The position numbers and the translations under genes are program-made. This document shows positions 1-64,000 of a DNA stretch of 64,000 nt, one piece after another. The stretch's first letter is position 1. Every line of letters begins with the position of its first letter. Origin of the DNA: a phage; the sequence record PZ379075.1, one strand, 5' to 3'. The notes beneath the pieces are model-generated. The model was not told the DNA's origin and did no database searches. It was given only the letters and a program-made list of their open reading frames with translations.

Positions 1-75
1 TTCCTAAAAAGGGGGAGTCCTCATTTAAAAAAGGGTTATTGGCAATGCCTTTACACCTCCTTCCACGTTCCAGCG

Positions 76-525
76 TTTCCCCGTGCCTACTCCCCGTTAT
101 TCTTTCCCCGTGTATACCATCCTATTCATTAGCTACCCGTTTATTTAGTTCCCCTTTACTGAGTGAGAGAAAGGCTAGCACTGTATAAACTAGTACAGGC
201 ACTACCATAAGAGGCTAATAATACCCATAAGTAATAGCCCACATCCCCCATAGTTTGAATGTAAATAGTTTCAATAGTAATGATTATGAGTGCAATAATG
301 ATATATGTATTAATTAAGTGGATGATTGTAATTCTTTTAATAATTGCTTTTATTCTTTTCTTTTTTCAGCGTGCCTTTGTGAGCGTAGCGAACGTCTTTG
401 ATGTTTGAGTTATACAATTATTTAAGTGGTATATTACTACCGCACTATCTGCCTATGTTTCCCCGTGGTCTGTTCTGCGGTTGTTGTATCCCCGTTTGTC
501 CTGATCTGTTGGTCTGTTACCCGTA
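76..525. repeat. Cluster of short direct repeats: TTTCCCCGTG at 76, 103, 458; TCCCCGTT at 91, 489
   Basis: Read directly in sequence; lies in ORF-free leader upstream of first promoter; possible terminal-repeat/packaging or origin-associated motif. Confidence 0.4.
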
Positions 526-635
526 GTGTTATAAAGTAACAATAAGAAGTAAGCTGATTCTCTGAGTATGGAAAGTTTAGTAAATTAAATCCCTTTAGTT
601 TTCAGTGAGTTATAGGAAAGTTAGAAAATAAATGG

Positions 636-663
636 TTGACAGCCTTTTCCTTTATTATATAGT
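636..663 (+). promoter_or_regulatory. sigma70-like early promoter (TTGACA - 16 nt - TATAGT)
   Basis: Consensus -35 TTGACA at 636-641 and -10 TATAGT at 658-663, about 45 nt upstream of first ORF. Confidence 0.55.
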
Positions 664-707
664 TGCGATTGTAGTTTGTAGTTTTCATCAACCATAAGGA
701 ATATCAA

Positions 708-1580
708 ATGTCTAAAGTAGCGATTAACCACTTGAACAAAGCAAACGAAAGCCTTTCCTCTTTAGGCTTAACCGTTGGTAGTCCTGATGCGTGGATGGAA
801 AACGAAAGTGCACGTAAAGGATTCAAAAACTCTGTAATGCTGGCTTGCTTGATCATTAACTCTACTGCGAACGCTTTACAGTGTGAAGATGAAAGCACGT
901 TCAAAGAGAACGGTTTTACCGATATGCAGGACGCTATTAATTGCTACATTCAAGCAAATTTAGATAGCTGGAATCAGAAGGATTGGCCTGAGTCATGCCG
1001 CGATGTGAAAGCTGAATTATCCCGCTTGTCTGTCATGGTTGAAGCATGGAATAAGAAAAACAAGAAACAGCCAATCAAGCCTACCGTTGCAAGTAAGATT
1101 ATGAAGTCTGTTAATCTGGCAAGTTATGCACTGGTTGCAGCGATCGGTGTTAGTGCACTGGTCACATCTCTTTCTGATAAAGCTATCGCTAGTTCTACTC
1201 CTGCAACTGATGCCGCTAGTGTCTTCTCTAGTTCCATCAATAAGGGTTGGATGATTTGCAACGGTGCGGATAGTGATGGAAGTACTATTGTATTAAAAAT
1301 GAAGTTTAGCAACGTAACTAATGATGGCGTTCTCTTTCAGTCTAAGACACTAGACAATCAGCCTAACAATGATCTAGTTCTCAAGCGCACCGATAGTGAC
1401 TCGGATATGGTTACATTTGGCACTGTACAACGTTACGAAGACGTTAAAGCTGTAACCAATCTAGTGAGTTATGGCCCGATCAATGAGTCGATGATTGCTA
1501 CCACTGTTTACAATAACGCTAATAACGCTGTTTATACCGTTCACGTTAGTTTAGCCAACTGTATTAAGGCTAGTAAGTAA
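708..1580 (+). CDS. hypothetical early protein (290 aa) with one internal hydrophobic segment
   Basis: Long ORF after strong promoter; start ATG preceded by AAGGAA; no recognised motif. Confidence 0.6.
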   Translation: MSKVAINHLNKANESLSSLGLTVGSPDAWMENESARKGFKNSVMLACLIINSTANALQCEDESTFKENGFTDMQDAINCYIQANLDSWNQKDWPESCRDVKAELSRLSVMVEAWNKKNKKQPIKPTVASKIMKSVNLASYALVAAIGVSALVTSLSDKAIASSTPATDAASVFSSSINKGWMICNGADSDGSTIVLKMKFSNVTNDGVLFQSKTLDNQPNNDLVLKRTDSDSDMVTFGTVQRYEDVKAVTNLVSYGPINESMIATTVYNNANNAVYTVHVSLANCIKASK

Positions 1581-1605
1581 ATAACCTATTTTCAGGAGTG
1601 TAAAA

Positions 1606-1872
1606 ATGGCTATCAAAGAAGTTAAGTTATCAAACGGCTTTTCTTGTTTTGTTGGTGGGCAATCTATCGAGTTTAATACACTTGATGGTCAGATAATCTT
1701 GCCTGTTATCACTTTTTGCAGGATGGAATATCAGCCTCTTAAAGATTGGCTAGCCTTTGCTGATTTCGAAATTACCCGCGATGATTTCAGATCAATCTAT
1801 ATTGACGGTGATTTGTCGCTGGCTAACCTGCTTAATCATGGTCTGATTGGGGATGATACCAATGGGAAATGA
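1606..1872 (+). CDS. hypothetical protein (88 aa)
   Basis: ORF with AGGAG RBS upstream; overlaps next ORF by start/stop coupling. Confidence 0.5.
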   Translation: MAIKEVKLSNGFSCFVGGQSIEFNTLDGQIILPVITFCRMEYQPLKDWLAFADFEITRDDFRSIYIDGDLSLANLLNHGLIGDDTNGK

Positions 1873-2122
1873 AACTATTGCGTTAATTGATACGCATAAT
1901 TACGGTGGCGTTACATTGTCCTTTGATGAATCAGTCGACGCTGGTTATTTGTCTTTTCTTTCTAAAGGTGAGATACAAAACATACGCTTTCCTATTGTCT
2001 GTTTAGTGCAAGATTATCTAACTGTTGGGAAGTATTTAGCCCAACGCGGGATTCTCCTGTCGCTGGAAGAAGTGGAACAGATTAGCGTAGCATTTTTTGG
2101 CGAGAATAGCAACGATGAATAG
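1847..2122 (+). CDS. hypothetical protein (91 aa)
   Basis: ORF translationally coupled to preceding gene. Confidence 0.45.
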   Translation: MGMIPMGNETIALIDTHNYGGVTLSFDESVDAGYLSFLSKGEIQNIRFPIVCLVQDYLTVGKYLAQRGILLSLEEVEQISVAFFGENSNDE

Positions 2123-2217
2123 TGATTATTTTTGGCGTTGCTTGTTTGGTGCGACCTTCCTGCTGTTCATTGCTGATATGCTGTATTCTTACATTCTCTA
2201 ACTAAAGGTTTATTATC

Positions 2218-2583
2218 ATGGGTGTTATCAAGTTTGTAGTGAAAGTATTTGTAGGCTTCTTTCTGGTTGTTCTCCTGTTAGGTGTCCTGCTGTCATCTAT
2301 GGGTAGCGTTAAGGCTGCAACATTCTCCCCTGATACGGTTGACGGTTTACAGTGTACCTATCTCGTAGAGAATTACGAAACTGGTAAACAGTCACCTAAA
2401 GTTATTATTTTGCATGTAAATGATTTTGATCATGTGCAATCAGATAACAAAGCTATTCTGCTGGTAAATGAAACTACCGGTAAACAAATCACGATAGATC
2501 ACTTGATGCGCTCATCGTTGACGCTCTTTGATGAGTCCATGAATGAAATTGAGTCCGGTAATGGTCAATGTGTAAATCCATAG
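2218..2583 (+). CDS. hypothetical membrane-anchored/secreted protein (121 aa)
   Basis: N-terminal hydrophobic stretch VGFFLVVLLLGVLLSSMGSVKA resembling signal anchor; ATG at 2218. Confidence 0.5.
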   Translation: MGVIKFVVKVFVGFFLVVLLLGVLLSSMGSVKAATFSPDTVDGLQCTYLVENYETGKQSPKVIILHVNDFDHVQSDNKAILLVNETTGKQITIDHLMRSSLTLFDESMNEIESGNGQCVNP

Positions 2584-2969
2584 GCTTAATCTTTCTCCTG
2601 TATTGTGCCGTAGTCATGCCTATGGTCATAATCTATCTGATGCTTTAAATCCTTCCTATAAGCCTCGCTATGAGGCTTTTTTCTTTTCTAAGGTGATTGT
2701 ATACCTTACTCCCTTTTAGCTCATTGTGATGCGTTATAGGCCGCTTGTTATCGCTTTACAAGCCTTTTCCTATGATGTATCACGTTCGCCCGCTCTTTTA
2801 CCTTCCTATAGTGAAAAAGTTTAAAATATTTTGTTTTACCCTATTGCATCCCTCACTGATTAATGTATACTTCATTTCATCGGGTACGATGTAAAACATA
2901 CAAGGCAAGGAAACTTGCCCCGCTCTTTAAAAATCAGGCTAGAAAGTGAAAATATTCTTAAAAAGAGTA

Positions 2970-2998
2970 TTGACACCGAAAACAGCCTGATATATAGT
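2970..2998 (+). promoter_or_regulatory. strong sigma70-like promoter (TTGACA - 17 nt - TATAGT)
   Basis: TTGACA at 2970-2975, spacer CCGAAAACAGCCTGATA, TATAGT at 2993-2998. Confidence 0.6.
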
Positions 2999-3602
2999 GA
3001 GCATAGTCAGCGATGACTTAAAAAATCCCGCTCTTTAAAAATATGATTTGTCTTACGGGTGGCGGCGACGTCATTACTATAAGGCGCTCAGTTAATCGGT
3101 AGAATTGATTCCTGATTCATACGTGACGCAGGCGGACAATAAGCAATATCAATAAGCCTTATTTGTTCGATACTTTCAAAAGATTAATGCTTGAAAGCGC
3201 ACTAGATTCCCTGAAAGACAAATCAGACTTATCATCTTGCCCTTTCGCATAGATTCACGCGAGATAAGGGAAAGGAATTAAAAGAAGATGATAAAAAGAG
3301 TTGCAAACGTGGTTAAAGTAGTCCATACTAACCACAAGTTAGCAAAACATCGCTAACTAGTTCCCAAATCAACGTATCGCGGGAAAGGTGGCACATAGTG
3401 CAGCGATTAGTTCAGGTGTAGGCGGCCTGTTAATGAATCAGTAAGCCTTCAATGTGACAGTGATTAGCAGACACTTTAAAAGGCTAAACGCTCTTTAACA
3501 ATATGAGTCATAAGTTAAGCCTCACCGCTTAATCTTCAATCAAATAAAGCTGATTGATATATCCTCCCAATAGCGGGAACGACGAAAAAGATTAAAAAGC
3601 GG

Positions 3603-3631
3603 TTGACAGCGAAAACAACATGATTCATAAT
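3603..3631 (+). promoter_or_regulatory. strong sigma70-like promoter (TTGACA - 17 nt - CATAAT), paralogue of promoter at 2970
   Basis: TTGACA at 3603-3608, spacer GCGAAAACAACATGATT nearly identical to promoter at 2970, -10 CATAAT at 3626-3631. Confidence 0.6.
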
Positions 3632-4552
3632 GAGCACTCACTAAGCAAATCATCGCTTCAGTGAAAAGCGTAACAACGGCTAACAGTTGCATAGTGTGAG
3701 AAAGCACACTGATAGATTTACCGCTCTTTAATAATTTAAACATTCTCCTATATCGGTTGAATATGCTTGATGATAATAACCATCGGAAAGCATACCAGAT
3801 AAAACGGCGTAAAACTCCCTAAATTATCAGGGTAAACAGTTTTACATTCCCTTACTGGAAACGTCACCATTGATAAACGGATTCATTGAGTACACGCAAA
3901 GACTTAAGCTAATCGCCCACGGTTAAGGGTAGCGGCGGTCATCGCTAACATGGTGCTACGGTGAAAGAAGTTAATCAGGGTAGGCAATCCCGACGAATTA
4001 ACGCTCAATTGAGAGCGGCGGTGAATGGTTAAAAAGTGGCAAATTGCTATTTAACAATAAGGTTTAGTGTGAACGTTTACGATGTGAACGGCTTGAGATT
4101 CATCTTATGATGAAAGTACATAGTCGGTTTATGTAGTAAACTTGCCGAAAGATATAAAACGTCGGAACATTAGACGGTCAATGACTCTTTCGCAATAGTA
4201 TCCCGTAGTGGGCGATGACTAGCGATTGAGAGTTGATATAAAAGGATAGGCGAGAGCGAAAGCAAAGTAAACGATATTGCCGACGGTTACAATAACGTAA
4301 CTAATTAGAGTCGGACGCACTGCCTTATTGTGATGATTGATCATCGCTATCAGGTCGGCTTCGTTTATAGCGACTAATTAAAGATACCAGATGAAACATC
4401 ACGGATAAGGGGGCGGCAAGGTTAACTCCTGATAAGACCGCCCCGCTTACCTATAACTACTTACAATGAGTGGTTATAGTTAAGTCAATAGTGACTTGAA
4501 TTGCTCATAGAGAGCGGGGCAATAGCGCCCTTACAATTGAAAGGTGAATATT

Positions 4553-5452
4553 ATGGCTAAAATCTTTACTCTGGTTAACGAATCTGGTTTTAATGCTCTG
4601 GCTAACAATATCCGTAGCAATAATGCAGCGATCAAACAAGATGTTTCTAACTTCCTGTTAGGTCATTTGCAGCACTTTCGTAGCAACGGTAAGAAGTTAG
4701 ATGTATTGCAGGCGGCGGTTGACTTCCTGTTAACCGAACGTTTCCGCGATATGGATGTTATTGCCACCGCGATCACTTTCTTAACTCCTATCAAGTTTAA
4801 CACTGATGCGTCAAATGGTCGTAAGAAGTGGATTAATCTGGAAGGTGAAGCGAAAGCTAAAGAAGATGCGAAAGAAGCGCAAATTAAAGCCAAAATGGAG
4901 CAAAACCGTGCCCGCTGGTCAAACGCTTTCGAAAACTTTGCATTAGGTCGTGCAATTGAAGTGGATAATCCTAACTTCTACAAAGGTTGCAATGACAACG
5001 TGGCGGCACACCTGCAAATTCCGGCGAAAAACAAGGAAGATTTTAATCAGGATATTTACGCTTTGGTTGAACGCTTGAATGCAATCCGTATTGAAGCCAA
5101 ATTACTGGCTGATGAGCGCAACGGCGCAACCAGCGATAACACTATCGCCCTGAGTGAAGAAGTTGGGAAGGTTAAAAAGTCCTTTGATTCACTCATCAAG
5201 AAAATCACGGCCTCGACGGTAGCGATCTCGGATGATTATCTGATGAACGCATCAAGCAAGGAATTAGAATCACTCGATTCATACGCTGATGAAATGGAAA
5301 AGACTGTTGCAGCTATGCAGGAGAAGTTAGAAAGTCTGCGCGGTCGTATCTCTTCAACGGTTGCTACCCGTACCGAACAAGCGGCGAAAGCAGAAGAGGA
5401 AGAAGTATTGCGTAAAGCGGCTGAAATTATGGCGGCACGTCAGGCGGCATAA
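4553..5452 (+). CDS. hypothetical protein with C-terminal coiled-coil character (about 300 aa)
   Basis: ORF 4544-5452; ATG at 4553 preceded by AAAGGTG; charged heptad-like C-terminus. Confidence 0.6.
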   Translation: MAKIFTLVNESGFNALANNIRSNNAAIKQDVSNFLLGHLQHFRSNGKKLDVLQAAVDFLLTERFRDMDVIATAITFLTPIKFNTDASNGRKKWINLEGEAKAKEDAKEAQIKAKMEQNRARWSNAFENFALGRAIEVDNPNFYKGCNDNVAAHLQIPAKNKEDFNQDIYALVERLNAIRIEAKLLADERNGATSDNTIALSEEVGKVKKSFDSLIKKITASTVAISDDYLMNASSKELESLDSYADEMEKTVAAMQEKLESLRGRISSTVATRTEQAAKAEEEEVLRKAAEIMAARQAA

Positions 5453-5476
5453 GTAAGACAATTTGAATAAACATAA

Positions 5477-5509
5477 GGCGCTATCTTAACGGGTAGCGCC
5501 TTTTCTTTT
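5477..5509 (+). terminator. rho-independent terminator
   Basis: GGCGCTA...TAGCGCC stem followed by TTTTCTTTT. Confidence 0.6.
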
Positions 5510-5554
5510 ATCAGTGCATTGATTCAGTGCATTAATCAAAGAATTTAATCAAAG

Positions 5555-5782
5555 GTGATGATCATGTTAATTACGCATACCACGATTTATAGGAATCTTG
5601 TCAACGGTCAACATTACCGCCTATCTAAAAAGTATGGCGTTGAATGTAAATGTGTTATTACCGGTGAATGGTATCCGTCACCAATGAAGATTGAAACGCT
5701 GGAACGTGAAGCGATCAGTTATATTATCACGCAAGAAACAACGTTAGGCCGTATCTTAAGAAAGCTGGGATTGAGAAAATGA
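5555..5782 (+). CDS. hypothetical small protein (75 aa)
   Basis: ORF from track; weak evidence; two overlapping ORFs follow at 5779-6010 whose real frame is unclear. Confidence 0.35.
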   Translation: MMIMLITHTTIYRNLVNGQHYRLSKKYGVECKCVITGEWYPSPMKIETLEREAISYIITQETTLGRILRKLGLRK

Positions 5783-5999
5783 TATTCAGTAGTAATTTTG
5801 GCAAGTGTCCTATTTGTGAGAAACATCGCAGCACGGGAAACCATCGCAAATGTAGTAAGATATTACAGCGCCAACGTGATAACAAACATTGGGATACTGT
5901 ACACACTAACCAGCGTAAAGAAGAAGTTAGGAAAATGGCTGTTAAAGCGTCATTTGCTCAATCAACCCGTATTGAACACATTCAAAGGTATCAAGCATC

Positions 6000-6209
6000 A
6001 TGATCACTAACATTTCAGAGTTTAAGAAAGCTCCCTCTCGTCTGTTAGGCCGTCGTGTAGTGTATCTTTATAGCAATAAAGGTAAATGTACAACCGGACG
6101 AATTACAACGGTGAGTAGTGCCAATAAGAAACTACTAAAATTATGTGTAACTATGGATGACGGTACAATCCTTCTACGTAGTTGGAAATCGTTTAGTTTA
6201 CTTGATTAA
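6000..6209 (+). CDS. hypothetical small protein (69 aa)
   Basis: ORF from track. Confidence 0.35.
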   Translation: MITNISEFKKAPSRLLGRRVVYLYSNKGKCTTGRITTVSSANKKLLKLCVTMDDGTILLRSWKSFSLLD

Positions 6210-6278
6210 GTTATTTGTTCAAGCCTATCGACTTGATGGGCTTGCCCGATATAACTTATCACTGGAAGGAATAAGATT

Positions 6279-6722
6279 GTGGCTAAATCTAAAATCAGCA
6301 TGAAGGGCGGGCGTTGTTTTGCTATCTCTGAACTAGAGAAAGAGAAACCGAAGGCAACTAATCACGTTAGTAAGCGTAGTTTAAAACGCCGTGCTGCAAA
6401 GGCTGAGGCTGAATCCCATGTTCCTTCCAGTGTGGCAAAACGTGTAGGCCATCGTGTCCATCGTGCTGATGCGTTGTTGTTAGCTGATCATAAACGTTCT
6501 TTGTTACAGAGCGGGGGCGCTAAAACAGAAGAAGAGAAGAAGTTAGAAATCTTCTGTAATGGTCGCACCCGTGGTAAACAGAAGTTTAAGGGTAGCACGA
6601 AAGACCCTCAGGCATTCCCTAAGACAAGCCAGTGTGCACCTGATGTTTTCTACGCAGATAGTAAACACAAGTGGGGCGTTGAGAAATACATTGACCCCAT
6701 CAAAGAGGCAAGGGTTAAGTAG
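6279..6722 (+). CDS. hypothetical highly basic protein (147 aa), possibly nucleic-acid binding
   Basis: Lys/Arg-rich ORF; non-ATG (GTG) start in track, real start uncertain. Confidence 0.45.
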   Translation: MAKSKISMKGGRCFAISELEKEKPKATNHVSKRSLKRRAAKAEAESHVPSSVAKRVGHRVHRADALLLADHKRSLLQSGGAKTEEEKKLEIFCNGRTRGKQKFKGSTKDPQAFPKTSQCAPDVFYADSKHKWGVEKYIDPIKEARVK

Positions 6723-6802
6723 TAGGAATATAGCCCCCTCTTTTAGTACTATGACGCTCTTTCTGTAGCGTCGTGCCCTCTCCCCATTTGAAGCTTCCGC
6801 AT

Positions 6803-6856
6803 AGCCGCCTTTGGGCGGCTTTTTGCGTTACCGCCTCCTTAATTGGAGGCTTTTTT
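6803..6856 (+). terminator. two tandem rho-independent terminators
   Basis: GCCGCC-TTTG-GGCGGC + TTTTT, then GCCTCC-TTAATT-GGAGGC + TTTTTT. Confidence 0.65.
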
Positions 6857-6882
6857 GTATCTATTATATAGGAAACCATGAA

Positions 6883-7695
6883 ATGAAAGCATTTGCATTG
6901 TCAGCTATTCTAGTTTTATCTGCCATTAGTGCCCCATCCTTTGCTCATTCTGACAAATGCTCACACTCTAAACAGTGTGAAGTCCAGCAGGGGCCGAAAG
7001 GTGATAAAGGAGAACAGGGTATTCAAGGCGAACAAGGTCCGAAAGGTGACAAGGGTGATCGCGGAGAGCAGGGCTTAAAAGGTGATACTGGATCGGCTGG
7101 CATCAATGGTAAAGATGGCATCAATGGTAAAGATGGCATTGATGGTAAAGATGGCATTGATGGTAAAGATGGCATCAATGGTAAAGATGGCATCAATGGT
7201 AAAGATGGCATTGATGGTAAAGATGGCATTGATGGTAAAGATGGCGCTCAAGGTGAAAAAGGTGATTCTGGTGCAGATGGTAAGAAAGGCGAAACTGGCC
7301 TAACTGGTGCAGCAGGTTTGAATGGCGTTGACGGATTAAATGGCAAAAATGGTAAAGATGCAGATATGTCTGCCGTTAATGCTAACGCCAAATCTATCAA
7401 AGCTCTGGAACAATCCACCAACAAACGTTTTGCTTCTTTGCAAAAACAAGTAGACCGTAACCGTGATCATGCCTCTGCTGGTATTTCTGGCGTGGCTGCA
7501 ATGGCTAACATCCCGCAAGTAAGTCAAGGATCTGCTTTCTCTGTTGGTGCTGGGGTAGGTGCTTACGATGGTGAATCTGCTCTTGCTATTGGTGTTAGTG
7601 CTCGTTTCAATGAAAACGTAGTAACTAAAGCATCAGTGGCAATGACTTCAGAGAGTGACGCTGTTCTGGGCGCTGGTGTAAGTTACGAGTGGTAA
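6883..7695 (+). CDS. secreted collagen-like repeat protein with YadA-like (trimeric autotransporter) C-terminal membrane anchor
   Basis: Signal peptide MKAFALSAILVLSAISAPSFA; about 50 Gly-X-Y triplets; C-terminal segment ending GAGVSYEW matches YadA-anchor beta-barrel signature. Confidence 0.65.
   Translation: MKAFALSAILVLSAISAPSFAHSDKCSHSKQCEVQQGPKGDKGEQGIQGEQGPKGDKGDRGEQGLKGDTGSAGINGKDGINGKDGIDGKDGIDGKDGINGKDGINGKDGIDGKDGIDGKDGAQGEKGDSGADGKKGETGLTGAAGLNGVDGLNGKNGKDADMSAVNANAKSIKALEQSTNKRFASLQKQVDRNRDHASAGISGVAAMANIPQVSQGSAFSVGAGVGAYDGESALAIGVSARFNENVVTKASVAMTSESDAVLGAGVSYEW
7100..7243 (+). repeat. Tandem 18-bp repeat GGCAT(C/T)(A/G)ATGGTAAAGAT x8 (encodes GI(N/D)GKD collagen units)
   Basis: Direct reading; causes spurious antisense ORFs 7023-7229 and 7082-7303. 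Confidence 0.85.
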
Positions 7696-7702
7696 GATAG
7701 TG

Positions 7703-7729
7703 CCTCTCCCGAAAGGGAGGGGTGTTTCT
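7703..7729 (+). terminator. rho-independent terminator
   Basis: CCTCTCCC-GAAA-GGGAGGGG hairpin plus T-rich tail. Confidence 0.6.
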
Positions 7730-7805
7730 ATAAGCATCTTTTCGAGGGTGTTTATTGAAACAACAAAACAGGAGGTAGCAAGTTCTGATAACAACGGCAC
7801 AGCTA

Positions 7806-8195
7806 ATGTTGACATTGACTATTTATTATGAGGCAGGGAATCAGCCAACCGCATGTAAGGCTTTAGTTGCGGATACCGTGATAAATAGAATGGCCCAACG
7901 AAAACTGACCGCTGAACAGGTGATAAGACAAAAGAACCAGTTTGAGTGGATTCCGGTACTATTAAAACAGGAGAAACCTTATAAACGTTATGTAAAGCTG
8001 ATTCGTGATAAAAATCCGATGACTAAGCAAGCCATTGGAGAAAGCGAGCGACTTGCTAAACGTGCCCTTAAGAAGAATTATGTTCCGCTGTACAGTGGGA
8101 CTTACTTTCAGAGTAAGAGCGAAGGGGTGCCAAAATGGTATGCCAATCCTATGTATTGTGGTGATTTAGTGTTCGATAATAGCTCTAGGGAATAA
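7806..8195 (+). CDS. SleB/CwlJ-like cell-wall hydrolase domain protein
   Basis: Motif IYYEAGNQ...ALVADTVINR resembles the EARGE...VxNR signature of the SleB-type hydrolase family; frame is open from 7779. Confidence 0.45.
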   Translation: MLTLTIYYEAGNQPTACKALVADTVINRMAQRKLTAEQVIRQKNQFEWIPVLLKQEKPYKRYVKLIRDKNPMTKQAIGESERLAKRALKKNYVPLYSGTYFQSKSEGVPKWYANPMYCGDLVFDNSSRE

Positions 8196-8395
8196 TCACT
8201 AGTGCCAGATTTGACAAACTAAATTCCTTTATAAACCAACCACTTAGTAAATTTATTGAAAAAGATGGCAGTATTCTGGGACTATGGGTAATGCTCTGTA
8301 TATAGACCCTTTGAAAATTTCTTAGAAAATAAGTTTACTAAATATAACTTACTTAAATAATATTACTTTTAATCTCTGATAAAAGGGTAAATAAT

Positions 8396-8692
8396 ATGAC
8401 TTTAGAAGTATATAAATTCCTTTTTGTAAGCTGTTTAACTATCAGCGTTCTAGGATTTATTATTCTCAGAAACAAAGCAGCAAGCTGGGAGAGAATGTAT
8501 AAATCCCTAGTTCGAGTGGATGAGATGTATAATGAGAAAGTTAAAGTAACACTTAACGATCTTATTATGCAAGTAGAGGACAGAAACAAGCGTCTTCAGA
8601 ACCTCAACCACGAAGTGTTACGCCTTGCTCGTGCTAATGAAGACTTGCGAGTGGCTATTGCTAAACAGCAGGAGATTAACAATGAAGCATGA
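8396..8692 (+). CDS. hypothetical protein with N-terminal TM helix and coiled coil (98 aa)
   Basis: Hydrophobic N-terminus FLFVSCLTISVLGFIIL followed by charged helical region. Confidence 0.5.
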   Translation: MTLEVYKFLFVSCLTISVLGFIILRNKAASWERMYKSLVRVDEMYNEKVKVTLNDLIMQVEDRNKRLQNLNHEVLRLARANEDLRVAIAKQQEINNEA

Positions 8693-8939
8693 TATTAATA
8701 CAGCCCCTGTAGTCAAGCAACTGAAAGACCTGAAGGTGGGGAGTGTTTTTGAAACTGTTCCACCTAAAAATAAAATATATCTTACAGTAAAGCTAGATTC
8801 CTCAACCGTTTATTCAGCTAGTTGGAAGCCTGACGAAAGAGTAGTAGTAGATCTCACTTCGGATAGAATAACAATGTTGAGAAAAGATACTGTTGTTCAG
8901 GTAGTTGATAATGCTCGACTTACCAATAAGGTGGATTAA
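8682..8939 (+). CDS. small paralogous-family protein (member 1, GxVF motif family)
   Basis: About 85 aa; shares N-terminal MK...L..GxVF and mid-protein pattern with 10+ neighbours; start ATG 8682 overlaps upstream stop. Confidence 0.55.
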   Translation: MKHDINTAPVVKQLKDLKVGSVFETVPPKNKIYLTVKLDSSTVYSASWKPDERVVVDLTSDRITMLRKDTVVQVVDNARLTNKVD

Positions 8940-8941
8940 AG

Positions 8942-9178
8942 ATGAAAGTTAATATTAAATCCGATCGTACAATGCTTCGCTTAAATAACATGAAGCCGGG
9001 CGTTCTATTTGAGCGTAAAGACTCTCTTTATATTAGAACCGACACACTATACGCAGATAACTATGTGAACTGTGTTGATGTGGTAACTGGAAAGCTCATG
9101 CCTTTTAAACGGGATGAAGTCTGCCAAGTACGTAGTGATCTTCACATAACCAACATAGAGGCTAAAGATGAAGATTGA
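8942..9178 (+). CDS. small paralogous-family protein (member 2)
   Basis: Motif PGVLFERK; tandem, coupled starts. Confidence 0.55.
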   Translation: MKVNIKSDRTMLRLNNMKPGVLFERKDSLYIRTDTLYADNYVNCVDVVTGKLMPFKRDEVCQVRSDLHITNIEAKDED

Positions 9179-9419
9179 TCTTGAGATGAAAGCTAAAGAA
9201 TTGTGTGTGGGTGATTTGAAACTTGGTGATGTATTCCAAGTTAAGGCAACATGTATTGATTATTACATGATCGTTCAGTTATATACACCACATGTGTCAG
9301 AGACTGATCTTCGGAATGGTTGTGTAGTGCTCAGTTTAAGCACCAATCAAGTAATGAAGCTAGATTCAAACTTACCTGTTTCAGTTATCCATGATGCAGT
9401 AATTACCAATCGGAAGTGA
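9168..9419 (+). CDS. small paralogous-family protein (member 3)
   Basis: Motif LGDVFQVK. Confidence 0.55.
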   Translation: MKIDLEMKAKELCVGDLKLGDVFQVKATCIDYYMIVQLYTPHVSETDLRNGCVVLSLSTNQVMKLDSNLPVSVIHDAVITNRK

Positions 9420-9634
9420 ATATGAACATTGAAAAGAAGGTTGTTGACGAGGCTGTTCAGTTACGATCTCTTGAAACACATGATGTATTTGTGTGGGGAG
9501 GCAGTCTGTTTCAGAAATCTGCTTATGCTGTAGAGGGCGGGGTTCGTTGTTTTAATATCTTCAACAATGAGATGCAAATCCTTCCTAACTTCGCTCATGT
9601 TAATAAACTTATCCACCTTTCTATATATCAATAA
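9416..9634 (+). CDS. small paralogous-family protein (member 4)
   Basis: Motif THDVFVWGG; ATGA start/stop overlap. Confidence 0.5.
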   Translation: MNMNIEKKVVDEAVQLRSLETHDVFVWGGSLFQKSAYAVEGGVRCFNIFNNEMQILPNFAHVNKLIHLSIYQ

Positions 9635-9644
9635 GGGCAATTAG

Positions 9645-9863
9645 ATGGAAATTAAAGTAGTTGATTATCCTAAATATGCAAATGCAGAGGACGTTAAAGG
9701 TGGTGATGTTTTCTCTTATGATAAACGTTTCTGGCTGATGCTAGAAGATAAAACCCCTGATGGTTTGTGTAAGGCTGCTAACTTGAGCAGTGGTTCTGTT
9801 GAAGTCTTCGGTCTATCAACCACTGTTATGCCACGACCTGATCTGTGTTTATCCCAAAAGTAA
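9645..9863 (+). CDS. small paralogous-family protein (member 5)
   Basis: Motif GGDVFSYD. Confidence 0.55.
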   Translation: MEIKVVDYPKYANAEDVKGGDVFSYDKRFWLMLEDKTPDGLCKAANLSSGSVEVFGLSTTVMPRPDLCLSQK

Positions 9864-9871
9864 CACCGACT

Positions 9872-9976
9872 TATAGCCCTTGTGTTTATCAGAGGGCTAT
9901 GTGAGGGTGTTCCTCATTAACTTATTAATTCAGGCATATGCCACACCGCTAGGGAGAGCTTGCTCGAACATCCGGT
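9872..9976 (+). other. Conserved about 105-bp structured noncoding element, copy 1 (second copy 15307-15417)
   Basis: Shared blocks TATAGCC..hairpin..GGGCTATGTGAG ... GCTAGGGAGAG ... CTCGAACATCCG in both copies. Confidence 0.5.
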
Positions 9977-10374
9977 GTTAGACTAAAACCTGTTAATTTT
10001 CGAAAGACTTTCCGATATGTAGGGGTACGTATTGGTTTGGGATTCAGGAGACTTCCTAGGGGTAGGAAGTCTTCACCAGTTGGAATAAGAGATAGCTCTA
10101 GAACCTGAACTCTTAGGCAGAGAAGGTCGGCAATGAGTACGCGGTCAGAATTAGCCTCCTGACTAGGGCTATCCCTTATATCAACTGGCAATAATGCCTC
10201 CACTAACAAAGAGAGATAGGTATGAAAGTATCAACCAAACGTATGAACCGCCCTGAACGTATGGATGCAGTAGCTAATGGTGCTCTGAAACTGGAAGGCT
10301 TTTGGATTCATGCAATGTCAGCCATCCGTAACAAGCAAGGTAATTGGACGTATAACAGTTAACAAATAAAGAGA

Positions 10375-10404
10375 GGCTGCCTTCGGGCGGCCTTTGTTGT
10401 TTTA
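10375..10404 (+). terminator. rho-independent terminator
   Basis: GGCTGCC-TTCG-GGCGGCC hairpin plus TTTGTTGTTTT. Confidence 0.65.
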
Positions 10405-10447
10405 ATTAAGGGACAACTCTTACTTAAACTAACAAGAGGAAGCTAAA

Positions 10448-10624
10448 ATGTCTAAGCAAACAATCAAACATACGCAATCTGGTTACTCTTATGTCAACTC
10501 TCCTTGCTGCGGTGCTCGTATTAATCTGGTTAAGGAAGAGGTTCGTATCGTTCAGCGTGGCGCTACTGTTGTTCGTTCATGCTGTGTCTGTGGTAATGAT
10601 ATTTTTATCAAAGGTAAAGTATGA
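10448..10624 (+). CDS. small Cys4 zinc-ribbon protein (58 aa, below track cutoff)
   Basis: Translated by hand: MSKQTIKHTQSGYSYVNSPCCGARINLVKEEVRIVQRGATVVRSCCVCGNDIFIKGKV; stop overlaps next ATG. Confidence 0.4.
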   Translation: MSKQTIKHTQSGYSYVNSPCCGARINLVKEEVRIVQRGATVVRSCCVCGNDIFIKGKV

Positions 10625-10845
10625 TTATCGTTCGCTCTGAGCCTAAAGATAACACTTTTGGTAGCCTCCGTAATGGTGATGTGTTCTCTCTAGAGATAGA
10701 TGGGGATACAAAACCTCCTTTATATATGAAGGTTATGCACAGACATGCTATCTGTATAAATAATCCTGAAACAAGATTTACGTTTGACAGAAGTTGTCCT
10801 GTCAAATTTTATCAAGCTACCCTAAACGTTAGGAGAGTAGGATGA
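10621..10845 (+). CDS. small paralogous-family protein (member 6)
   Basis: Motif NGDVFSLE. Confidence 0.5.
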   Translation: MIIVRSEPKDNTFGSLRNGDVFSLEIDGDTKPPLYMKVMHRHAICINNPETRFTFDRSCPVKFYQATLNVRRVG

Positions 10846-11093
10846 AAAACTTCCAAGCTGCACCAATAACTAAAGTGATTGCAGTTAATGATGTGATGAT
10901 GGCTGTTCCTCTGAACACTCGTTATATTGCAATTGACAAGATGGGATATGTATGGGCTTGGAAGATCAAGCCTAGTTATAACGCACTGTTTGATGAGTTT
11001 GTTTGTACTGGTACTTACAGTCCTACATTCTTGGGTTTGTTTAGTGAGTTTGATGGTCAGTATAAAATCATCACACTCCCTGCTTGTGCTTGA
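10842..11093 (+). CDS. hypothetical small protein (83 aa)
   Basis: ORF coupled to preceding gene; family membership unclear. Confidence 0.4.
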   Translation: MKNFQAAPITKVIAVNDVMMAVPLNTRYIAIDKMGYVWAWKIKPSYNALFDEFVCTGTYSPTFLGLFSEFDGQYKIITLPACA

Positions 11094-11273
11094 GGTTATT
11101 ATGTTCAAGTGGTTTAAACGTTTCTTCCATCTCCATGATTGGGAGACAATAAAAGAAGTTCGTTTACACATATATAATGAGATTGGTCAAATAGAAGACA
11201 CAGGTACTCGTTATATACTTCGATGTAAAACATGTGGTCATATCACCAAGCGAGATATGATCTAAATAATTCT

Positions 11274-11349
11274 GCGCTCTTAGCTCAATGGATAGAGCAG
11301 TAGCCTTCTAAGCTATTGGTTACAGGTTCGAGTCCTGTAGGGCGCACCA
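11274..11349 (+). tRNA. tRNA-Arg (anticodon TCT)
   Basis: Hand-folded cloverleaf: acceptor GCGCTCT/AGGGCGC, D-stem GCTC/GAGC, anticodon loop CTTCTAA with TCT at 11307-11309, T-arm ACAGG-TTCGAGT-CCTGT, discriminator A, encoded CCA. Confidence 0.85.
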
Positions 11350-11489
11350 CATTTAGGGCTAGTATGGGTGCGGCACCAGAGTTAGTGTATCCCTGTTGAG
11401 GCAAGTGCTTTTATAACAGTGGGAATTACTTTCTTAGTGAGCTTCTGGTTCGATTCCAGATAGTCCACCAAATCTAATAGGAGGTAATT

Positions 11490-11789
11490 ATGAGTTGGGG
11501 TGGTGTAATATCCTTAATCTGTATCTTCCTTGTCTGCATAGCCCTTACAGGCTGCGTACAGAGCCGTCCTGATGGATGGTGTGCAGTAGCAGTGGAAGGT
11601 GTTTGTGTTTCTCGCTGGTATAAGGGTGAGAAGATTCCTTCTGGTGAAATTGATATGCGATGGAACGGAGCAACCTGTTCTAATGCTAACCCTTCTATCA
11701 ACGAAGAGAAGTCTACGCCAGACAATGTTGTGATTGATACAGCGTTGTGGTGTGGTGGCTCTGTAACAACAACCGGTAAGGAGTGGTGA
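11490..11789 (+). CDS. putative Cys-rich lipoprotein (99 aa)
   Basis: Signal peptide with lipobox LTGC (ICIFLVCIALTGCVQ); overlapping minus ORF 11474-11827 considered spurious. Confidence 0.5.
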   Translation: MSWGGVISLICIFLVCIALTGCVQSRPDGWCAVAVEGVCVSRWYKGEKIPSGEIDMRWNGATCSNANPSINEEKSTPDNVVIDTALWCGGSVTTTGKEW

Positions 11790-11790
11790 T

Positions 11791-11988
11791 ATGAATTACA
11801 CATCCACAAAGGTGTTAATTGATTCAATTAATAGCTCCTCAGAAGCTGTACAGGAGCGTTTAATACAAGATGTTAGCAATGACATTAAGTTCTTTGTTAA
11901 GAGCCGCCTGTTAGGTTCTAAGGCTTATTACAGAGCTAAAGCAGAGCTTACAAAGAGGGTGTTTCTTTTACATGGTTTGGTATATTAA
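11791..11988 (+). CDS. hypothetical small protein (65 aa)
   Basis: ORF from track. Confidence 0.35.
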   Translation: MNYTSTKVLIDSINSSSEAVQERLIQDVSNDIKFFVKSRLLGSKAYYRAKAELTKRVFLLHGLVY

Positions 11989-11997
11989 GGAACTTAT

Positions 11998-12219
11998 ATG
12001 AAACTAGACTCTAAGCAGTCACTTAAAACCGTTGAGCTGTCCACGCTGCCAAACGGAAGTATTTTTGGTCATGATAAACACTTCTGGATTAAAACAGACA
12101 TCATAGACGATGGATATATCACCTGTGTCAATCTTTGGAACGGTTCAGTGGATGGTTATCGCCCTAGCGCAAAGGTAGTCCCTCAGCCTGATGCTAAGGC
12201 TGTAGGTTTAGTTTACTAA
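11998..12219 (+). CDS. small paralogous-family protein (member 7)
   Basis: Motif NGSIFGHD. Confidence 0.5.
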   Translation: MKLDSKQSLKTVELSTLPNGSIFGHDKHFWIKTDIIDDGYITCVNLWNGSVDGYRPSAKVVPQPDAKAVGLVY

Positions 12220-12370
12220 GGAGTTCATATGAGCTGTTATGGTGGCGGTGAAGTGTGTGATGACGACGACATGGAATCCAATGGTACATGCCCTGACTGT
12301 GGGTGTGAGACATTTGATGGAGTGTCAGTATACCCTGCCTGTAGTTACTCACCAGTGATCTGTAAAACAT

Positions 12371-12628
12371 GTGGAGATCAACCTTGTGACCAGTCTTGTT
12401 AGTATGTTAATAGCCTATCTGATAGGATCAGTAGTATCAGGTGTTCTGATTAAGATTATAGATGTTAAAGGTAATCAGTGTTTCAGAGGTTGGGATGGTG
12501 AGCCAGACCTCGGAAAGATAGCAGCTATGGTTTTCTTGTGGCCTATTATTGCTGTACTATTTATAGCACTCGTATCATGGGCTGCTCTTTGGGATTTCAT
12601 CCTTCCTAACAAAAAGTATGAGGACTAA
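12371..12628 (+). CDS. small membrane protein with two predicted TM helices
   Basis: Hydrophobic segments LVSMLIAYLIGSVVSGVLI and AAMVFLWPIIAVLFIALVSWAAL; real start may be internal. Confidence 0.45.
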   Translation: MEINLVTSLVSMLIAYLIGSVVSGVLIKIIDVKGNQCFRGWDGEPDLGKIAAMVFLWPIIAVLFIALVSWAALWDFILPNKKYED

Positions 12629-12629
12629 T

Positions 12630-13293
12630 GACTGAAGAATTTTTAAAGTGGTTTGGTGATACCTTCAAAGAGTATCTATTCTCTCCAGAAGACTTTGAAG
12701 AACTGAAAACCTACACTTGGTTGGCTTGGAGAGATAGCCGACGAGAGATGAATAAGTAATATCGTGAAGGATTCTTACGAGAGTCCTTTGAGATAGGACT
12801 TCAGATCTCCTATCAAACTAACATTCATGTAACTAGCCCATAAGGGCGTTACCCTTTAATAACCCAGCCCACTAAGGGGGCGGGAGTTTAGTGCTGGATT
12901 AGCATAACGCTTATTCCTACAAAGGCAACCGATTGTTAGGTCTTACATGCAATATTAATTAATAGGATAAGGGAGGATTCGTCCCCTCCCCCTATTCATA
13001 AACTATTAGGAGAGTACATTAGCTGATTAGCTGTGGAAGGTAGGCCGATATCTACAGCGTGGCCCAGAGCTAGTGTACTCCCCAATAACTTTAGGGTAAA
13101 TGTGGAACAACCTTTTAATTACAGGTATAGCTTATGGGACTCAGTAATGCAGAGTCTACGGTAAAGCAGTCGCCCGTGGTCGAATGACCGTATGCCCATT
13201 GGATGCATTCCTTTGGTGATGGCTAGGGAGTCCGAGCGTAGGTTCGAATCCTACACCTGTAACCAAATTGAATAATAGCTAATTGGAGGATGT
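12630..13293 (+). other. ORF-poor structured region with a tRNA-like 3' module (T-arm GTAGG-TTCGAAT-CCTAC, acceptor, CCA ending at 13265)
   Basis: Canonical T-loop and CCA at 13238-13265 but no clean 76-90 nt cloverleaf found; several hairpins (e.g. GGGAGG...CCTCCC at about 12971-12995). Confidence 0.3.
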
Positions 13294-13605
13294 ATGAAAG
13301 CACGAAGAACTATATGGACTCCGATGCAGATTGAAAATCTTCGGAGACTAATCAAAGAGTACTCGGTTCAAGAAGTTGCTCAGATTATGAATGTAACGGA
13401 GAATGCAGTTAACGCAGCTTGTACTAAATTCGGAATATCAAGAGCTTCAATCCGAGTTAAATGGTCTGAAGAAGAAGACCAGTTCCTTATCCGTAATGCT
13501 GGGTTCATGTCTATTCAGAGAATGGCTGACATGCTCGGTAGAAGTTATGCTGCTGTACAGAACAGAGCATGTATGCACCTTAACATTAGCCTCAAACTTA
13601 AATAG
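13294..13605 (+). CDS. putative helix-turn-helix DNA-binding protein (103 aa)
   Basis: Two HTH-like segments (VQEVAQIMNVTENAVNAA and SIQRMADMLGRSYAAVQNRA). Confidence 0.45.
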   Translation: MKARRTIWTPMQIENLRRLIKEYSVQEVAQIMNVTENAVNAACTKFGISRASIRVKWSEEEDQFLIRNAGFMSIQRMADMLGRSYAAVQNRACMHLNISLKLK

Positions 13606-13613
13606 GAATCAAT

Positions 13614-13868
13614 ATGAAAGTTAACGAATTGAACAAAACTATCAAGACTGTGAAACTCCACACTCTGAAGAAGGGCGATACCTTCCGGCTGGAAGAGAAC
13701 GGTCCAATTCATATGGTCTGTACTGCGGCATCTACTAATTGGGTAGAAGTTGCACGAGATCGAGTCGTGTGTGTCAGACTGGAAGATGGACACTTAAGTG
13801 GCCCCGTTGAGGGCATCTCTGTTATTCCTGTTAAGGTTGAAGCTAACGTTATTAAGGATTCTAAATGA
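13614..13868 (+). CDS. small paralogous-family protein (member 8)
   Basis: Motif KGDTFRLE. Confidence 0.55.
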   Translation: MKVNELNKTIKTVKLHTLKKGDTFRLEENGPIHMVCTAASTNWVEVARDRVVCVRLEDGHLSGPVEGISVIPVKVEANVIKDSK

Positions 13869-14116
13869 AGATTACCCACAAGAAAGAAGAAGTGACCACG
13901 ATTGATCTCAACTCCCTCCCCAGCGGAGCAGTGTTTAAATTCCCTGAGAGTGCTACTCTCTATGTTAAAGGGTCTGTGTCTGAAAGTCCTAATGTAACCG
14001 TTAACTCTGATCGAACAATTACTCTTCGTCTATCCGATGGTAACGTAACAGCACCTTCTATCTGGTGCCGAGTTGTTCCTGTATCAGCAGAACTTTTGGT
14101 GGATAATACGCAATGA
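13865..14116 (+). CDS. small paralogous-family protein (member 9)
   Basis: Motif SGAVFKFP; ATGA overlap. Confidence 0.55.
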   Translation: MKITHKKEEVTTIDLNSLPSGAVFKFPESATLYVKGSVSESPNVTVNSDRTITLRLSDGNVTAPSIWCRVVPVSAELLVDNTQ

Positions 14117-14358
14117 AAATCATCCCAAAGAAAAAGGATAATACGGTACGATTGGAAACAATCATTCCCGGAAACCCTTTCGTGGTTCAGAACGGAAGTG
14201 CCTCTCCTCAGTATTACATGAGGGTTGAAAATGCTTCTGGTAACATCCGTATAGCCAGTGGTTGGGTTCCTGTGGTAAACCTTTCCACAGGTGTGTTATC
14301 TGTTAAAGGTCTTGATGATCAGGTAGAAATGATTCGTATGTCAGTGGTTCAGGAGTAG
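14113..14358 (+). CDS. small paralogous-family protein (member 10)
   Basis: Motif GNPFVVQN; ATGA overlap. Confidence 0.55.
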   Translation: MKIIPKKKDNTVRLETIIPGNPFVVQNGSASPQYYMRVENASGNIRIASGWVPVVNLSTGVLSVKGLDDQVEMIRMSVVQE

Positions 14359-14612
14359 TGCATATGAGCATTATTAACATTAAAGTTAAAGACAAAGAGG
14401 AAAAAATCCTCCGCGTCAGAGATCTAAATATGTCAGATGTGTTCACTCTCCAAGAGTGCCAAAATCAAAAGGTTTATATGATGACAGCTAAAAGCAGGGG
14501 TTGTCAACCTGCTGGAGCTGTTAACCTAGGCACTGGAGAACTACGTGTCATCTCTGGTGATATGGTTGTTGGTGAGAAGTTTATTAAGGCTGAAATCATC
14601 TTAACTTCGTAG
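14358..14612 (+). CDS. small paralogous-family protein (member 11)
   Basis: Motif MSDVFTLQ. Confidence 0.5.
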   Translation: MHMSIINIKVKDKEEKILRVRDLNMSDVFTLQECQNQKVYMMTAKSRGCQPAGAVNLGTGELRVISGDMVVGEKFIKAEIILTS

Positions 14613-14736
14613 GGAAAACAAATGAGACGTAAAGCATATTCTTATGACGATATGATTAACCAGAAAGGCTTCGGTCAACGACAGCCTGACGGTTCAATTA
14701 TCTGGTTCGTAAACGGACAGAAAAAGGTAGCTAAAT

Positions 14737-14790
14737 AAGCCCTCTTCTCTCCTCCTTTTAGTACTATGACGCCTCTCTGTGGGCGGCCCG
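14737..14790 (+). repeat. Repeated motif AGCCC..CTC..TTTTAGTACTATGACGC (second copy; first copy 6731-6775)
   Basis: 17-bp core TTTTAGTACTATGACGC identical at 6741-6757 and 14756-14772. Confidence 0.6.
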
Positions 14791-14793
14791 ATT

Positions 14794-14830
14794 TGCGTAG
14801 GGAATTCCCTCTACGCAGCCATAATTTTTT
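14794..14830 (+). terminator. hairpin with T-tract (terminator-like)
   Basis: TGCGTAG-GGAATTCCCT-CTACGCA followed by AATTTTTT. Confidence 0.5.
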
Positions 14831-14844
14831 AAGGAATTTCCCCT

Positions 14845-15078
14845 ATGTCTAAAGTAAGCGCAATCGATGCAATCCGTCAACCGTTTCAGTTCCAATCCAA
14901 ATCAACCCAAACCTTCAGCGAACCTAAGCAAATTCGCTTGGGTGGTACAGAGAAGACTGTGTTTGATCTGGCTAAAAACAAGAGCGTTACCGTAGTTGAT
15001 GGTGGCACTCTGGTTAACGTTTCTCATCGCATCCGCACTGGCAAAACTGCCAAAGATCGTGCTAAGAAAGGTGAGTGA
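14845..15078 (+). CDS. hypothetical protein (77 aa)
   Basis: ORF from track. Confidence 0.45.
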   Translation: MSKVSAIDAIRQPFQFQSKSTQTFSEPKQIRLGGTEKTVFDLAKNKSVTVVDGGTLVNVSHRIRTGKTAKDRAKKGE

Positions 15079-15293
15079 TGATAACACTTGTGTCTGTAGT
15101 TTACAGATTACACTATCGCCTAGATAAAGGAAAATCTTATAAATGCAAGAGTAAGACAGGGAATCTATGCTCTGTAGAGAACAACTCTGGTCAATGGGTG
15201 AATGTTCCTTGTTGCTGGTTCAGGAAAGATTTGACTAGCAAAGAGATTGACGAAATTCTTAGTGATGATTTTGTAAAATCAGGTGATTTTTAG
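15075..15293 (+). CDS. hypothetical protein (72 aa)
   Basis: ORF coupled to previous. Confidence 0.4.
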   Translation: MMITLVSVVYRLHYRLDKGKSYKCKSKTGNLCSVENNSGQWVNVPCCWFRKDLTSKEIDEILSDDFVKSGDF

Positions 15294-15306
15294 TTGTAGT
15301 AACGCC

Positions 15307-15417
15307 TATAGCCTTCTTCGGAGGGCTATGTGAGTTATTCTGACTCAACTAACCTAATCTTAATATATTTCCCGTATGGGGCCGATGCTAGGGAGAGGAA
15401 CATTCCTCGAACATCCG
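15307..15417 (+). other. Conserved structured noncoding element, copy 2
   Basis: Homologous to 9872-9976 (see above). Confidence 0.5.
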
Positions 15418-15683
15418 TCGGATAGATATTTTAAGAGCAGGTTATCCACAGATATTGGGTAATATCTTTTTGTATTTAAAGCTTGACTCTTTTCGGAGAG
15501 TCCTTTTTTAAATTCAACGAGAGGAAATATGTCTAAATTAGATTTAAAACTGCTAGCAGCAGCGGTAGTGATTTGTGCACTAGCACTGGTAACGCAGAGA
15601 ACATCTGGATTTATTCAGTGTTTCTTTTCTGGGCAATCCACTTATCAGTGGGTTATTGACGAGTGTAAACAACAGGAGTAAGT

Positions 15684-16046
15684 ATGAATACACGTCCCAT
15701 CAAGGGCAACGTTAATATTGAAACTCTGAACAAGGTTGCATCAAACCTCGGTGGTATGTCCAACGAAGAGCTTGAGCAAGAACTTGCTTGGATTGCAAAT
15801 GGTATCAAGGTTGCTAAAGGTAAGATTGCTCGTGAGCAAAGTAACATGAAAGCTCATAAGTATCTAATCCATCGTGCAAACGTGTTACCGGATCGGGTTG
15901 TACATCTTGCCCGTAAAAACTACGCAGAAGCAAAGAAAGCTCTGGAAGAAGCTGAGTTCCAGAAGCATCAATTTATGAACAACTATCGAAACTTCCGAGA
16001 TATTCTTTATATTCGTAAGTCGATTGAGTTGATTAAAAACCAATAG
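15684..16046 (+). CDS. hypothetical protein (120 aa), helical/charged
   Basis: ORF from track. Confidence 0.5.
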   Translation: MNTRPIKGNVNIETLNKVASNLGGMSNEELEQELAWIANGIKVAKGKIAREQSNMKAHKYLIHRANVLPDRVVHLARKNYAEAKKALEEAEFQKHQFMNNYRNFRDILYIRKSIELIKNQ

Positions 16047-16057
16047 AGGTTGGTATA

Positions 16058-17257
16058 ATGTTTCCAGTAACATTAGAAGATACTGAAGGTAATATTTTAA
16101 CAGTCAACCCTCCTTGTTATGGGTTCCTTCAGCTTCGCAACTATAACGGTGGCGTTGATGAAGACGATGAAGAGTATGATGACTACTTCGACCCTAACAT
16201 GTATGAGGCAACTCATGGATGGAATATGCACGTTCGAGTGTGGCATGAAGAAGCTAACGTTCGTAGTGCTGATGGGGAAGAGTTCCTGTTAAGCCGAGAG
16301 ATGGATATGTGTAAAATCAAGCATATCTGGAACTCTGGAACTCATATGAAGATGTTAGGTTTTAGACGTTGGCGTGATGAAAAGCATGTAGCTGAAGCTT
16401 TAAGTTGGTGTTCGTATGAAGATGAAGACACGCCCCCTAAGAACAACATCGAACGTTGGAACGACAAAAACCCTGAGCATCGAACCACACCTCGTGCTGT
16501 ACTGGAAGCTATGGAAGCATTTGTGGACAAAGATCGTCCCTCCTGTTTACGCTGGCACGATAAAGGTTTTATGGGGGTAGCAACTGAGAATATCCCTGCT
16601 GATCGTTGTCTGTTCTATTTGATGTTAGACCGAACCTTCTATTGTGAAGATGAAGAGAGTCAAGTTGAAACCTTCCTCCATAAATGGTTGGTTGAAGGCT
16701 GGACAATCCTTCAGGCTTATGTTTACTCACGAATGGTTAGCACTTACACTAACCTCTTGGGAGAAAAGAAAGCAACTCTGGTTGGTAACGATTGGGATGC
16801 TTGTATCTTCCCAGCGTCGCTATTTACAGTCGGCATGGCTGATAAATACGCTGAAGCATTTCAAGTGCCTTGGCGTCAACAGTCATATAGAGATGGATGC
16901 GGTCATTTCCGTGATGAAGACTTTAAGTGGATTCATTACGAGAATGATGAAACAGCAGAATTACGAGTTAACAACTCAATGTTCTTGCCAGTGATGCACC
17001 CCGATCTAGTAAAAGACGGGTCAGAGACACTTAAAGGTGATAATCTTTTGGTTAACTTTACCCGTCGCGTGTCTAAAAATGAGAAAACAGCTAACAGGTT
17101 AATCTACGGCATTCGTGCCGAGGCTAAAGACCTGTTCAACATCTACAACATCATTCAGCGATTTAGTAGTGGAACTCTGGACCAAAGTTCGGAGTATTCA
17201 GTGATTCCGTCCTCTGAGTGGGATGGTATTATGAGCGGATTATTTTTAGGAAAATAA
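16058..17257 (+). CDS. hypothetical acidic protein (399 aa), first gene of putative amidoligase cassette
   Basis: Long ORF; no motif recognised; linked to cassette only by position. Confidence 0.55.
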   Translation: MFPVTLEDTEGNILTVNPPCYGFLQLRNYNGGVDEDDEEYDDYFDPNMYEATHGWNMHVRVWHEEANVRSADGEEFLLSREMDMCKIKHIWNSGTHMKMLGFRRWRDEKHVAEALSWCSYEDEDTPPKNNIERWNDKNPEHRTTPRAVLEAMEAFVDKDRPSCLRWHDKGFMGVATENIPADRCLFYLMLDRTFYCEDEESQVETFLHKWLVEGWTILQAYVYSRMVSTYTNLLGEKKATLVGNDWDACIFPASLFTVGMADKYAEAFQVPWRQQSYRDGCGHFRDEDFKWIHYENDETAELRVNNSMFLPVMHPDLVKDGSETLKGDNLLVNFTRRVSKNEKTANRLIYGIRAEAKDLFNIYNIIQRFSSGTLDQSSEYSVIPSSEWDGIMSGLFLGK

Positions 17258-17267
17258 AAGGTTAGTT

Positions 17268-18239
17268 ATGTCAATCTCCACAACGATCGTACCTCTTAAT
17301 CTTCAACAGGATTTAGGGGAACAGAAGTTCTTAGGTCGTGGGTGCTTCGGTATCCACAACTACATGCAAGGTCAAGTCGTATATGATGTTAATGACGAAT
17401 GTGTAATGGAAGATGGGCGCCATAAACGCTTCAACCGTGACATTAACTTGCAATTGGAGATGTTGAATTACTGGACCCACTCTTTTCATGGTCATGTTCC
17501 ATCTGATATTGAAAAGAACTTGATTGAAACAGCAGACATTATGAATTCTATGTCTTGCTATCGTGATGTATTTACTATCACTTCAGCGAACAGTGTTGCT
17601 GTCAATCTTCGTGAGCATCCAGCAGATCAGATCTTCACAGGACTTATGCTCTTCCGTAGTATTCTGGAAGGGCAATATCGTGGAATGGATTTCCTAGCAG
17701 AAGGAATTGAAGACAGGGAAGAGTGGCTGAAGCGTAAACGCATCGGCATCGCTCTAGTGTTAGCTGGGTTGGGTCGTGACTTCTTCGGTGGGTGGTCTCA
17801 ACGAGGAAGAGCCAATGGGAGTAGCGAGAGCACCTCTATTGTTATTAACAACAATATGTCAGCAGCAGCTTTCCTTCCTTTGGTTGTAGACTCTGATGAA
17901 TATACGAAGCAAGTATGGGTTCAAAACCCCTTCGGTGTTGGCGACAATGAGAATGGTTATGTTCGTAACCACAACCAAGATGCCTTACGAAGATTTGCTC
18001 GTGCTAAAGATCAAGACCCAGACGAGTATGAAACAATGTCAGAGTGGTTAAGACTCTGGTCCAACTGTTATGGTCACAAACGTGAAGCAATAGACGACAA
18101 GTTGGGAAACATTACGGTACAAAACTTTACATCCCGACTGATTCAAAGAACTGGAGCAGATTCCGGTCTTACTCTTGAAGAAGTTGGTAACACAATCTCA
18201 TCTCTCTTTTCTGAACTAGTGGAGTATTACAATGACTAA
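17268..18239 (+). CDS. hypothetical protein (323 aa) in amidoligase cassette
   Basis: Long ORF; no motif recognised. Confidence 0.55.
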   Translation: MSISTTIVPLNLQQDLGEQKFLGRGCFGIHNYMQGQVVYDVNDECVMEDGRHKRFNRDINLQLEMLNYWTHSFHGHVPSDIEKNLIETADIMNSMSCYRDVFTITSANSVAVNLREHPADQIFTGLMLFRSILEGQYRGMDFLAEGIEDREEWLKRKRIGIALVLAGLGRDFFGGWSQRGRANGSSESTSIVINNNMSAAAFLPLVVDSDEYTKQVWVQNPFGVGDNENGYVRNHNQDALRRFARAKDQDPDEYETMSEWLRLWSNCYGHKREAIDDKLGNITVQNFTSRLIQRTGADSGLTLEEVGNTISSLFSELVEYYND

Positions 18240-27998: not shown

Positions 27999-29312
27999 AT
28001 GATTGTTATCCCGATTAACCAAATTGAAGATAAGGTTGCTCAACAACCTGATATCACTGTTGGTCGTCACTTCATTGAACAATTGATTAACAACAACTTG
28101 ATTCCAGATGGTATCTGTCCCATCATTACTGGTGGGGCTGTTCGTGATGCTGTCCTTAATAACATAGCTCCACATGACATTGATATCTTTATTGTCAGAG
28201 GACAAACACCAAGAACTCAAAACACTTTCATCCCAACTGATCGTTGGCAAGAGCTTGGACGGGAGATTGAAAGTAATGTGAAGGAATGGCTAGAGTCACA
28301 AGATATTGAATATGCATCACTTCTTGCTGAAGCTACAAACGAATCCTATGCTGGGGGTTCTCAATTAACATTCACTGATATTATTGAGTTTCAGTGGAAT
28401 GGGGTTCGTATCCAATTCATGTTTAATTATCCTACTTCTATTGAAGAGGTATTGGATAATTTTCCTATGATGTGCCGTGGTGCGATGACTCTTGACAACT
28501 TATTCATGACTTCTCACGGATATTTGGCTATGACTTCCCCTTGTCCAGTGGTTGTCTATAGTCGTGAAATCAGGTATGTTCACAAGAAGTGGCCTAACTC
28601 ACAAGTGTTGAGATTTTCCTCTCCAGCAGTTGCGCATCAATACATGGCCCAAACTCGATATCTTCCCACACCTCAGCCAGTTAGTCATCTAGTCAATGGA
28701 TTAGGTCAGGTTTCTCTTATTGAAGATACAACAAGTGCTCTATATTGTGTTAACCAAGACATGAGTCGATTCTTTGGAATCCCTTATGAAGAGATTCAGA
28801 TTATGTCTAGTCTTCACGGTTCTGGTCAGATTCATGCGTATTGGTCTGAGGGGTTGACAAATTTAACGACTAACACGGGTGGTGATCTGCTTGGTCGAGA
28901 AGAGGAACCTAACCGACACAATGCAATTGAAGGGGTGTTTGTAGCCCCTGCAATGCGTCGAGCACAAGAGTCACGAAGAGAAAGCCCTACTCGTAGAACA
29001 TCTTTTGAAGAAGCTCTTGGTATTACAAGTGATTCTATGGAGCGATGGATGGCTAGACCCTCTCGTGGTCGACCAAACGGCTTAACTGTTAGCGCACGTC
29101 AGTTCTCTGGTCAGGGTTTCGCTGTTGGTGATATCAACGCCCCTTCTCGTGTTATCTGGACTGATGAAGGTATGGAACAAGATTTGGGAGATAGTCTCGC
29201 TGATCGCTTTATTGCTAACAACCCTGAAGTATTAGAACCTCAAACCCGTACAGTTCGGTTTGCCGATGAAGCGGGTCGTGGAATCTCTTTTGACATGGAA
29301 ACAAATAACTAA
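27999..29312 (+). CDS. tRNA nucleotidyltransferase / poly(A) polymerase-family protein (CCA-adding-enzyme-like)
   Basis: Head-domain motif ITGGAVRDAVL...HDIDIFI; ATG 27999 used rather than track start 27942. Confidence 0.6.
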   Translation: MIVIPINQIEDKVAQQPDITVGRHFIEQLINNNLIPDGICPIITGGAVRDAVLNNIAPHDIDIFIVRGQTPRTQNTFIPTDRWQELGREIESNVKEWLESQDIEYASLLAEATNESYAGGSQLTFTDIIEFQWNGVRIQFMFNYPTSIEEVLDNFPMMCRGAMTLDNLFMTSHGYLAMTSPCPVVVYSREIRYVHKKWPNSQVLRFSSPAVAHQYMAQTRYLPTPQPVSHLVNGLGQVSLIEDTTSALYCVNQDMSRFFGIPYEEIQIMSSLHGSGQIHAYWSEGLTNLTTNTGGDLLGREEEPNRHNAIEGVFVAPAMRRAQESRRESPTRRTSFEEALGITSDSMERWMARPSRGRPNGLTVSARQFSGQGFAVGDINAPSRVIWTDEGMEQDLGDSLADRFIANNPEVLEPQTRTVRFADEAGRGISFDMETNN

Positions 29313-29321
29313 GGAATAAGA

Positions 29322-29855
29322 ATGAGTTTACTAGGAAGTATTGAACTGCATGATGTAATTGACAATGGCTATCTGGATGCGGAGCATAAGTATGTTAACG
29401 CTGCTAGTGTGGATATCCGTATTGGTGATACTATCCTTGTTGAAGAACAGGCTGATGGCATCGTTGATATTGATGCGAAAGAGAATCTTCAGTGGAAGGA
29501 AGTAAAGATTCCTGAAGAGGGTTTGGTTATCACTCCGGGTCAGTTCTTCTTGGCTCACTCTATGGAGGAGTTTAATCTTCCAGATAACATCTCAAGTCTG
29601 TTTGTTCTGCGTTCGTCTATGGCTCGTTGTGGTTTGAACCACCTTCACGCCGGTTGGGCAGATGCAGGATTTAATAGTAGTAAGCTGACATTTGAATTCC
29701 ATAACGTAACCAAGCACCACAGCTTACGAGTTCGTGCTGGTATGCGTGTTGGTCAGATGGTTATGTTTGAGCACTCTCATGCAGGGGAACATTCCTACGC
29801 AGTGAAGGGTCGTTATAATAACTCTGAAGGTGTGGTTGCATCTAAAGGTGTGTAA
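29322..29855 (+). CDS. dcd: dCTP deaminase
   Basis: RSSMARCGL...HAGWADAG...GMRVGQMVMF closely parallels bacterial Dcd motifs. Confidence 0.7.
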   Translation: MSLLGSIELHDVIDNGYLDAEHKYVNAASVDIRIGDTILVEEQADGIVDIDAKENLQWKEVKIPEEGLVITPGQFFLAHSMEEFNLPDNISSLFVLRSSMARCGLNHLHAGWADAGFNSSKLTFEFHNVTKHHSLRVRAGMRVGQMVMFEHSHAGEHSYAVKGRYNNSEGVVASKGV

Positions 29856-30053
29856 ATGAAAAAGTGGATTGTTCGTGTACATGATAACACGACTGGAGAG
29901 TTAGTAGCTGTAGATTTTGTTAAGACTCGAGAGCACGCACGTAGGGTCAAAAATCAATACAAGTCTACTTTTAGACTTAATAAGGTTACACTAGGAAAAG
30001 CTATCGTGAATAGTGAAGGTGCTTTTTGTGTCAACAGTAAGGTTTATTACTAA
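29856..30053 (+). CDS. small paralogous protein A (ends KVYY)
   Basis: One of three tandem about 66-aa paralogues with conserved C-terminal K-V-x-Y-Y. Confidence 0.5.
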   Translation: MKKWIVRVHDNTTGELVAVDFVKTREHARRVKNQYKSTFRLNKVTLGKAIVNSEGAFCVNSKVYY

Positions 30054-30262
30054 TGAGACCAATCACTATGAGAAAATTCTGGTTAGCGAAGATTAAGTGG
30101 GCATCAGGTGGTATGACTATGACTGCACTCCCTACTCGTCAACAAGCTCGAGATTTTAAAAAGACTATGCTTACTGGTGACGTGGTTAATAGTATCAGCA
30201 TCCATAAGGCCAAGGAGTATTCTTCTGGTCGTGTTTATATCAGCGGAAAGGTACATTACTAA
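30053..30262 (+). CDS. small paralogous protein B (ends KVHY)
   Basis: See above; coupled starts. Confidence 0.5.
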   Translation: MRPITMRKFWLAKIKWASGGMTMTALPTRQQARDFKKTMLTGDVVNSISIHKAKEYSSGRVYISGKVHY

Positions 30263-30471
30263 TGAAAAAGATGTGGGCTATTCATGTTGTTTGGGATCTT
30301 GAGCAACACATGAGAAAAGATAACATCAAATTGTTTGACACTCGCAAAGAGGCTCGTATTGCTAAGAAACAGTTGAAGACTCTGGGCACAATAGTAAAAA
30401 GCGCTGACATACATCGCTGGTATGAAGACCCTAACACTGGTTCTTTTATGTCTAAAGTAATTTACTACTGA
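30262..30471 (+). CDS. small paralogous protein C (ends KVIYY)
   Basis: See above. Confidence 0.5.
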   Translation: MKKMWAIHVVWDLEQHMRKDNIKLFDTRKEARIAKKQLKTLGTIVKSADIHRWYEDPNTGSFMSKVIYY

Positions 30472-30543
30472 TTGGTAGTAGATATGATAACTCTCAAATG
30501 TATATAGAGTACAATAAGAATTTGTATTTTACAGGAGAGAGTT

Positions 30544-30873
30544 ATGTTAGATTTGAGTAAAGTGGCCCCGCCCACTGAAGAGATTACAAAATCCAAGGTG
30601 ATGCAACAGTTTTATCATCGTGATATGCTTGGTCGCTTTATCAAGAATCGTGATGTTGTTGCTTGGTCTATTGGTAATCAGGGATATCTGTTGAAGGTTC
30701 TTCAGGTTACAGGTTCAACTGCTAAGCGAGTTAAGGTGTATGACCCTGAAATGGGGCGTTCTAAGTCAGTAGACCCACAGAACTGCATCGTAATTACCCA
30801 GCAGGTAATGGATAATATTGCACGTAACGTTGCTAACTCAGTTGAACTTGATGGAGAAAACCCAAATGCATAA
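30544..30873 (+). CDS. hypothetical protein (109 aa)
   Basis: ORF; preceded by AATGTATATAG motif and GGAGAG RBS. Confidence 0.5.
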   Translation: MLDLSKVAPPTEEITKSKVMQQFYHRDMLGRFIKNRDVVAWSIGNQGYLLKVLQVTGSTAKRVKVYDPEMGRSKSVDPQNCIVITQQVMDNIARNVANSVELDGENPNA

Positions 30874-31429
30874 GAATGTTTTTGATTTACCTGAGATTGG
30901 TCGTGACAGCTATAGCATGTTAGACCGGTCCGACCTATCAATCTCTCGCCTTGAAACAATGCAAGGCATGATTAGTGGAAACAGCCTAGAACACATCCTG
31001 AGCTGCTTACAAGCTAACATGGAACTCTTGCATATCAAAGCTAAAAACTACCACTGGAACGTCTCTGGTGCAGGATTTCAGGGTGTTCATGGTATGTTTG
31101 ATGAGCTGGAAGATTACGCACGACAGGTAGGAGATCGTATTGCTGAACGTATGCGTTACCACTGTGTTAAAGTGGATGCTACAGCAGCTAATTATCTTTC
31201 TCATGCTTGGTTCTCAGAGGGGAATGCTGATCTAGACATGGACGGTATGCTCTCTGATATGTGCATGACCTTGATGTGTATTATTGAGAAGATGGATGAG
31301 TTTGATGGTGATTTAGCCTCCTACCCTGTCGATCAGAGTATGCTTCAAGAAATTAATGAAGGTCTTGGCAAGTATTGCTACTTCGTCAAGAGCAACATGT
31401 CCCATTCAAGTGGTGACGTGTCTTACTAA
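30866..31429 (+). CDS. Dps-like ferritin-fold protein
   Basis: KAKNYHWNVSGAGFQGVHGMFDELEDYARQVGDRIAERM matches Dps signature; ATG 30866 overlaps upstream stop. Confidence 0.65.
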   Translation: MHKNVFDLPEIGRDSYSMLDRSDLSISRLETMQGMISGNSLEHILSCLQANMELLHIKAKNYHWNVSGAGFQGVHGMFDELEDYARQVGDRIAERMRYHCVKVDATAANYLSHAWFSEGNADLDMDGMLSDMCMTLMCIIEKMDEFDGDLASYPVDQSMLQEINEGLGKYCYFVKSNMSHSSGDVSY

Positions 31430-31489
31430 AACCTCCGCCCTGTCTCCTAACCCGAGGTGGGGCGAACTTATTTATAAGGATATAGATAT

Positions 31490-31669
31490 ATGTTATCAGC
31501 AATCGTATGGGGTATTTGGGCTATCTTTATCGGTGGTGGTATTTATTGGGCTTCTGGTAAGCTTATTGAAGAAACTCCTGATAAGAAAGGTGAGATTCAA
31601 ACAGCATCAACCATCATGGTTATCGTAGCTGTTGTTATCCCATTCCTGCTTCACCTCCTGACTGCATAA
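31490..31669 (+). CDS. small two-TM membrane protein (59 aa, below track cutoff)
   Basis: Hand translation MLSAIVWGIWAIFIGGG...IMVIVAVVIPFLLHLLTA; AAGGA RBS; track ORF 31356-31628 in other frame judged spurious. Confidence 0.5.
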   Translation: MLSAIVWGIWAIFIGGGIYWASGKLIEETPDKKGEIQTASTIMVIVAVVIPFLLHLLTA

Positions 31670-31677
31670 GGATTTAC

Positions 31678-31953
31678 ATGTCTAAAGTAATTAAGTTTTA
31701 TAGTGATCAGTGTGCTCCATGTAAAGCAATGGCTCCTACCTTTGAGAAGGTTGTTAAGGAGTTTGATGTAGAAGTGGAAGAGATTAACATCCTTGAAGGT
31801 GATGGTCGTGAACAAGCTGTTAAGTATGGTGTACGAAGCATCCCTGCTTTTGTTGTGCCTGACCGTAACAGTGGTGCACACTACAGCCTCTCCGGTATGC
31901 AGACTGAAGCAAACCTGAAAGCATTTTTGGACACAGCCCTGAGAAATAAGTAA
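31678..31953 (+). CDS. thioredoxin/glutaredoxin-like redox protein
   Basis: CxxC active site in FYSDQCAPCKAMAP with thioredoxin-like context. Confidence 0.65.
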   Translation: MSKVIKFYSDQCAPCKAMAPTFEKVVKEFDVEVEEINILEGDGREQAVKYGVRSIPAFVVPDRNSGAHYSLSGMQTEANLKAFLDTALRNK

Positions 31954-31968
31954 TAAGGATATTCACGG

Positions 31969-32625
31969 ATGAATGAACAACTACAAGCAACATTAATCGA
32001 AGCTATGGGAAGTGATCGTAGCGTAGTAAACGCAGCTCGAGTTTCCTTTGGCGTAACCCGTGAAGGTGATTTAAATGAACGTGATGAACGTCTCATCAAC
32101 TTCCTCGCAAGAGAGAAGCATGTTACCCCATTCCGACACCCGCAAGTCAGTTTCCGATGCAAAGCACCTATCGCAATTGCAAGACAGTTGGGCAAGCATC
32201 AGGTTGGATTCTCGTGGAACGAAATGTCCCGGCGGTATAAAGATGGAGCAGTTGAAGTCTTCATCCCTAAAGAGATTTTTGCGAGACCTTCGGACCTCCA
32301 TGCAGGTTCAGGGATTCAACTCATCGACGGAGAGCGAGCTGAAGCATTAATGTTAATTAACGATGCATATGAAGCTTCTCTAGCAGCATATGACAAGTTG
32401 ATTGAGTTTATTGCACCAGAGCAAGCTCGATTTGTTCTTCCTCAGGGGATGATCACTGAGTGGGTGTGGACCGGTTCTTTGTATGGCTGGTTTGAGTTGT
32501 GTCGTCAGCGACTCTCCTCTCACGCTCAATATGAAGTTCGAGTGTTTGCTAAATCTGTAGACGAAGAGATGTCTAAGATCTACCCAATCTCGTGGGCAGC
32601 TCTGAAGAAAACATTGGAGATTTAA
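31969..32625 (+). CDS. thyX: flavin-dependent thymidylate synthase ThyX
   Basis: ARVSFG, FRHPQVSFR and SWNEMSRRY resemble ThyX RHR and SxRY motifs. Confidence 0.65.
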   Translation: MNEQLQATLIEAMGSDRSVVNAARVSFGVTREGDLNERDERLINFLAREKHVTPFRHPQVSFRCKAPIAIARQLGKHQVGFSWNEMSRRYKDGAVEVFIPKEIFARPSDLHAGSGIQLIDGERAEALMLINDAYEASLAAYDKLIEFIAPEQARFVLPQGMITEWVWTGSLYGWFELCRQRLSSHAQYEVRVFAKSVDEEMSKIYPISWAALKKTLEI

Positions 32626-32771
32626 TATTGGAAGAAGATGACGACGTGTTCTGTACCAAGTGCGGAATGACAGTGGATGATGCATATGACCCAAGTGTAG
32701 AAATTTGTCCATGTTGCGGGGTATGTGAGTATTGCTGTTCTCATAATCCAGAGGATTAGCAGGAATTTCTG

Positions 32772-33005
32772 ATGAAAATCAAACATATTACAGATATTCA
32801 GGAGGCATTTAGGATGCTTCCTCGAAGAGAGAAGGATAAGATTAAAAAGCTTATTCAAGTTTATGGTCATACATCTAAAGATGATGTAGACTATATGCCT
32901 TCTACTTTCGTAGAGTGTGGGATTGCTCGCGGTTTCACATTCGACCATAAAGTATTTCAGCAATTCGTTGACCACTGGAGAAAAGATGGAAAAGAAAGTC
33001 TGTAG
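32772..33005 (+). CDS. hypothetical protein (77 aa)
   Basis: ORF from track. Confidence 0.4.
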   Translation: MKIKHITDIQEAFRMLPRREKDKIKKLIQVYGHTSKDDVDYMPSTFVECGIARGFTFDHKVFQQFVDHWRKDGKESL

Positions 33006-33167
33006 CTTCTGTAAGAAAGAGAAACCTATCGCCAACTTCAAACCTAACCCTGTAACCGGTCTGACCCATGTCATGTGCCACTCTTGCAGGATATATCTTG
33101 AAACAAAGCACACTATCAATAGGTTGCACTATTATCACCCAACAACATTCAAATTTAAGGTTGTGAA

Positions 33168-33491
33168 ATGATTGACAGTAATACATTTAGGACTTCAAAT
33201 GGAAGTGAAATAAGTCCCGCTGAAGTAATCAATCGGCATAGAAGGCAATTGATCATCCATTCCTATTTGTATTACTGGTTGGATGACCCTATCTGGTCTG
33301 ATGATAAATGGCAACAAGTTGCTAATGATCTAGTGGAGCTGCAAGCTCTGTATCCAGAACCTACTGGAGTCTTTGACAACGAGTTTAAAGATTGGGATGG
33401 TTCTACAGGTATGCATCTCCCACATAACGAAGCTGTTGCTTGTATGGCGACAGCTGTTTACAGACTTCATAAAGAGGTTAACGTCGCATGA
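33168..33491 (+). CDS. hypothetical protein (107 aa)
   Basis: ORF from track. Confidence 0.45.
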   Translation: MIDSNTFRTSNGSEISPAEVINRHRRQLIIHSYLYYWLDDPIWSDDKWQQVANDLVELQALYPEPTGVFDNEFKDWDGSTGMHLPHNEAVACMATAVYRLHKEVNVA

Positions 33492-33688
33492 GCGTAGTTT
33501 ATGTTCTAGAAAGATACGCTGAAGATCACAACAGTATTGTTGCCATATTTAAACATGCCCCGGATGTTGAGGACATTTTGAATGTGACTCACTTAACTGA
33601 TGTTGATAAAATCAAAGACCTCATCAGGAATGACAATGCCCACATAGGTGACTCTCTGTGGTCTCTTACTGAATGGACATTGTGGTGA
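33488..33688 (+). CDS. hypothetical small protein (66 aa)
   Basis: ORF coupled to neighbours. Confidence 0.4.
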   Translation: MSVVYVLERYAEDHNSIVAIFKHAPDVEDILNVTHLTDVDKIKDLIRNDNAHIGDSLWSLTEWTLW

Positions 33689-33870
33689 AGTGCTCTAAAT
33701 GTGAAGGAACAAACCTTCATTTAAGTAACAAGGTTATCAGAGAGCTTGCTAAAGGCTCTCCAACCAAAGGGAAGAACAAACGATTTACTAACGTCAGGGT
33801 TTATACAGCAATCTGTAAAGACTGCTTAACTACTGAGTGTCATTACGAAGAAATTGGAGAGCGTAAATGA
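33673..33870 (+). CDS. small zinc-ribbon protein (65 aa)
   Basis: CSKCEG ... CKDC cysteine pairs. Confidence 0.4.
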   Translation: MDIVVKCSKCEGTNLHLSNKVIRELAKGSPTKGKNKRFTNVRVYTAICKDCLTTECHYEEIGERK

Positions 33871-34604
33871 GTCGTCGTCAATCACGGAAAGAATCACGGA
33901 AAGACCTTCGTCGGGAAGCACTTGTTACTCGTAAAGGTAAGCGAGAGTATGAAGAGGTGGTTTTAGCAAAGCCTGTAGTCCCTCAGAACCAGTTTCAGTC
34001 TGAGCTACTCAATGCTATTAAGACTAAACAAGTTGTGTTCACAGACGCTCCTGCGGGCTGTGGTAAGACCTTTGTAATCACTTCCACAGTTATTGATGCA
34101 CTGAAGAGCGGTAAGATTCAGAAGATCATTCTGAGTCGCCCTTCGGTTGGCATGGGCAACTCTCTTGGGTTACTTCCGGGAGGAATGCGTGAGAAGTTTG
34201 AACCATACCTGATGCCTATCATTGATGTTATTACTCAGCGATATGGTAAGGGATTCTATGAATGCCAAATCGGAAATGGTAACATTGAGTTTGTACCTCT
34301 GGAATATCTCCGTGGTCGTTCTTTCAATGATGCTATTGTTATTGTTGATGAGTTCCAGAACACAACTAAGGATGAAGCCTTCTCCATCATGACTCGATTG
34401 GGAGAAACCTCTCAATTGTTCTGTATGGGTGATACAAACCAGCATGATATGCGTGGTCGCGAGAGTGGTCTAACTTGGGCTACTAACTTTATTGATGAAC
34501 ACGATCTGTATGAGTTTGCTGAGATTGTAGATGGTGAATCAGATGATATTGTTCGTTCTGGTTTCTGTAAGGCGATTGTTAAAGCAATGGAAAAGAAAGC
34601 TTAA
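33867..34604 (+). CDS. phoH: PhoH-like ATPase
   Basis: Walker A FTDAPAGCGKTF and overall PhoH-like layout. Confidence 0.7.
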   Translation: MSRRQSRKESRKDLRREALVTRKGKREYEEVVLAKPVVPQNQFQSELLNAIKTKQVVFTDAPAGCGKTFVITSTVIDALKSGKIQKIILSRPSVGMGNSLGLLPGGMREKFEPYLMPIIDVITQRYGKGFYECQIGNGNIEFVPLEYLRGRSFNDAIVIVDEFQNTTKDEAFSIMTRLGETSQLFCMGDTNQHDMRGRESGLTWATNFIDEHDLYEFAEIVDGESDDIVRSGFCKAIVKAMEKKA

Positions 34605-34660
34605 ACAGTAACTTATAATGTATACTCCTTAGTGTACACTGATATATTAAGGAGTTCTAA

Positions 34661-34975
34661 ATGGCAGATCATGTAGGAAAGAGAGATTATGCACAAGAAA
34701 GACGTACCGCAATTGCCCGTGGTGAAACAGGCGTTGGGAGCAAGAGCGGAGATGCTCAGCGCCACCGTGCACGTCGCATCGTTGAAAAGCGCGATGGAAA
34801 AGCTGCTGTCAGAGGTAAAGACGTTGGACACAAACGAGCTGTCAAGTCTGGAGGCTCTAATGCGTCAAGCAACTTACGTGTTGAATCAGTCAGCTCAAAC
34901 CGTTCAAACGGCGGCAAAAGTGGTGATCGAGCTGGAAAAGCAGCTGGAGCACGCAAAGGAGCTTTAAGCTCATAA
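34661..34975 (+). CDS. hypothetical basic low-complexity protein (104 aa); frame ambiguous with overlapping ORF 34689-34967
   Basis: Strong RBS AAGGAG before ATG 34661; region open in three frames. Confidence 0.4.
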   Translation: MADHVGKRDYAQERRTAIARGETGVGSKSGDAQRHRARRIVEKRDGKAAVRGKDVGHKRAVKSGGSNASSNLRVESVSSNRSNGGKSGDRAGKAAGARKGALSS

Positions 34976-34985
34976 AGAGGTTATA

Positions 34986-35279
34986 GTGTCAGCAGAAACA
35001 AAAAGATGTACAATTCACACTTATTGTAAATTCTGTAAAGCAGAGGGTGTAAAAAGAGTTGCAACTTTAATGACCAAGTATTCTCCAAGTAGAGGATACA
35101 GGGACCACTATAAGCACTACTCTTGTAGTGATCACTCCTATCTATTAGAAGATACAGACCCGAATAGAACAAGGAGAGAGCATAACATTGACCTGAGAGC
35201 TACTCTCAAGGAAATGAAAAATAACTCTCGAAACAACCATTACACTGAAGCTGACTATCAAACTTGGCTTCGTCTCTAG
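34986..35279 (+). CDS. Cys/His-rich putative zinc-binding protein (97 aa)
   Basis: Pattern C..H..C..C ... H..H..C..H. Confidence 0.4.
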   Translation: MSAETKRCTIHTYCKFCKAEGVKRVATLMTKYSPSRGYRDHYKHYSCSDHSYLLEDTDPNRTRREHNIDLRATLKEMKNNSRNNHYTEADYQTWLRL

Positions 35280-35348
35280 AACAAAGGCTGCCTAATCAGG
35301 TGGCCTTTTCTTTTATATAAACCAAATTAAACTTCTTAGGTAATAAAT

Positions 35349-35603
35349 ATGTCTATTGTAAAAATCGTAAATATCATTGATGTAACTCGTACCGGTAAAA
35401 CTATCAGTTGGAAATTCACCAATAAGCATAGAGGTTCAGAGAACATCATTCGTTCTATGATTCAACAAAACCCAAATACAGCTCGCACTAACGTACTCCT
35501 TCGAGGAGCTGATGGAAAATTTATCTCTTATAAGAATAAGAACGTAGAAAAATCTTTCCGTGTTGCAGTAGAAAATCTCATCCCATTCCCTAAAGGAGTT
35601 TAA
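35349..35603 (+). CDS. small paralogous protein (pair member 1, KGKFISY / PFPKG)
   Basis: Shares ART(N/H)V(L/M)LR...GKFISY...(L/F)(I/M)PFP(K/R)G with next gene. Confidence 0.5.
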   Translation: MSIVKIVNIIDVTRTGKTISWKFTNKHRGSENIIRSMIQQNPNTARTNVLLRGADGKFISYKNKNVEKSFRVAVENLIPFPKGV

Positions 35604-35604
35604 T

Positions 35605-35889
35605 ATGAATAAGTTAGCTATGGTTCAAATTCGGGACACATACCCTAACCGCCCGGAGCAGAAACCGCGTACTTGGTCTTATCTGTTAGCTGAAAGTAAG
35701 ACTATTGACAAATACGCTGTAGGGATTGATGCTATTCCAACTAGTATCACATTGCTCCCTCACAAAACAGCCAGAACCCATGTGATGTTACGTGATAGCA
35801 AAGGTAAGTTTATCTCTTATCGTGATTCACGAATCAATAATGAGATTAAATCTGCTATGGAATTTTTGATGCCATTCCCAAGAGGTTGA
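35605..35889 (+). CDS. small paralogous protein (pair member 2)
   Basis: See above. Confidence 0.5.
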   Translation: MNKLAMVQIRDTYPNRPEQKPRTWSYLLAESKTIDKYAVGIDAIPTSITLLPHKTARTHVMLRDSKGKFISYRDSRINNEIKSAMEFLMPFPRG

Positions 35890-36052
35890 GTGATGAAAGA
35901 ATACATTTACGTAGGACAGCGCTGGTTCGGCGATGAATGGGAAGGCGGATACAGCGTTGTGAAAGCTTTTAAGTCGGAAGAAGATGCCAAGTCATGGGTC
36001 TTAAAAGACGATGTTGGCGAGAGAACTTACATTGAAGTAGAGGTGGAGTAGG

Positions 36053-36475
36053 ATGCCATTACCAGCTAGATATCCAAACCGTTTCTTAGTTCTCAAGTGG
36101 GATGATATCGAAATGAATCTCACTGAACATGAACTGGATTTGTTCCATGAATTATTATCAGAAATTCGCTCTGGTATTCCTGAACGTCAGTATGTGGTTA
36201 TCAGTGATAAACACCCTCAAGAGTTTGAAGAGGCTTGGGGTATGAAGCTGGCTTATATTCAGAGAGCTATTCAAGAAAGAGAAGAAGTTGCCAATCAGAG
36301 GGTTGTGGCTCATTTAGTACGAGAGCAACCTCGTGAAGCTAGGGCTAACCATGCACCACCTCCACCCCCTCCTTGGACAGTTGTCAACGGGACGGTTAGG
36401 GCTTATAGTGATGAAGCTACCATGTTGAATGTAGTAGAAGATAACCAAGCCTTTACAGATTTACTTTACCAATAA
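36053..36475 (+). CDS. hypothetical protein (140 aa)
   Basis: ORF from track. Confidence 0.5.
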   Translation: MPLPARYPNRFLVLKWDDIEMNLTEHELDLFHELLSEIRSGIPERQYVVISDKHPQEFEEAWGMKLAYIQRAIQEREEVANQRVVAHLVREQPREARANHAPPPPPPWTVVNGTVRAYSDEATMLNVVEDNQAFTDLLYQ

Positions 36476-36491
36476 TTTAAAGGAGTATAAA

Positions 36492-38336
36492 GTGAGCAAC
36501 CCGGACGCTCTTCCATTTTTGACAGAGATGACTGTCGCTGATATAATCTCTAAGCAAGCAAAGCACGGAGTGAGTTTCAACCGAAGAAATGCTCGGTGGT
36601 ATGTTCACCTCCTTAAAGAGATTATTGTTAATATTGACAGAGAGTTGATTCCTCTCTTACCTAAGATGAGATTAGATGGCTCTACTTACATGAAGCCATT
36701 TAAGAAGTCTGGAGCTTTACAGAAGTGGCCTCAAGCCTATTGTGATAGGGTTGGGCTGAAAAGAGAAGATATTGGTGGAGCTTTCACCTGCGTCGAATAC
36801 GTAGACTTTGACCCATCGAAAGATGCACGAGTTAAAGAAGCTCTTATGGATGAGGGTTTTCTTCCTCCAGAGTTTAACGTATCTAAGAAGCCTTGGAATA
36901 CTTTCGAAATTAAGAAAGATATGCGAAAGTATGGAACATACCAAGCATGGTATACTGCTTGGATGCGAGGTAATGCTAAGCAAAAGCAGACAGCCGAGAT
37001 GGTTGACGCTGATATTAAGAAGTTCTTAGAAAAGCATTTCAGGTTTAAAACTAAGAACTATATGAAGGCTTACGTATTTGGTTTGGGATTAAACCCGAAT
37101 CGCCGTAATCCTGTAACGTTTGATGAGATTAAGAAAGCACTAGCCACATCAAACAAGTGGCCTACAGCTCCTACAAACCTCGAGGAGACTCTTGAAGAAG
37201 GGTTAGGGGGTGAGCTAGGGAGTGTCGGAAGTTTGCTTAAGAGACGCGTTGTAGCGGCTCACAGGCTAGGTCTTATCAGTGGACTCATAGCAAAGGAACG
37301 CGAAGATGGTAAACTTTCGGCAGAAGCTAACAGCTGCGCTACGCCGACTTTTCGATTCAAACATCGTATCGTGGTTAATATTCCCTCCCGTGGTCTGTTT
37401 GGTCACGAGTGTCGCAGTTTGTTTGAGTCTGACTATAACTCAGACAGTGATCACTCTCGTCCTTTCGTTATTACTAACGTTGTTCCTGATGGTTGTTATA
37501 TACGAAAAGGTACTAACGTAATTTACGAGAAAGGTAAGCCGGGGAAGAAAGATAAACCTATAGGTGCTTACAAATATTACATACCCGCTGGTAAAGAAGT
37601 ATTCTTAGGGTATGATGGTTCTGGACTTGAACTTCGTATGCTCGCTCACTACCTCATTAAAGAGTGTAGGGATATGCTTGCTGAGGCAATTGAAGAGAAC
37701 AACCCAGCTAAGAAAGCTCTGGCAGAACGTGGTTTAGCTTCTGCTATTATGTATCGTGATATTCTCCTTGAAGGTGATATCCACTCCCACAACCAGAAAC
37801 TTGCTGGTCTTCCTACTCGTGACAACGCTAAGACGTTTATCTACGCATTCAACTATGGTGCTGGTGATGCTAAGCTTGGTTCAATTGTAGGTGGTGGGGC
37901 TGACGAAGGTTCAGTGATGCGAGCACGTTTCTTAGCAGAGAACCCATGTATTGCAATCCTCATTGATCGTATGACAGAGAAAGCTGCTCAAGGATACTTG
38001 ATTGGAGTTGATGGTCGTAAGATTACAATGAGACGGGATGCCACTGGTAAGGTTATGGTTCATAAAGCCCTTAACACACTCCTGCAATGTGCTGGTGCTG
38101 TTGTTATGAAATATGCTATGATGTTCCTTAACAAGTGGATTGAGAAAGATAAGGTTCGTTGTGCTAAGGTAATTGATATGCACGATGAAGGTCAATTCTC
38201 AGTAAACCGTAATGATGTACAGAAACTCAAAGAGCACACCGAGCTTTGTGTTAAGAAAGCTGGCGAGTATCTGAATATGGAATGTCCTCTGGCATCTGAT
38301 TGTCAGATTGGACTTAACTGGATGCATACACACTAA
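36492..38336 (+). CDS. DNA polymerase, family A polymerase domain (exonuclease encoded separately at 27440-27997)
   Basis: Motif A DGSGLELRMLAHY, motif B RDNAKTFIYAFNYGAG, motif C MHDEGQF; GTG start after AAAGGAG. Confidence 0.8.
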   Translation: MSNPDALPFLTEMTVADIISKQAKHGVSFNRRNARWYVHLLKEIIVNIDRELIPLLPKMRLDGSTYMKPFKKSGALQKWPQAYCDRVGLKREDIGGAFTCVEYVDFDPSKDARVKEALMDEGFLPPEFNVSKKPWNTFEIKKDMRKYGTYQAWYTAWMRGNAKQKQTAEMVDADIKKFLEKHFRFKTKNYMKAYVFGLGLNPNRRNPVTFDEIKKALATSNKWPTAPTNLEETLEEGLGGELGSVGSLLKRRVVAAHRLGLISGLIAKEREDGKLSAEANSCATPTFRFKHRIVVNIPSRGLFGHECRSLFESDYNSDSDHSRPFVITNVVPDGCYIRKGTNVIYEKGKPGKKDKPIGAYKYYIPAGKEVFLGYDGSGLELRMLAHYLIKECRDMLAEAIEENNPAKKALAERGLASAIMYRDILLEGDIHSHNQKLAGLPTRDNAKTFIYAFNYGAGDAKLGSIVGGGADEGSVMRARFLAENPCIAILIDRMTEKAAQGYLIGVDGRKITMRRDATGKVMVHKALNTLLQCAGAVVMKYAMMFLNKWIEKDKVRCAKVIDMHDEGQFSVNRNDVQKLKEHTELCVKKAGEYLNMECPLASDCQIGLNWMHTH

Positions 38337-38400
38337 GGTGAGTGATGAAAGAAACCAATATCATCTACAGAACATTGAGATGTTTAGCTAAAGAGAGGGG

Positions 38401-38709
38401 ATGGAGGATTTCCTCCTCCAATATTATGAAATAGCTAAGACTGGAATTTATCCAAAATGGTTTAGTGAAGATCAAGGATTATGCTTCAACTTTCGCTGTT
38501 ATAAGAGGTATTACTATTTCACAAAGCATTTAGATATTGACGACATGAAGAATATGTTTAATCAAGAAAAGTTTTTTGACCCAACATACCCATTCGGATG
38601 TGATCAATATTTTAGAGATAGGGAAAACGGGGCACATCATAAGAATCCAAAACGACGTGCTTGGATTAAAGATACACTGAAAACTCTATATAATATTGAG
38701 GTTGAGTGA
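38401..38709 (+). CDS. hypothetical protein (102 aa)
   Basis: ORF from track. Confidence 0.4.
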   Translation: MEDFLLQYYEIAKTGIYPKWFSEDQGLCFNFRCYKRYYYFTKHLDIDDMKNMFNQEKFFDPTYPFGCDQYFRDRENGAHHKNPKRRAWIKDTLKTLYNIEVE

Positions 38710-38900
38710 TGAGTGTTCGTGGTTATTATGAATCTTGGGCCGTCTTCAGTGGTGGCTCCACTCTCGTAGCGTTAAATGGTCAACTGTGTATCTTTGAGAC
38801 AGAGAACTTAGCAATAACCAAAGCAGCAGAGCTAGTTCGAAAGTTTCCAAACAAGACATTCACAGTTAAAATGATAGAAGTACCTGCATTGGTAGAGTGA
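38706..38900 (+). CDS. hypothetical protein (64 aa)
   Basis: ORF from track. Confidence 0.35.
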   Translation: MMSVRGYYESWAVFSGGSTLVALNGQLCIFETENLAITKAAELVRKFPNKTFTVKMIEVPALVE

Positions 38901-39056
38901 ATAAATAAGACGAATGAACTATTCTTATTGATTGGTTCGTAACAAGGAGATTGAAGTGGAAGAGATGCCATCGGATTGGTGTTATCGTCAGAGCGCCATC
39001 TGTAATGAACAAGGTCGTCTTGATGAGGCTGAGTTCTATCTAGAGCTAGCCGAACT

Positions 39057-39251
39057 GTGGAAAGAACGAGAGGAGAAAGAGTGATGGAAGGTATTTACCG
39101 TAAACCGCCTCCAAAATATAACATCCTTTATACTGATGCAACAGGCGAGTTTAGAAGTGTGTTAGTTTACACGGATGAAGAACGAAACCAAATGGTTGCT
39201 GCTATTGAAGCCAATGGTGGTACAATCATGCGAATTTATAACATAACATAA
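39057..39251 (+). CDS. hypothetical protein (64 aa)
   Basis: ORF from track. Confidence 0.35.
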   Translation: MERTRGERVMEGIYRKPPPKYNILYTDATGEFRSVLVYTDEERNQMVAAIEANGGTIMRIYNIT

Positions 39252-39444
39252 GGAATATCAATGACTGCTTCTGAATTAAAAGAAACCCTATCCACTGAAG
39301 AAGGTAAAGCTTTCTTCTTATCTCAAGTACACTCTATGGGTAAAGATGCCCTTCGCCAAGCAGTCGTTGAGCTTACTGGTGTAGTGATTGACTTGAGTAT
39401 TGAAAACGAAACACTTGAAGCTAAAGTGAACAGTTAAATAAGAA

Positions 39445-39466
39445 GCTGCCTTCGGGCGGCTTTTCT
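39445..39466 (+). terminator. rho-independent terminator
   Basis: GCTGCC-TTCG-GGCGGC + TTTTCTT. Confidence 0.65.
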
Positions 39467-39876
39467 TGTCTAAAGGATTTGACATGAATATTGGTTTAGA
39501 TTACGATGACACTTACACCTCAGATAAAAAGCTGTGGCGCTCTGTGGTGGCATTAATGCAAGAAAAGGGCTACGATGTACGCTTTGTAACTTATCGCTTT
39601 GCAGAGCCTAATGGGTACGATAACCACGACATTAAGATTGATGCAGAGTGTTTGCAGATTCCTATTATCTTTTGTAATGGTGTGCAGAAGGATGAGGTCT
39701 GTCGACAGCTAGGTTTCTTCGTCGATATCTGGATTGACGACTTCCCTGTTGGAATCCCCAAAAAGGACCACCTAGACGGTATGCTGAAGGGCGTAAGACT
39801 TAATGACCTTAGGGCAGCACCTCCTGTAGAAATAGCCGCTCCTGTGTACTCTGAAGAGCCTTTGGTGATTCGATGA
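39466..39876 (+). CDS. HAD-superfamily phosphatase-like protein (possible deoxyribonucleotidase)
   Basis: HAD motif I GLDYDDTYT and motif IV IWIDDFP. Confidence 0.5.
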   Translation: MSKGFDMNIGLDYDDTYTSDKKLWRSVVALMQEKGYDVRFVTYRFAEPNGYDNHDIKIDAECLQIPIIFCNGVQKDEVCRQLGFFVDIWIDDFPVGIPKKDHLDGMLKGVRLNDLRAAPPVEIAAPVYSEEPLVIR

Positions 39877-40036
39877 AGAAATATAGTGTATGGATTAACG
39901 AGGAAGAAGAAGGTTTTGATGAAGCTGGAGGGTGGGTGAATATCCTAAACACCGACGACATAGAAGAGGCCGAGAAGTGCGCCCTAAACTACAACTCTGG
40001 GTATTATGAAAGAAATTGGGAATATGAGGAAGAAGT

Positions 40037-40258
40037 ATGATTTGGGTTCACACTTATAGAATTGGGAAGAAAGGGCTTACTACTATTCACACATCTGAAG
40101 ATAGTGCTAAAGCATCTCAGGCTGTACTGAAAGGAAAGATCACACCTTATGTAGTCGCTGAAGAAAAGAAGAATCCTCCAGTTCTGGAATACTTAGGAAC
40201 AGGTAAACCTTACACAGCACTGGATGTTATTAACAACAAACAAGGAGATGTGGCATAA
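40037..40258 (+). CDS. hypothetical protein (73 aa)
   Basis: ORF from track. Confidence 0.4.
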   Translation: MIWVHTYRIGKKGLTTIHTSEDSAKASQAVLKGKITPYVVAEEKKNPPVLEYLGTGKPYTALDVINNKQGDVA

Positions 40259-40260
40259 AA

Positions 40261-40476
40261 ATGGAATACATTGATAAATACTCAAGTGAAGATTCAACAA
40301 ACGCTGAAGTTTTATTTATACTAAAAACAGACTGTCTTGAACATGGTCAACTTATCAATTTCATTGAGTTAGCAAAACTTAAAGAAGAGATAGATCAACT
40401 GTATAGCGATGAGCAGTCTCGTTTGTTATCACTGTCCCTTCTCGGAGATCTTACCTGTGATGGATGTACTATCTAA
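40261..40476 (+). CDS. hypothetical protein (71 aa)
   Basis: ORF from track. Confidence 0.4.
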   Translation: MEYIDKYSSEDSTNAEVLFILKTDCLEHGQLINFIELAKLKEEIDQLYSDEQSRLLSLSLLGDLTCDGCTI

Positions 40477-40639
40477 CTCTGAGAAAAAGAAGATCTCAGT
40501 ATTTAAAGAACCTGTAGTTTATAAAGACTCTATCAGAGATCAATATAATGAGATGTTAAAGAAACAAGCTGATTCTAATCTTCGTTATCAGAGGATAATA
40601 GAACAAACTAACTTTAAAGGTTTACTTGAATGGTAACTT

Positions 40640-41052
40640 ATATCCTTTACTTTTTAGCTTTCTTAGGAATAATCTTTTTATCTATTATTCTTGAATTTGG
40701 TTTAAGTAGGTTAGTTAATTATTTAGGTAATAAGTAATTAATATTCTTTTAAATAGAGAATCAAAGTCCCTAGGAGTCCCTACAACCTAAATCAAGGATT
40801 CCTTAATTCTCTATTTTTATCTCGCAGGTGGCTCCTGCCCTTCGGTACTTGCAAGGGATTCTGTGAATTGCCCAATATACAAGCCTGCAATAACTTTATC
40901 AGCTATACAATATATACATTACTAGTGTGTTATATCTACTACCAAAGATACTTATATTATATAGTACTCTTATCGGTATAAGCGTAATGTATACTATACA
41001 TAACCGCTCAAAGAGAGCAACAATCTTTCAAATTAAATAAGGAAATTAAAAT
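40640..41052. promoter_or_regulatory. AT-rich 400-bp intergenic region with 11-bp inverted repeat (40751-40761 / 40806-40816) and TAATGTATACT motif (40988)
   Basis: Direct reading; candidate promoter cluster or replication origin upstream of SSB-like gene. Confidence 0.4.
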
Positions 41053-41799
41053 ATGTCTATGATTCCAACTATCGCAACTGCTTCCCGTAAATCCAACTAC
41101 GATGTAATCCCTGATGGTGAATACGAAGCACGTATCGTTCGTGTAGTAGGTTTGGGTGTTCACAATCGTGACCCTTGGATTGACCCGAAGACCAAAGCAG
41201 TAACTCCTAAGAATCCGGCTTTCCGTATGGATTTAGCTTTCGAGCTGATTGGTGTTGATGCTACTGGTAAAGATTCCGATGGTAAGGCATTAGAACCACG
41301 TCCAGCTTGCCAGTTCAAGAGCTATGATGTAAACCCACGAGCTAAGAACTCTGGTATTCTTGATCTTTGCAAAATGATTGACCCAAGTATTCAAGCACTG
41401 AAAGGTGATCTGTCTTGGTTCAAGGATGTTCTGTTAGGTCAGCCTGTTAACATTCTGGTTAACTCTTATACTAACAAATCTGGTGAAGTTAAAAACTCCA
41501 TCAAGACCATTTCTCCAATCCCAACCAAATATCGTGCAGCAGTTGGTGAAGCTCGTAGTCCTCTGGTATTCTTCGAACCGTATGCTGAAACCGATGAGAA
41601 CGTAGCATCCTATCAACTGATGTTCCCGTTCCAGCGCAACCTGCTTACTCAAGCTAATGACGCTAAGAACATGCCTCTGGCTGGTCGTGAAATTACTCGT
41701 GCTTCTGAAACAGAGCAGAAAGAAGCTACTCCTTCAATCCCTACGATTGATAAAGAGCCTGCTTCTACTTACGAAGACGACAACGATAGCCCATTCTAA
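41053..41799 (+). CDS. putative single-stranded DNA-binding protein (acidic C-terminal tail ending DDNDSPF)
   Basis: C-terminal acidic tail ending in Phe as in E. coli SSB and T7 gp2.5; strong terminator follows; N-terminal fold not verified. Confidence 0.45.
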   Translation: MSMIPTIATASRKSNYDVIPDGEYEARIVRVVGLGVHNRDPWIDPKTKAVTPKNPAFRMDLAFELIGVDATGKDSDGKALEPRPACQFKSYDVNPRAKNSGILDLCKMIDPSIQALKGDLSWFKDVLLGQPVNILVNSYTNKSGEVKNSIKTISPIPTKYRAAVGEARSPLVFFEPYAETDENVASYQLMFPFQRNLLTQANDAKNMPLAGREITRASETEQKEATPSIPTIDKEPASTYEDDNDSPF

Positions 41800-41820
41800 T
41801 AACTCTCCTTGTTATAGCTT

Positions 41821-41845
41821 AGCCACCTCCGGGTGGCTTTTTTCG
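41821..41845 (+). terminator. rho-independent terminator
   Basis: AGCCACC-TCCG-GGTGGCT + TTTTTT. Confidence 0.75.
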
Positions 41846-41856
41846 TTGGAGACAAC

Positions 41857-42207
41857 ATGCAAAACACATTAAGTGATAACTTAGGGTTTATCGTTTTCTC
41901 AGCTCTTGTATTCTTTGGTGGTATGAAGTTTAACGAATATCAAACAGACAGCAGTAATCTGGACAAAGAGAAGCACCAGCAAGAGTTAGAGATTGAAAGA
42001 AGTAGAGCAGCTGATGAAGTTGCTCAGAGAGTTCTTACCGGTTTATCTAACTGGAAGAAGAACACGGAAACCGTTTATAAAGAGATGCATTATGAGAAAA
42101 CTAAACCAGTTTTTTATAATGTCTGCGCTAGTGATGAGTATGTCAGCTTGTTCAACGAGCGACAACAGCAGGCAATCAATGCCCTTACCAACAAACCTAA
42201 AAGCTGA
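41857..42207 (+). CDS. putative i-spanin (Rz-like): N-terminal TM helix plus periplasmic coiled coil
   Basis: TM LGFIVFSALVFFGGM then charged helical region; ATG 41857 after GGAG. Confidence 0.45.
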   Translation: MQNTLSDNLGFIVFSALVFFGGMKFNEYQTDSSNLDKEKHQQELEIERSRAADEVAQRVLTGLSNWKKNTETVYKEMHYEKTKPVFYNVCASDEYVSLFNERQQQAINALTNKPKS

Positions 42208-42351
42208 ATGTAGGGTTGACCTGCCTCTTTTAGAAAGTGCTCAAGGAAAAGCATTAGCCACTACGTTGGAGTGGTATCAGGACCAGTACACAGAATGTGC
42301 TGCCAATCACAATGGATTGTTAGAAGCTCTGAAAGAGCGTGGAATAGAATA

Positions 42352-42352
<1 letters not shown>
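42092..42352 (+). CDS. putative o-spanin (Rz1-like lipoprotein) overlapping i-spanin in +1 frame
   Basis: MRKLNQFFIMSALVMSMSAC lipoprotein-type signal (non-canonical lipobox MSAC), short mature peptide with Cys and Pro. Confidence 0.4.
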
Positions 42353-43838
<1,486 letters not shown>

Positions 43839-43848
<10 letters not shown>

Positions 43849-44375
43849 ATAAGTTTAACCTTATGGAAGAAGAGATTGCTGATCTGTGTCACAAATTAAG
43901 AGATAAGACCAGAACGATTTCTATGTTACGTGCAGTTATTGATAGCTATCGTAAATCTGTTGAAGAAATCTCTTCGTGTTCTGCTGATACAGAAATTCGG
44001 TATGCAATGAAAAGGTTGATAGTAAAGCCGCCAGTAGGTGAAGAGTATCCAATTTATTCCTCTGTTCCTGTAGTCAGTTTTAAGCCTACAACTGAACAAA
44101 CCAGCAAAAGAAGTCCAGCTTTAGACACTATGGTTGGGGGTGCACACTATAACCCTGAATCTAAAATCATTCAGCCTGTTGAGTTTTACCATGCAAACCC
44201 TCAGTTGAACTTCCAACAAACCAATATGATCAAATACGCTTATCGACACAAAGATAAGAATAAGGTTCAGGATTTGTTGAAGGTTGTTCACTACGCCCTT
44301 CTTGAGTGTGGGTTTGAATACCCTGAAGAGTATGATAACTTCCGCAATGAAATCCGTAAGCTGTTAGGAGAATAA
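43839..44375 (+). CDS. hypothetical protein (178 aa)
   Basis: ORF from track. Confidence 0.5.
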
Positions 44376-44376
44376 T

Positions 44377-45195
44377 ATGGAAGACGTTAAGCTCCCTGAG
44401 GTAGCTATAGTGGATGCTGACGTTCTTCGATATGAAGTGGGTGCTCTTACTCAGGAGCATCCCTTTCTTGACACAGGACGTGTTCCAGTTGATTATAATT
44501 TCATGATTGAACGACTTCAGTACAAGATTGATACAATTATAGCTCGCTCAGGATGTAGTAAGGTTGTGTTCTACTTCAGCGAAGGTGGTAATTTCCGTTT
44601 CGATGTTGCTAAGCAGCAAGATTACAAAGCAAATAGACCTCCCGGAGAAAGACCTTTTCACTGGCAAAACGTTGGTGATTATATTAAAGGTAAGTATGAA
44701 TACATAGATGTATTTGGGAGAGAGGCTGATGATGCACTAGCTGAAAGGCAACGTAGAGATAAGAATACTATCATCTGTACTAGAGACAAGGATTTGTTGA
44801 TAACTCCCGGATGGCATTATCGTTGGGCTTGTGGAGAAAGACAGAAAGAGGTTCCTCCTCACTACGTATCTGATTTAGTTTCATGGCAAAATTTCTTCTA
44901 TCAGATGCTGGTTGGAGATGGTACAGATAATATCCCCGGATGTGGAGAACGTAAAGAAGTTATGTGGGGTGGTAAGCTCCAGCTTCGACGTCAAGGAATA
45001 GGGAAGAAAGCAGCAGCTAAACTATTGGCTGGTGTTACAGATAAGTGGACCATGTATCATATAGTACGAATGGAATATTATAAGAAGTTCGATACTGAAG
45101 ATGAAGAGAAGATGCTTGAGAATGCTCGGCTGCTCTTTGTTGGTCAGACTCCGGAAGACCTGTTCGACTGGACATGGTTAGATAAATCTTGGTAA
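44377..45195 (+). CDS. 5'-3' exonuclease / flap endonuclease (PIN-like)
   Basis: AIVDADVL N-terminal motif and YKANRPPGE...GREADDALAE resembling FEN-family signature. Confidence 0.6.
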   Translation: MEDVKLPEVAIVDADVLRYEVGALTQEHPFLDTGRVPVDYNFMIERLQYKIDTIIARSGCSKVVFYFSEGGNFRFDVAKQQDYKANRPPGERPFHWQNVGDYIKGKYEYIDVFGREADDALAERQRRDKNTIICTRDKDLLITPGWHYRWACGERQKEVPPHYVSDLVSWQNFFYQMLVGDGTDNIPGCGERKEVMWGGKLQLRRQGIGKKAAAKLLAGVTDKWTMYHIVRMEYYKKFDTEDEEKMLENARLLFVGQTPEDLFDWTWLDKSW

Positions 45196-45374
45196 TAAGG
45201 ATATTATAATGGGTAAATTTGATTATCGTTCATATGATGAAAACTCCTCCAACCGTGAATCTCGTAAAGACCAAAAGATTAAACATCAACTGTTTGATCA
45301 GAGAACTGGTCGTATTCCTCGTGAGGGTAAGGTGAGTCATCGTGTAAACAAACGAGTTTGGGAAGAAGCTGATT

Positions 45375-45776
45375 ATGGCGAAGTCTGAGAAGACTCGCTG
45401 TAGTGGAATGTGGACTGAAGCTCGTTACAACTCTTTCATCAAGTCAGGGATTCGTTCTCTGACTAGAAAGTGGAAGCCTATGTTCGATGCACTAGCAGAC
45501 GCCAAGACAGAGCAGAAGATTAATCCAAAGACAGGAAGACTGGCAATGCACTTTAAGTGTGCCATGTGTGGTTCTGACCACCCTGTAAAGGATATGGCTA
45601 TTGACCACATAGAGCCTATAGTTCCCTTAGATCATGAAGCAACTTGGGATGAAATCATCTCTCGTGCTCTGTGTGAGAAAGAAGGTTTTCAGGTTCTGTG
45701 TAAAGACCCTTGTCATAAGATTAAAACAAAAGAAGAGAATGATGCAAGAAAACAATTCAAAAAAGGAAATGAGTGA
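45375..45776 (+). CDS. HNH endonuclease
   Basis: CAMCG...DHIEPI...CKDPCHKIKT His-Me finger pattern. Confidence 0.65.
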   Translation: MAKSEKTRCSGMWTEARYNSFIKSGIRSLTRKWKPMFDALADAKTEQKINPKTGRLAMHFKCAMCGSDHPVKDMAIDHIEPIVPLDHEATWDEIISRALCEKEGFQVLCKDPCHKIKTKEENDARKQFKKGNE

Positions 45777-45996
45777 TGATCAAAAATCTACGCAACAAGT
45801 GCTTCGCTTTCGCTATCGCAATTGGAGAGGCGAGGTTGCTGACCGGTCCGTTATTCCACTCCGAACCTCCGTTGCTAGCTCCCGTTTTCATAACGGTGGC
45901 AAACCTTGTTGGATTATGACAGCAATTGATGTAGAGAAAGATGAGATTCGAGAGTTCAAACTCTCTGACATTATTCAGTATTACGATTTAATCTAG
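45772..45996 (+). CDS. hypothetical small protein (74 aa)
   Basis: In-frame ATG inside track ORF 45634-45996; overlaps HNH stop. Confidence 0.4.
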   Translation, partial: SDDQKSTQQVLRFRYRNWRGEVADRSVIPLRTSVASSRFHNGGKPCWIMTAIDVEKDEIREFKLSDIIQYYDLI

Positions 45997-46323
45997 GAAC
46001 TGACATGATCACACAATCAGATAAAAATAAACTCTTCGACTTAATCCACGACCTATTAGAAGCTCAGAGCTTTATCGACAATGCCGATACTTGGGAGATG
46101 GAAGCAGCTGGAAAAGCTTTTGATGAAAGTGAAGAGAAACTTACTAATTTTATAAACACAATCTAGGGGGGTTATATGAATGAAGAAGTTGTTATTCTTG
46201 GAAGTAAATCAGATTGGTTCTACGGAGGCATCTCAGGGTGCTTTGAAGATGAACGTCCAGACCTCTGAAGAAAATTGGGATGTATGACGAATTTGATGGT
46301 TTTTAAAACTTAGAAACAAACAA

Positions 46324-46355
46324 AGCCCCTTCCTTTCGGTTGGGGCTTTTCTTTT
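46324..46355. terminator. bidirectional terminator between convergent gene blocks
   Basis: AGCCCC...GGGGCT hairpin flanked by T-tract on plus strand and A-tract upstream. Confidence 0.6.
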
Positions 46356-46356
46356 A

Positions 46357-49300
46357 TCACTCCTTAGGTCGAACTCTTACACGGAGTCTCGATTGACGCT
46401 TACTGCGTTCAAGCTTCTCTGACAATGAGCCACGTTTAATCTTCGGCTTCCCTTCGTCATTAAACTTCTCCAAGAACTGCAAGTACTCAGTACGATTCGT
46501 TGTCTTGTAAGAAGGAATCTTAATATCAGGGTTCTCTTCAATTACACGTCTCATCTTCGCTACATCATCCCTACCAAGCAACTTACTCTTAGCCTGTTCA
46601 GCTGTAGAACCAAAGATCTTCTCCAGTGCTCTGGATTTGTTACCACCTGCGGAAGAAGCACCAAGTTTAGCAATGGCAGAGTAATCATCAGCACTAAACC
46701 AAGCTACCGGATTATCACCATACTTCTTCTTGTTTTCAGCAGCAGTCTGCAATGCACGTACAAAGCGACGGTTGTTACCAGCCTTATCTGCACCATGAAC
46801 CCTGTCTAAAACTTCAGCCACACTAGCCAACTCATCCAAGCTCTTCCCACTCAAGAAAGCTTTCTCTACTTTATCAGCAAAAACCTCTTCCTGTTGTTTA
46901 ATGCTTTCCAAGATATCAGAATTTGCTTGAGATCTTTCATCATCAGGCAGAGCAGAACGAATCTTCTCCATCTCCAACTCTTCCTCTTGCAGTTTCTTAA
47001 TATCAGAGTCAACCTTCTGAGCCTCCTCAATAGCCTTCCTAGTATCCGCATCCAAGTTATCAAGTTTACCTTCAGTATCTCCAGTAACCTTAACAATCTC
47101 TTTCTCGATAGGAGTCATTGATTCGTACTTCTTAGCGAACTTCTCAACATCAGCCTCAATACGAGAGCGAGCATTCTGATGTTCAGTTGGAGTCATAGGC
47201 TTCTCGAGAAGTGCATAACGGTTATCCATATAGGAACCAGCAAACGCTTCAGCATCCTCTCTAGATATGCCCTTATCTTCCATAGTACGCATCAGGCGGC
47301 GATGAATATCATCACGTTGACGTTGTACTGCCATAAGATCATTCTCACGCTCTTGGGCCGCTTTAAGCTCTTCACTGCGCTTAACTCTCTTGTCCACATC
47401 AAACTTGCGGTTCATCTCTTCCGCTTGCTCATACATCTTGTTCCACTTAGCCTGACGAGCATCTTCCTCTGCATCAGTTAAACGACGCTGACGATCAAGG
47501 TAGTCTGACTCGGCGTTATGGATACGTTCAATGTAACTACGGAACTTCTCTGGAGGAACTGGAGAGTTCTTATCGTGGTGAGCAGCCAACTGTTTCAGTG
47601 TACGAGATTCCTGAGCCTCACGAACAGGTTTAGGTAAACCTTCCATCATCTTCTCAATCTCACTCTTCTGAGCTGCAATAGCCTCTAGAGTTTTACGTTC
47701 ATTCTCAACAGCAGCTTTAGCATCCGAACGAGCCTGAGCCTTTTTCCTGAGTGTAGCAAGACGTTCTTCACGAGCCTGTAAATGCTTAGCAGCAGCTTCG
47801 TACTGAGAGTTCTTGTTAGCTTTGTTGAAGGCATTCACTTCTCTGTTATAGGTGTTAATAAACCCATCCCAAATATCCTTCATCTGACCAACTTCCAAAG
47901 CCTCTTCCCTACCAGCCTTCTCTGAAGATTTAAACTTTCCATCTACAAAGTCATTCATCAATTTACGCATAGCGTCTTTCTGAGCAGGACGTAAAGGTTC
48001 TGCATCAATCAAAGTATCAATCTCAGACTGAAGCTCTTTCTTCTGGTCAACCAGCTTAGGAGCATTCTTGTTATCGAAAGCTTTATTCTCTTCTAGAGCT
48101 TGTTGGTACAGTCTATCAAACTCATCTTCACGCTGCTTCTGATACAACCTTTCAGCACGACGTTTCAGACTATCCAAGTTAGTTACGTTCCCACCTAAAC
48201 CTTTCTCTTCAGCACGTAATGCCTTAGTAGCAATGTCTTCTGGCAGACCACGTTCTTTAACCCATTCAGCAAAGTTAGTTCGTACAGTGTTGTTCTTAGC
48301 AGTAGCAATACCTTGCTGAGAAGCCAGCTGGTTACGAGCCATTTCTTCATGACGTTCAGTGTTGATAGCATTATCTTCCTGACGAATACGACGCATCAGT
48401 TCCTTAGGATCACCTTTATAGGCCAAGAAGTTTTCAGCAGTAGCTTTAGCTTTAGCAGCCTTAGAGTACAGAGAACGAGCAAAACGTTCTGCACGATCTT
48501 TAGTAGCCTGACGAGCAGCACTAGACATAGCAGCTAAACGTTCTACACCACTTGCCGGTTTAACGTCCTGTACAGCTTCCTTAGGAGCTTTAGGAGCACG
48601 AGCAGGTAATGGCTCAGCTTTGACTGTTGGTTCCTCTACGGTTGGTTCTGGAGCCTGTGCGGCCTCTTCTTGAGCACGTTGCTGTTCCATTGCACGACGC
48701 TCCTCTAGAGGGTTACGAGCAGGGAGAGGTTCAGCCTGTGGAGTTTGTTCGACCGGAGCTTCTTGAGCAGCCAATGCCTCTTCTTCAGCGCGACGCTGTT
48801 CAGCCTGACGGATAGCGCGTCTTTGCGCAACTAAATCACGAGCTGTAAGAGGAGTTTCTTGAGGAGCAGAAGAAGGAAGATTTTCTTCCGTCACAGTACT
48901 AGAAGAAGGCTCCCGAACCGGTTCGGTTTCCACGTCATTTTGCGTCTTAAATTTAATGTCATCAACAACTGGTTCTTCTTCCATTTTAGCACGAGCTTCA
49001 TCAGCAGTAGATTTAGCACGAGCAACTTCCAAATCACCACGAGCAAGAGAGCGGATAGCTTCGCTGTTAGATTCTTGTTGCTTAACACGTTGAGAGCGAG
49101 CACGCTGAGAAGAGAAGCGATTCAGAGCATACTTAGCAGCACCAAGAGTGTTCATTACCAGACTAGGTGAAGAAGCCTCACGGAATCCATCATCAGTCAG
49201 GGAAGTCCAACCACGGTCTTGATTGCTCATGAACTTAGCTGTATTGTTCAGAGTGTAAGCATCTTGAATAGGATTAAAACCTTCAGGCATACCTTTCAGT

Positions 49301-50253
49301 TTCTTCAACCCACCAATAGCTTTCTTCATCTCTGGAGAAACATTATCAGCCATCTTCTGTAGTTCAGCAGCTTTCTCTACAAAGTTGTTAAAGTCTTCAC
49401 CATCACGAGCTTTGAATCGATTTGCTTCATTATAGAAAGTCTTGTAAGCATCAATGAAGTCACGGTCGGCTTGTGTACGATTCTTAATATCAATCGGACT
49501 ACCAGTAAAATCACCAGAAGCTCGGAGAGAGGTTAATTCACGGTCTAGATTATCTAGAACATCTGTAAGAGCTTTCGTGTTGTCTTTGGTGTAGTCAGCC
49601 ATTGCATCCTTCATAGCAACAGCCTGCTTCTGGTTGTGCTCGTTATCAGCGAATGCTTTACCACGAGTCTTAGCAGGAGAAGCTAAAGGGTTGAGGCCCG
49701 GAATGTTGGAATGTTCTTTCTGAACGGAAGCAGCTTTCTCAGCACGAGCTTGGTCAGTATTAAGAATACGCTGAGCGGCAGGAGAATCTACAGCAACAGC
49801 ATCTGTAATACGGAATCCATTCTCATCCAGAAGGTTCAGAGCAGAAGCAGCGTTAGCAGTTTCAGCTTTAGAGTAAGCTTCTTTCAATTCATCAATATTC
49901 TTAGCACTACGAATCAGTTCATCATCAGCAGCAATATCGGTCTTCGCATACTCTGGAGTGTTCTTGAAGACAGCAGAATCCGGACGGCTAATCAAACCAT
50001 GAACCCCACCAACTGCACCACCGAATGCAGCACCCATAGCACCTTCTTCGATAGCACCCTCTAATACATTAGCAAAGGTTGTATCATCTCCATGCTTGTT
50101 CTGAGCTTCAGCAGCACCTACAAGAGCACCACCTTTAGCACCAGCCACTGCGTTAGTAGCAACGTTCTGACCAATACGTCCAAGTGTGGACTCAGCTGTA
50201 CCAACAGCGCCCGGAAGGATTCTCTGAGCCGCATAGTTAGCACCACCAACCAA
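46357..50253 (-). CDS. large virion/internal protein (1298 aa), coiled-coil rich; may be fused with upstream ORF 50262-50822
   Basis: Very long ORF, E/K/A/R-rich heptad-like segments; position in structural block; starts at TTG in track. Confidence 0.6.
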   Translation of the reverse strand: MVGGANYAAQRILPGAVGTAESTLGRIGQNVATNAVAGAKGGALVGAAEAQNKHGDDTTFANVLEGAIEEGAMGAAFGGAVGGVHGLISRPDSAVFKNTPEYAKTDIAADDELIRSAKNIDELKEAYSKAETANAASALNLLDENGFRITDAVAVDSPAAQRILNTDQARAEKAASVQKEHSNIPGLNPLASPAKTRGKAFADNEHNQKQAVAMKDAMADYTKDNTKALTDVLDNLDRELTSLRASGDFTGSPIDIKNRTQADRDFIDAYKTFYNEANRFKARDGEDFNNFVEKAAELQKMADNVSPEMKKAIGGLKKLKGMPEGFNPIQDAYTLNNTAKFMSNQDRGWTSLTDDGFREASSPSLVMNTLGAAKYALNRFSSQRARSQRVKQQESNSEAIRSLARGDLEVARAKSTADEARAKMEEEPVVDDIKFKTQNDVETEPVREPSSSTVTEENLPSSAPQETPLTARDLVAQRRAIRQAEQRRAEEEALAAQEAPVEQTPQAEPLPARNPLEERRAMEQQRAQEEAAQAPEPTVEEPTVKAEPLPARAPKAPKEAVQDVKPASGVERLAAMSSAARQATKDRAERFARSLYSKAAKAKATAENFLAYKGDPKELMRRIRQEDNAINTERHEEMARNQLASQQGIATAKNNTVRTNFAEWVKERGLPEDIATKALRAEEKGLGGNVTNLDSLKRRAERLYQKQREDEFDRLYQQALEENKAFDNKNAPKLVDQKKELQSEIDTLIDAEPLRPAQKDAMRKLMNDFVDGKFKSSEKAGREEALEVGQMKDIWDGFINTYNREVNAFNKANKNSQYEAAAKHLQAREERLATLRKKAQARSDAKAAVENERKTLEAIAAQKSEIEKMMEGLPKPVREAQESRTLKQLAAHHDKNSPVPPEKFRSYIERIHNAESDYLDRQRRLTDAEEDARQAKWNKMYEQAEEMNRKFDVDKRVKRSEELKAAQERENDLMAVQRQRDDIHRRLMRTMEDKGISREDAEAFAGSYMDNRYALLEKPMTPTEHQNARSRIEADVEKFAKKYESMTPIEKEIVKVTGDTEGKLDNLDADTRKAIEEAQKVDSDIKKLQEEELEMEKIRSALPDDERSQANSDILESIKQQEEVFADKVEKAFLSGKSLDELASVAEVLDRVHGADKAGNNRRFVRALQTAAENKKKYGDNPVAWFSADDYSAIAKLGASSAGGNKSRALEKIFGSTAEQAKSKLLGRDDVAKMRRVIEENPDIKIPSYKTTNRTEYLQFLEKFNDEGKPKIKRGSLSEKLERSKRQSRLRVRVRPKE

Positions 50254-50261
50254 GGCTGCAT

Positions 50262-50822
50262 CTAGAATAGATTTATCTTCCCCTCTTCAGGGGTTTGGTC
50301 TGCATATGCACGACCTGTCTCACGACCTGCGATGATAGCAGCAGCAGCCAATGGGTTAGCAACAGTCATACCAATATCACCAGCAACGCCAGCATACTGA
50401 CCTACAGTTTTACCAATCCCATCCTCAATCTTATCCATACGTTCTTTCAGAAGATTCTGAGAGTTCTCTTGGATACGCTTACCATAACTAGTTTGTGCTC
50501 CAGCTAGATTCTCACCAATCTCAACTAAACCACCAATACCTTTAGCAGCACTAGCTGCAATATTTGCACCACCAGATTGAAGAGCATTTGACACACCTTG
50601 AGCAAACTCACCTATAGCACCACGTTCTTCTTGTTGTGGTTGTGCTACTGGCTGTTCCTCAGGAATAGAGCCACCTGCTGCCTTATATTGTTCTCTCATT
50701 TGAGCTTGTTGCTCCGGAGAGGCATTCAGATACGCAGGAGCTTTGGAAGCTTCTTCCCACGGTTTAATGTTAGCCATAACGTCTCCTTTTATAAATAAAA
50801 ATGTCCTACCCCCTATATACAT
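50262..50822 (-). CDS. Gly/Ala-rich virion protein (186 aa), probable N-terminal part of the 1298-aa protein
   Basis: Similar composition to start of downstream ORF; frames differ by one across a G4 run. Confidence 0.5.
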   Translation of the reverse strand: MYIGGRTFLFIKGDVMANIKPWEEASKAPAYLNASPEQQAQMREQYKAAGGSIPEEQPVAQPQQEERGAIGEFAQGVSNALQSGGANIAASAAKGIGGLVEIGENLAGAQTSYGKRIQENSQNLLKERMDKIEDGIGKTVGQYAGVAGDIGMTVANPLAAAAIIAGRETGRAYADQTPEEGKINLF

Positions 50823-50844
50823 TATAGAAGGCAGGACTTAGGTC

Positions 50845-52500
50845 TTATTGAGTGAACCAGCTCGTATCTTCAACAGCTGATAGAGCACCATTAAGCTTAG
50901 GATTGGTTGCTGCACCACCAACCGCTTCTTCTGCTTGTTCAGAGAAAACACCTAGAGGGTCATAGAAACCACCAGAAGGGATTGCACGGTTGACCAATGC
51001 AGTAGCTCTCTTCTTATCCATACCAGAACCAATGTAAGCTTCAATCGTAGCTCTCTTAGCATCAGCAACACCTTTCATTGCAGAGGTATGACCAACGTTA
51101 GCTTGCTTACGAGCATAAGCAAGAGCAGAATCAGTAGGACGCCATCCAGACTTCAGTGCAAACTTGTTGCCAACACGAACGAAGATTGACGGGTCTTCTG
51201 CAAAGTGCCCCAAGTCTTCTTCGGTAAGAGAACGAGTAGCACCGATTTCAGCCCTTGCGGAGTTCATGATAGCTTGCATGTAAGCAGAACGAGCTGTCTG
51301 ATAGTCTTTATCCTTAACAGCCTTATCAGCCAAATCCAAGTCTTTATTAGACTGGTTAAACAGGCCACCTTTCTCTGCCCACTGCTTAGCAACCGTACCT
51401 TCAGCTGTATTCTGAGCAAGACGAACTTCTTTCGGGTTAAAGTTAAAACTCTGAGCAGCTTGTTCAGCACGTTCAGCCTTGACTTGATCACGATACCCAA
51501 TCAACTCTTTCTGACGTTCAAAGTTCATATTAGCCCTTTCTTCAGCAGCACGACGAGTTTCCTCAGCACGCTCACGCATAGTCTGCTCTTGAATCTGTTG
51601 ACGTCTATCCCATTCAGCATTTTGTCGTTCTTCACGAGCAGCATACAGCGCTTCTTTCTGAGCAGGGTCTACAGCTCTCATCTTCAGTAGAGACGGGTCT
51701 CCGTTAGCAATAGCAGCTGCAATCGAGTCTTGAGAGAAGCCTTGTTCAATCAGAGCATCACGGTTAGCTTCCAGTTGCTTCTTAGTCTCATCTTGATTAG
51801 CCATTCCCTGACCAATCTGGAAAGCTTCAATAGGAGACTTACCTGACATAATGGAAAGACCTACACCCATCAAACCTGTGTAGAAACTGGAGTTTTGGTA
51901 GAATGGTTCTTTCTGTAGTTTGTTCCAAGCTTCCGAAGGGTCTTTAGCTTTCGCAACTTGCAAGATATCGTTGTTAACACGTTCCTGATCTTTAGCACGA
52001 GTAGCAGCAGCCATTCCATCACCAGTGTCTTGTCCTTGAGCAAGAGTATTAATCACACCCTGTGCCTGTTCCACCTGAGAAGGAGTAAACTCCATAGGAC
52101 CAGCTTCTAGTGGTTTAGGAGGAGGTGTTACCGGAAGAGGGCCACTAGGCATAAGCCCAGCATCCTGTAAACCTTGATCAGTGGATAGGTTAGGATTAGC
52201 TGATACAGGGGCCGGTGCTCCAATATCAATACCCTGAAGACTGGTAGGAGTTCCTTGATTCTGCTGTTCCATAAGACGTTGCTGGAATCCCGGATTAACC
52301 ATAGCATTCTGATCTTCCTCTGCCTGAGAGACAAGACCCGCAAGAGATGAAGGTACAGCAGGACGTTGATACATAGAAATATCTGCTGTCTGAGTAGGTC
52401 TAGCCATATAAGGAGAGGCCGAAGCCGCTCCCGGATTAACACCATAGAAAGTATTTCTCGGGTCACGACTTCTGACCTGAGCGTAAGTTGTCTGTTGCAT
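50845..52500 (-). CDS. virion structural/internal protein (551 aa)
   Basis: Long ORF in structural block; Pro/Gln-rich N-terminal half, charged coiled C-terminal half. Confidence 0.55.
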   Translation of the reverse strand: MQQTTYAQVRSRDPRNTFYGVNPGAASASPYMARPTQTADISMYQRPAVPSSLAGLVSQAEEDQNAMVNPGFQQRLMEQQNQGTPTSLQGIDIGAPAPVSANPNLSTDQGLQDAGLMPSGPLPVTPPPKPLEAGPMEFTPSQVEQAQGVINTLAQGQDTGDGMAAATRAKDQERVNNDILQVAKAKDPSEAWNKLQKEPFYQNSSFYTGLMGVGLSIMSGKSPIEAFQIGQGMANQDETKKQLEANRDALIEQGFSQDSIAAAIANGDPSLLKMRAVDPAQKEALYAAREERQNAEWDRRQQIQEQTMRERAEETRRAAEERANMNFERQKELIGYRDQVKAERAEQAAQSFNFNPKEVRLAQNTAEGTVAKQWAEKGGLFNQSNKDLDLADKAVKDKDYQTARSAYMQAIMNSARAEIGATRSLTEEDLGHFAEDPSIFVRVGNKFALKSGWRPTDSALAYARKQANVGHTSAMKGVADAKRATIEAYIGSGMDKKRATALVNRAIPSGGFYDPLGVFSEQAEEAVGGAATNPKLNGALSAVEDTSWFTQ

Positions 52501-52513
52501 ATTTATCTCCTAA

Positions 52514-53482
52514 TTAAGTACTAGCCAACCCACCGATTACACCCCCAGCTAATGCACCCCAAGGTCCAAAGGAAGAGCCACCTGCTGCACCACTCATAGC
52601 TCCACCAAGGAAACCACCTTTGCCACCAGATGTTTTAGTAGTTGTAGTTTGTCCGAGAGCACCGTTAAGTACACCTGCTGCACCGAGTTGGTTATTGATA
52701 TCTTGCCATCCCCAATTAGCTGCGTTCTGAGCATTCTGGTAGGCATTATCATATTCATTCTGTTGTTGCTGTTGTTGCTGCAACCCTGCATTCCATTGAT
52801 TCATTATTTGCTGTTGAGACAAATTAGCACCCTGCTGACCTAGGTTAGAAAGGTTAGAACCAATATTAGAAAGACCAGAGAGAGCAGCTGCCTGATTCTG
52901 TCTATTACCAGAGAGGATGCTTTCAGCTTGGCTGATAGCCGAGTTATATGCACTATTGGTAATATCTGTTGCTTGCCCTTGCATCTGATTCAGAGCATCA
53001 CCTTGGGCAAAAGATTTAGCCATACGAGCACCTGAACCCTGCTGACCAGCATACTGTTGAGCTAACTGAGGAAGAGCATTACGTGCCAAGTTCTGTTGAA
53101 CCTGTTCATTATTAGCTGTAATGGCTGCTTGCACAGCGTCATCATCATACAGTTGACCAGCGAGAGCACCAATCTGTTCTCCAGTAATCCCACCTTGTCC
53201 AGAGAGGCTCTGATAGCCTTTATAGGCATTATCCAGATACCCTAACCCTTGACCTGCTGCATCCATGTATTGCTGTGAGAGAGTGCCCAAAGCGCCAGAT
53301 TGTGCTAGGTTATTAAGTGCCTCTGTCTGATTGTTATTAAACCCTACATTGTCACGATAGACATAATCCCCTGAACTAGTATTACCAATCTGTTGGTTAA
53401 GCTGGTCAATATACTGTTGAATGTATTCAGGGCGAATCATTTGGGAAGTAGTTTTACTACCCCCGCCTCCGAAAAGTCCCAT
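52514..53482 (-). CDS. Gln/Asn/Gly-rich virion protein (322 aa), paralogue of next gene
   Basis: N-terminal MGLFGGGGSKTT and Q/N-rich repeats incl. QQQQQQQNEY; AAGGAG RBS. Confidence 0.55.
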   Translation of the reverse strand: MGLFGGGGSKTTSQMIRPEYIQQYIDQLNQQIGNTSSGDYVYRDNVGFNNNQTEALNNLAQSGALGTLSQQYMDAAGQGLGYLDNAYKGYQSLSGQGGITGEQIGALAGQLYDDDAVQAAITANNEQVQQNLARNALPQLAQQYAGQQGSGARMAKSFAQGDALNQMQGQATDITNSAYNSAISQAESILSGNRQNQAAALSGLSNIGSNLSNLGQQGANLSQQQIMNQWNAGLQQQQQQQNEYDNAYQNAQNAANWGWQDINNQLGAAGVLNGALGQTTTTKTSGGKGGFLGGAMSGAAGGSSFGPWGALAGGVIGGLAST

Positions 53483-53494
53483 ATCAAATCTCCT

Positions 53495-54547
53495 TTAGTT
53501 TGCTCCAAATGCCCCTAAGACACCACCTAAGATATTACTACCTGCTGTGGATAACCAGTTAGACTGACCTCTCTGTTGAGAAAGATTAGAACCACCAATC
53601 ATAGGACCAGCCATTCCAGATTGCCCACCTGAGTTGTTATAGGAACTCCAAGCATTCTGAGTCTGTTGATTAGGAGAGAAAGCACCCATACGACCTGCAA
53701 TACCTAATCCAGTGATACCAGCACCTAGGAGCTGTTGTCCAGTATTAACCCCCGGAGCAGCATTCTTAATCGTGTACCCAGCCATTGGGCTTACACTATT
53801 TAATACATTAAGTTGGTTGTTAAGCTGATTCCACCCATACTGTTGAGAGCCAATAGCGTTCTGCCAATTAATATCAGCTTGAGCTTGGGCTTGTTGCTGT
53901 TGTAGATTACCAGCCATGAGTTGATTCTGGATAGCTTGTTGAGTTGCCTGAACACCTTGAGCACCAAGATTGAGATTCTGTCCAGCCAATCCTGACTGAG
54001 CACCAAGTAAGCCCCTCTGGAAGTTTTGGTCTTGTTGAAGAGCACTGATTCCCATATTCTTGCCACTGATAGTACGAGCTAAGTTTGTATTAGCACTGTT
54101 CAGAGCAGCACCTTGAGCAGCAGCTCTACGGAGAGAGCCTGAATCAGAACCATTTCCGAGGGATACATTGGAAGCTGCCTTACTAGTCGCTTGAGCAAGA
54201 GCTGAGTTATTCAATCCTTTACTAAAGTTATTAACACCATCAGCAGTTAGACCACCACCATTGACAATATTCTGATACTGCTGTGCAAGAGAATTTAATT
54301 GGTCCAACCCTTGCTGTGTACGAGGCGTGTACATATCAGCCAATTGCTTCTGAGTAGTAGAAGCTGCTAAGTTGTTCAGAGCACCCTGTTGGTTGCCATT
54401 AAACCCAGCCAGTTGTTGGGAGATGAATCCCGGATCGTTGTTCTGCATATTCTGAGCATTAGCAACAATCTGCTTCAGCAGGGCATCAACCTGAGAGGAA
54501 GGGGCCACTGTGGTTTTGCTAGAAGCTGATTTTCCAAATAAAGACAT
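53495..54547 (-). CDS. Gln/Asn/Gly-rich virion protein (350 aa)
   Basis: N-terminal MSLFGKSASSKTT paralogous to 52514-53482. Confidence 0.55.
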   Translation of the reverse strand: MSLFGKSASSKTTVAPSSQVDALLKQIVANAQNMQNNDPGFISQQLAGFNGNQQGALNNLAASTTQKQLADMYTPRTQQGLDQLNSLAQQYQNIVNGGGLTADGVNNFSKGLNNSALAQATSKAASNVSLGNGSDSGSLRRAAAQGAALNSANTNLARTISGKNMGISALQQDQNFQRGLLGAQSGLAGQNLNLGAQGVQATQQAIQNQLMAGNLQQQQAQAQADINWQNAIGSQQYGWNQLNNQLNVLNSVSPMAGYTIKNAAPGVNTGQQLLGAGITGLGIAGRMGAFSPNQQTQNAWSSYNNSGGQSGMAGPMIGGSNLSQQRGQSNWLSTAGSNILGGVLGAFGAN

Positions 54548-54566
54548 AAGTCCTCCTTAAAGATTA

Positions 54567-55349
54567 TTACTTTACACCAATGCTAGCCAAACGTCTGAGC
54601 ACTGCTTGTGTTTGTGGACTGTACTGAGAACCTGCTGCATGTGGTGCACTTGCCCTCTGAACTGTTTGAGAAGTCGGAGGTTTACCAGCAAGCATAGCAG
54701 CTACACCTAATACTGCATTACCAAAGTTCTGTTGAGGCTTCTGATCTTCCCCTTCCTGCACTTCATCAGAGTAAAACTCTACTGGATTTCCTCCTAAAGC
54801 ACCTGTCTTAGAAGCAGTAATGTCTGCCTGAGTTGGAGCTTGTGCGGCTTTCTCTCTATCTAACAAGTCAGGACTAAACTGATTGACTGGTTGAACAGCT
54901 TGCAAAGCTCCAACAGGGTTAGCAATCTGAGAAGCTGCATCACCATAGAAAGGAAGAAAGTGTTTATTGTTCATGGAGTCAAGAGCTTGTGGAGTAAATC
55001 CCTTTTTACCAGCGAACATTTGCTTAGCACCACCGATACCTTCTGAGTAACCAACCATTGCTTTCTTAACATCACCATTAAAAGCCTTTAAGTTATCTCG
55101 AATATAACGAGCACCCATATCAATATTCTTTGCTGGGTCAAGTCTGTCTTCTAGTTTGTAGCCGTAGTCTTTAGCCAACCCTTTACTGATCTGCATTAAA
55201 CCTACAGGACCAGTTCCAGAAGCCACTGTAGGACGACCACTAGACTCCCTTTGGATTACAGCATGAATCAAAGCAGCAGGAATCCCATACTTCTTTGAAG
55301 CCTGTTGAACCATTGGGTCTAGTTCTTCAATACCCATCTTAATTGCCAT
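54567..55349 (-). CDS. virion-associated lytic transglycosylase (SLT domain)
   Basis: IPAALIHAVIQRESSGRPTVASGTGPVGLMQIS matches SLT catalytic-Glu motif. Confidence 0.7.
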   Translation of the reverse strand: MAIKMGIEELDPMVQQASKKYGIPAALIHAVIQRESSGRPTVASGTGPVGLMQISKGLAKDYGYKLEDRLDPAKNIDMGARYIRDNLKAFNGDVKKAMVGYSEGIGGAKQMFAGKKGFTPQALDSMNNKHFLPFYGDAASQIANPVGALQAVQPVNQFSPDLLDREKAAQAPTQADITASKTGALGGNPVEFYSDEVQEGEDQKPQQNFGNAVLGVAAMLAGKPPTSQTVQRASAPHAAGSQYSPQTQAVLRRLASIGVK

Positions 55350-55361
55350 AATATCTCCTTG

Positions 55362-56393
55362 TTATAGTCCAGCAAAAACCTTAGCTGCATTTATTACAGG
55401 AACTGATAAATTAACTACAGTATCAGCTCCTAGGTCGTAATTTTGATCCCACTGAAACAGATATCTTCCATAGCCAGTTCCTATGCTAGAGCCACTCATT
55501 GTGTGAGATCTCATTTGCTGATATCTCCACCCACTACCTCGACCTTTTATTGCACCTATTCCAGAAGTAAGAGGTATCATAGGATATGCCATACCAGTGT
55601 TGCCCCCTCCCGAACCAATAAAATTGTCTACAGTGAAAGGTGTTCTATTAGTAGAGAAGACACATTGAGTTGTCCCAGGAGAATATATGTTTAACCCACC
55701 ATTATGCTCAGGAACACCAGCTCCGTTACAGAACACAGCGACTCTAACAAAGACAGAACCACCTTCGTTAGTGTTACCATTGACATAAGGCCTATTCTGA
55801 TAGACTCGAATAACCCTATCATCAGATGTGTAAGATAAACCGATCCCTCCATCAGACCAATTAGCAAACACAACAGCATTGGTCATATTGAACCCACCAA
55901 TATTTGGTATCTGAAGGGAGTTGTTTATGGTCCCCTGCCAAGCCCAAATACATTGACCAACAACCCCACTATCAGAGATTGAGAAATAATCTGCTGTATT
56001 TGAGAAAGTGATTCCATAGTTTCTGTCAGCTCTAGGCCATATTTGGTATACGTTGAACCCACAGTCAAATAGTGGGTTACTACCGGGATTCTGGTTCAGA
56101 GTCACCCTAAAAGATGAGTTATTTTCTACATAGATGTTATTTACACAATAAACATCAGGGACTAAGTTAGGAGGGACTTCCCATTGCCAGCATAGAGAAC
56201 CAGTAGGAACAATAACTATCTGACCGCTACCATCCCATCCACTAATAGGGAAAGATCTCCCTGCTCCGTTAAAGTTAAAACTCCCTCTTATACTATTTTT
56301 GAACTGAGGGAAAGTGCTTCCACTGTCTATAAAAAGAGGGGCTGGTGTAGCTGGTCCCGGCCCTACTGGTTGTGTCCAAATTCCATATGCCAT
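55362..56393 (-). CDS. virion structural protein (343 aa)
   Basis: ORF in structural block; Gly/Asn-rich, beta-rich appearance. Confidence 0.5.
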   Translation of the reverse strand: MAYGIWTQPVGPGPATPAPLFIDSGSTFPQFKNSIRGSFNFNGAGRSFPISGWDGSGQIVIVPTGSLCWQWEVPPNLVPDVYCVNNIYVENNSSFRVTLNQNPGSNPLFDCGFNVYQIWPRADRNYGITFSNTADYFSISDSGVVGQCIWAWQGTINNSLQIPNIGGFNMTNAVVFANWSDGGIGLSYTSDDRVIRVYQNRPYVNGNTNEGGSVFVRVAVFCNGAGVPEHNGGLNIYSPGTTQCVFSTNRTPFTVDNFIGSGGGNTGMAYPMIPLTSGIGAIKGRGSGWRYQQMRSHTMSGSSIGTGYGRYLFQWDQNYDLGADTVVNLSVPVINAAKVFAGL

Positions 56394-56394
56394 A

Positions 56395-57429
56395 TCACCA
56401 ACTCCCTATCCTAATTCTCAGAGCACCACTTCCATCGTAGAAGTCTATCCTGTTTCCATTCATCCACAACTGTGCCCCACCTGTACCACCCATAACAAAA
56501 TCACCACCAACAGTAAGTCTCCAGTTAGAACCCCACATAGAACCAGCAGTAATCTTATCCGCTGATAAGTTCTGAATCTGAGCATTGGAGATAGATACGT
56601 TATCAATCTGTGCCCATTGGATTCTAGCGTTAGCAATCTGGGCTGTTGTGATGTTGACGTTCTTTATGTCAGCGAATTCCATCCTAGCTCTACCACCCTC
56701 AAACACAAAAGGTGTGTTACCAGAGTTGCCATCACCAACAATAAACTTGTTAGCTGTTACTTGGAATTGACTGTTTGTTCCGTTGTTAGTTAACTTGACC
56801 CCAGCATATCTTCCGTTTACTGTAGAGTTAACTCCCCATGTAGCTTCATACTCAGAAAGCTTCATATACTGAGAGAGGCTTCCGTTAATATTTTGAATCT
56901 CTGTCTGAACTAAAGCAATCTCTTGACCTTGGTCGTTGACAATACCTTCTACCGTTTGAATCTTAGTTGTGTTACCCTCAATACTTGTTTTAAAGCCAGA
57001 TACAGTGCTTTCTAATTTTACAGGAGGTTGAACAGAATTATCCCAAATATCTTCAGTGGAGAGATTCCCCATCTGTGTTTGGATATCGGCAATAGCTGTC
57101 TCTATCTCTGTAGTAATTCTATTCTCAAGCTCATCAAATTGTAAGTTCATCGCATGAAGAGCTTTGATACGAACATCAATCTCATCGTGAATCTCATCAA
57201 TAGCTTGGAACATTTGGTTAGTAGCTGTGCTGACTTTCTGTAGCTCGTCATATACGGCTACGTTATATGTTTCTGTGTCCTGTACATTATTGAGAAACCC
57301 AACGTTGTACGGGAGTGTGGTGTTATTACGACCAGTGTTCTTACGAAAACCACCTGCACCCATAAGTTCCTCCAAAACAATAAAAGGGGCACGAAGCCCC
57401 TTGTTGTTATCTCCGTCCGCCAACAGCAA
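56395..57429 (-). CDS. tail fibre-like protein (344 aa)
   Basis: Repeated NxxIxNAxIQ pentapeptide-like segments (NVNITTAQIANARIQWAQIDNVSISNAQIQNLSA). Confidence 0.45.
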   Translation of the reverse strand: MLLADGDNNKGLRAPFIVLEELMGAGGFRKNTGRNNTTLPYNVGFLNNVQDTETYNVAVYDELQKVSTATNQMFQAIDEIHDEIDVRIKALHAMNLQFDELENRITTEIETAIADIQTQMGNLSTEDIWDNSVQPPVKLESTVSGFKTSIEGNTTKIQTVEGIVNDQGQEIALVQTEIQNINGSLSQYMKLSEYEATWGVNSTVNGRYAGVKLTNNGTNSQFQVTANKFIVGDGNSGNTPFVFEGGRARMEFADIKNVNITTAQIANARIQWAQIDNVSISNAQIQNLSADKITAGSMWGSNWRLTVGGDFVMGGTGGAQLWMNGNRIDFYDGSGALRIRIGSW

Positions 57430-60424
57430 ACTCTATCGTTAACCCATTGATAGCAGCATTACTGTTAACATCATTATCTATAACATTATAGAAAAGGTAT
57501 GGATGGTTCAGTCTCACTGAGACATGCCTGTCAACACCAATCGTATAAGTCTTAGACGTGTGTGGGTGTCCATATTCATTTGAGAATTGACTACCTCCAG
57601 CTTCAAAGGTATAAGTACCTGAGCCAGTTGTCTGAGGACGGAATCTGTTAATATGCTTCTGATTCCACTCATTCGTCACATTATCAAAATCTATACCAGT
57701 CCTCTCCAATCTCATCTCCAGAGGTTTCTCTATAACAGTATCATTTAGCCTGTCATAGAAATAATCAAGAGCCCCTACATCCACTTGATAGAATCCCCTC
57801 AAGAACGAGCCTACTATCGTAACCCTCTGCCTAAAGTTTGTTGCATCCTTTCTCCAAACAAGTTCTTTGATAGATGGGTCATCCCAAGTGATCTCTTGGA
57901 AGTCAGACCAGATTGGACCTCTCTCTAAAACAGGAGGGTCAACCAGACCGATACACTGAGCATAAGGGATAGTACGGAAAGACCAAGTATCAAACTCATA
58001 ATTCCATACAGCAGCTTTAGTACAAGCGAAGCTTTCTTTCGGCTCTCCCGGACCTACATAGAGAACCCAAACTTCTTTCTTATCCTGATGCAAGTGTACT
58101 CGAGTTGCTAGAGGGTTAACCAGACACACCTCGTTAATCAGCATGTTCTTGACACGGTTAGATGCAATTGACTTCTTGGTTGCACCATTGTGTAAGATTA
58201 CATCGTTCTGAGTAACTACGAAGTGACTGCCTTCTACTTCAACCACACACTCAGGAGCAAGGATACCAGAGTCGTTAAAGAGCTTCTTGAACATTAGAGG
58301 TTGGTACGTGTTATTAGTCGGAGAACCAATATACGTTTCAAACTCTGTATAAACAAACAAGTAATCTTTAAGAGGTAGGATATCAATCAAGCTGCCGTTA
58401 GAGTCAGCTAAATCAATGTAACCAGCATATCCGTTCTCTAGAGCCTGAGTCTGCCCTACAATGTTAGAAGCCAAGTCCGAAGACACAACTCTATCATAGG
58501 CAAAGTCATCCCACAGTGTAGGAGCTTTGTTCTCGTTGGCAAAGTTAGACCAACGAAGACGAAGTGGATAGTTAGTGGTAACACCAGAAGCATTAGCCTC
58601 TCTCATATTCAGAGCAAAAAGACGGTTGTTAAAAGATCTCACTCTTTCACATTTCCAGTTAAACTTCTTGACTGAAGGGTTTCCATCATTATCAACAACT
58701 GTTTGCTCACCCCATCCCGGAAGGTCTACAAAGTATTCTGATTCGAATTCTTTTACCTGAGGAGTTTCATAGTGAGTTGTAGCAACTGCACAGTTAGAGA
58801 TAACAGCGTGATACCAAGGGTAGTCATCAAAAGCATCGTAATCCTTCTGAGTCATTTGGCTGACAGTACATGTTACAGTAATCTCCCCTTTACGAAGAGC
58901 AACCAGTTTGATAGATTTACCAGTAACTGAAGTTGTAGAAACATAACCAGTCTTATCAACAGACCACTGATAAGAATAATCACCTTCTGGGGAAGCTGTA
59001 GCTGTAATAACTATTTCCTCACCAACATCAAGAGAAGCGCTGACAACATCTAAGGTTACGGATGACAAAGGAGTTGCGAACAAAGAAGCTCTTGCAAAAC
59101 CCTCAATATCATTTACGTTAGAATAGTCGTAAAAGCTGTTACCTTCGTACATACCAGATGTGTCAATACCAGACATAGGCTCAGCAAAATAAACCGTCTC
59201 TTCACTTTCAGAAGGAGTTACTACTTCTTCCTCTTGTGATTCAATTGGTTCTGATGCAGGTGCAGCAAATGCCATAGCACTTGTTCTCATCGCCCTTCCA
59301 GCTAAATCTACTCGTACAGTACAGACAGCAACCCTATTACCTTCTTCAGTGGTAGCTGTAATCTCAGTAAACCCAGCGAGTAGAGCGTTGACCGTCCCTT
59401 GTGTACTGGTCCCTGATACTGTTGCAATATTTGGATTAGAAGAGGTCCAAGTAATGTTTTGATTAGGGGCGTTAGCGGGAGAAAGGGTAGCAGTTAAGAT
59501 GTATTGAGAACCTCTACTAACTATCACATCTGACTGACTTAAAGTGATACTGTCAATCTGAGGAATGGAAACAACCTCACAAGAAGCAGTCTTCGTTCCA
59601 TTATCAGCAGTGATTGTTACATTGCCCTCACCATTAGCAGTAATAACAGCAGTTAGGGAATTAGCGTTAGGGGTTACGGATACAATAGAAGCATTATTGC
59701 TGGACCAAGTTACAGGGGTTTTACCAGTAACAGCTGTAAGAGTGGTAGTCCCTCCTTTACGGATAGTAACAGCATCTTGACTCAAGAAGATGCCTGAATC
59801 GCCATCTATAATGTTAACAGCAATCTGAGCCACTACAGAATCATCAGCAGTAGATATGGTTACTACAAGATTACCCTCTCTCTCAAAAGATGTTAGAGTA
59901 GCAAGTTTAGAATCACTAGGGTCTACTGTAACACTCCCATAGGTTGAATTACTAACCTCCCAAACAAGATCGGTATTGTTAGCATCAGCAGGAAGAAGAG
60001 AAACTTCTAGATTCTTAGTCTGATTGAAGTTCATTGAGATAGTTGATTCTTTAGGAACGATTTGAGAAACGACTGGATAAATCTTAATTGAGGCAGAAGC
60101 CTTTTTAGTGACTGTAGCAACCTTACGGCTAATATCAGTCAAGCTTTCATCTGTCAGTTTATATAACTTCTTATCTGTACCTACAATAAGAAAGCTATTA
60201 CCTGCGCTATAATAATCGAAAGGCATAGAAACGAAAGACAGAGGGGTTAAATCCTTATCTTCATCTACATAAGAAAGAGGGGCATTGCCCCCCGTCTTAA
60301 ATACTCTCTGCTCAACAAATCGAGCATTTATAGCATTAGTGAAAGCATTAGGAGCTAAGTCTGTCGGAGCCTGATCAGCGATAACGCCTACAGCACCTAA
60401 CGACTTTATTGGATACAGCGCCAT
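57407..60424 (-). CDS. large virion protein with bacterial Ig-like (Big_2-type) domains (1005 aa)
   Basis: Several about 80-aa beta-rich repeats (e.g. TVSGTSTQGTVNALLAGFTEITATTEEGNRVAVCTVRV) typical of Ig-like domains. Confidence 0.5.
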   Translation of the reverse strand: MALYPIKSLGAVGVIADQAPTDLAPNAFTNAINARFVEQRVFKTGGNAPLSYVDEDKDLTPLSFVSMPFDYYSAGNSFLIVGTDKKLYKLTDESLTDISRKVATVTKKASASIKIYPVVSQIVPKESTISMNFNQTKNLEVSLLPADANNTDLVWEVSNSTYGSVTVDPSDSKLATLTSFEREGNLVVTISTADDSVVAQIAVNIIDGDSGIFLSQDAVTIRKGGTTTLTAVTGKTPVTWSSNNASIVSVTPNANSLTAVITANGEGNVTITADNGTKTASCEVVSIPQIDSITLSQSDVIVSRGSQYILTATLSPANAPNQNITWTSSNPNIATVSGTSTQGTVNALLAGFTEITATTEEGNRVAVCTVRVDLAGRAMRTSAMAFAAPASEPIESQEEEVVTPSESEETVYFAEPMSGIDTSGMYEGNSFYDYSNVNDIEGFARASLFATPLSSVTLDVVSASLDVGEEIVITATASPEGDYSYQWSVDKTGYVSTTSVTGKSIKLVALRKGEITVTCTVSQMTQKDYDAFDDYPWYHAVISNCAVATTHYETPQVKEFESEYFVDLPGWGEQTVVDNDGNPSVKKFNWKCERVRSFNNRLFALNMREANASGVTTNYPLRLRWSNFANENKAPTLWDDFAYDRVVSSDLASNIVGQTQALENGYAGYIDLADSNGSLIDILPLKDYLFVYTEFETYIGSPTNNTYQPLMFKKLFNDSGILAPECVVEVEGSHFVVTQNDVILHNGATKKSIASNRVKNMLINEVCLVNPLATRVHLHQDKKEVWVLYVGPGEPKESFACTKAAVWNYEFDTWSFRTIPYAQCIGLVDPPVLERGPIWSDFQEITWDDPSIKELVWRKDATNFRQRVTIVGSFLRGFYQVDVGALDYFYDRLNDTVIEKPLEMRLERTGIDFDNVTNEWNQKHINRFRPQTTGSGTYTFEAGGSQFSNEYGHPHTSKTYTIGVDRHVSVRLNHPYLFYNVIDNDVNSNAAINGLTIEFAVGGRR

Positions 60425-60433
60425 AATTCCTCC

Positions 60434-61237
60434 TTAGCTAATACGTCTCCAAATGTGAGCCGCTCTGAATGGTGGCAAAGTATTAATAGGTTGACGAGAG
60501 ATATCATCACGACCAAGACTTACACTACCAGAGATTGTATGAGTGTGAGTATCATTATCAGTTCTCTGACTATATCCACCACCCGGACTATACCAGTTTG
60601 GCGAGCTGTTATGACCACTAGCATCTCCACGACCAAATACCATATTGTGACTGTGAGTATTACTGGATAGAGAGAAGCTGGAGCCATTAACTGTCATCAA
60701 AGGTACGTTCTCAGTTCGAATAGTATTGAAGACACGACCACCAGTACCACCTGCTTGGAACTCAACTCTCTGAGCATTAGGAACAGAGCCATCGGGGTTT
60801 ACTACACCAGTACCCATAATGACACCAGTCACTTTAGCCCAAGAACCAAATCCTAAGGAGATAGAATCACCGGGGTTAATGTCTTCTTCAGTGATATAGT
60901 AAGAACCAATTCGATAGAGCTTATTCTCCATCCAGTTCTTCATGAACGCTTCCATCTGACCTTTAGTAACAACATCCTTGTCACCAGTCCCCGGAGTGAC
61001 GTTCTTAATCATTAGACCACCAACATCCATTGCATCGCCAGTAAACTTAAGCTTCTCTGACATAATCTTAAAGGTGTCAGAATCTATATCAACTGGCTCT
61101 GTAACATTGGGGAATGTGTTCTGTAGTGTTTGTTTAATGAGGCGGATTTGAGCCGCCCCTTCGTAGATGTAATCTCTATCTCTAGGATAGAGTGGGTTTA
61201 AATCGGTAATAACTACCGCATTAGTTTCGATAGCCAA
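60434..61237 (-). CDS. virion/tail protein (267 aa)
   Basis: ORF in structural block. Confidence 0.5.
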   Translation of the reverse strand: MAIETNAVVITDLNPLYPRDRDYIYEGAAQIRLIKQTLQNTFPNVTEPVDIDSDTFKIMSEKLKFTGDAMDVGGLMIKNVTPGTGDKDVVTKGQMEAFMKNWMENKLYRIGSYYITEEDINPGDSISLGFGSWAKVTGVIMGTGVVNPDGSVPNAQRVEFQAGGTGGRVFNTIRTENVPLMTVNGSSFSLSSNTHSHNMVFGRGDASGHNSSPNWYSPGGGYSQRTDNDTHTHTISGSVSLGRDDISRQPINTLPPFRAAHIWRRIS

Positions 61238-61249
61238 ACGGCACCTCCA

Positions 61250-61741
61250 TTAATATTTACCTTCGGTATAAAGATTAGCTTCTGCAACTCTTCTGTTATG
61301 AAGACCCTGACTTCTCTGCTTCTCTCCCTTGACCGTTATTTTATCCCAACGAAGAAATTCGGAATAAACATCCCCCTTAACATCTCCATTGATTACTTTC
61401 CTTAACTTAGATGTGCTCAAAGCACCACTGCCAACGTTGAAGTTGAAAGAAGTGAGTGCATCAAACTCATGAACTAGCAAAGGAACCTTTATGTTCTTCT
61501 GAGTAGCACGAACAGAGTCTTGTGTGTCTCTATCTAGCAGAGCTAGACAATCCTCTATAGAATACGTTAATCCTTGTCTAACCGGATAACCATTCATATC
61601 ACGCGTAGCCCCTACACATATAGTCCAGATACCTGCGGAATCTTTATAAGCCTTGGTTCTCATACCCTCATGCTTCATGATGAATTCCATTCCAGCTGGG
61701 CTTAAGTTTAGTTGTACAGGTGGCAATGCGGCGTTATCCAT
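61250..61741 (-). CDS. endolysin, T4-lysozyme-like (GH24) muramidase
   Basis: HEGMRTKAYKDSAGIWTICVGAT matches GH24 catalytic Glu-Asp-Thr region. Confidence 0.7.
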   Translation of the reverse strand: MDNAALPPVQLNLSPAGMEFIMKHEGMRTKAYKDSAGIWTICVGATRDMNGYPVRQGLTYSIEDCLALLDRDTQDSVRATQKNIKVPLLVHEFDALTSFNFNVGSGALSTSKLRKVINGDVKGDVYSEFLRWDKITVKGEKQRSQGLHNRRVAEANLYTEGKY

Positions 61742-61770
61742 TTCTAACCTCCTTTTGTGGTCCCTTTAAA

Positions 61771-61989
61771 TTAAGGTAGTATCTTTCTCAGAGCGTTAGA
61801 TTCAGCATCAGGACAAATAACAACTAGATTATTTTGAATGGTTCGCTGCTTACATTGAGAACTAAGTTTCTCTACTGGAGCAGGTGCTGTAACTAATGGA
61901 TGAACTGCGCTTACAGGGATTGCAGTAGATACCACGACTCCTGCACCTAAACAAACTAAACCATATACAGCTTGTTTCATCATTTTCAT
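61771..61989 (-). CDS. small secreted protein (72 aa) adjacent to endolysin
   Basis: N-terminal signal-like hydrophobic segment; Pro-rich mature part with Cys residues. Confidence 0.45.
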   Translation of the reverse strand: MKMMKQAVYGLVCLGAGVVVSTAIPVSAVHPLVTAPAPVEKLSSQCKQRTIQNNLVVICPDAESNALRKILP

Positions 61990-62056
61990 TTGAGTGTCTC
62001 CTATAAATTAACCTCTTGGGATATATTAGTTTCATTACCTATTCACTAGTTTAACT

Positions 62057-62080
62057 TCTAAAAGCCCCCGAAGGGGCAAT
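62057..62080 (-). terminator. rho-independent terminator (minus strand) after tail fibre gene
   Basis: On minus strand GCCCC-TTCG-GGGGC followed by TTTT. Confidence 0.65.
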
Positions 62081-62083
62081 CCT

Positions 62084-63103
62084 TTACTTAGCAGCCAGTT
62101 GAGCTTCTAACTCTTCTACACGCTTCAGCAAATTCTGAACAACCTGCATAGTGTCAAGTAGCATAGGAGTTGTGTCTAACTCTTTCTGCTCTTTCATAGA
62201 ATCGCCGTTTCCAGTTCCGGGATACTTACGAGTCTTGACATACAGAGGTTCTACCGTCTCTGCCTGCTGTGCAATGATACCACGACGAGATCGATTCTTC
62301 TCATCATCGTTGTAAACAAAGGATTTGAACTTCAGTCCTTTTATTACTTCAATAGCTCTTTCTGCATCAATATCAACAATGTTATGTTTCAGGTTTTCAT
62401 CCGAGACGCCACTCTTTGTAGGACCACCAGAACCGCCACCACTGTTACGAAGCTGTCTCAAAGTAACTGCATCGTAATCTCCAACTGCATCAGGAACAGT
62501 TACAGGTTGAGAGAAAGTCACCTTCTGAGTAAGCTGTTTGATATCAGAGTTAATCCCTGTACGAGTAACCCCAACAGTACGTCCCTTAGAATCTTTGACA
62601 TAAGAACCAATTGCAGCGAAAGGCAAATCCTCAATCTCTGGACGATACCGTTTAGAATAAACTGGATACTTAGTTTCTACTCCAGAGTCGTTCTGGTCTA
62701 CTACTTGAAGACGACCAGCAGAGTGAATCTCTACCCCCTGAACGGAAGAAGCATAGCTACCAATCTTGATTGAGTTATCAGGAGTAACCTTCATCATATC
62801 CACAGACTCTACACCATTAGCCCCAGCAGAACGGAAAGGGATGTTATTATCTACAAAAGGGTCTGCTTTGAATAAAGCACCCTCCATGATAGGCTGTATT
62901 GAATCTAAAACATAATCCTTAGATGCACCTTCTGTTTTAGTCTGATATGTAGCAGCCGCATCGGTTTTCTGTAAATACTTATCAGTCAGGTTCACAGCTC
63001 CTGCCTGACCATCTACTGTAGAAACACCAACAACTGCCGCATCTCTAGTCACAACTACGTGAGGCATCATTATGCCAGATTTGGGCATTAATTCTCTAGA
63101 CAT
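62084..63103 (-). CDS. tail fibre/tailspike with C-terminal intramolecular chaperone (peptidase S74-type) domain
   Basis: C-terminal SDENLKHNIVDID...GIIAQQAETVEP and terminal coiled coil match endosialidase-chaperone domain. Confidence 0.75.
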   Translation of the reverse strand: MSRELMPKSGIMMPHVVVTRDAAVVGVSTVDGQAGAVNLTDKYLQKTDAAATYQTKTEGASKDYVLDSIQPIMEGALFKADPFVDNNIPFRSAGANGVESVDMMKVTPDNSIKIGSYASSVQGVEIHSAGRLQVVDQNDSGVETKYPVYSKRYRPEIEDLPFAAIGSYVKDSKGRTVGVTRTGINSDIKQLTQKVTFSQPVTVPDAVGDYDAVTLRQLRNSGGGSGGPTKSGVSDENLKHNIVDIDAERAIEVIKGLKFKSFVYNDDEKNRSRRGIIAQQAETVEPLYVKTRKYPGTGNGDSMKEQKELDTTPMLLDTMQVVQNLLKRVEELEAQLAAK

Positions 63104-63143
63104 TTATTTCTCCTTAAAGCTCCCCGAAGGGAGCGTATATTAT

Positions 63144-63977
63144 TTACTTAACTGGCATCTCTACACGAACTGAGATAAAAGCATCACTTGGAATATCAAT
63201 AGGATCTCCATCAGAAAAACCTTCTATCTCATTTCTAGCAAAAACTGGAGAGGTCGGGTGAGTTCTGTGATAGGTTTTAACTAAAATAGAACCATCCTCT
63301 TTAACCTTATAATCTAACCAAATTCTAGGCTGCTTGTTGCGGTCTACAGGGATTTCAAACCCACCATCCACCCCACCCCAACTAGCGTCTACGTTTAAAC
63401 CAAGGCAACCAGTAATCAAATATTCACCAATACCTTGCCGAATGACACTAACCCCCTCAGACTCATCATTCGTTTCATATCGACCGTCAGAGTAAACTTT
63501 AACTATCGGAGATGCCGCTTTGATGAATCCATTTACATCAACAGTGGTATTTTTGTCTGTGAGACACTGAACATATTTTGTTGTCCCATCTGCAACTTTT
63601 ATCGCGTAAATTACACGACCATACCCTGAGGCCGCACCACCAACCCCTGCGTATGACACAGCGTGAGCAATCCAGAAGTTAGTATCCTCTGGCTGCATAT
63701 ACCAATAGCAGTTAAACATGTCTACAGTAAACATGCCATTCCCGGCGACGTGCTGGACTCGAGCACCAGTACCACCTGTACCTGTATTTGCTGGAGTGTT
63801 GCTCAATGCTCCAATATTTCTCAGAGCACCATCAGCATCTGTTGCCCCGGTTCCCCCTCTTCCAACTGACAAAGCTACATCACCAGCTAATCCAGATATG
63901 GTACGGTAACACCCCCATCCGTTATTATCGACAAACATGTAAGTTTCTTTATTCGGAGAAAAGATTTTAGTCTCCAC
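63144..63977 (-). CDS. virion structural protein (277 aa)
   Basis: ORF in structural block; hairpin GCTCCC-TTCG-GGGAGC lies just downstream of it. Confidence 0.5.
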   Translation of the reverse strand: METKIFSPNKETYMFVDNNGWGCYRTISGLAGDVALSVGRGGTGATDADGALRNIGALSNTPANTGTGGTGARVQHVAGNGMFTVDMFNCYWYMQPEDTNFWIAHAVSYAGVGGAASGYGRVIYAIKVADGTTKYVQCLTDKNTTVDVNGFIKAASPIVKVYSDGRYETNDESEGVSVIRQGIGEYLITGCLGLNVDASWGGVDGGFEIPVDRNKQPRIWLDYKVKEDGSILVKTYHRTHPTSPVFARNEIEGFSDGDPIDIPSDAFISVRVEMPVK

Positions 63978-64000
63978 AGAACTTTGTTCTACTCTGTCTA

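Follow-up and report, generated by a model that had tools for sequence, protein, structure and literature searches.

A Dps-like gene in the genome of a lytic phage raises the question of whether such a phage needs its own iron and peroxide defense once the stress responses of the host are shut off. The gene lies in a stretch of 64,000 nucleotides of phage DNA (sequence record PZ379075.1), referred to here as the window. An earlier note, made from the sequence alone, had suggested that a Dps-like ferritin encoded among nucleotide-metabolism genes could manage iron and oxidative stress during replication of a lytic phage, or protect its DNA. The source phage is phiEco32-like and belongs to the genus Kuravirus, subfamily Gordonclarkvirinae; it is a podophage that infects E. 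coli lytically and has a prolate head of the C3 type, so the lytic lifestyle was called correctly. A 24-kb stretch of the window is 96.5–98.3% identical to the eight best-matching phage records, which include FS2B, Bas90, MN03, and ShigP1.

The gene and its neighborhood

The Dps open reading frame starts with ATG and ends with a TAA at 31427–31429, and the encoded protein has a computed mass of 21.2 kDa and a computed pI of 4.7. The features of the locus are collected in Table 1. Start calls vary across the deposited annotations of this gene, which is 564 nt long in phiEco32, 576 nt in Bas87, and 603 nt in Bas90. A TTG at 30818 was considered as the start and dropped, because the homologues all align from the ATG at 30866 (MH(N/K)N...) and a GGAG at 30853–30856 stands nine nucleotides before that ATG. 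The family alignment and the position of the GGAG favor the ATG at 30866 as the probable start.

Table 1. Features of the Dps locus in the window.
Feature	Coordinates	Strand	Basis or remark
dCTP deaminase	29322..29855	+	PF22769, 3.6e-34
Probable middle promoter of the gp68-Dps operon	30461..30506	+	Sigma70-like pair and phage-sigma motif
gp68 homologue, 109 aa	30544..30873	+	PHROG 10984, no Pfam
Shine-Dalgarno-like GGAGAA	30853..30858	+	Read from sequence, 5' of the Dps ATG
Dps-family CDS, 187 aa	30866..31429	+	Orthologue of phiEco32 gp67 and SU10 CDS67
N-terminal extension, residues 1–40, specific to Kuravirus-type copies	30866..30985	+	Alignment, model
Ferroxidase-center segment, residues 63–96 (end of helix A through helix B)	31052..31153	+	Alignments
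GC-rich hairpin, 11 bp	31436..31464	+	7 nt after the Dps stop, weak T-tract behind
Thioredoxin	31678..31953	+	PF00085, 2.1e-13
ThyX flavin-dependent thymidylate synthase	31969..32625	+	PF02511, 8.5e-44

Pfam matches place the Dps gene between dCTP deaminase on one side and thioredoxin and ThyX on the other, the three neighbors that the earlier note had named. Three tandem, abutting open reading frames of 65–69 residues (29856..30053, 30053..30262, and 30262..30471, all on the + strand) follow dCTP deaminase. All three match PHROG 4939 with E values of about 1e-28 and have ...KV(Y/H/I)Y at the C-terminus. They make up a local triplication in the interval that separates dCTP deaminase from gp68. 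A 59-residue open reading frame at 31490..31669 (+), between Dps and thioredoxin, is the gp66 homologue (PHROG 9296); its two hydrophobic segments give it the appearance of a small membrane protein.

The stop of gp68 overlaps the start of Dps by 8 nt, and a gp68 homologue is also found directly 5' of Dps in phages Privateer, GAP52, and LAh_8. gp68 is present in 131 phage records (Escherichia 92, Aeromonas 11, Proteus 8, Salmonella 7, Cronobacter 6, and Shigella 3), a host profile that is almost exactly that of the Dps of C3 phages. The AlphaFold2 model of gp68 (pLDDT 76) is a small β-barrel of the SH3/Tudor type. Comparison of the model with solved structures returned generic SH3/Tudor/KOW-like matches at E values of at least 0.01, none of them significant. 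gp68 may be a functional partner of Dps.

The protein belongs to the Dps family

The peptide HWNVSGAGFQGVHGMFDELEDYARQVGDRIAERM, which corresponds to residues 63–96 of the protein (nucleotides 31052..31153), had been read in the earlier note as a match to the Dps ferroxidase region. Pfam, sequence matches in the PDB, the predicted fold, and the alignment of the metal ligands all agree with that reading. The HMM search that had been proposed as a check matched PF00210 (Ferritin) above the gathering cutoff (E = 2.7e-7; 31.1 bits against a cutoff of 24.5), over residues 55–109 only. PHROG 3636 matches the protein with E = 3.7e-55. At E ≤ 1, 59 PDB sequences match, and the listed matches are, with one exception, Dps-family chains.

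The best solved relatives are Dps2 of M. smegmatis (MsDps2; PDB 2z90 and 4m35) and the Bacillus proteins Dlp-2 and MrgA (1jig and 2chp), with E values from about 2e-9 to 1e-8 (best 2.3e-9) and 24–27% identity. The MsDps2 match spans nearly the whole four-helix bundle (query residues 51–176), whereas Dlp-2 and MrgA match the N-terminal part (query residues 40–145). All three have their ferroxidase ligands in common with the phage protein and superimpose on its model with Foldseek TM-scores of 0.8–0.9. The phage protein differs from them in having its own acidic N-terminal extension of 40 residues, five cysteines, 8% methionine, and a P-V-D-Q-S motif in place of the pore-lining aspartates of canonical Dps.

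A profile was built from 16 family members and run against 1.84 billion representative proteins. It recovered a small distinct clade of seven proteins at E ≤ 1e-30, which merges gradually into a set of 3349 Dps-like proteins at E ≤ 1e-3. A word-indexed homologue search returned close relatives only, and the link to cellular Dps came from the exhaustive profile search. One matched protein (P0032, 1156 residues, matched in 20 stretches) is the translation of a tandem repeat and was set aside as spurious.

The AlphaFold2 monomer model has a mean pLDDT of 79.8, with most of the core at 85–95. Its helices at residues 41–65, 72–98, 125–150, and 154–176, together with a short BC helix at 107–112 in the long loop, make up the Dps signature. 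Foldseek comparisons with Dps crystal structures (1jig, 2d5k, 2yw6, and 8ff9) gave target-normalized TM-scores of 0.80–0.90 and rmsd values of 1.2–2.5 Å. The intrasubunit di-iron site of the 24-mer ferritins and bacterioferritins, which has two ExxH motifs, was looked for, and a single ExxH (E53–H56) was found. The top sequence and fold matches are all Dps, and none is a Ftn or Bfr. These data establish the gene product as a Dps-family four-helix-bundle protein with a complete and conserved set of ferroxidase ligands. Because the NCBIfam Dps equivalogs gave sub-threshold matches only (34.6 bits against a cutoff of 114 for the enterobacterial NF006975), the protein is a divergent branch of the family rather than an orthologue of the host Dps.

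The ferroxidase center and the iron-entry pore

The ferroxidase center is intact. H63, W64, H75, D79, D90, and E94 align with H51, W52, H63, D67, D78, and E82 of E. coli Dps and with H31, W32, H43, D47, D58, and E62 of Listeria innocua Dps. All four metal ligands are therefore present, along with the adjacent tryptophan and the second-shell aspartate. The earlier note had named missing ferroxidase residues as what would speak against a Dps, and none is missing. The register was confirmed independently by an ungapped match to PDB 1dps (query residues 56–95, chain residues 44–83) and by BLASTP, which gave the same offset. The six residues are invariant across 16 members of the phage family that share 48–96% identity, and also in the distant orthologues of Privateer, 7-11, GAP52, and LAh_8.

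The three-fold, "ferritin-like" iron-entry pore may be less canonical. The pore aspartates D121, D126, and D130 of Listeria Dps correspond to D149, P154, and S158 in the phage protein, so that only one of these three acidic positions keeps its aspartate, by an alignment that has low identity in this region. An invariant P154-V-D156-Q motif stands where Listeria Dps has DDxT, and D156 may substitute for a pore aspartate. Because two of the three pore aspartates are replaced, iron uptake may differ from that of canonical Dps.

Selection and the N-terminal extension

The open reading frame was compared with the 83%-identical copy in Bas87. The values of pN (0.11) and pS (0.71) give a dN/dS of 0.056, and the gene is under strong purifying selection. 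The constraint is relaxed in the first 40 codons, where pN/pS is 0.36 compared to 0.09 in the core bundle. The N-terminal extension encoded by these codons is net acidic, with four Lys or Arg against six Asp or Glu, and contains the motifs MH(N/K)NxFDLP and SxxRL(E/D)xM. A helix is predicted at residues 21–37 with low confidence. The Lys/Arg-rich tail of the E. coli-type DNA-binding Dps was not found in the protein, and the C-terminal 11 residues contain no Lys or Arg.

The composition of the protein is unusual for a Dps. It has cysteines at positions 47, 100, 133, 138, and 171, and 15 methionines (8%). The Kuravirus-type clade as a whole is rich in cysteine (3–10 per protein, versus 0–2 in canonical Dps) and methionine (5–8%), and an invariant GMLxDMCMTL stretch is located in helix C. 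A thioredoxin gene is two genes downstream. The cysteine and methionine richness hints at additional or different chemistry.

Relatives, distribution, and annotation history

A tblastn search over 50,697 phage records gave about 172 matches at E ≤ 0.01. Full-length copies with at least 80% identity account for 98 of these 172 records and belong to Kuravirus-like phages. The remaining records are C3 podophages of Proteus, Salmonella, Cronobacter, and Aeromonas, a group of Streptomyces phages, and a few others. Dps is thus rare among phages, with most records coming from one lineage. In the C3 prolate podophages, however, it belongs to the core genes, and in every one of them it is a highly constrained, promoter-proximal middle gene.

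The closest named relative is phiEco32 gp67 (phi32_67, YP_001671812.1), which is 99.5% identical to the window protein. In both phiEco32 and SU10 (CDS67) the gene has the same position, between gp68 and gp66/thioredoxin, and nothing of substance is different. The Dps proteins of the Grimontviridae and Lahexavirus C3 podophages (Privateer gp068, 7-11, GAP52, and LAh_8) are 31–42% identical, with the same ligands and the same type of module. They are shorter (146–156 residues) and have short basic N-terminal tails. Their genes are in nucleotide-metabolism modules beside thioredoxin, dCTP deaminase, ThyX, or NrdD/NrdG, often NrdD/NrdG rather than ThyX.

Similarity to the Dps of E. coli (1dps) is recognizable in the ferroxidase block only (phmmer E of about 0.1–0.16). 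The HWN...H...D...AER block aligns without gaps at 39% identity over 41 residues by BLASTP, and the phage protein lacks the Lys-rich N-terminal DNA-binding tail of the E. coli protein. Because the host Dps is similar over the ferroxidase block only, the phage gene represents an old, divergent phage lineage and not a recent capture from the host.

The identification as Dps is correct but was already known. GenBank lists phi32_67 under the product name "DNA binding protein" and adds in a note that it is a "member of the Dps family", a label that dates from 2008. The SU10 paper states that CDS67 "contains a DPS domain", and the Privateer paper names the gene "Dps family protein". Our literature searches found no characterized phage-encoded Dps. 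In many Kuravirus GenBank records, IME267, ES17, vB_EcoP_DE5, CHD5UKE1, YW01, EK5, and EC.W2-6 among them, the homologue is labeled "integrase" or "putative integrase", though it matches the ferritin/Dps family only. This propagated mislabel could wrongly flag lytic candidates for phage therapy as temperate.

Promoter and expression

A sigma70-like TTTACT-16-TATGAT is located at 30461..30488, within the 72-nt gap 5' of gp68. The phage-sigma motif AATGTATATA follows it on the 3' side at 30497..30506 and matches the tAATGTATAtA of phiEco32 and SU10 promoters that are read by the phage sigma factor. The SU10 paper places a sigma70 promoter upstream of CDS68 and reports the tAATGTATAtA motif in middle promoters. 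A promoter in the gap 5' of gp68 and the SU10 placement together indicate that the first middle operon probably opens with gp68 and Dps, in that order. Six peptides of CDS67, covering 35.8% of the protein, were detected by proteomics in the SU10 paper, which assigns the gene to the middle class.

Further copies of the phage-sigma motif, (t)AATGTATA(tA), are found at 34616..34623 (+), 40985..40992 (+), 40911..40920 (−), and 50814..50823 (−). The three + strand copies, counting that at 30497, match the positions given for middle promoters in SU10, one upstream of CDS68, one after PhoH, and one further downstream. The copy at 30497 was scored as overlapping the sigma70-like −35/−10 pair. At the other end of the Dps gene, the hairpin has a free energy of −15.9 kcal/mol, with a z-score of −1.26 against shuffled sequences that is not significant on its own. 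The hairpin is a possible terminator, or an attenuator between Dps and gp66/thioredoxin.

A proposed role in iron and peroxide defense

The two functions put forward in the earlier note, management of iron and oxidative stress or protection of DNA, can reasonably be inferred for a gene of this family and location. We think that the gene probably encodes a functional Dps-type mini-ferritin that would act as the phage's own defense against iron and peroxide during replication. Its most likely form would be a dodecameric cage, active during replication, that detoxifies Fe2+ and H2O2. Twelve subunits assemble into a hollow cage with 23 symmetry in the Dps family, and twelve phage subunits would be expected to do the same. 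The two-fold interfaces would each bind two Fe2+, through H63 and H75 from one subunit and D90 and E94 from its partner. The bound Fe2+ would be oxidized, preferentially by H2O2, and the Fe3+ would be deposited inside the cage. Oxidation and storage would remove both Fenton reagents and prevent formation of hydroxyl radicals.

The SU10 paper describes how phiEco32-type phages redirect the host RNA polymerase via their own sigma factor and an inhibitor of sigma70. With host transcription taken over, the infected cell would mount no OxyR response and would not induce the host Dps, and the phage would therefore supply Dps and thioredoxin itself, alongside its dNTP enzymes. The replicating phage DNA and redox-sensitive nucleotide enzymes would thereby be kept from iron and peroxide damage; the protected enzymes would be ThyX in this phage and the anaerobic NrdD/NrdG in related phages. 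Dps comes second after the first middle promoter, within the module for replication and nucleotide metabolism, and this placement supports the role. A purely cytoplasmic role would leave the detection of Dps in CsCl-purified Privateer virions unexplained, which counts against it. The replaced pore aspartates, the richness in cysteine and methionine, and the scores far below the Dps equivalog cutoffs also count against it.

Other readings were weighed against the same evidence. A modest Pfam score of 31 bits over residues 55–109 only could point to a non-functional relic, or to a chance open reading frame with a motif that is merely Dps-like. This is extremely unlikely, and we regard it as ruled out by conservation and proteomics: the predicted fold matches Dps over the full length, dN/dS is 0.056, full-length copies at 80% identity or more are found in 98 phage records, and peptides of SU10 CDS67 were detected. 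The cage could instead buffer iron or donate it to Fe-dependent nucleotide enzymes of the phage or the host, rather than protect against stress. Dps is always within a nucleotide-metabolism module, and in GAP52, LAh_8, and Privateer it adjoins the anaerobic ribonucleotide reductase NrdD and its activase NrdG. However, no gene for a ribonucleotide reductase or an obvious Fe-S enzyme is present within about 16 kb on either side of Dps in Bas90 or among the surrounding open reading frames of the window. ThyX is a flavoenzyme and not an iron enzyme, and we know of no precedent for a Dps that serves as a dedicated iron donor. These points make the donor function improbable.

The idea that the cage binds phage DNA non-specifically is rather unlikely for the window protein. 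Such a cage would shield or condense the DNA, and it might aid packaging of the genome into the greatly elongated prolate head or accompany the virion. The "DNA binding protein" annotation, the place of Dps in the core gene set shared by all C3 prolate podophages, and its detection by mass spectrometry in CsCl-purified Privateer virions are consistent with it. So are the short Lys/Arg-rich N-terminal tails of the Privateer, 7-11, GAP52, and LAh_8 orthologues, which resemble the tail of E. coli Dps, and the Dps folds in BFVD proteins of uncultured phages named "Prohead protease", which would be fusions to capsid-interior proteins if they do contain protease domains, as named. E. coli Dps binds DNA via its Lys-rich N-terminal tail, and many Dps proteins do not bind DNA. 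The window protein is acidic (pI 4.7), with four Lys or Arg against six Asp or Glu in its extension and no basic residue in its C-terminal tail, and its gene is located in the middle replication module, not in the late structural module. The text of the SU10 cryo-EM study, which included mass spectrometry of gel bands, does not contain "Dps", "gp67", or "DNA-binding". The SU10 sample of 2014 also held polymerase, thioredoxin, PhoH, and sigma factor, which are carried-over non-structural proteins. Association with the SU10 virion was dropped as evidence, since the 2014 sample contains many non-structural proteins and the 2022 structural study is silent on gp67.

The "DNA-binding" label, which the window protein inherits from the name of its family, is unsupported because of the pI of 4.7 and the acidic 40-residue extension. 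Direct protection of DNA by binding is the less supported of the two functions suggested in the earlier note, because the protein has no basic tail. DNA binding may differ between lineages, because the Dps proteins of Privateer, 7-11, GAP52, and LAh_8 do carry Lys/Arg-rich tails.

Iron and peroxide defense during replication remains the reading that we prefer, and the virion data bear on one further idea. The Privateer paper reports detection of Dps by mass spectrometry in virions purified on CsCl step gradients and equilibrium gradients. A BFVD fold search returned Dps folds in several proteins of uncultured phages, and some of these (A0A6J7XDU5, A0A6J7WPK9, and A0A6J7WIS1; 333–763 residues) are named "Prohead protease". 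The metagenomic protein P0125 combines Dps with DUF6321, a C-terminal domain common to many PHROGs of unknown function. The proteins named Prohead protease and the DUF6321 protein hint that some phages load Dps into their capsids; for the phage of the window they are leads to such a role rather than evidence of it.

The Dps of the C3 podophages could be tied to the capsid or to the packaged DNA as an encapsulin-like cargo, possibly working with gp68, with the extension or the basic tails mediating the contact. The hints of capsid association are the Privateer virion mass spectrometry, the "Prohead protease" Dps folds, and the restriction of gp68 plus Dps to the C3 morphotype. We consider this very unlikely. 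The encapsulin cargo proteins EncFtn and Flp also pair an iron oxidizer of the ferritin superfamily with an HK97-fold shell, and the parallel to the phage Dps is conceptual only. EncFtn has two helices, forms decamers, and bears a targeting peptide, whereas the phage Dps is a full bundle in which no targeting peptide was identified. If the idea were true, a genuine viral HK97 shell would carry the phage Dps as its ferritin-like cargo, mirroring the encapsulins.

Observations in the early region

Two single-base differences from Bas90 were noted in the early region of the window. A deletion near 22631 (+) shortens A6 to A5 in a GlmS-like glutamine amidotransferase gene (20845..22827) and introduces a premature stop. 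A second deletion near 23751 (+), in the run CCCCTCTC, splits an ATP-grasp/RimK-like gene into open reading frames at 23318..23773 and 23800..24510. The deletions are either sequencing errors or real frameshifts.

The same region, from about 16000 to 25500 on the + strand, encodes a COOH-NH2 ligase (18232..19038, PF14395) and an amidoligase (19662..20765, PF12224). The glutamine amidotransferase, the ATP-grasp enzyme, and a γ-glutamyl cyclotransferase (25017..25436, PF06094) are also encoded there. Together they form a peptide-ligase-like module. The BASEL paper speculates on DNA modification in the subfamily Gordonclarkvirinae.
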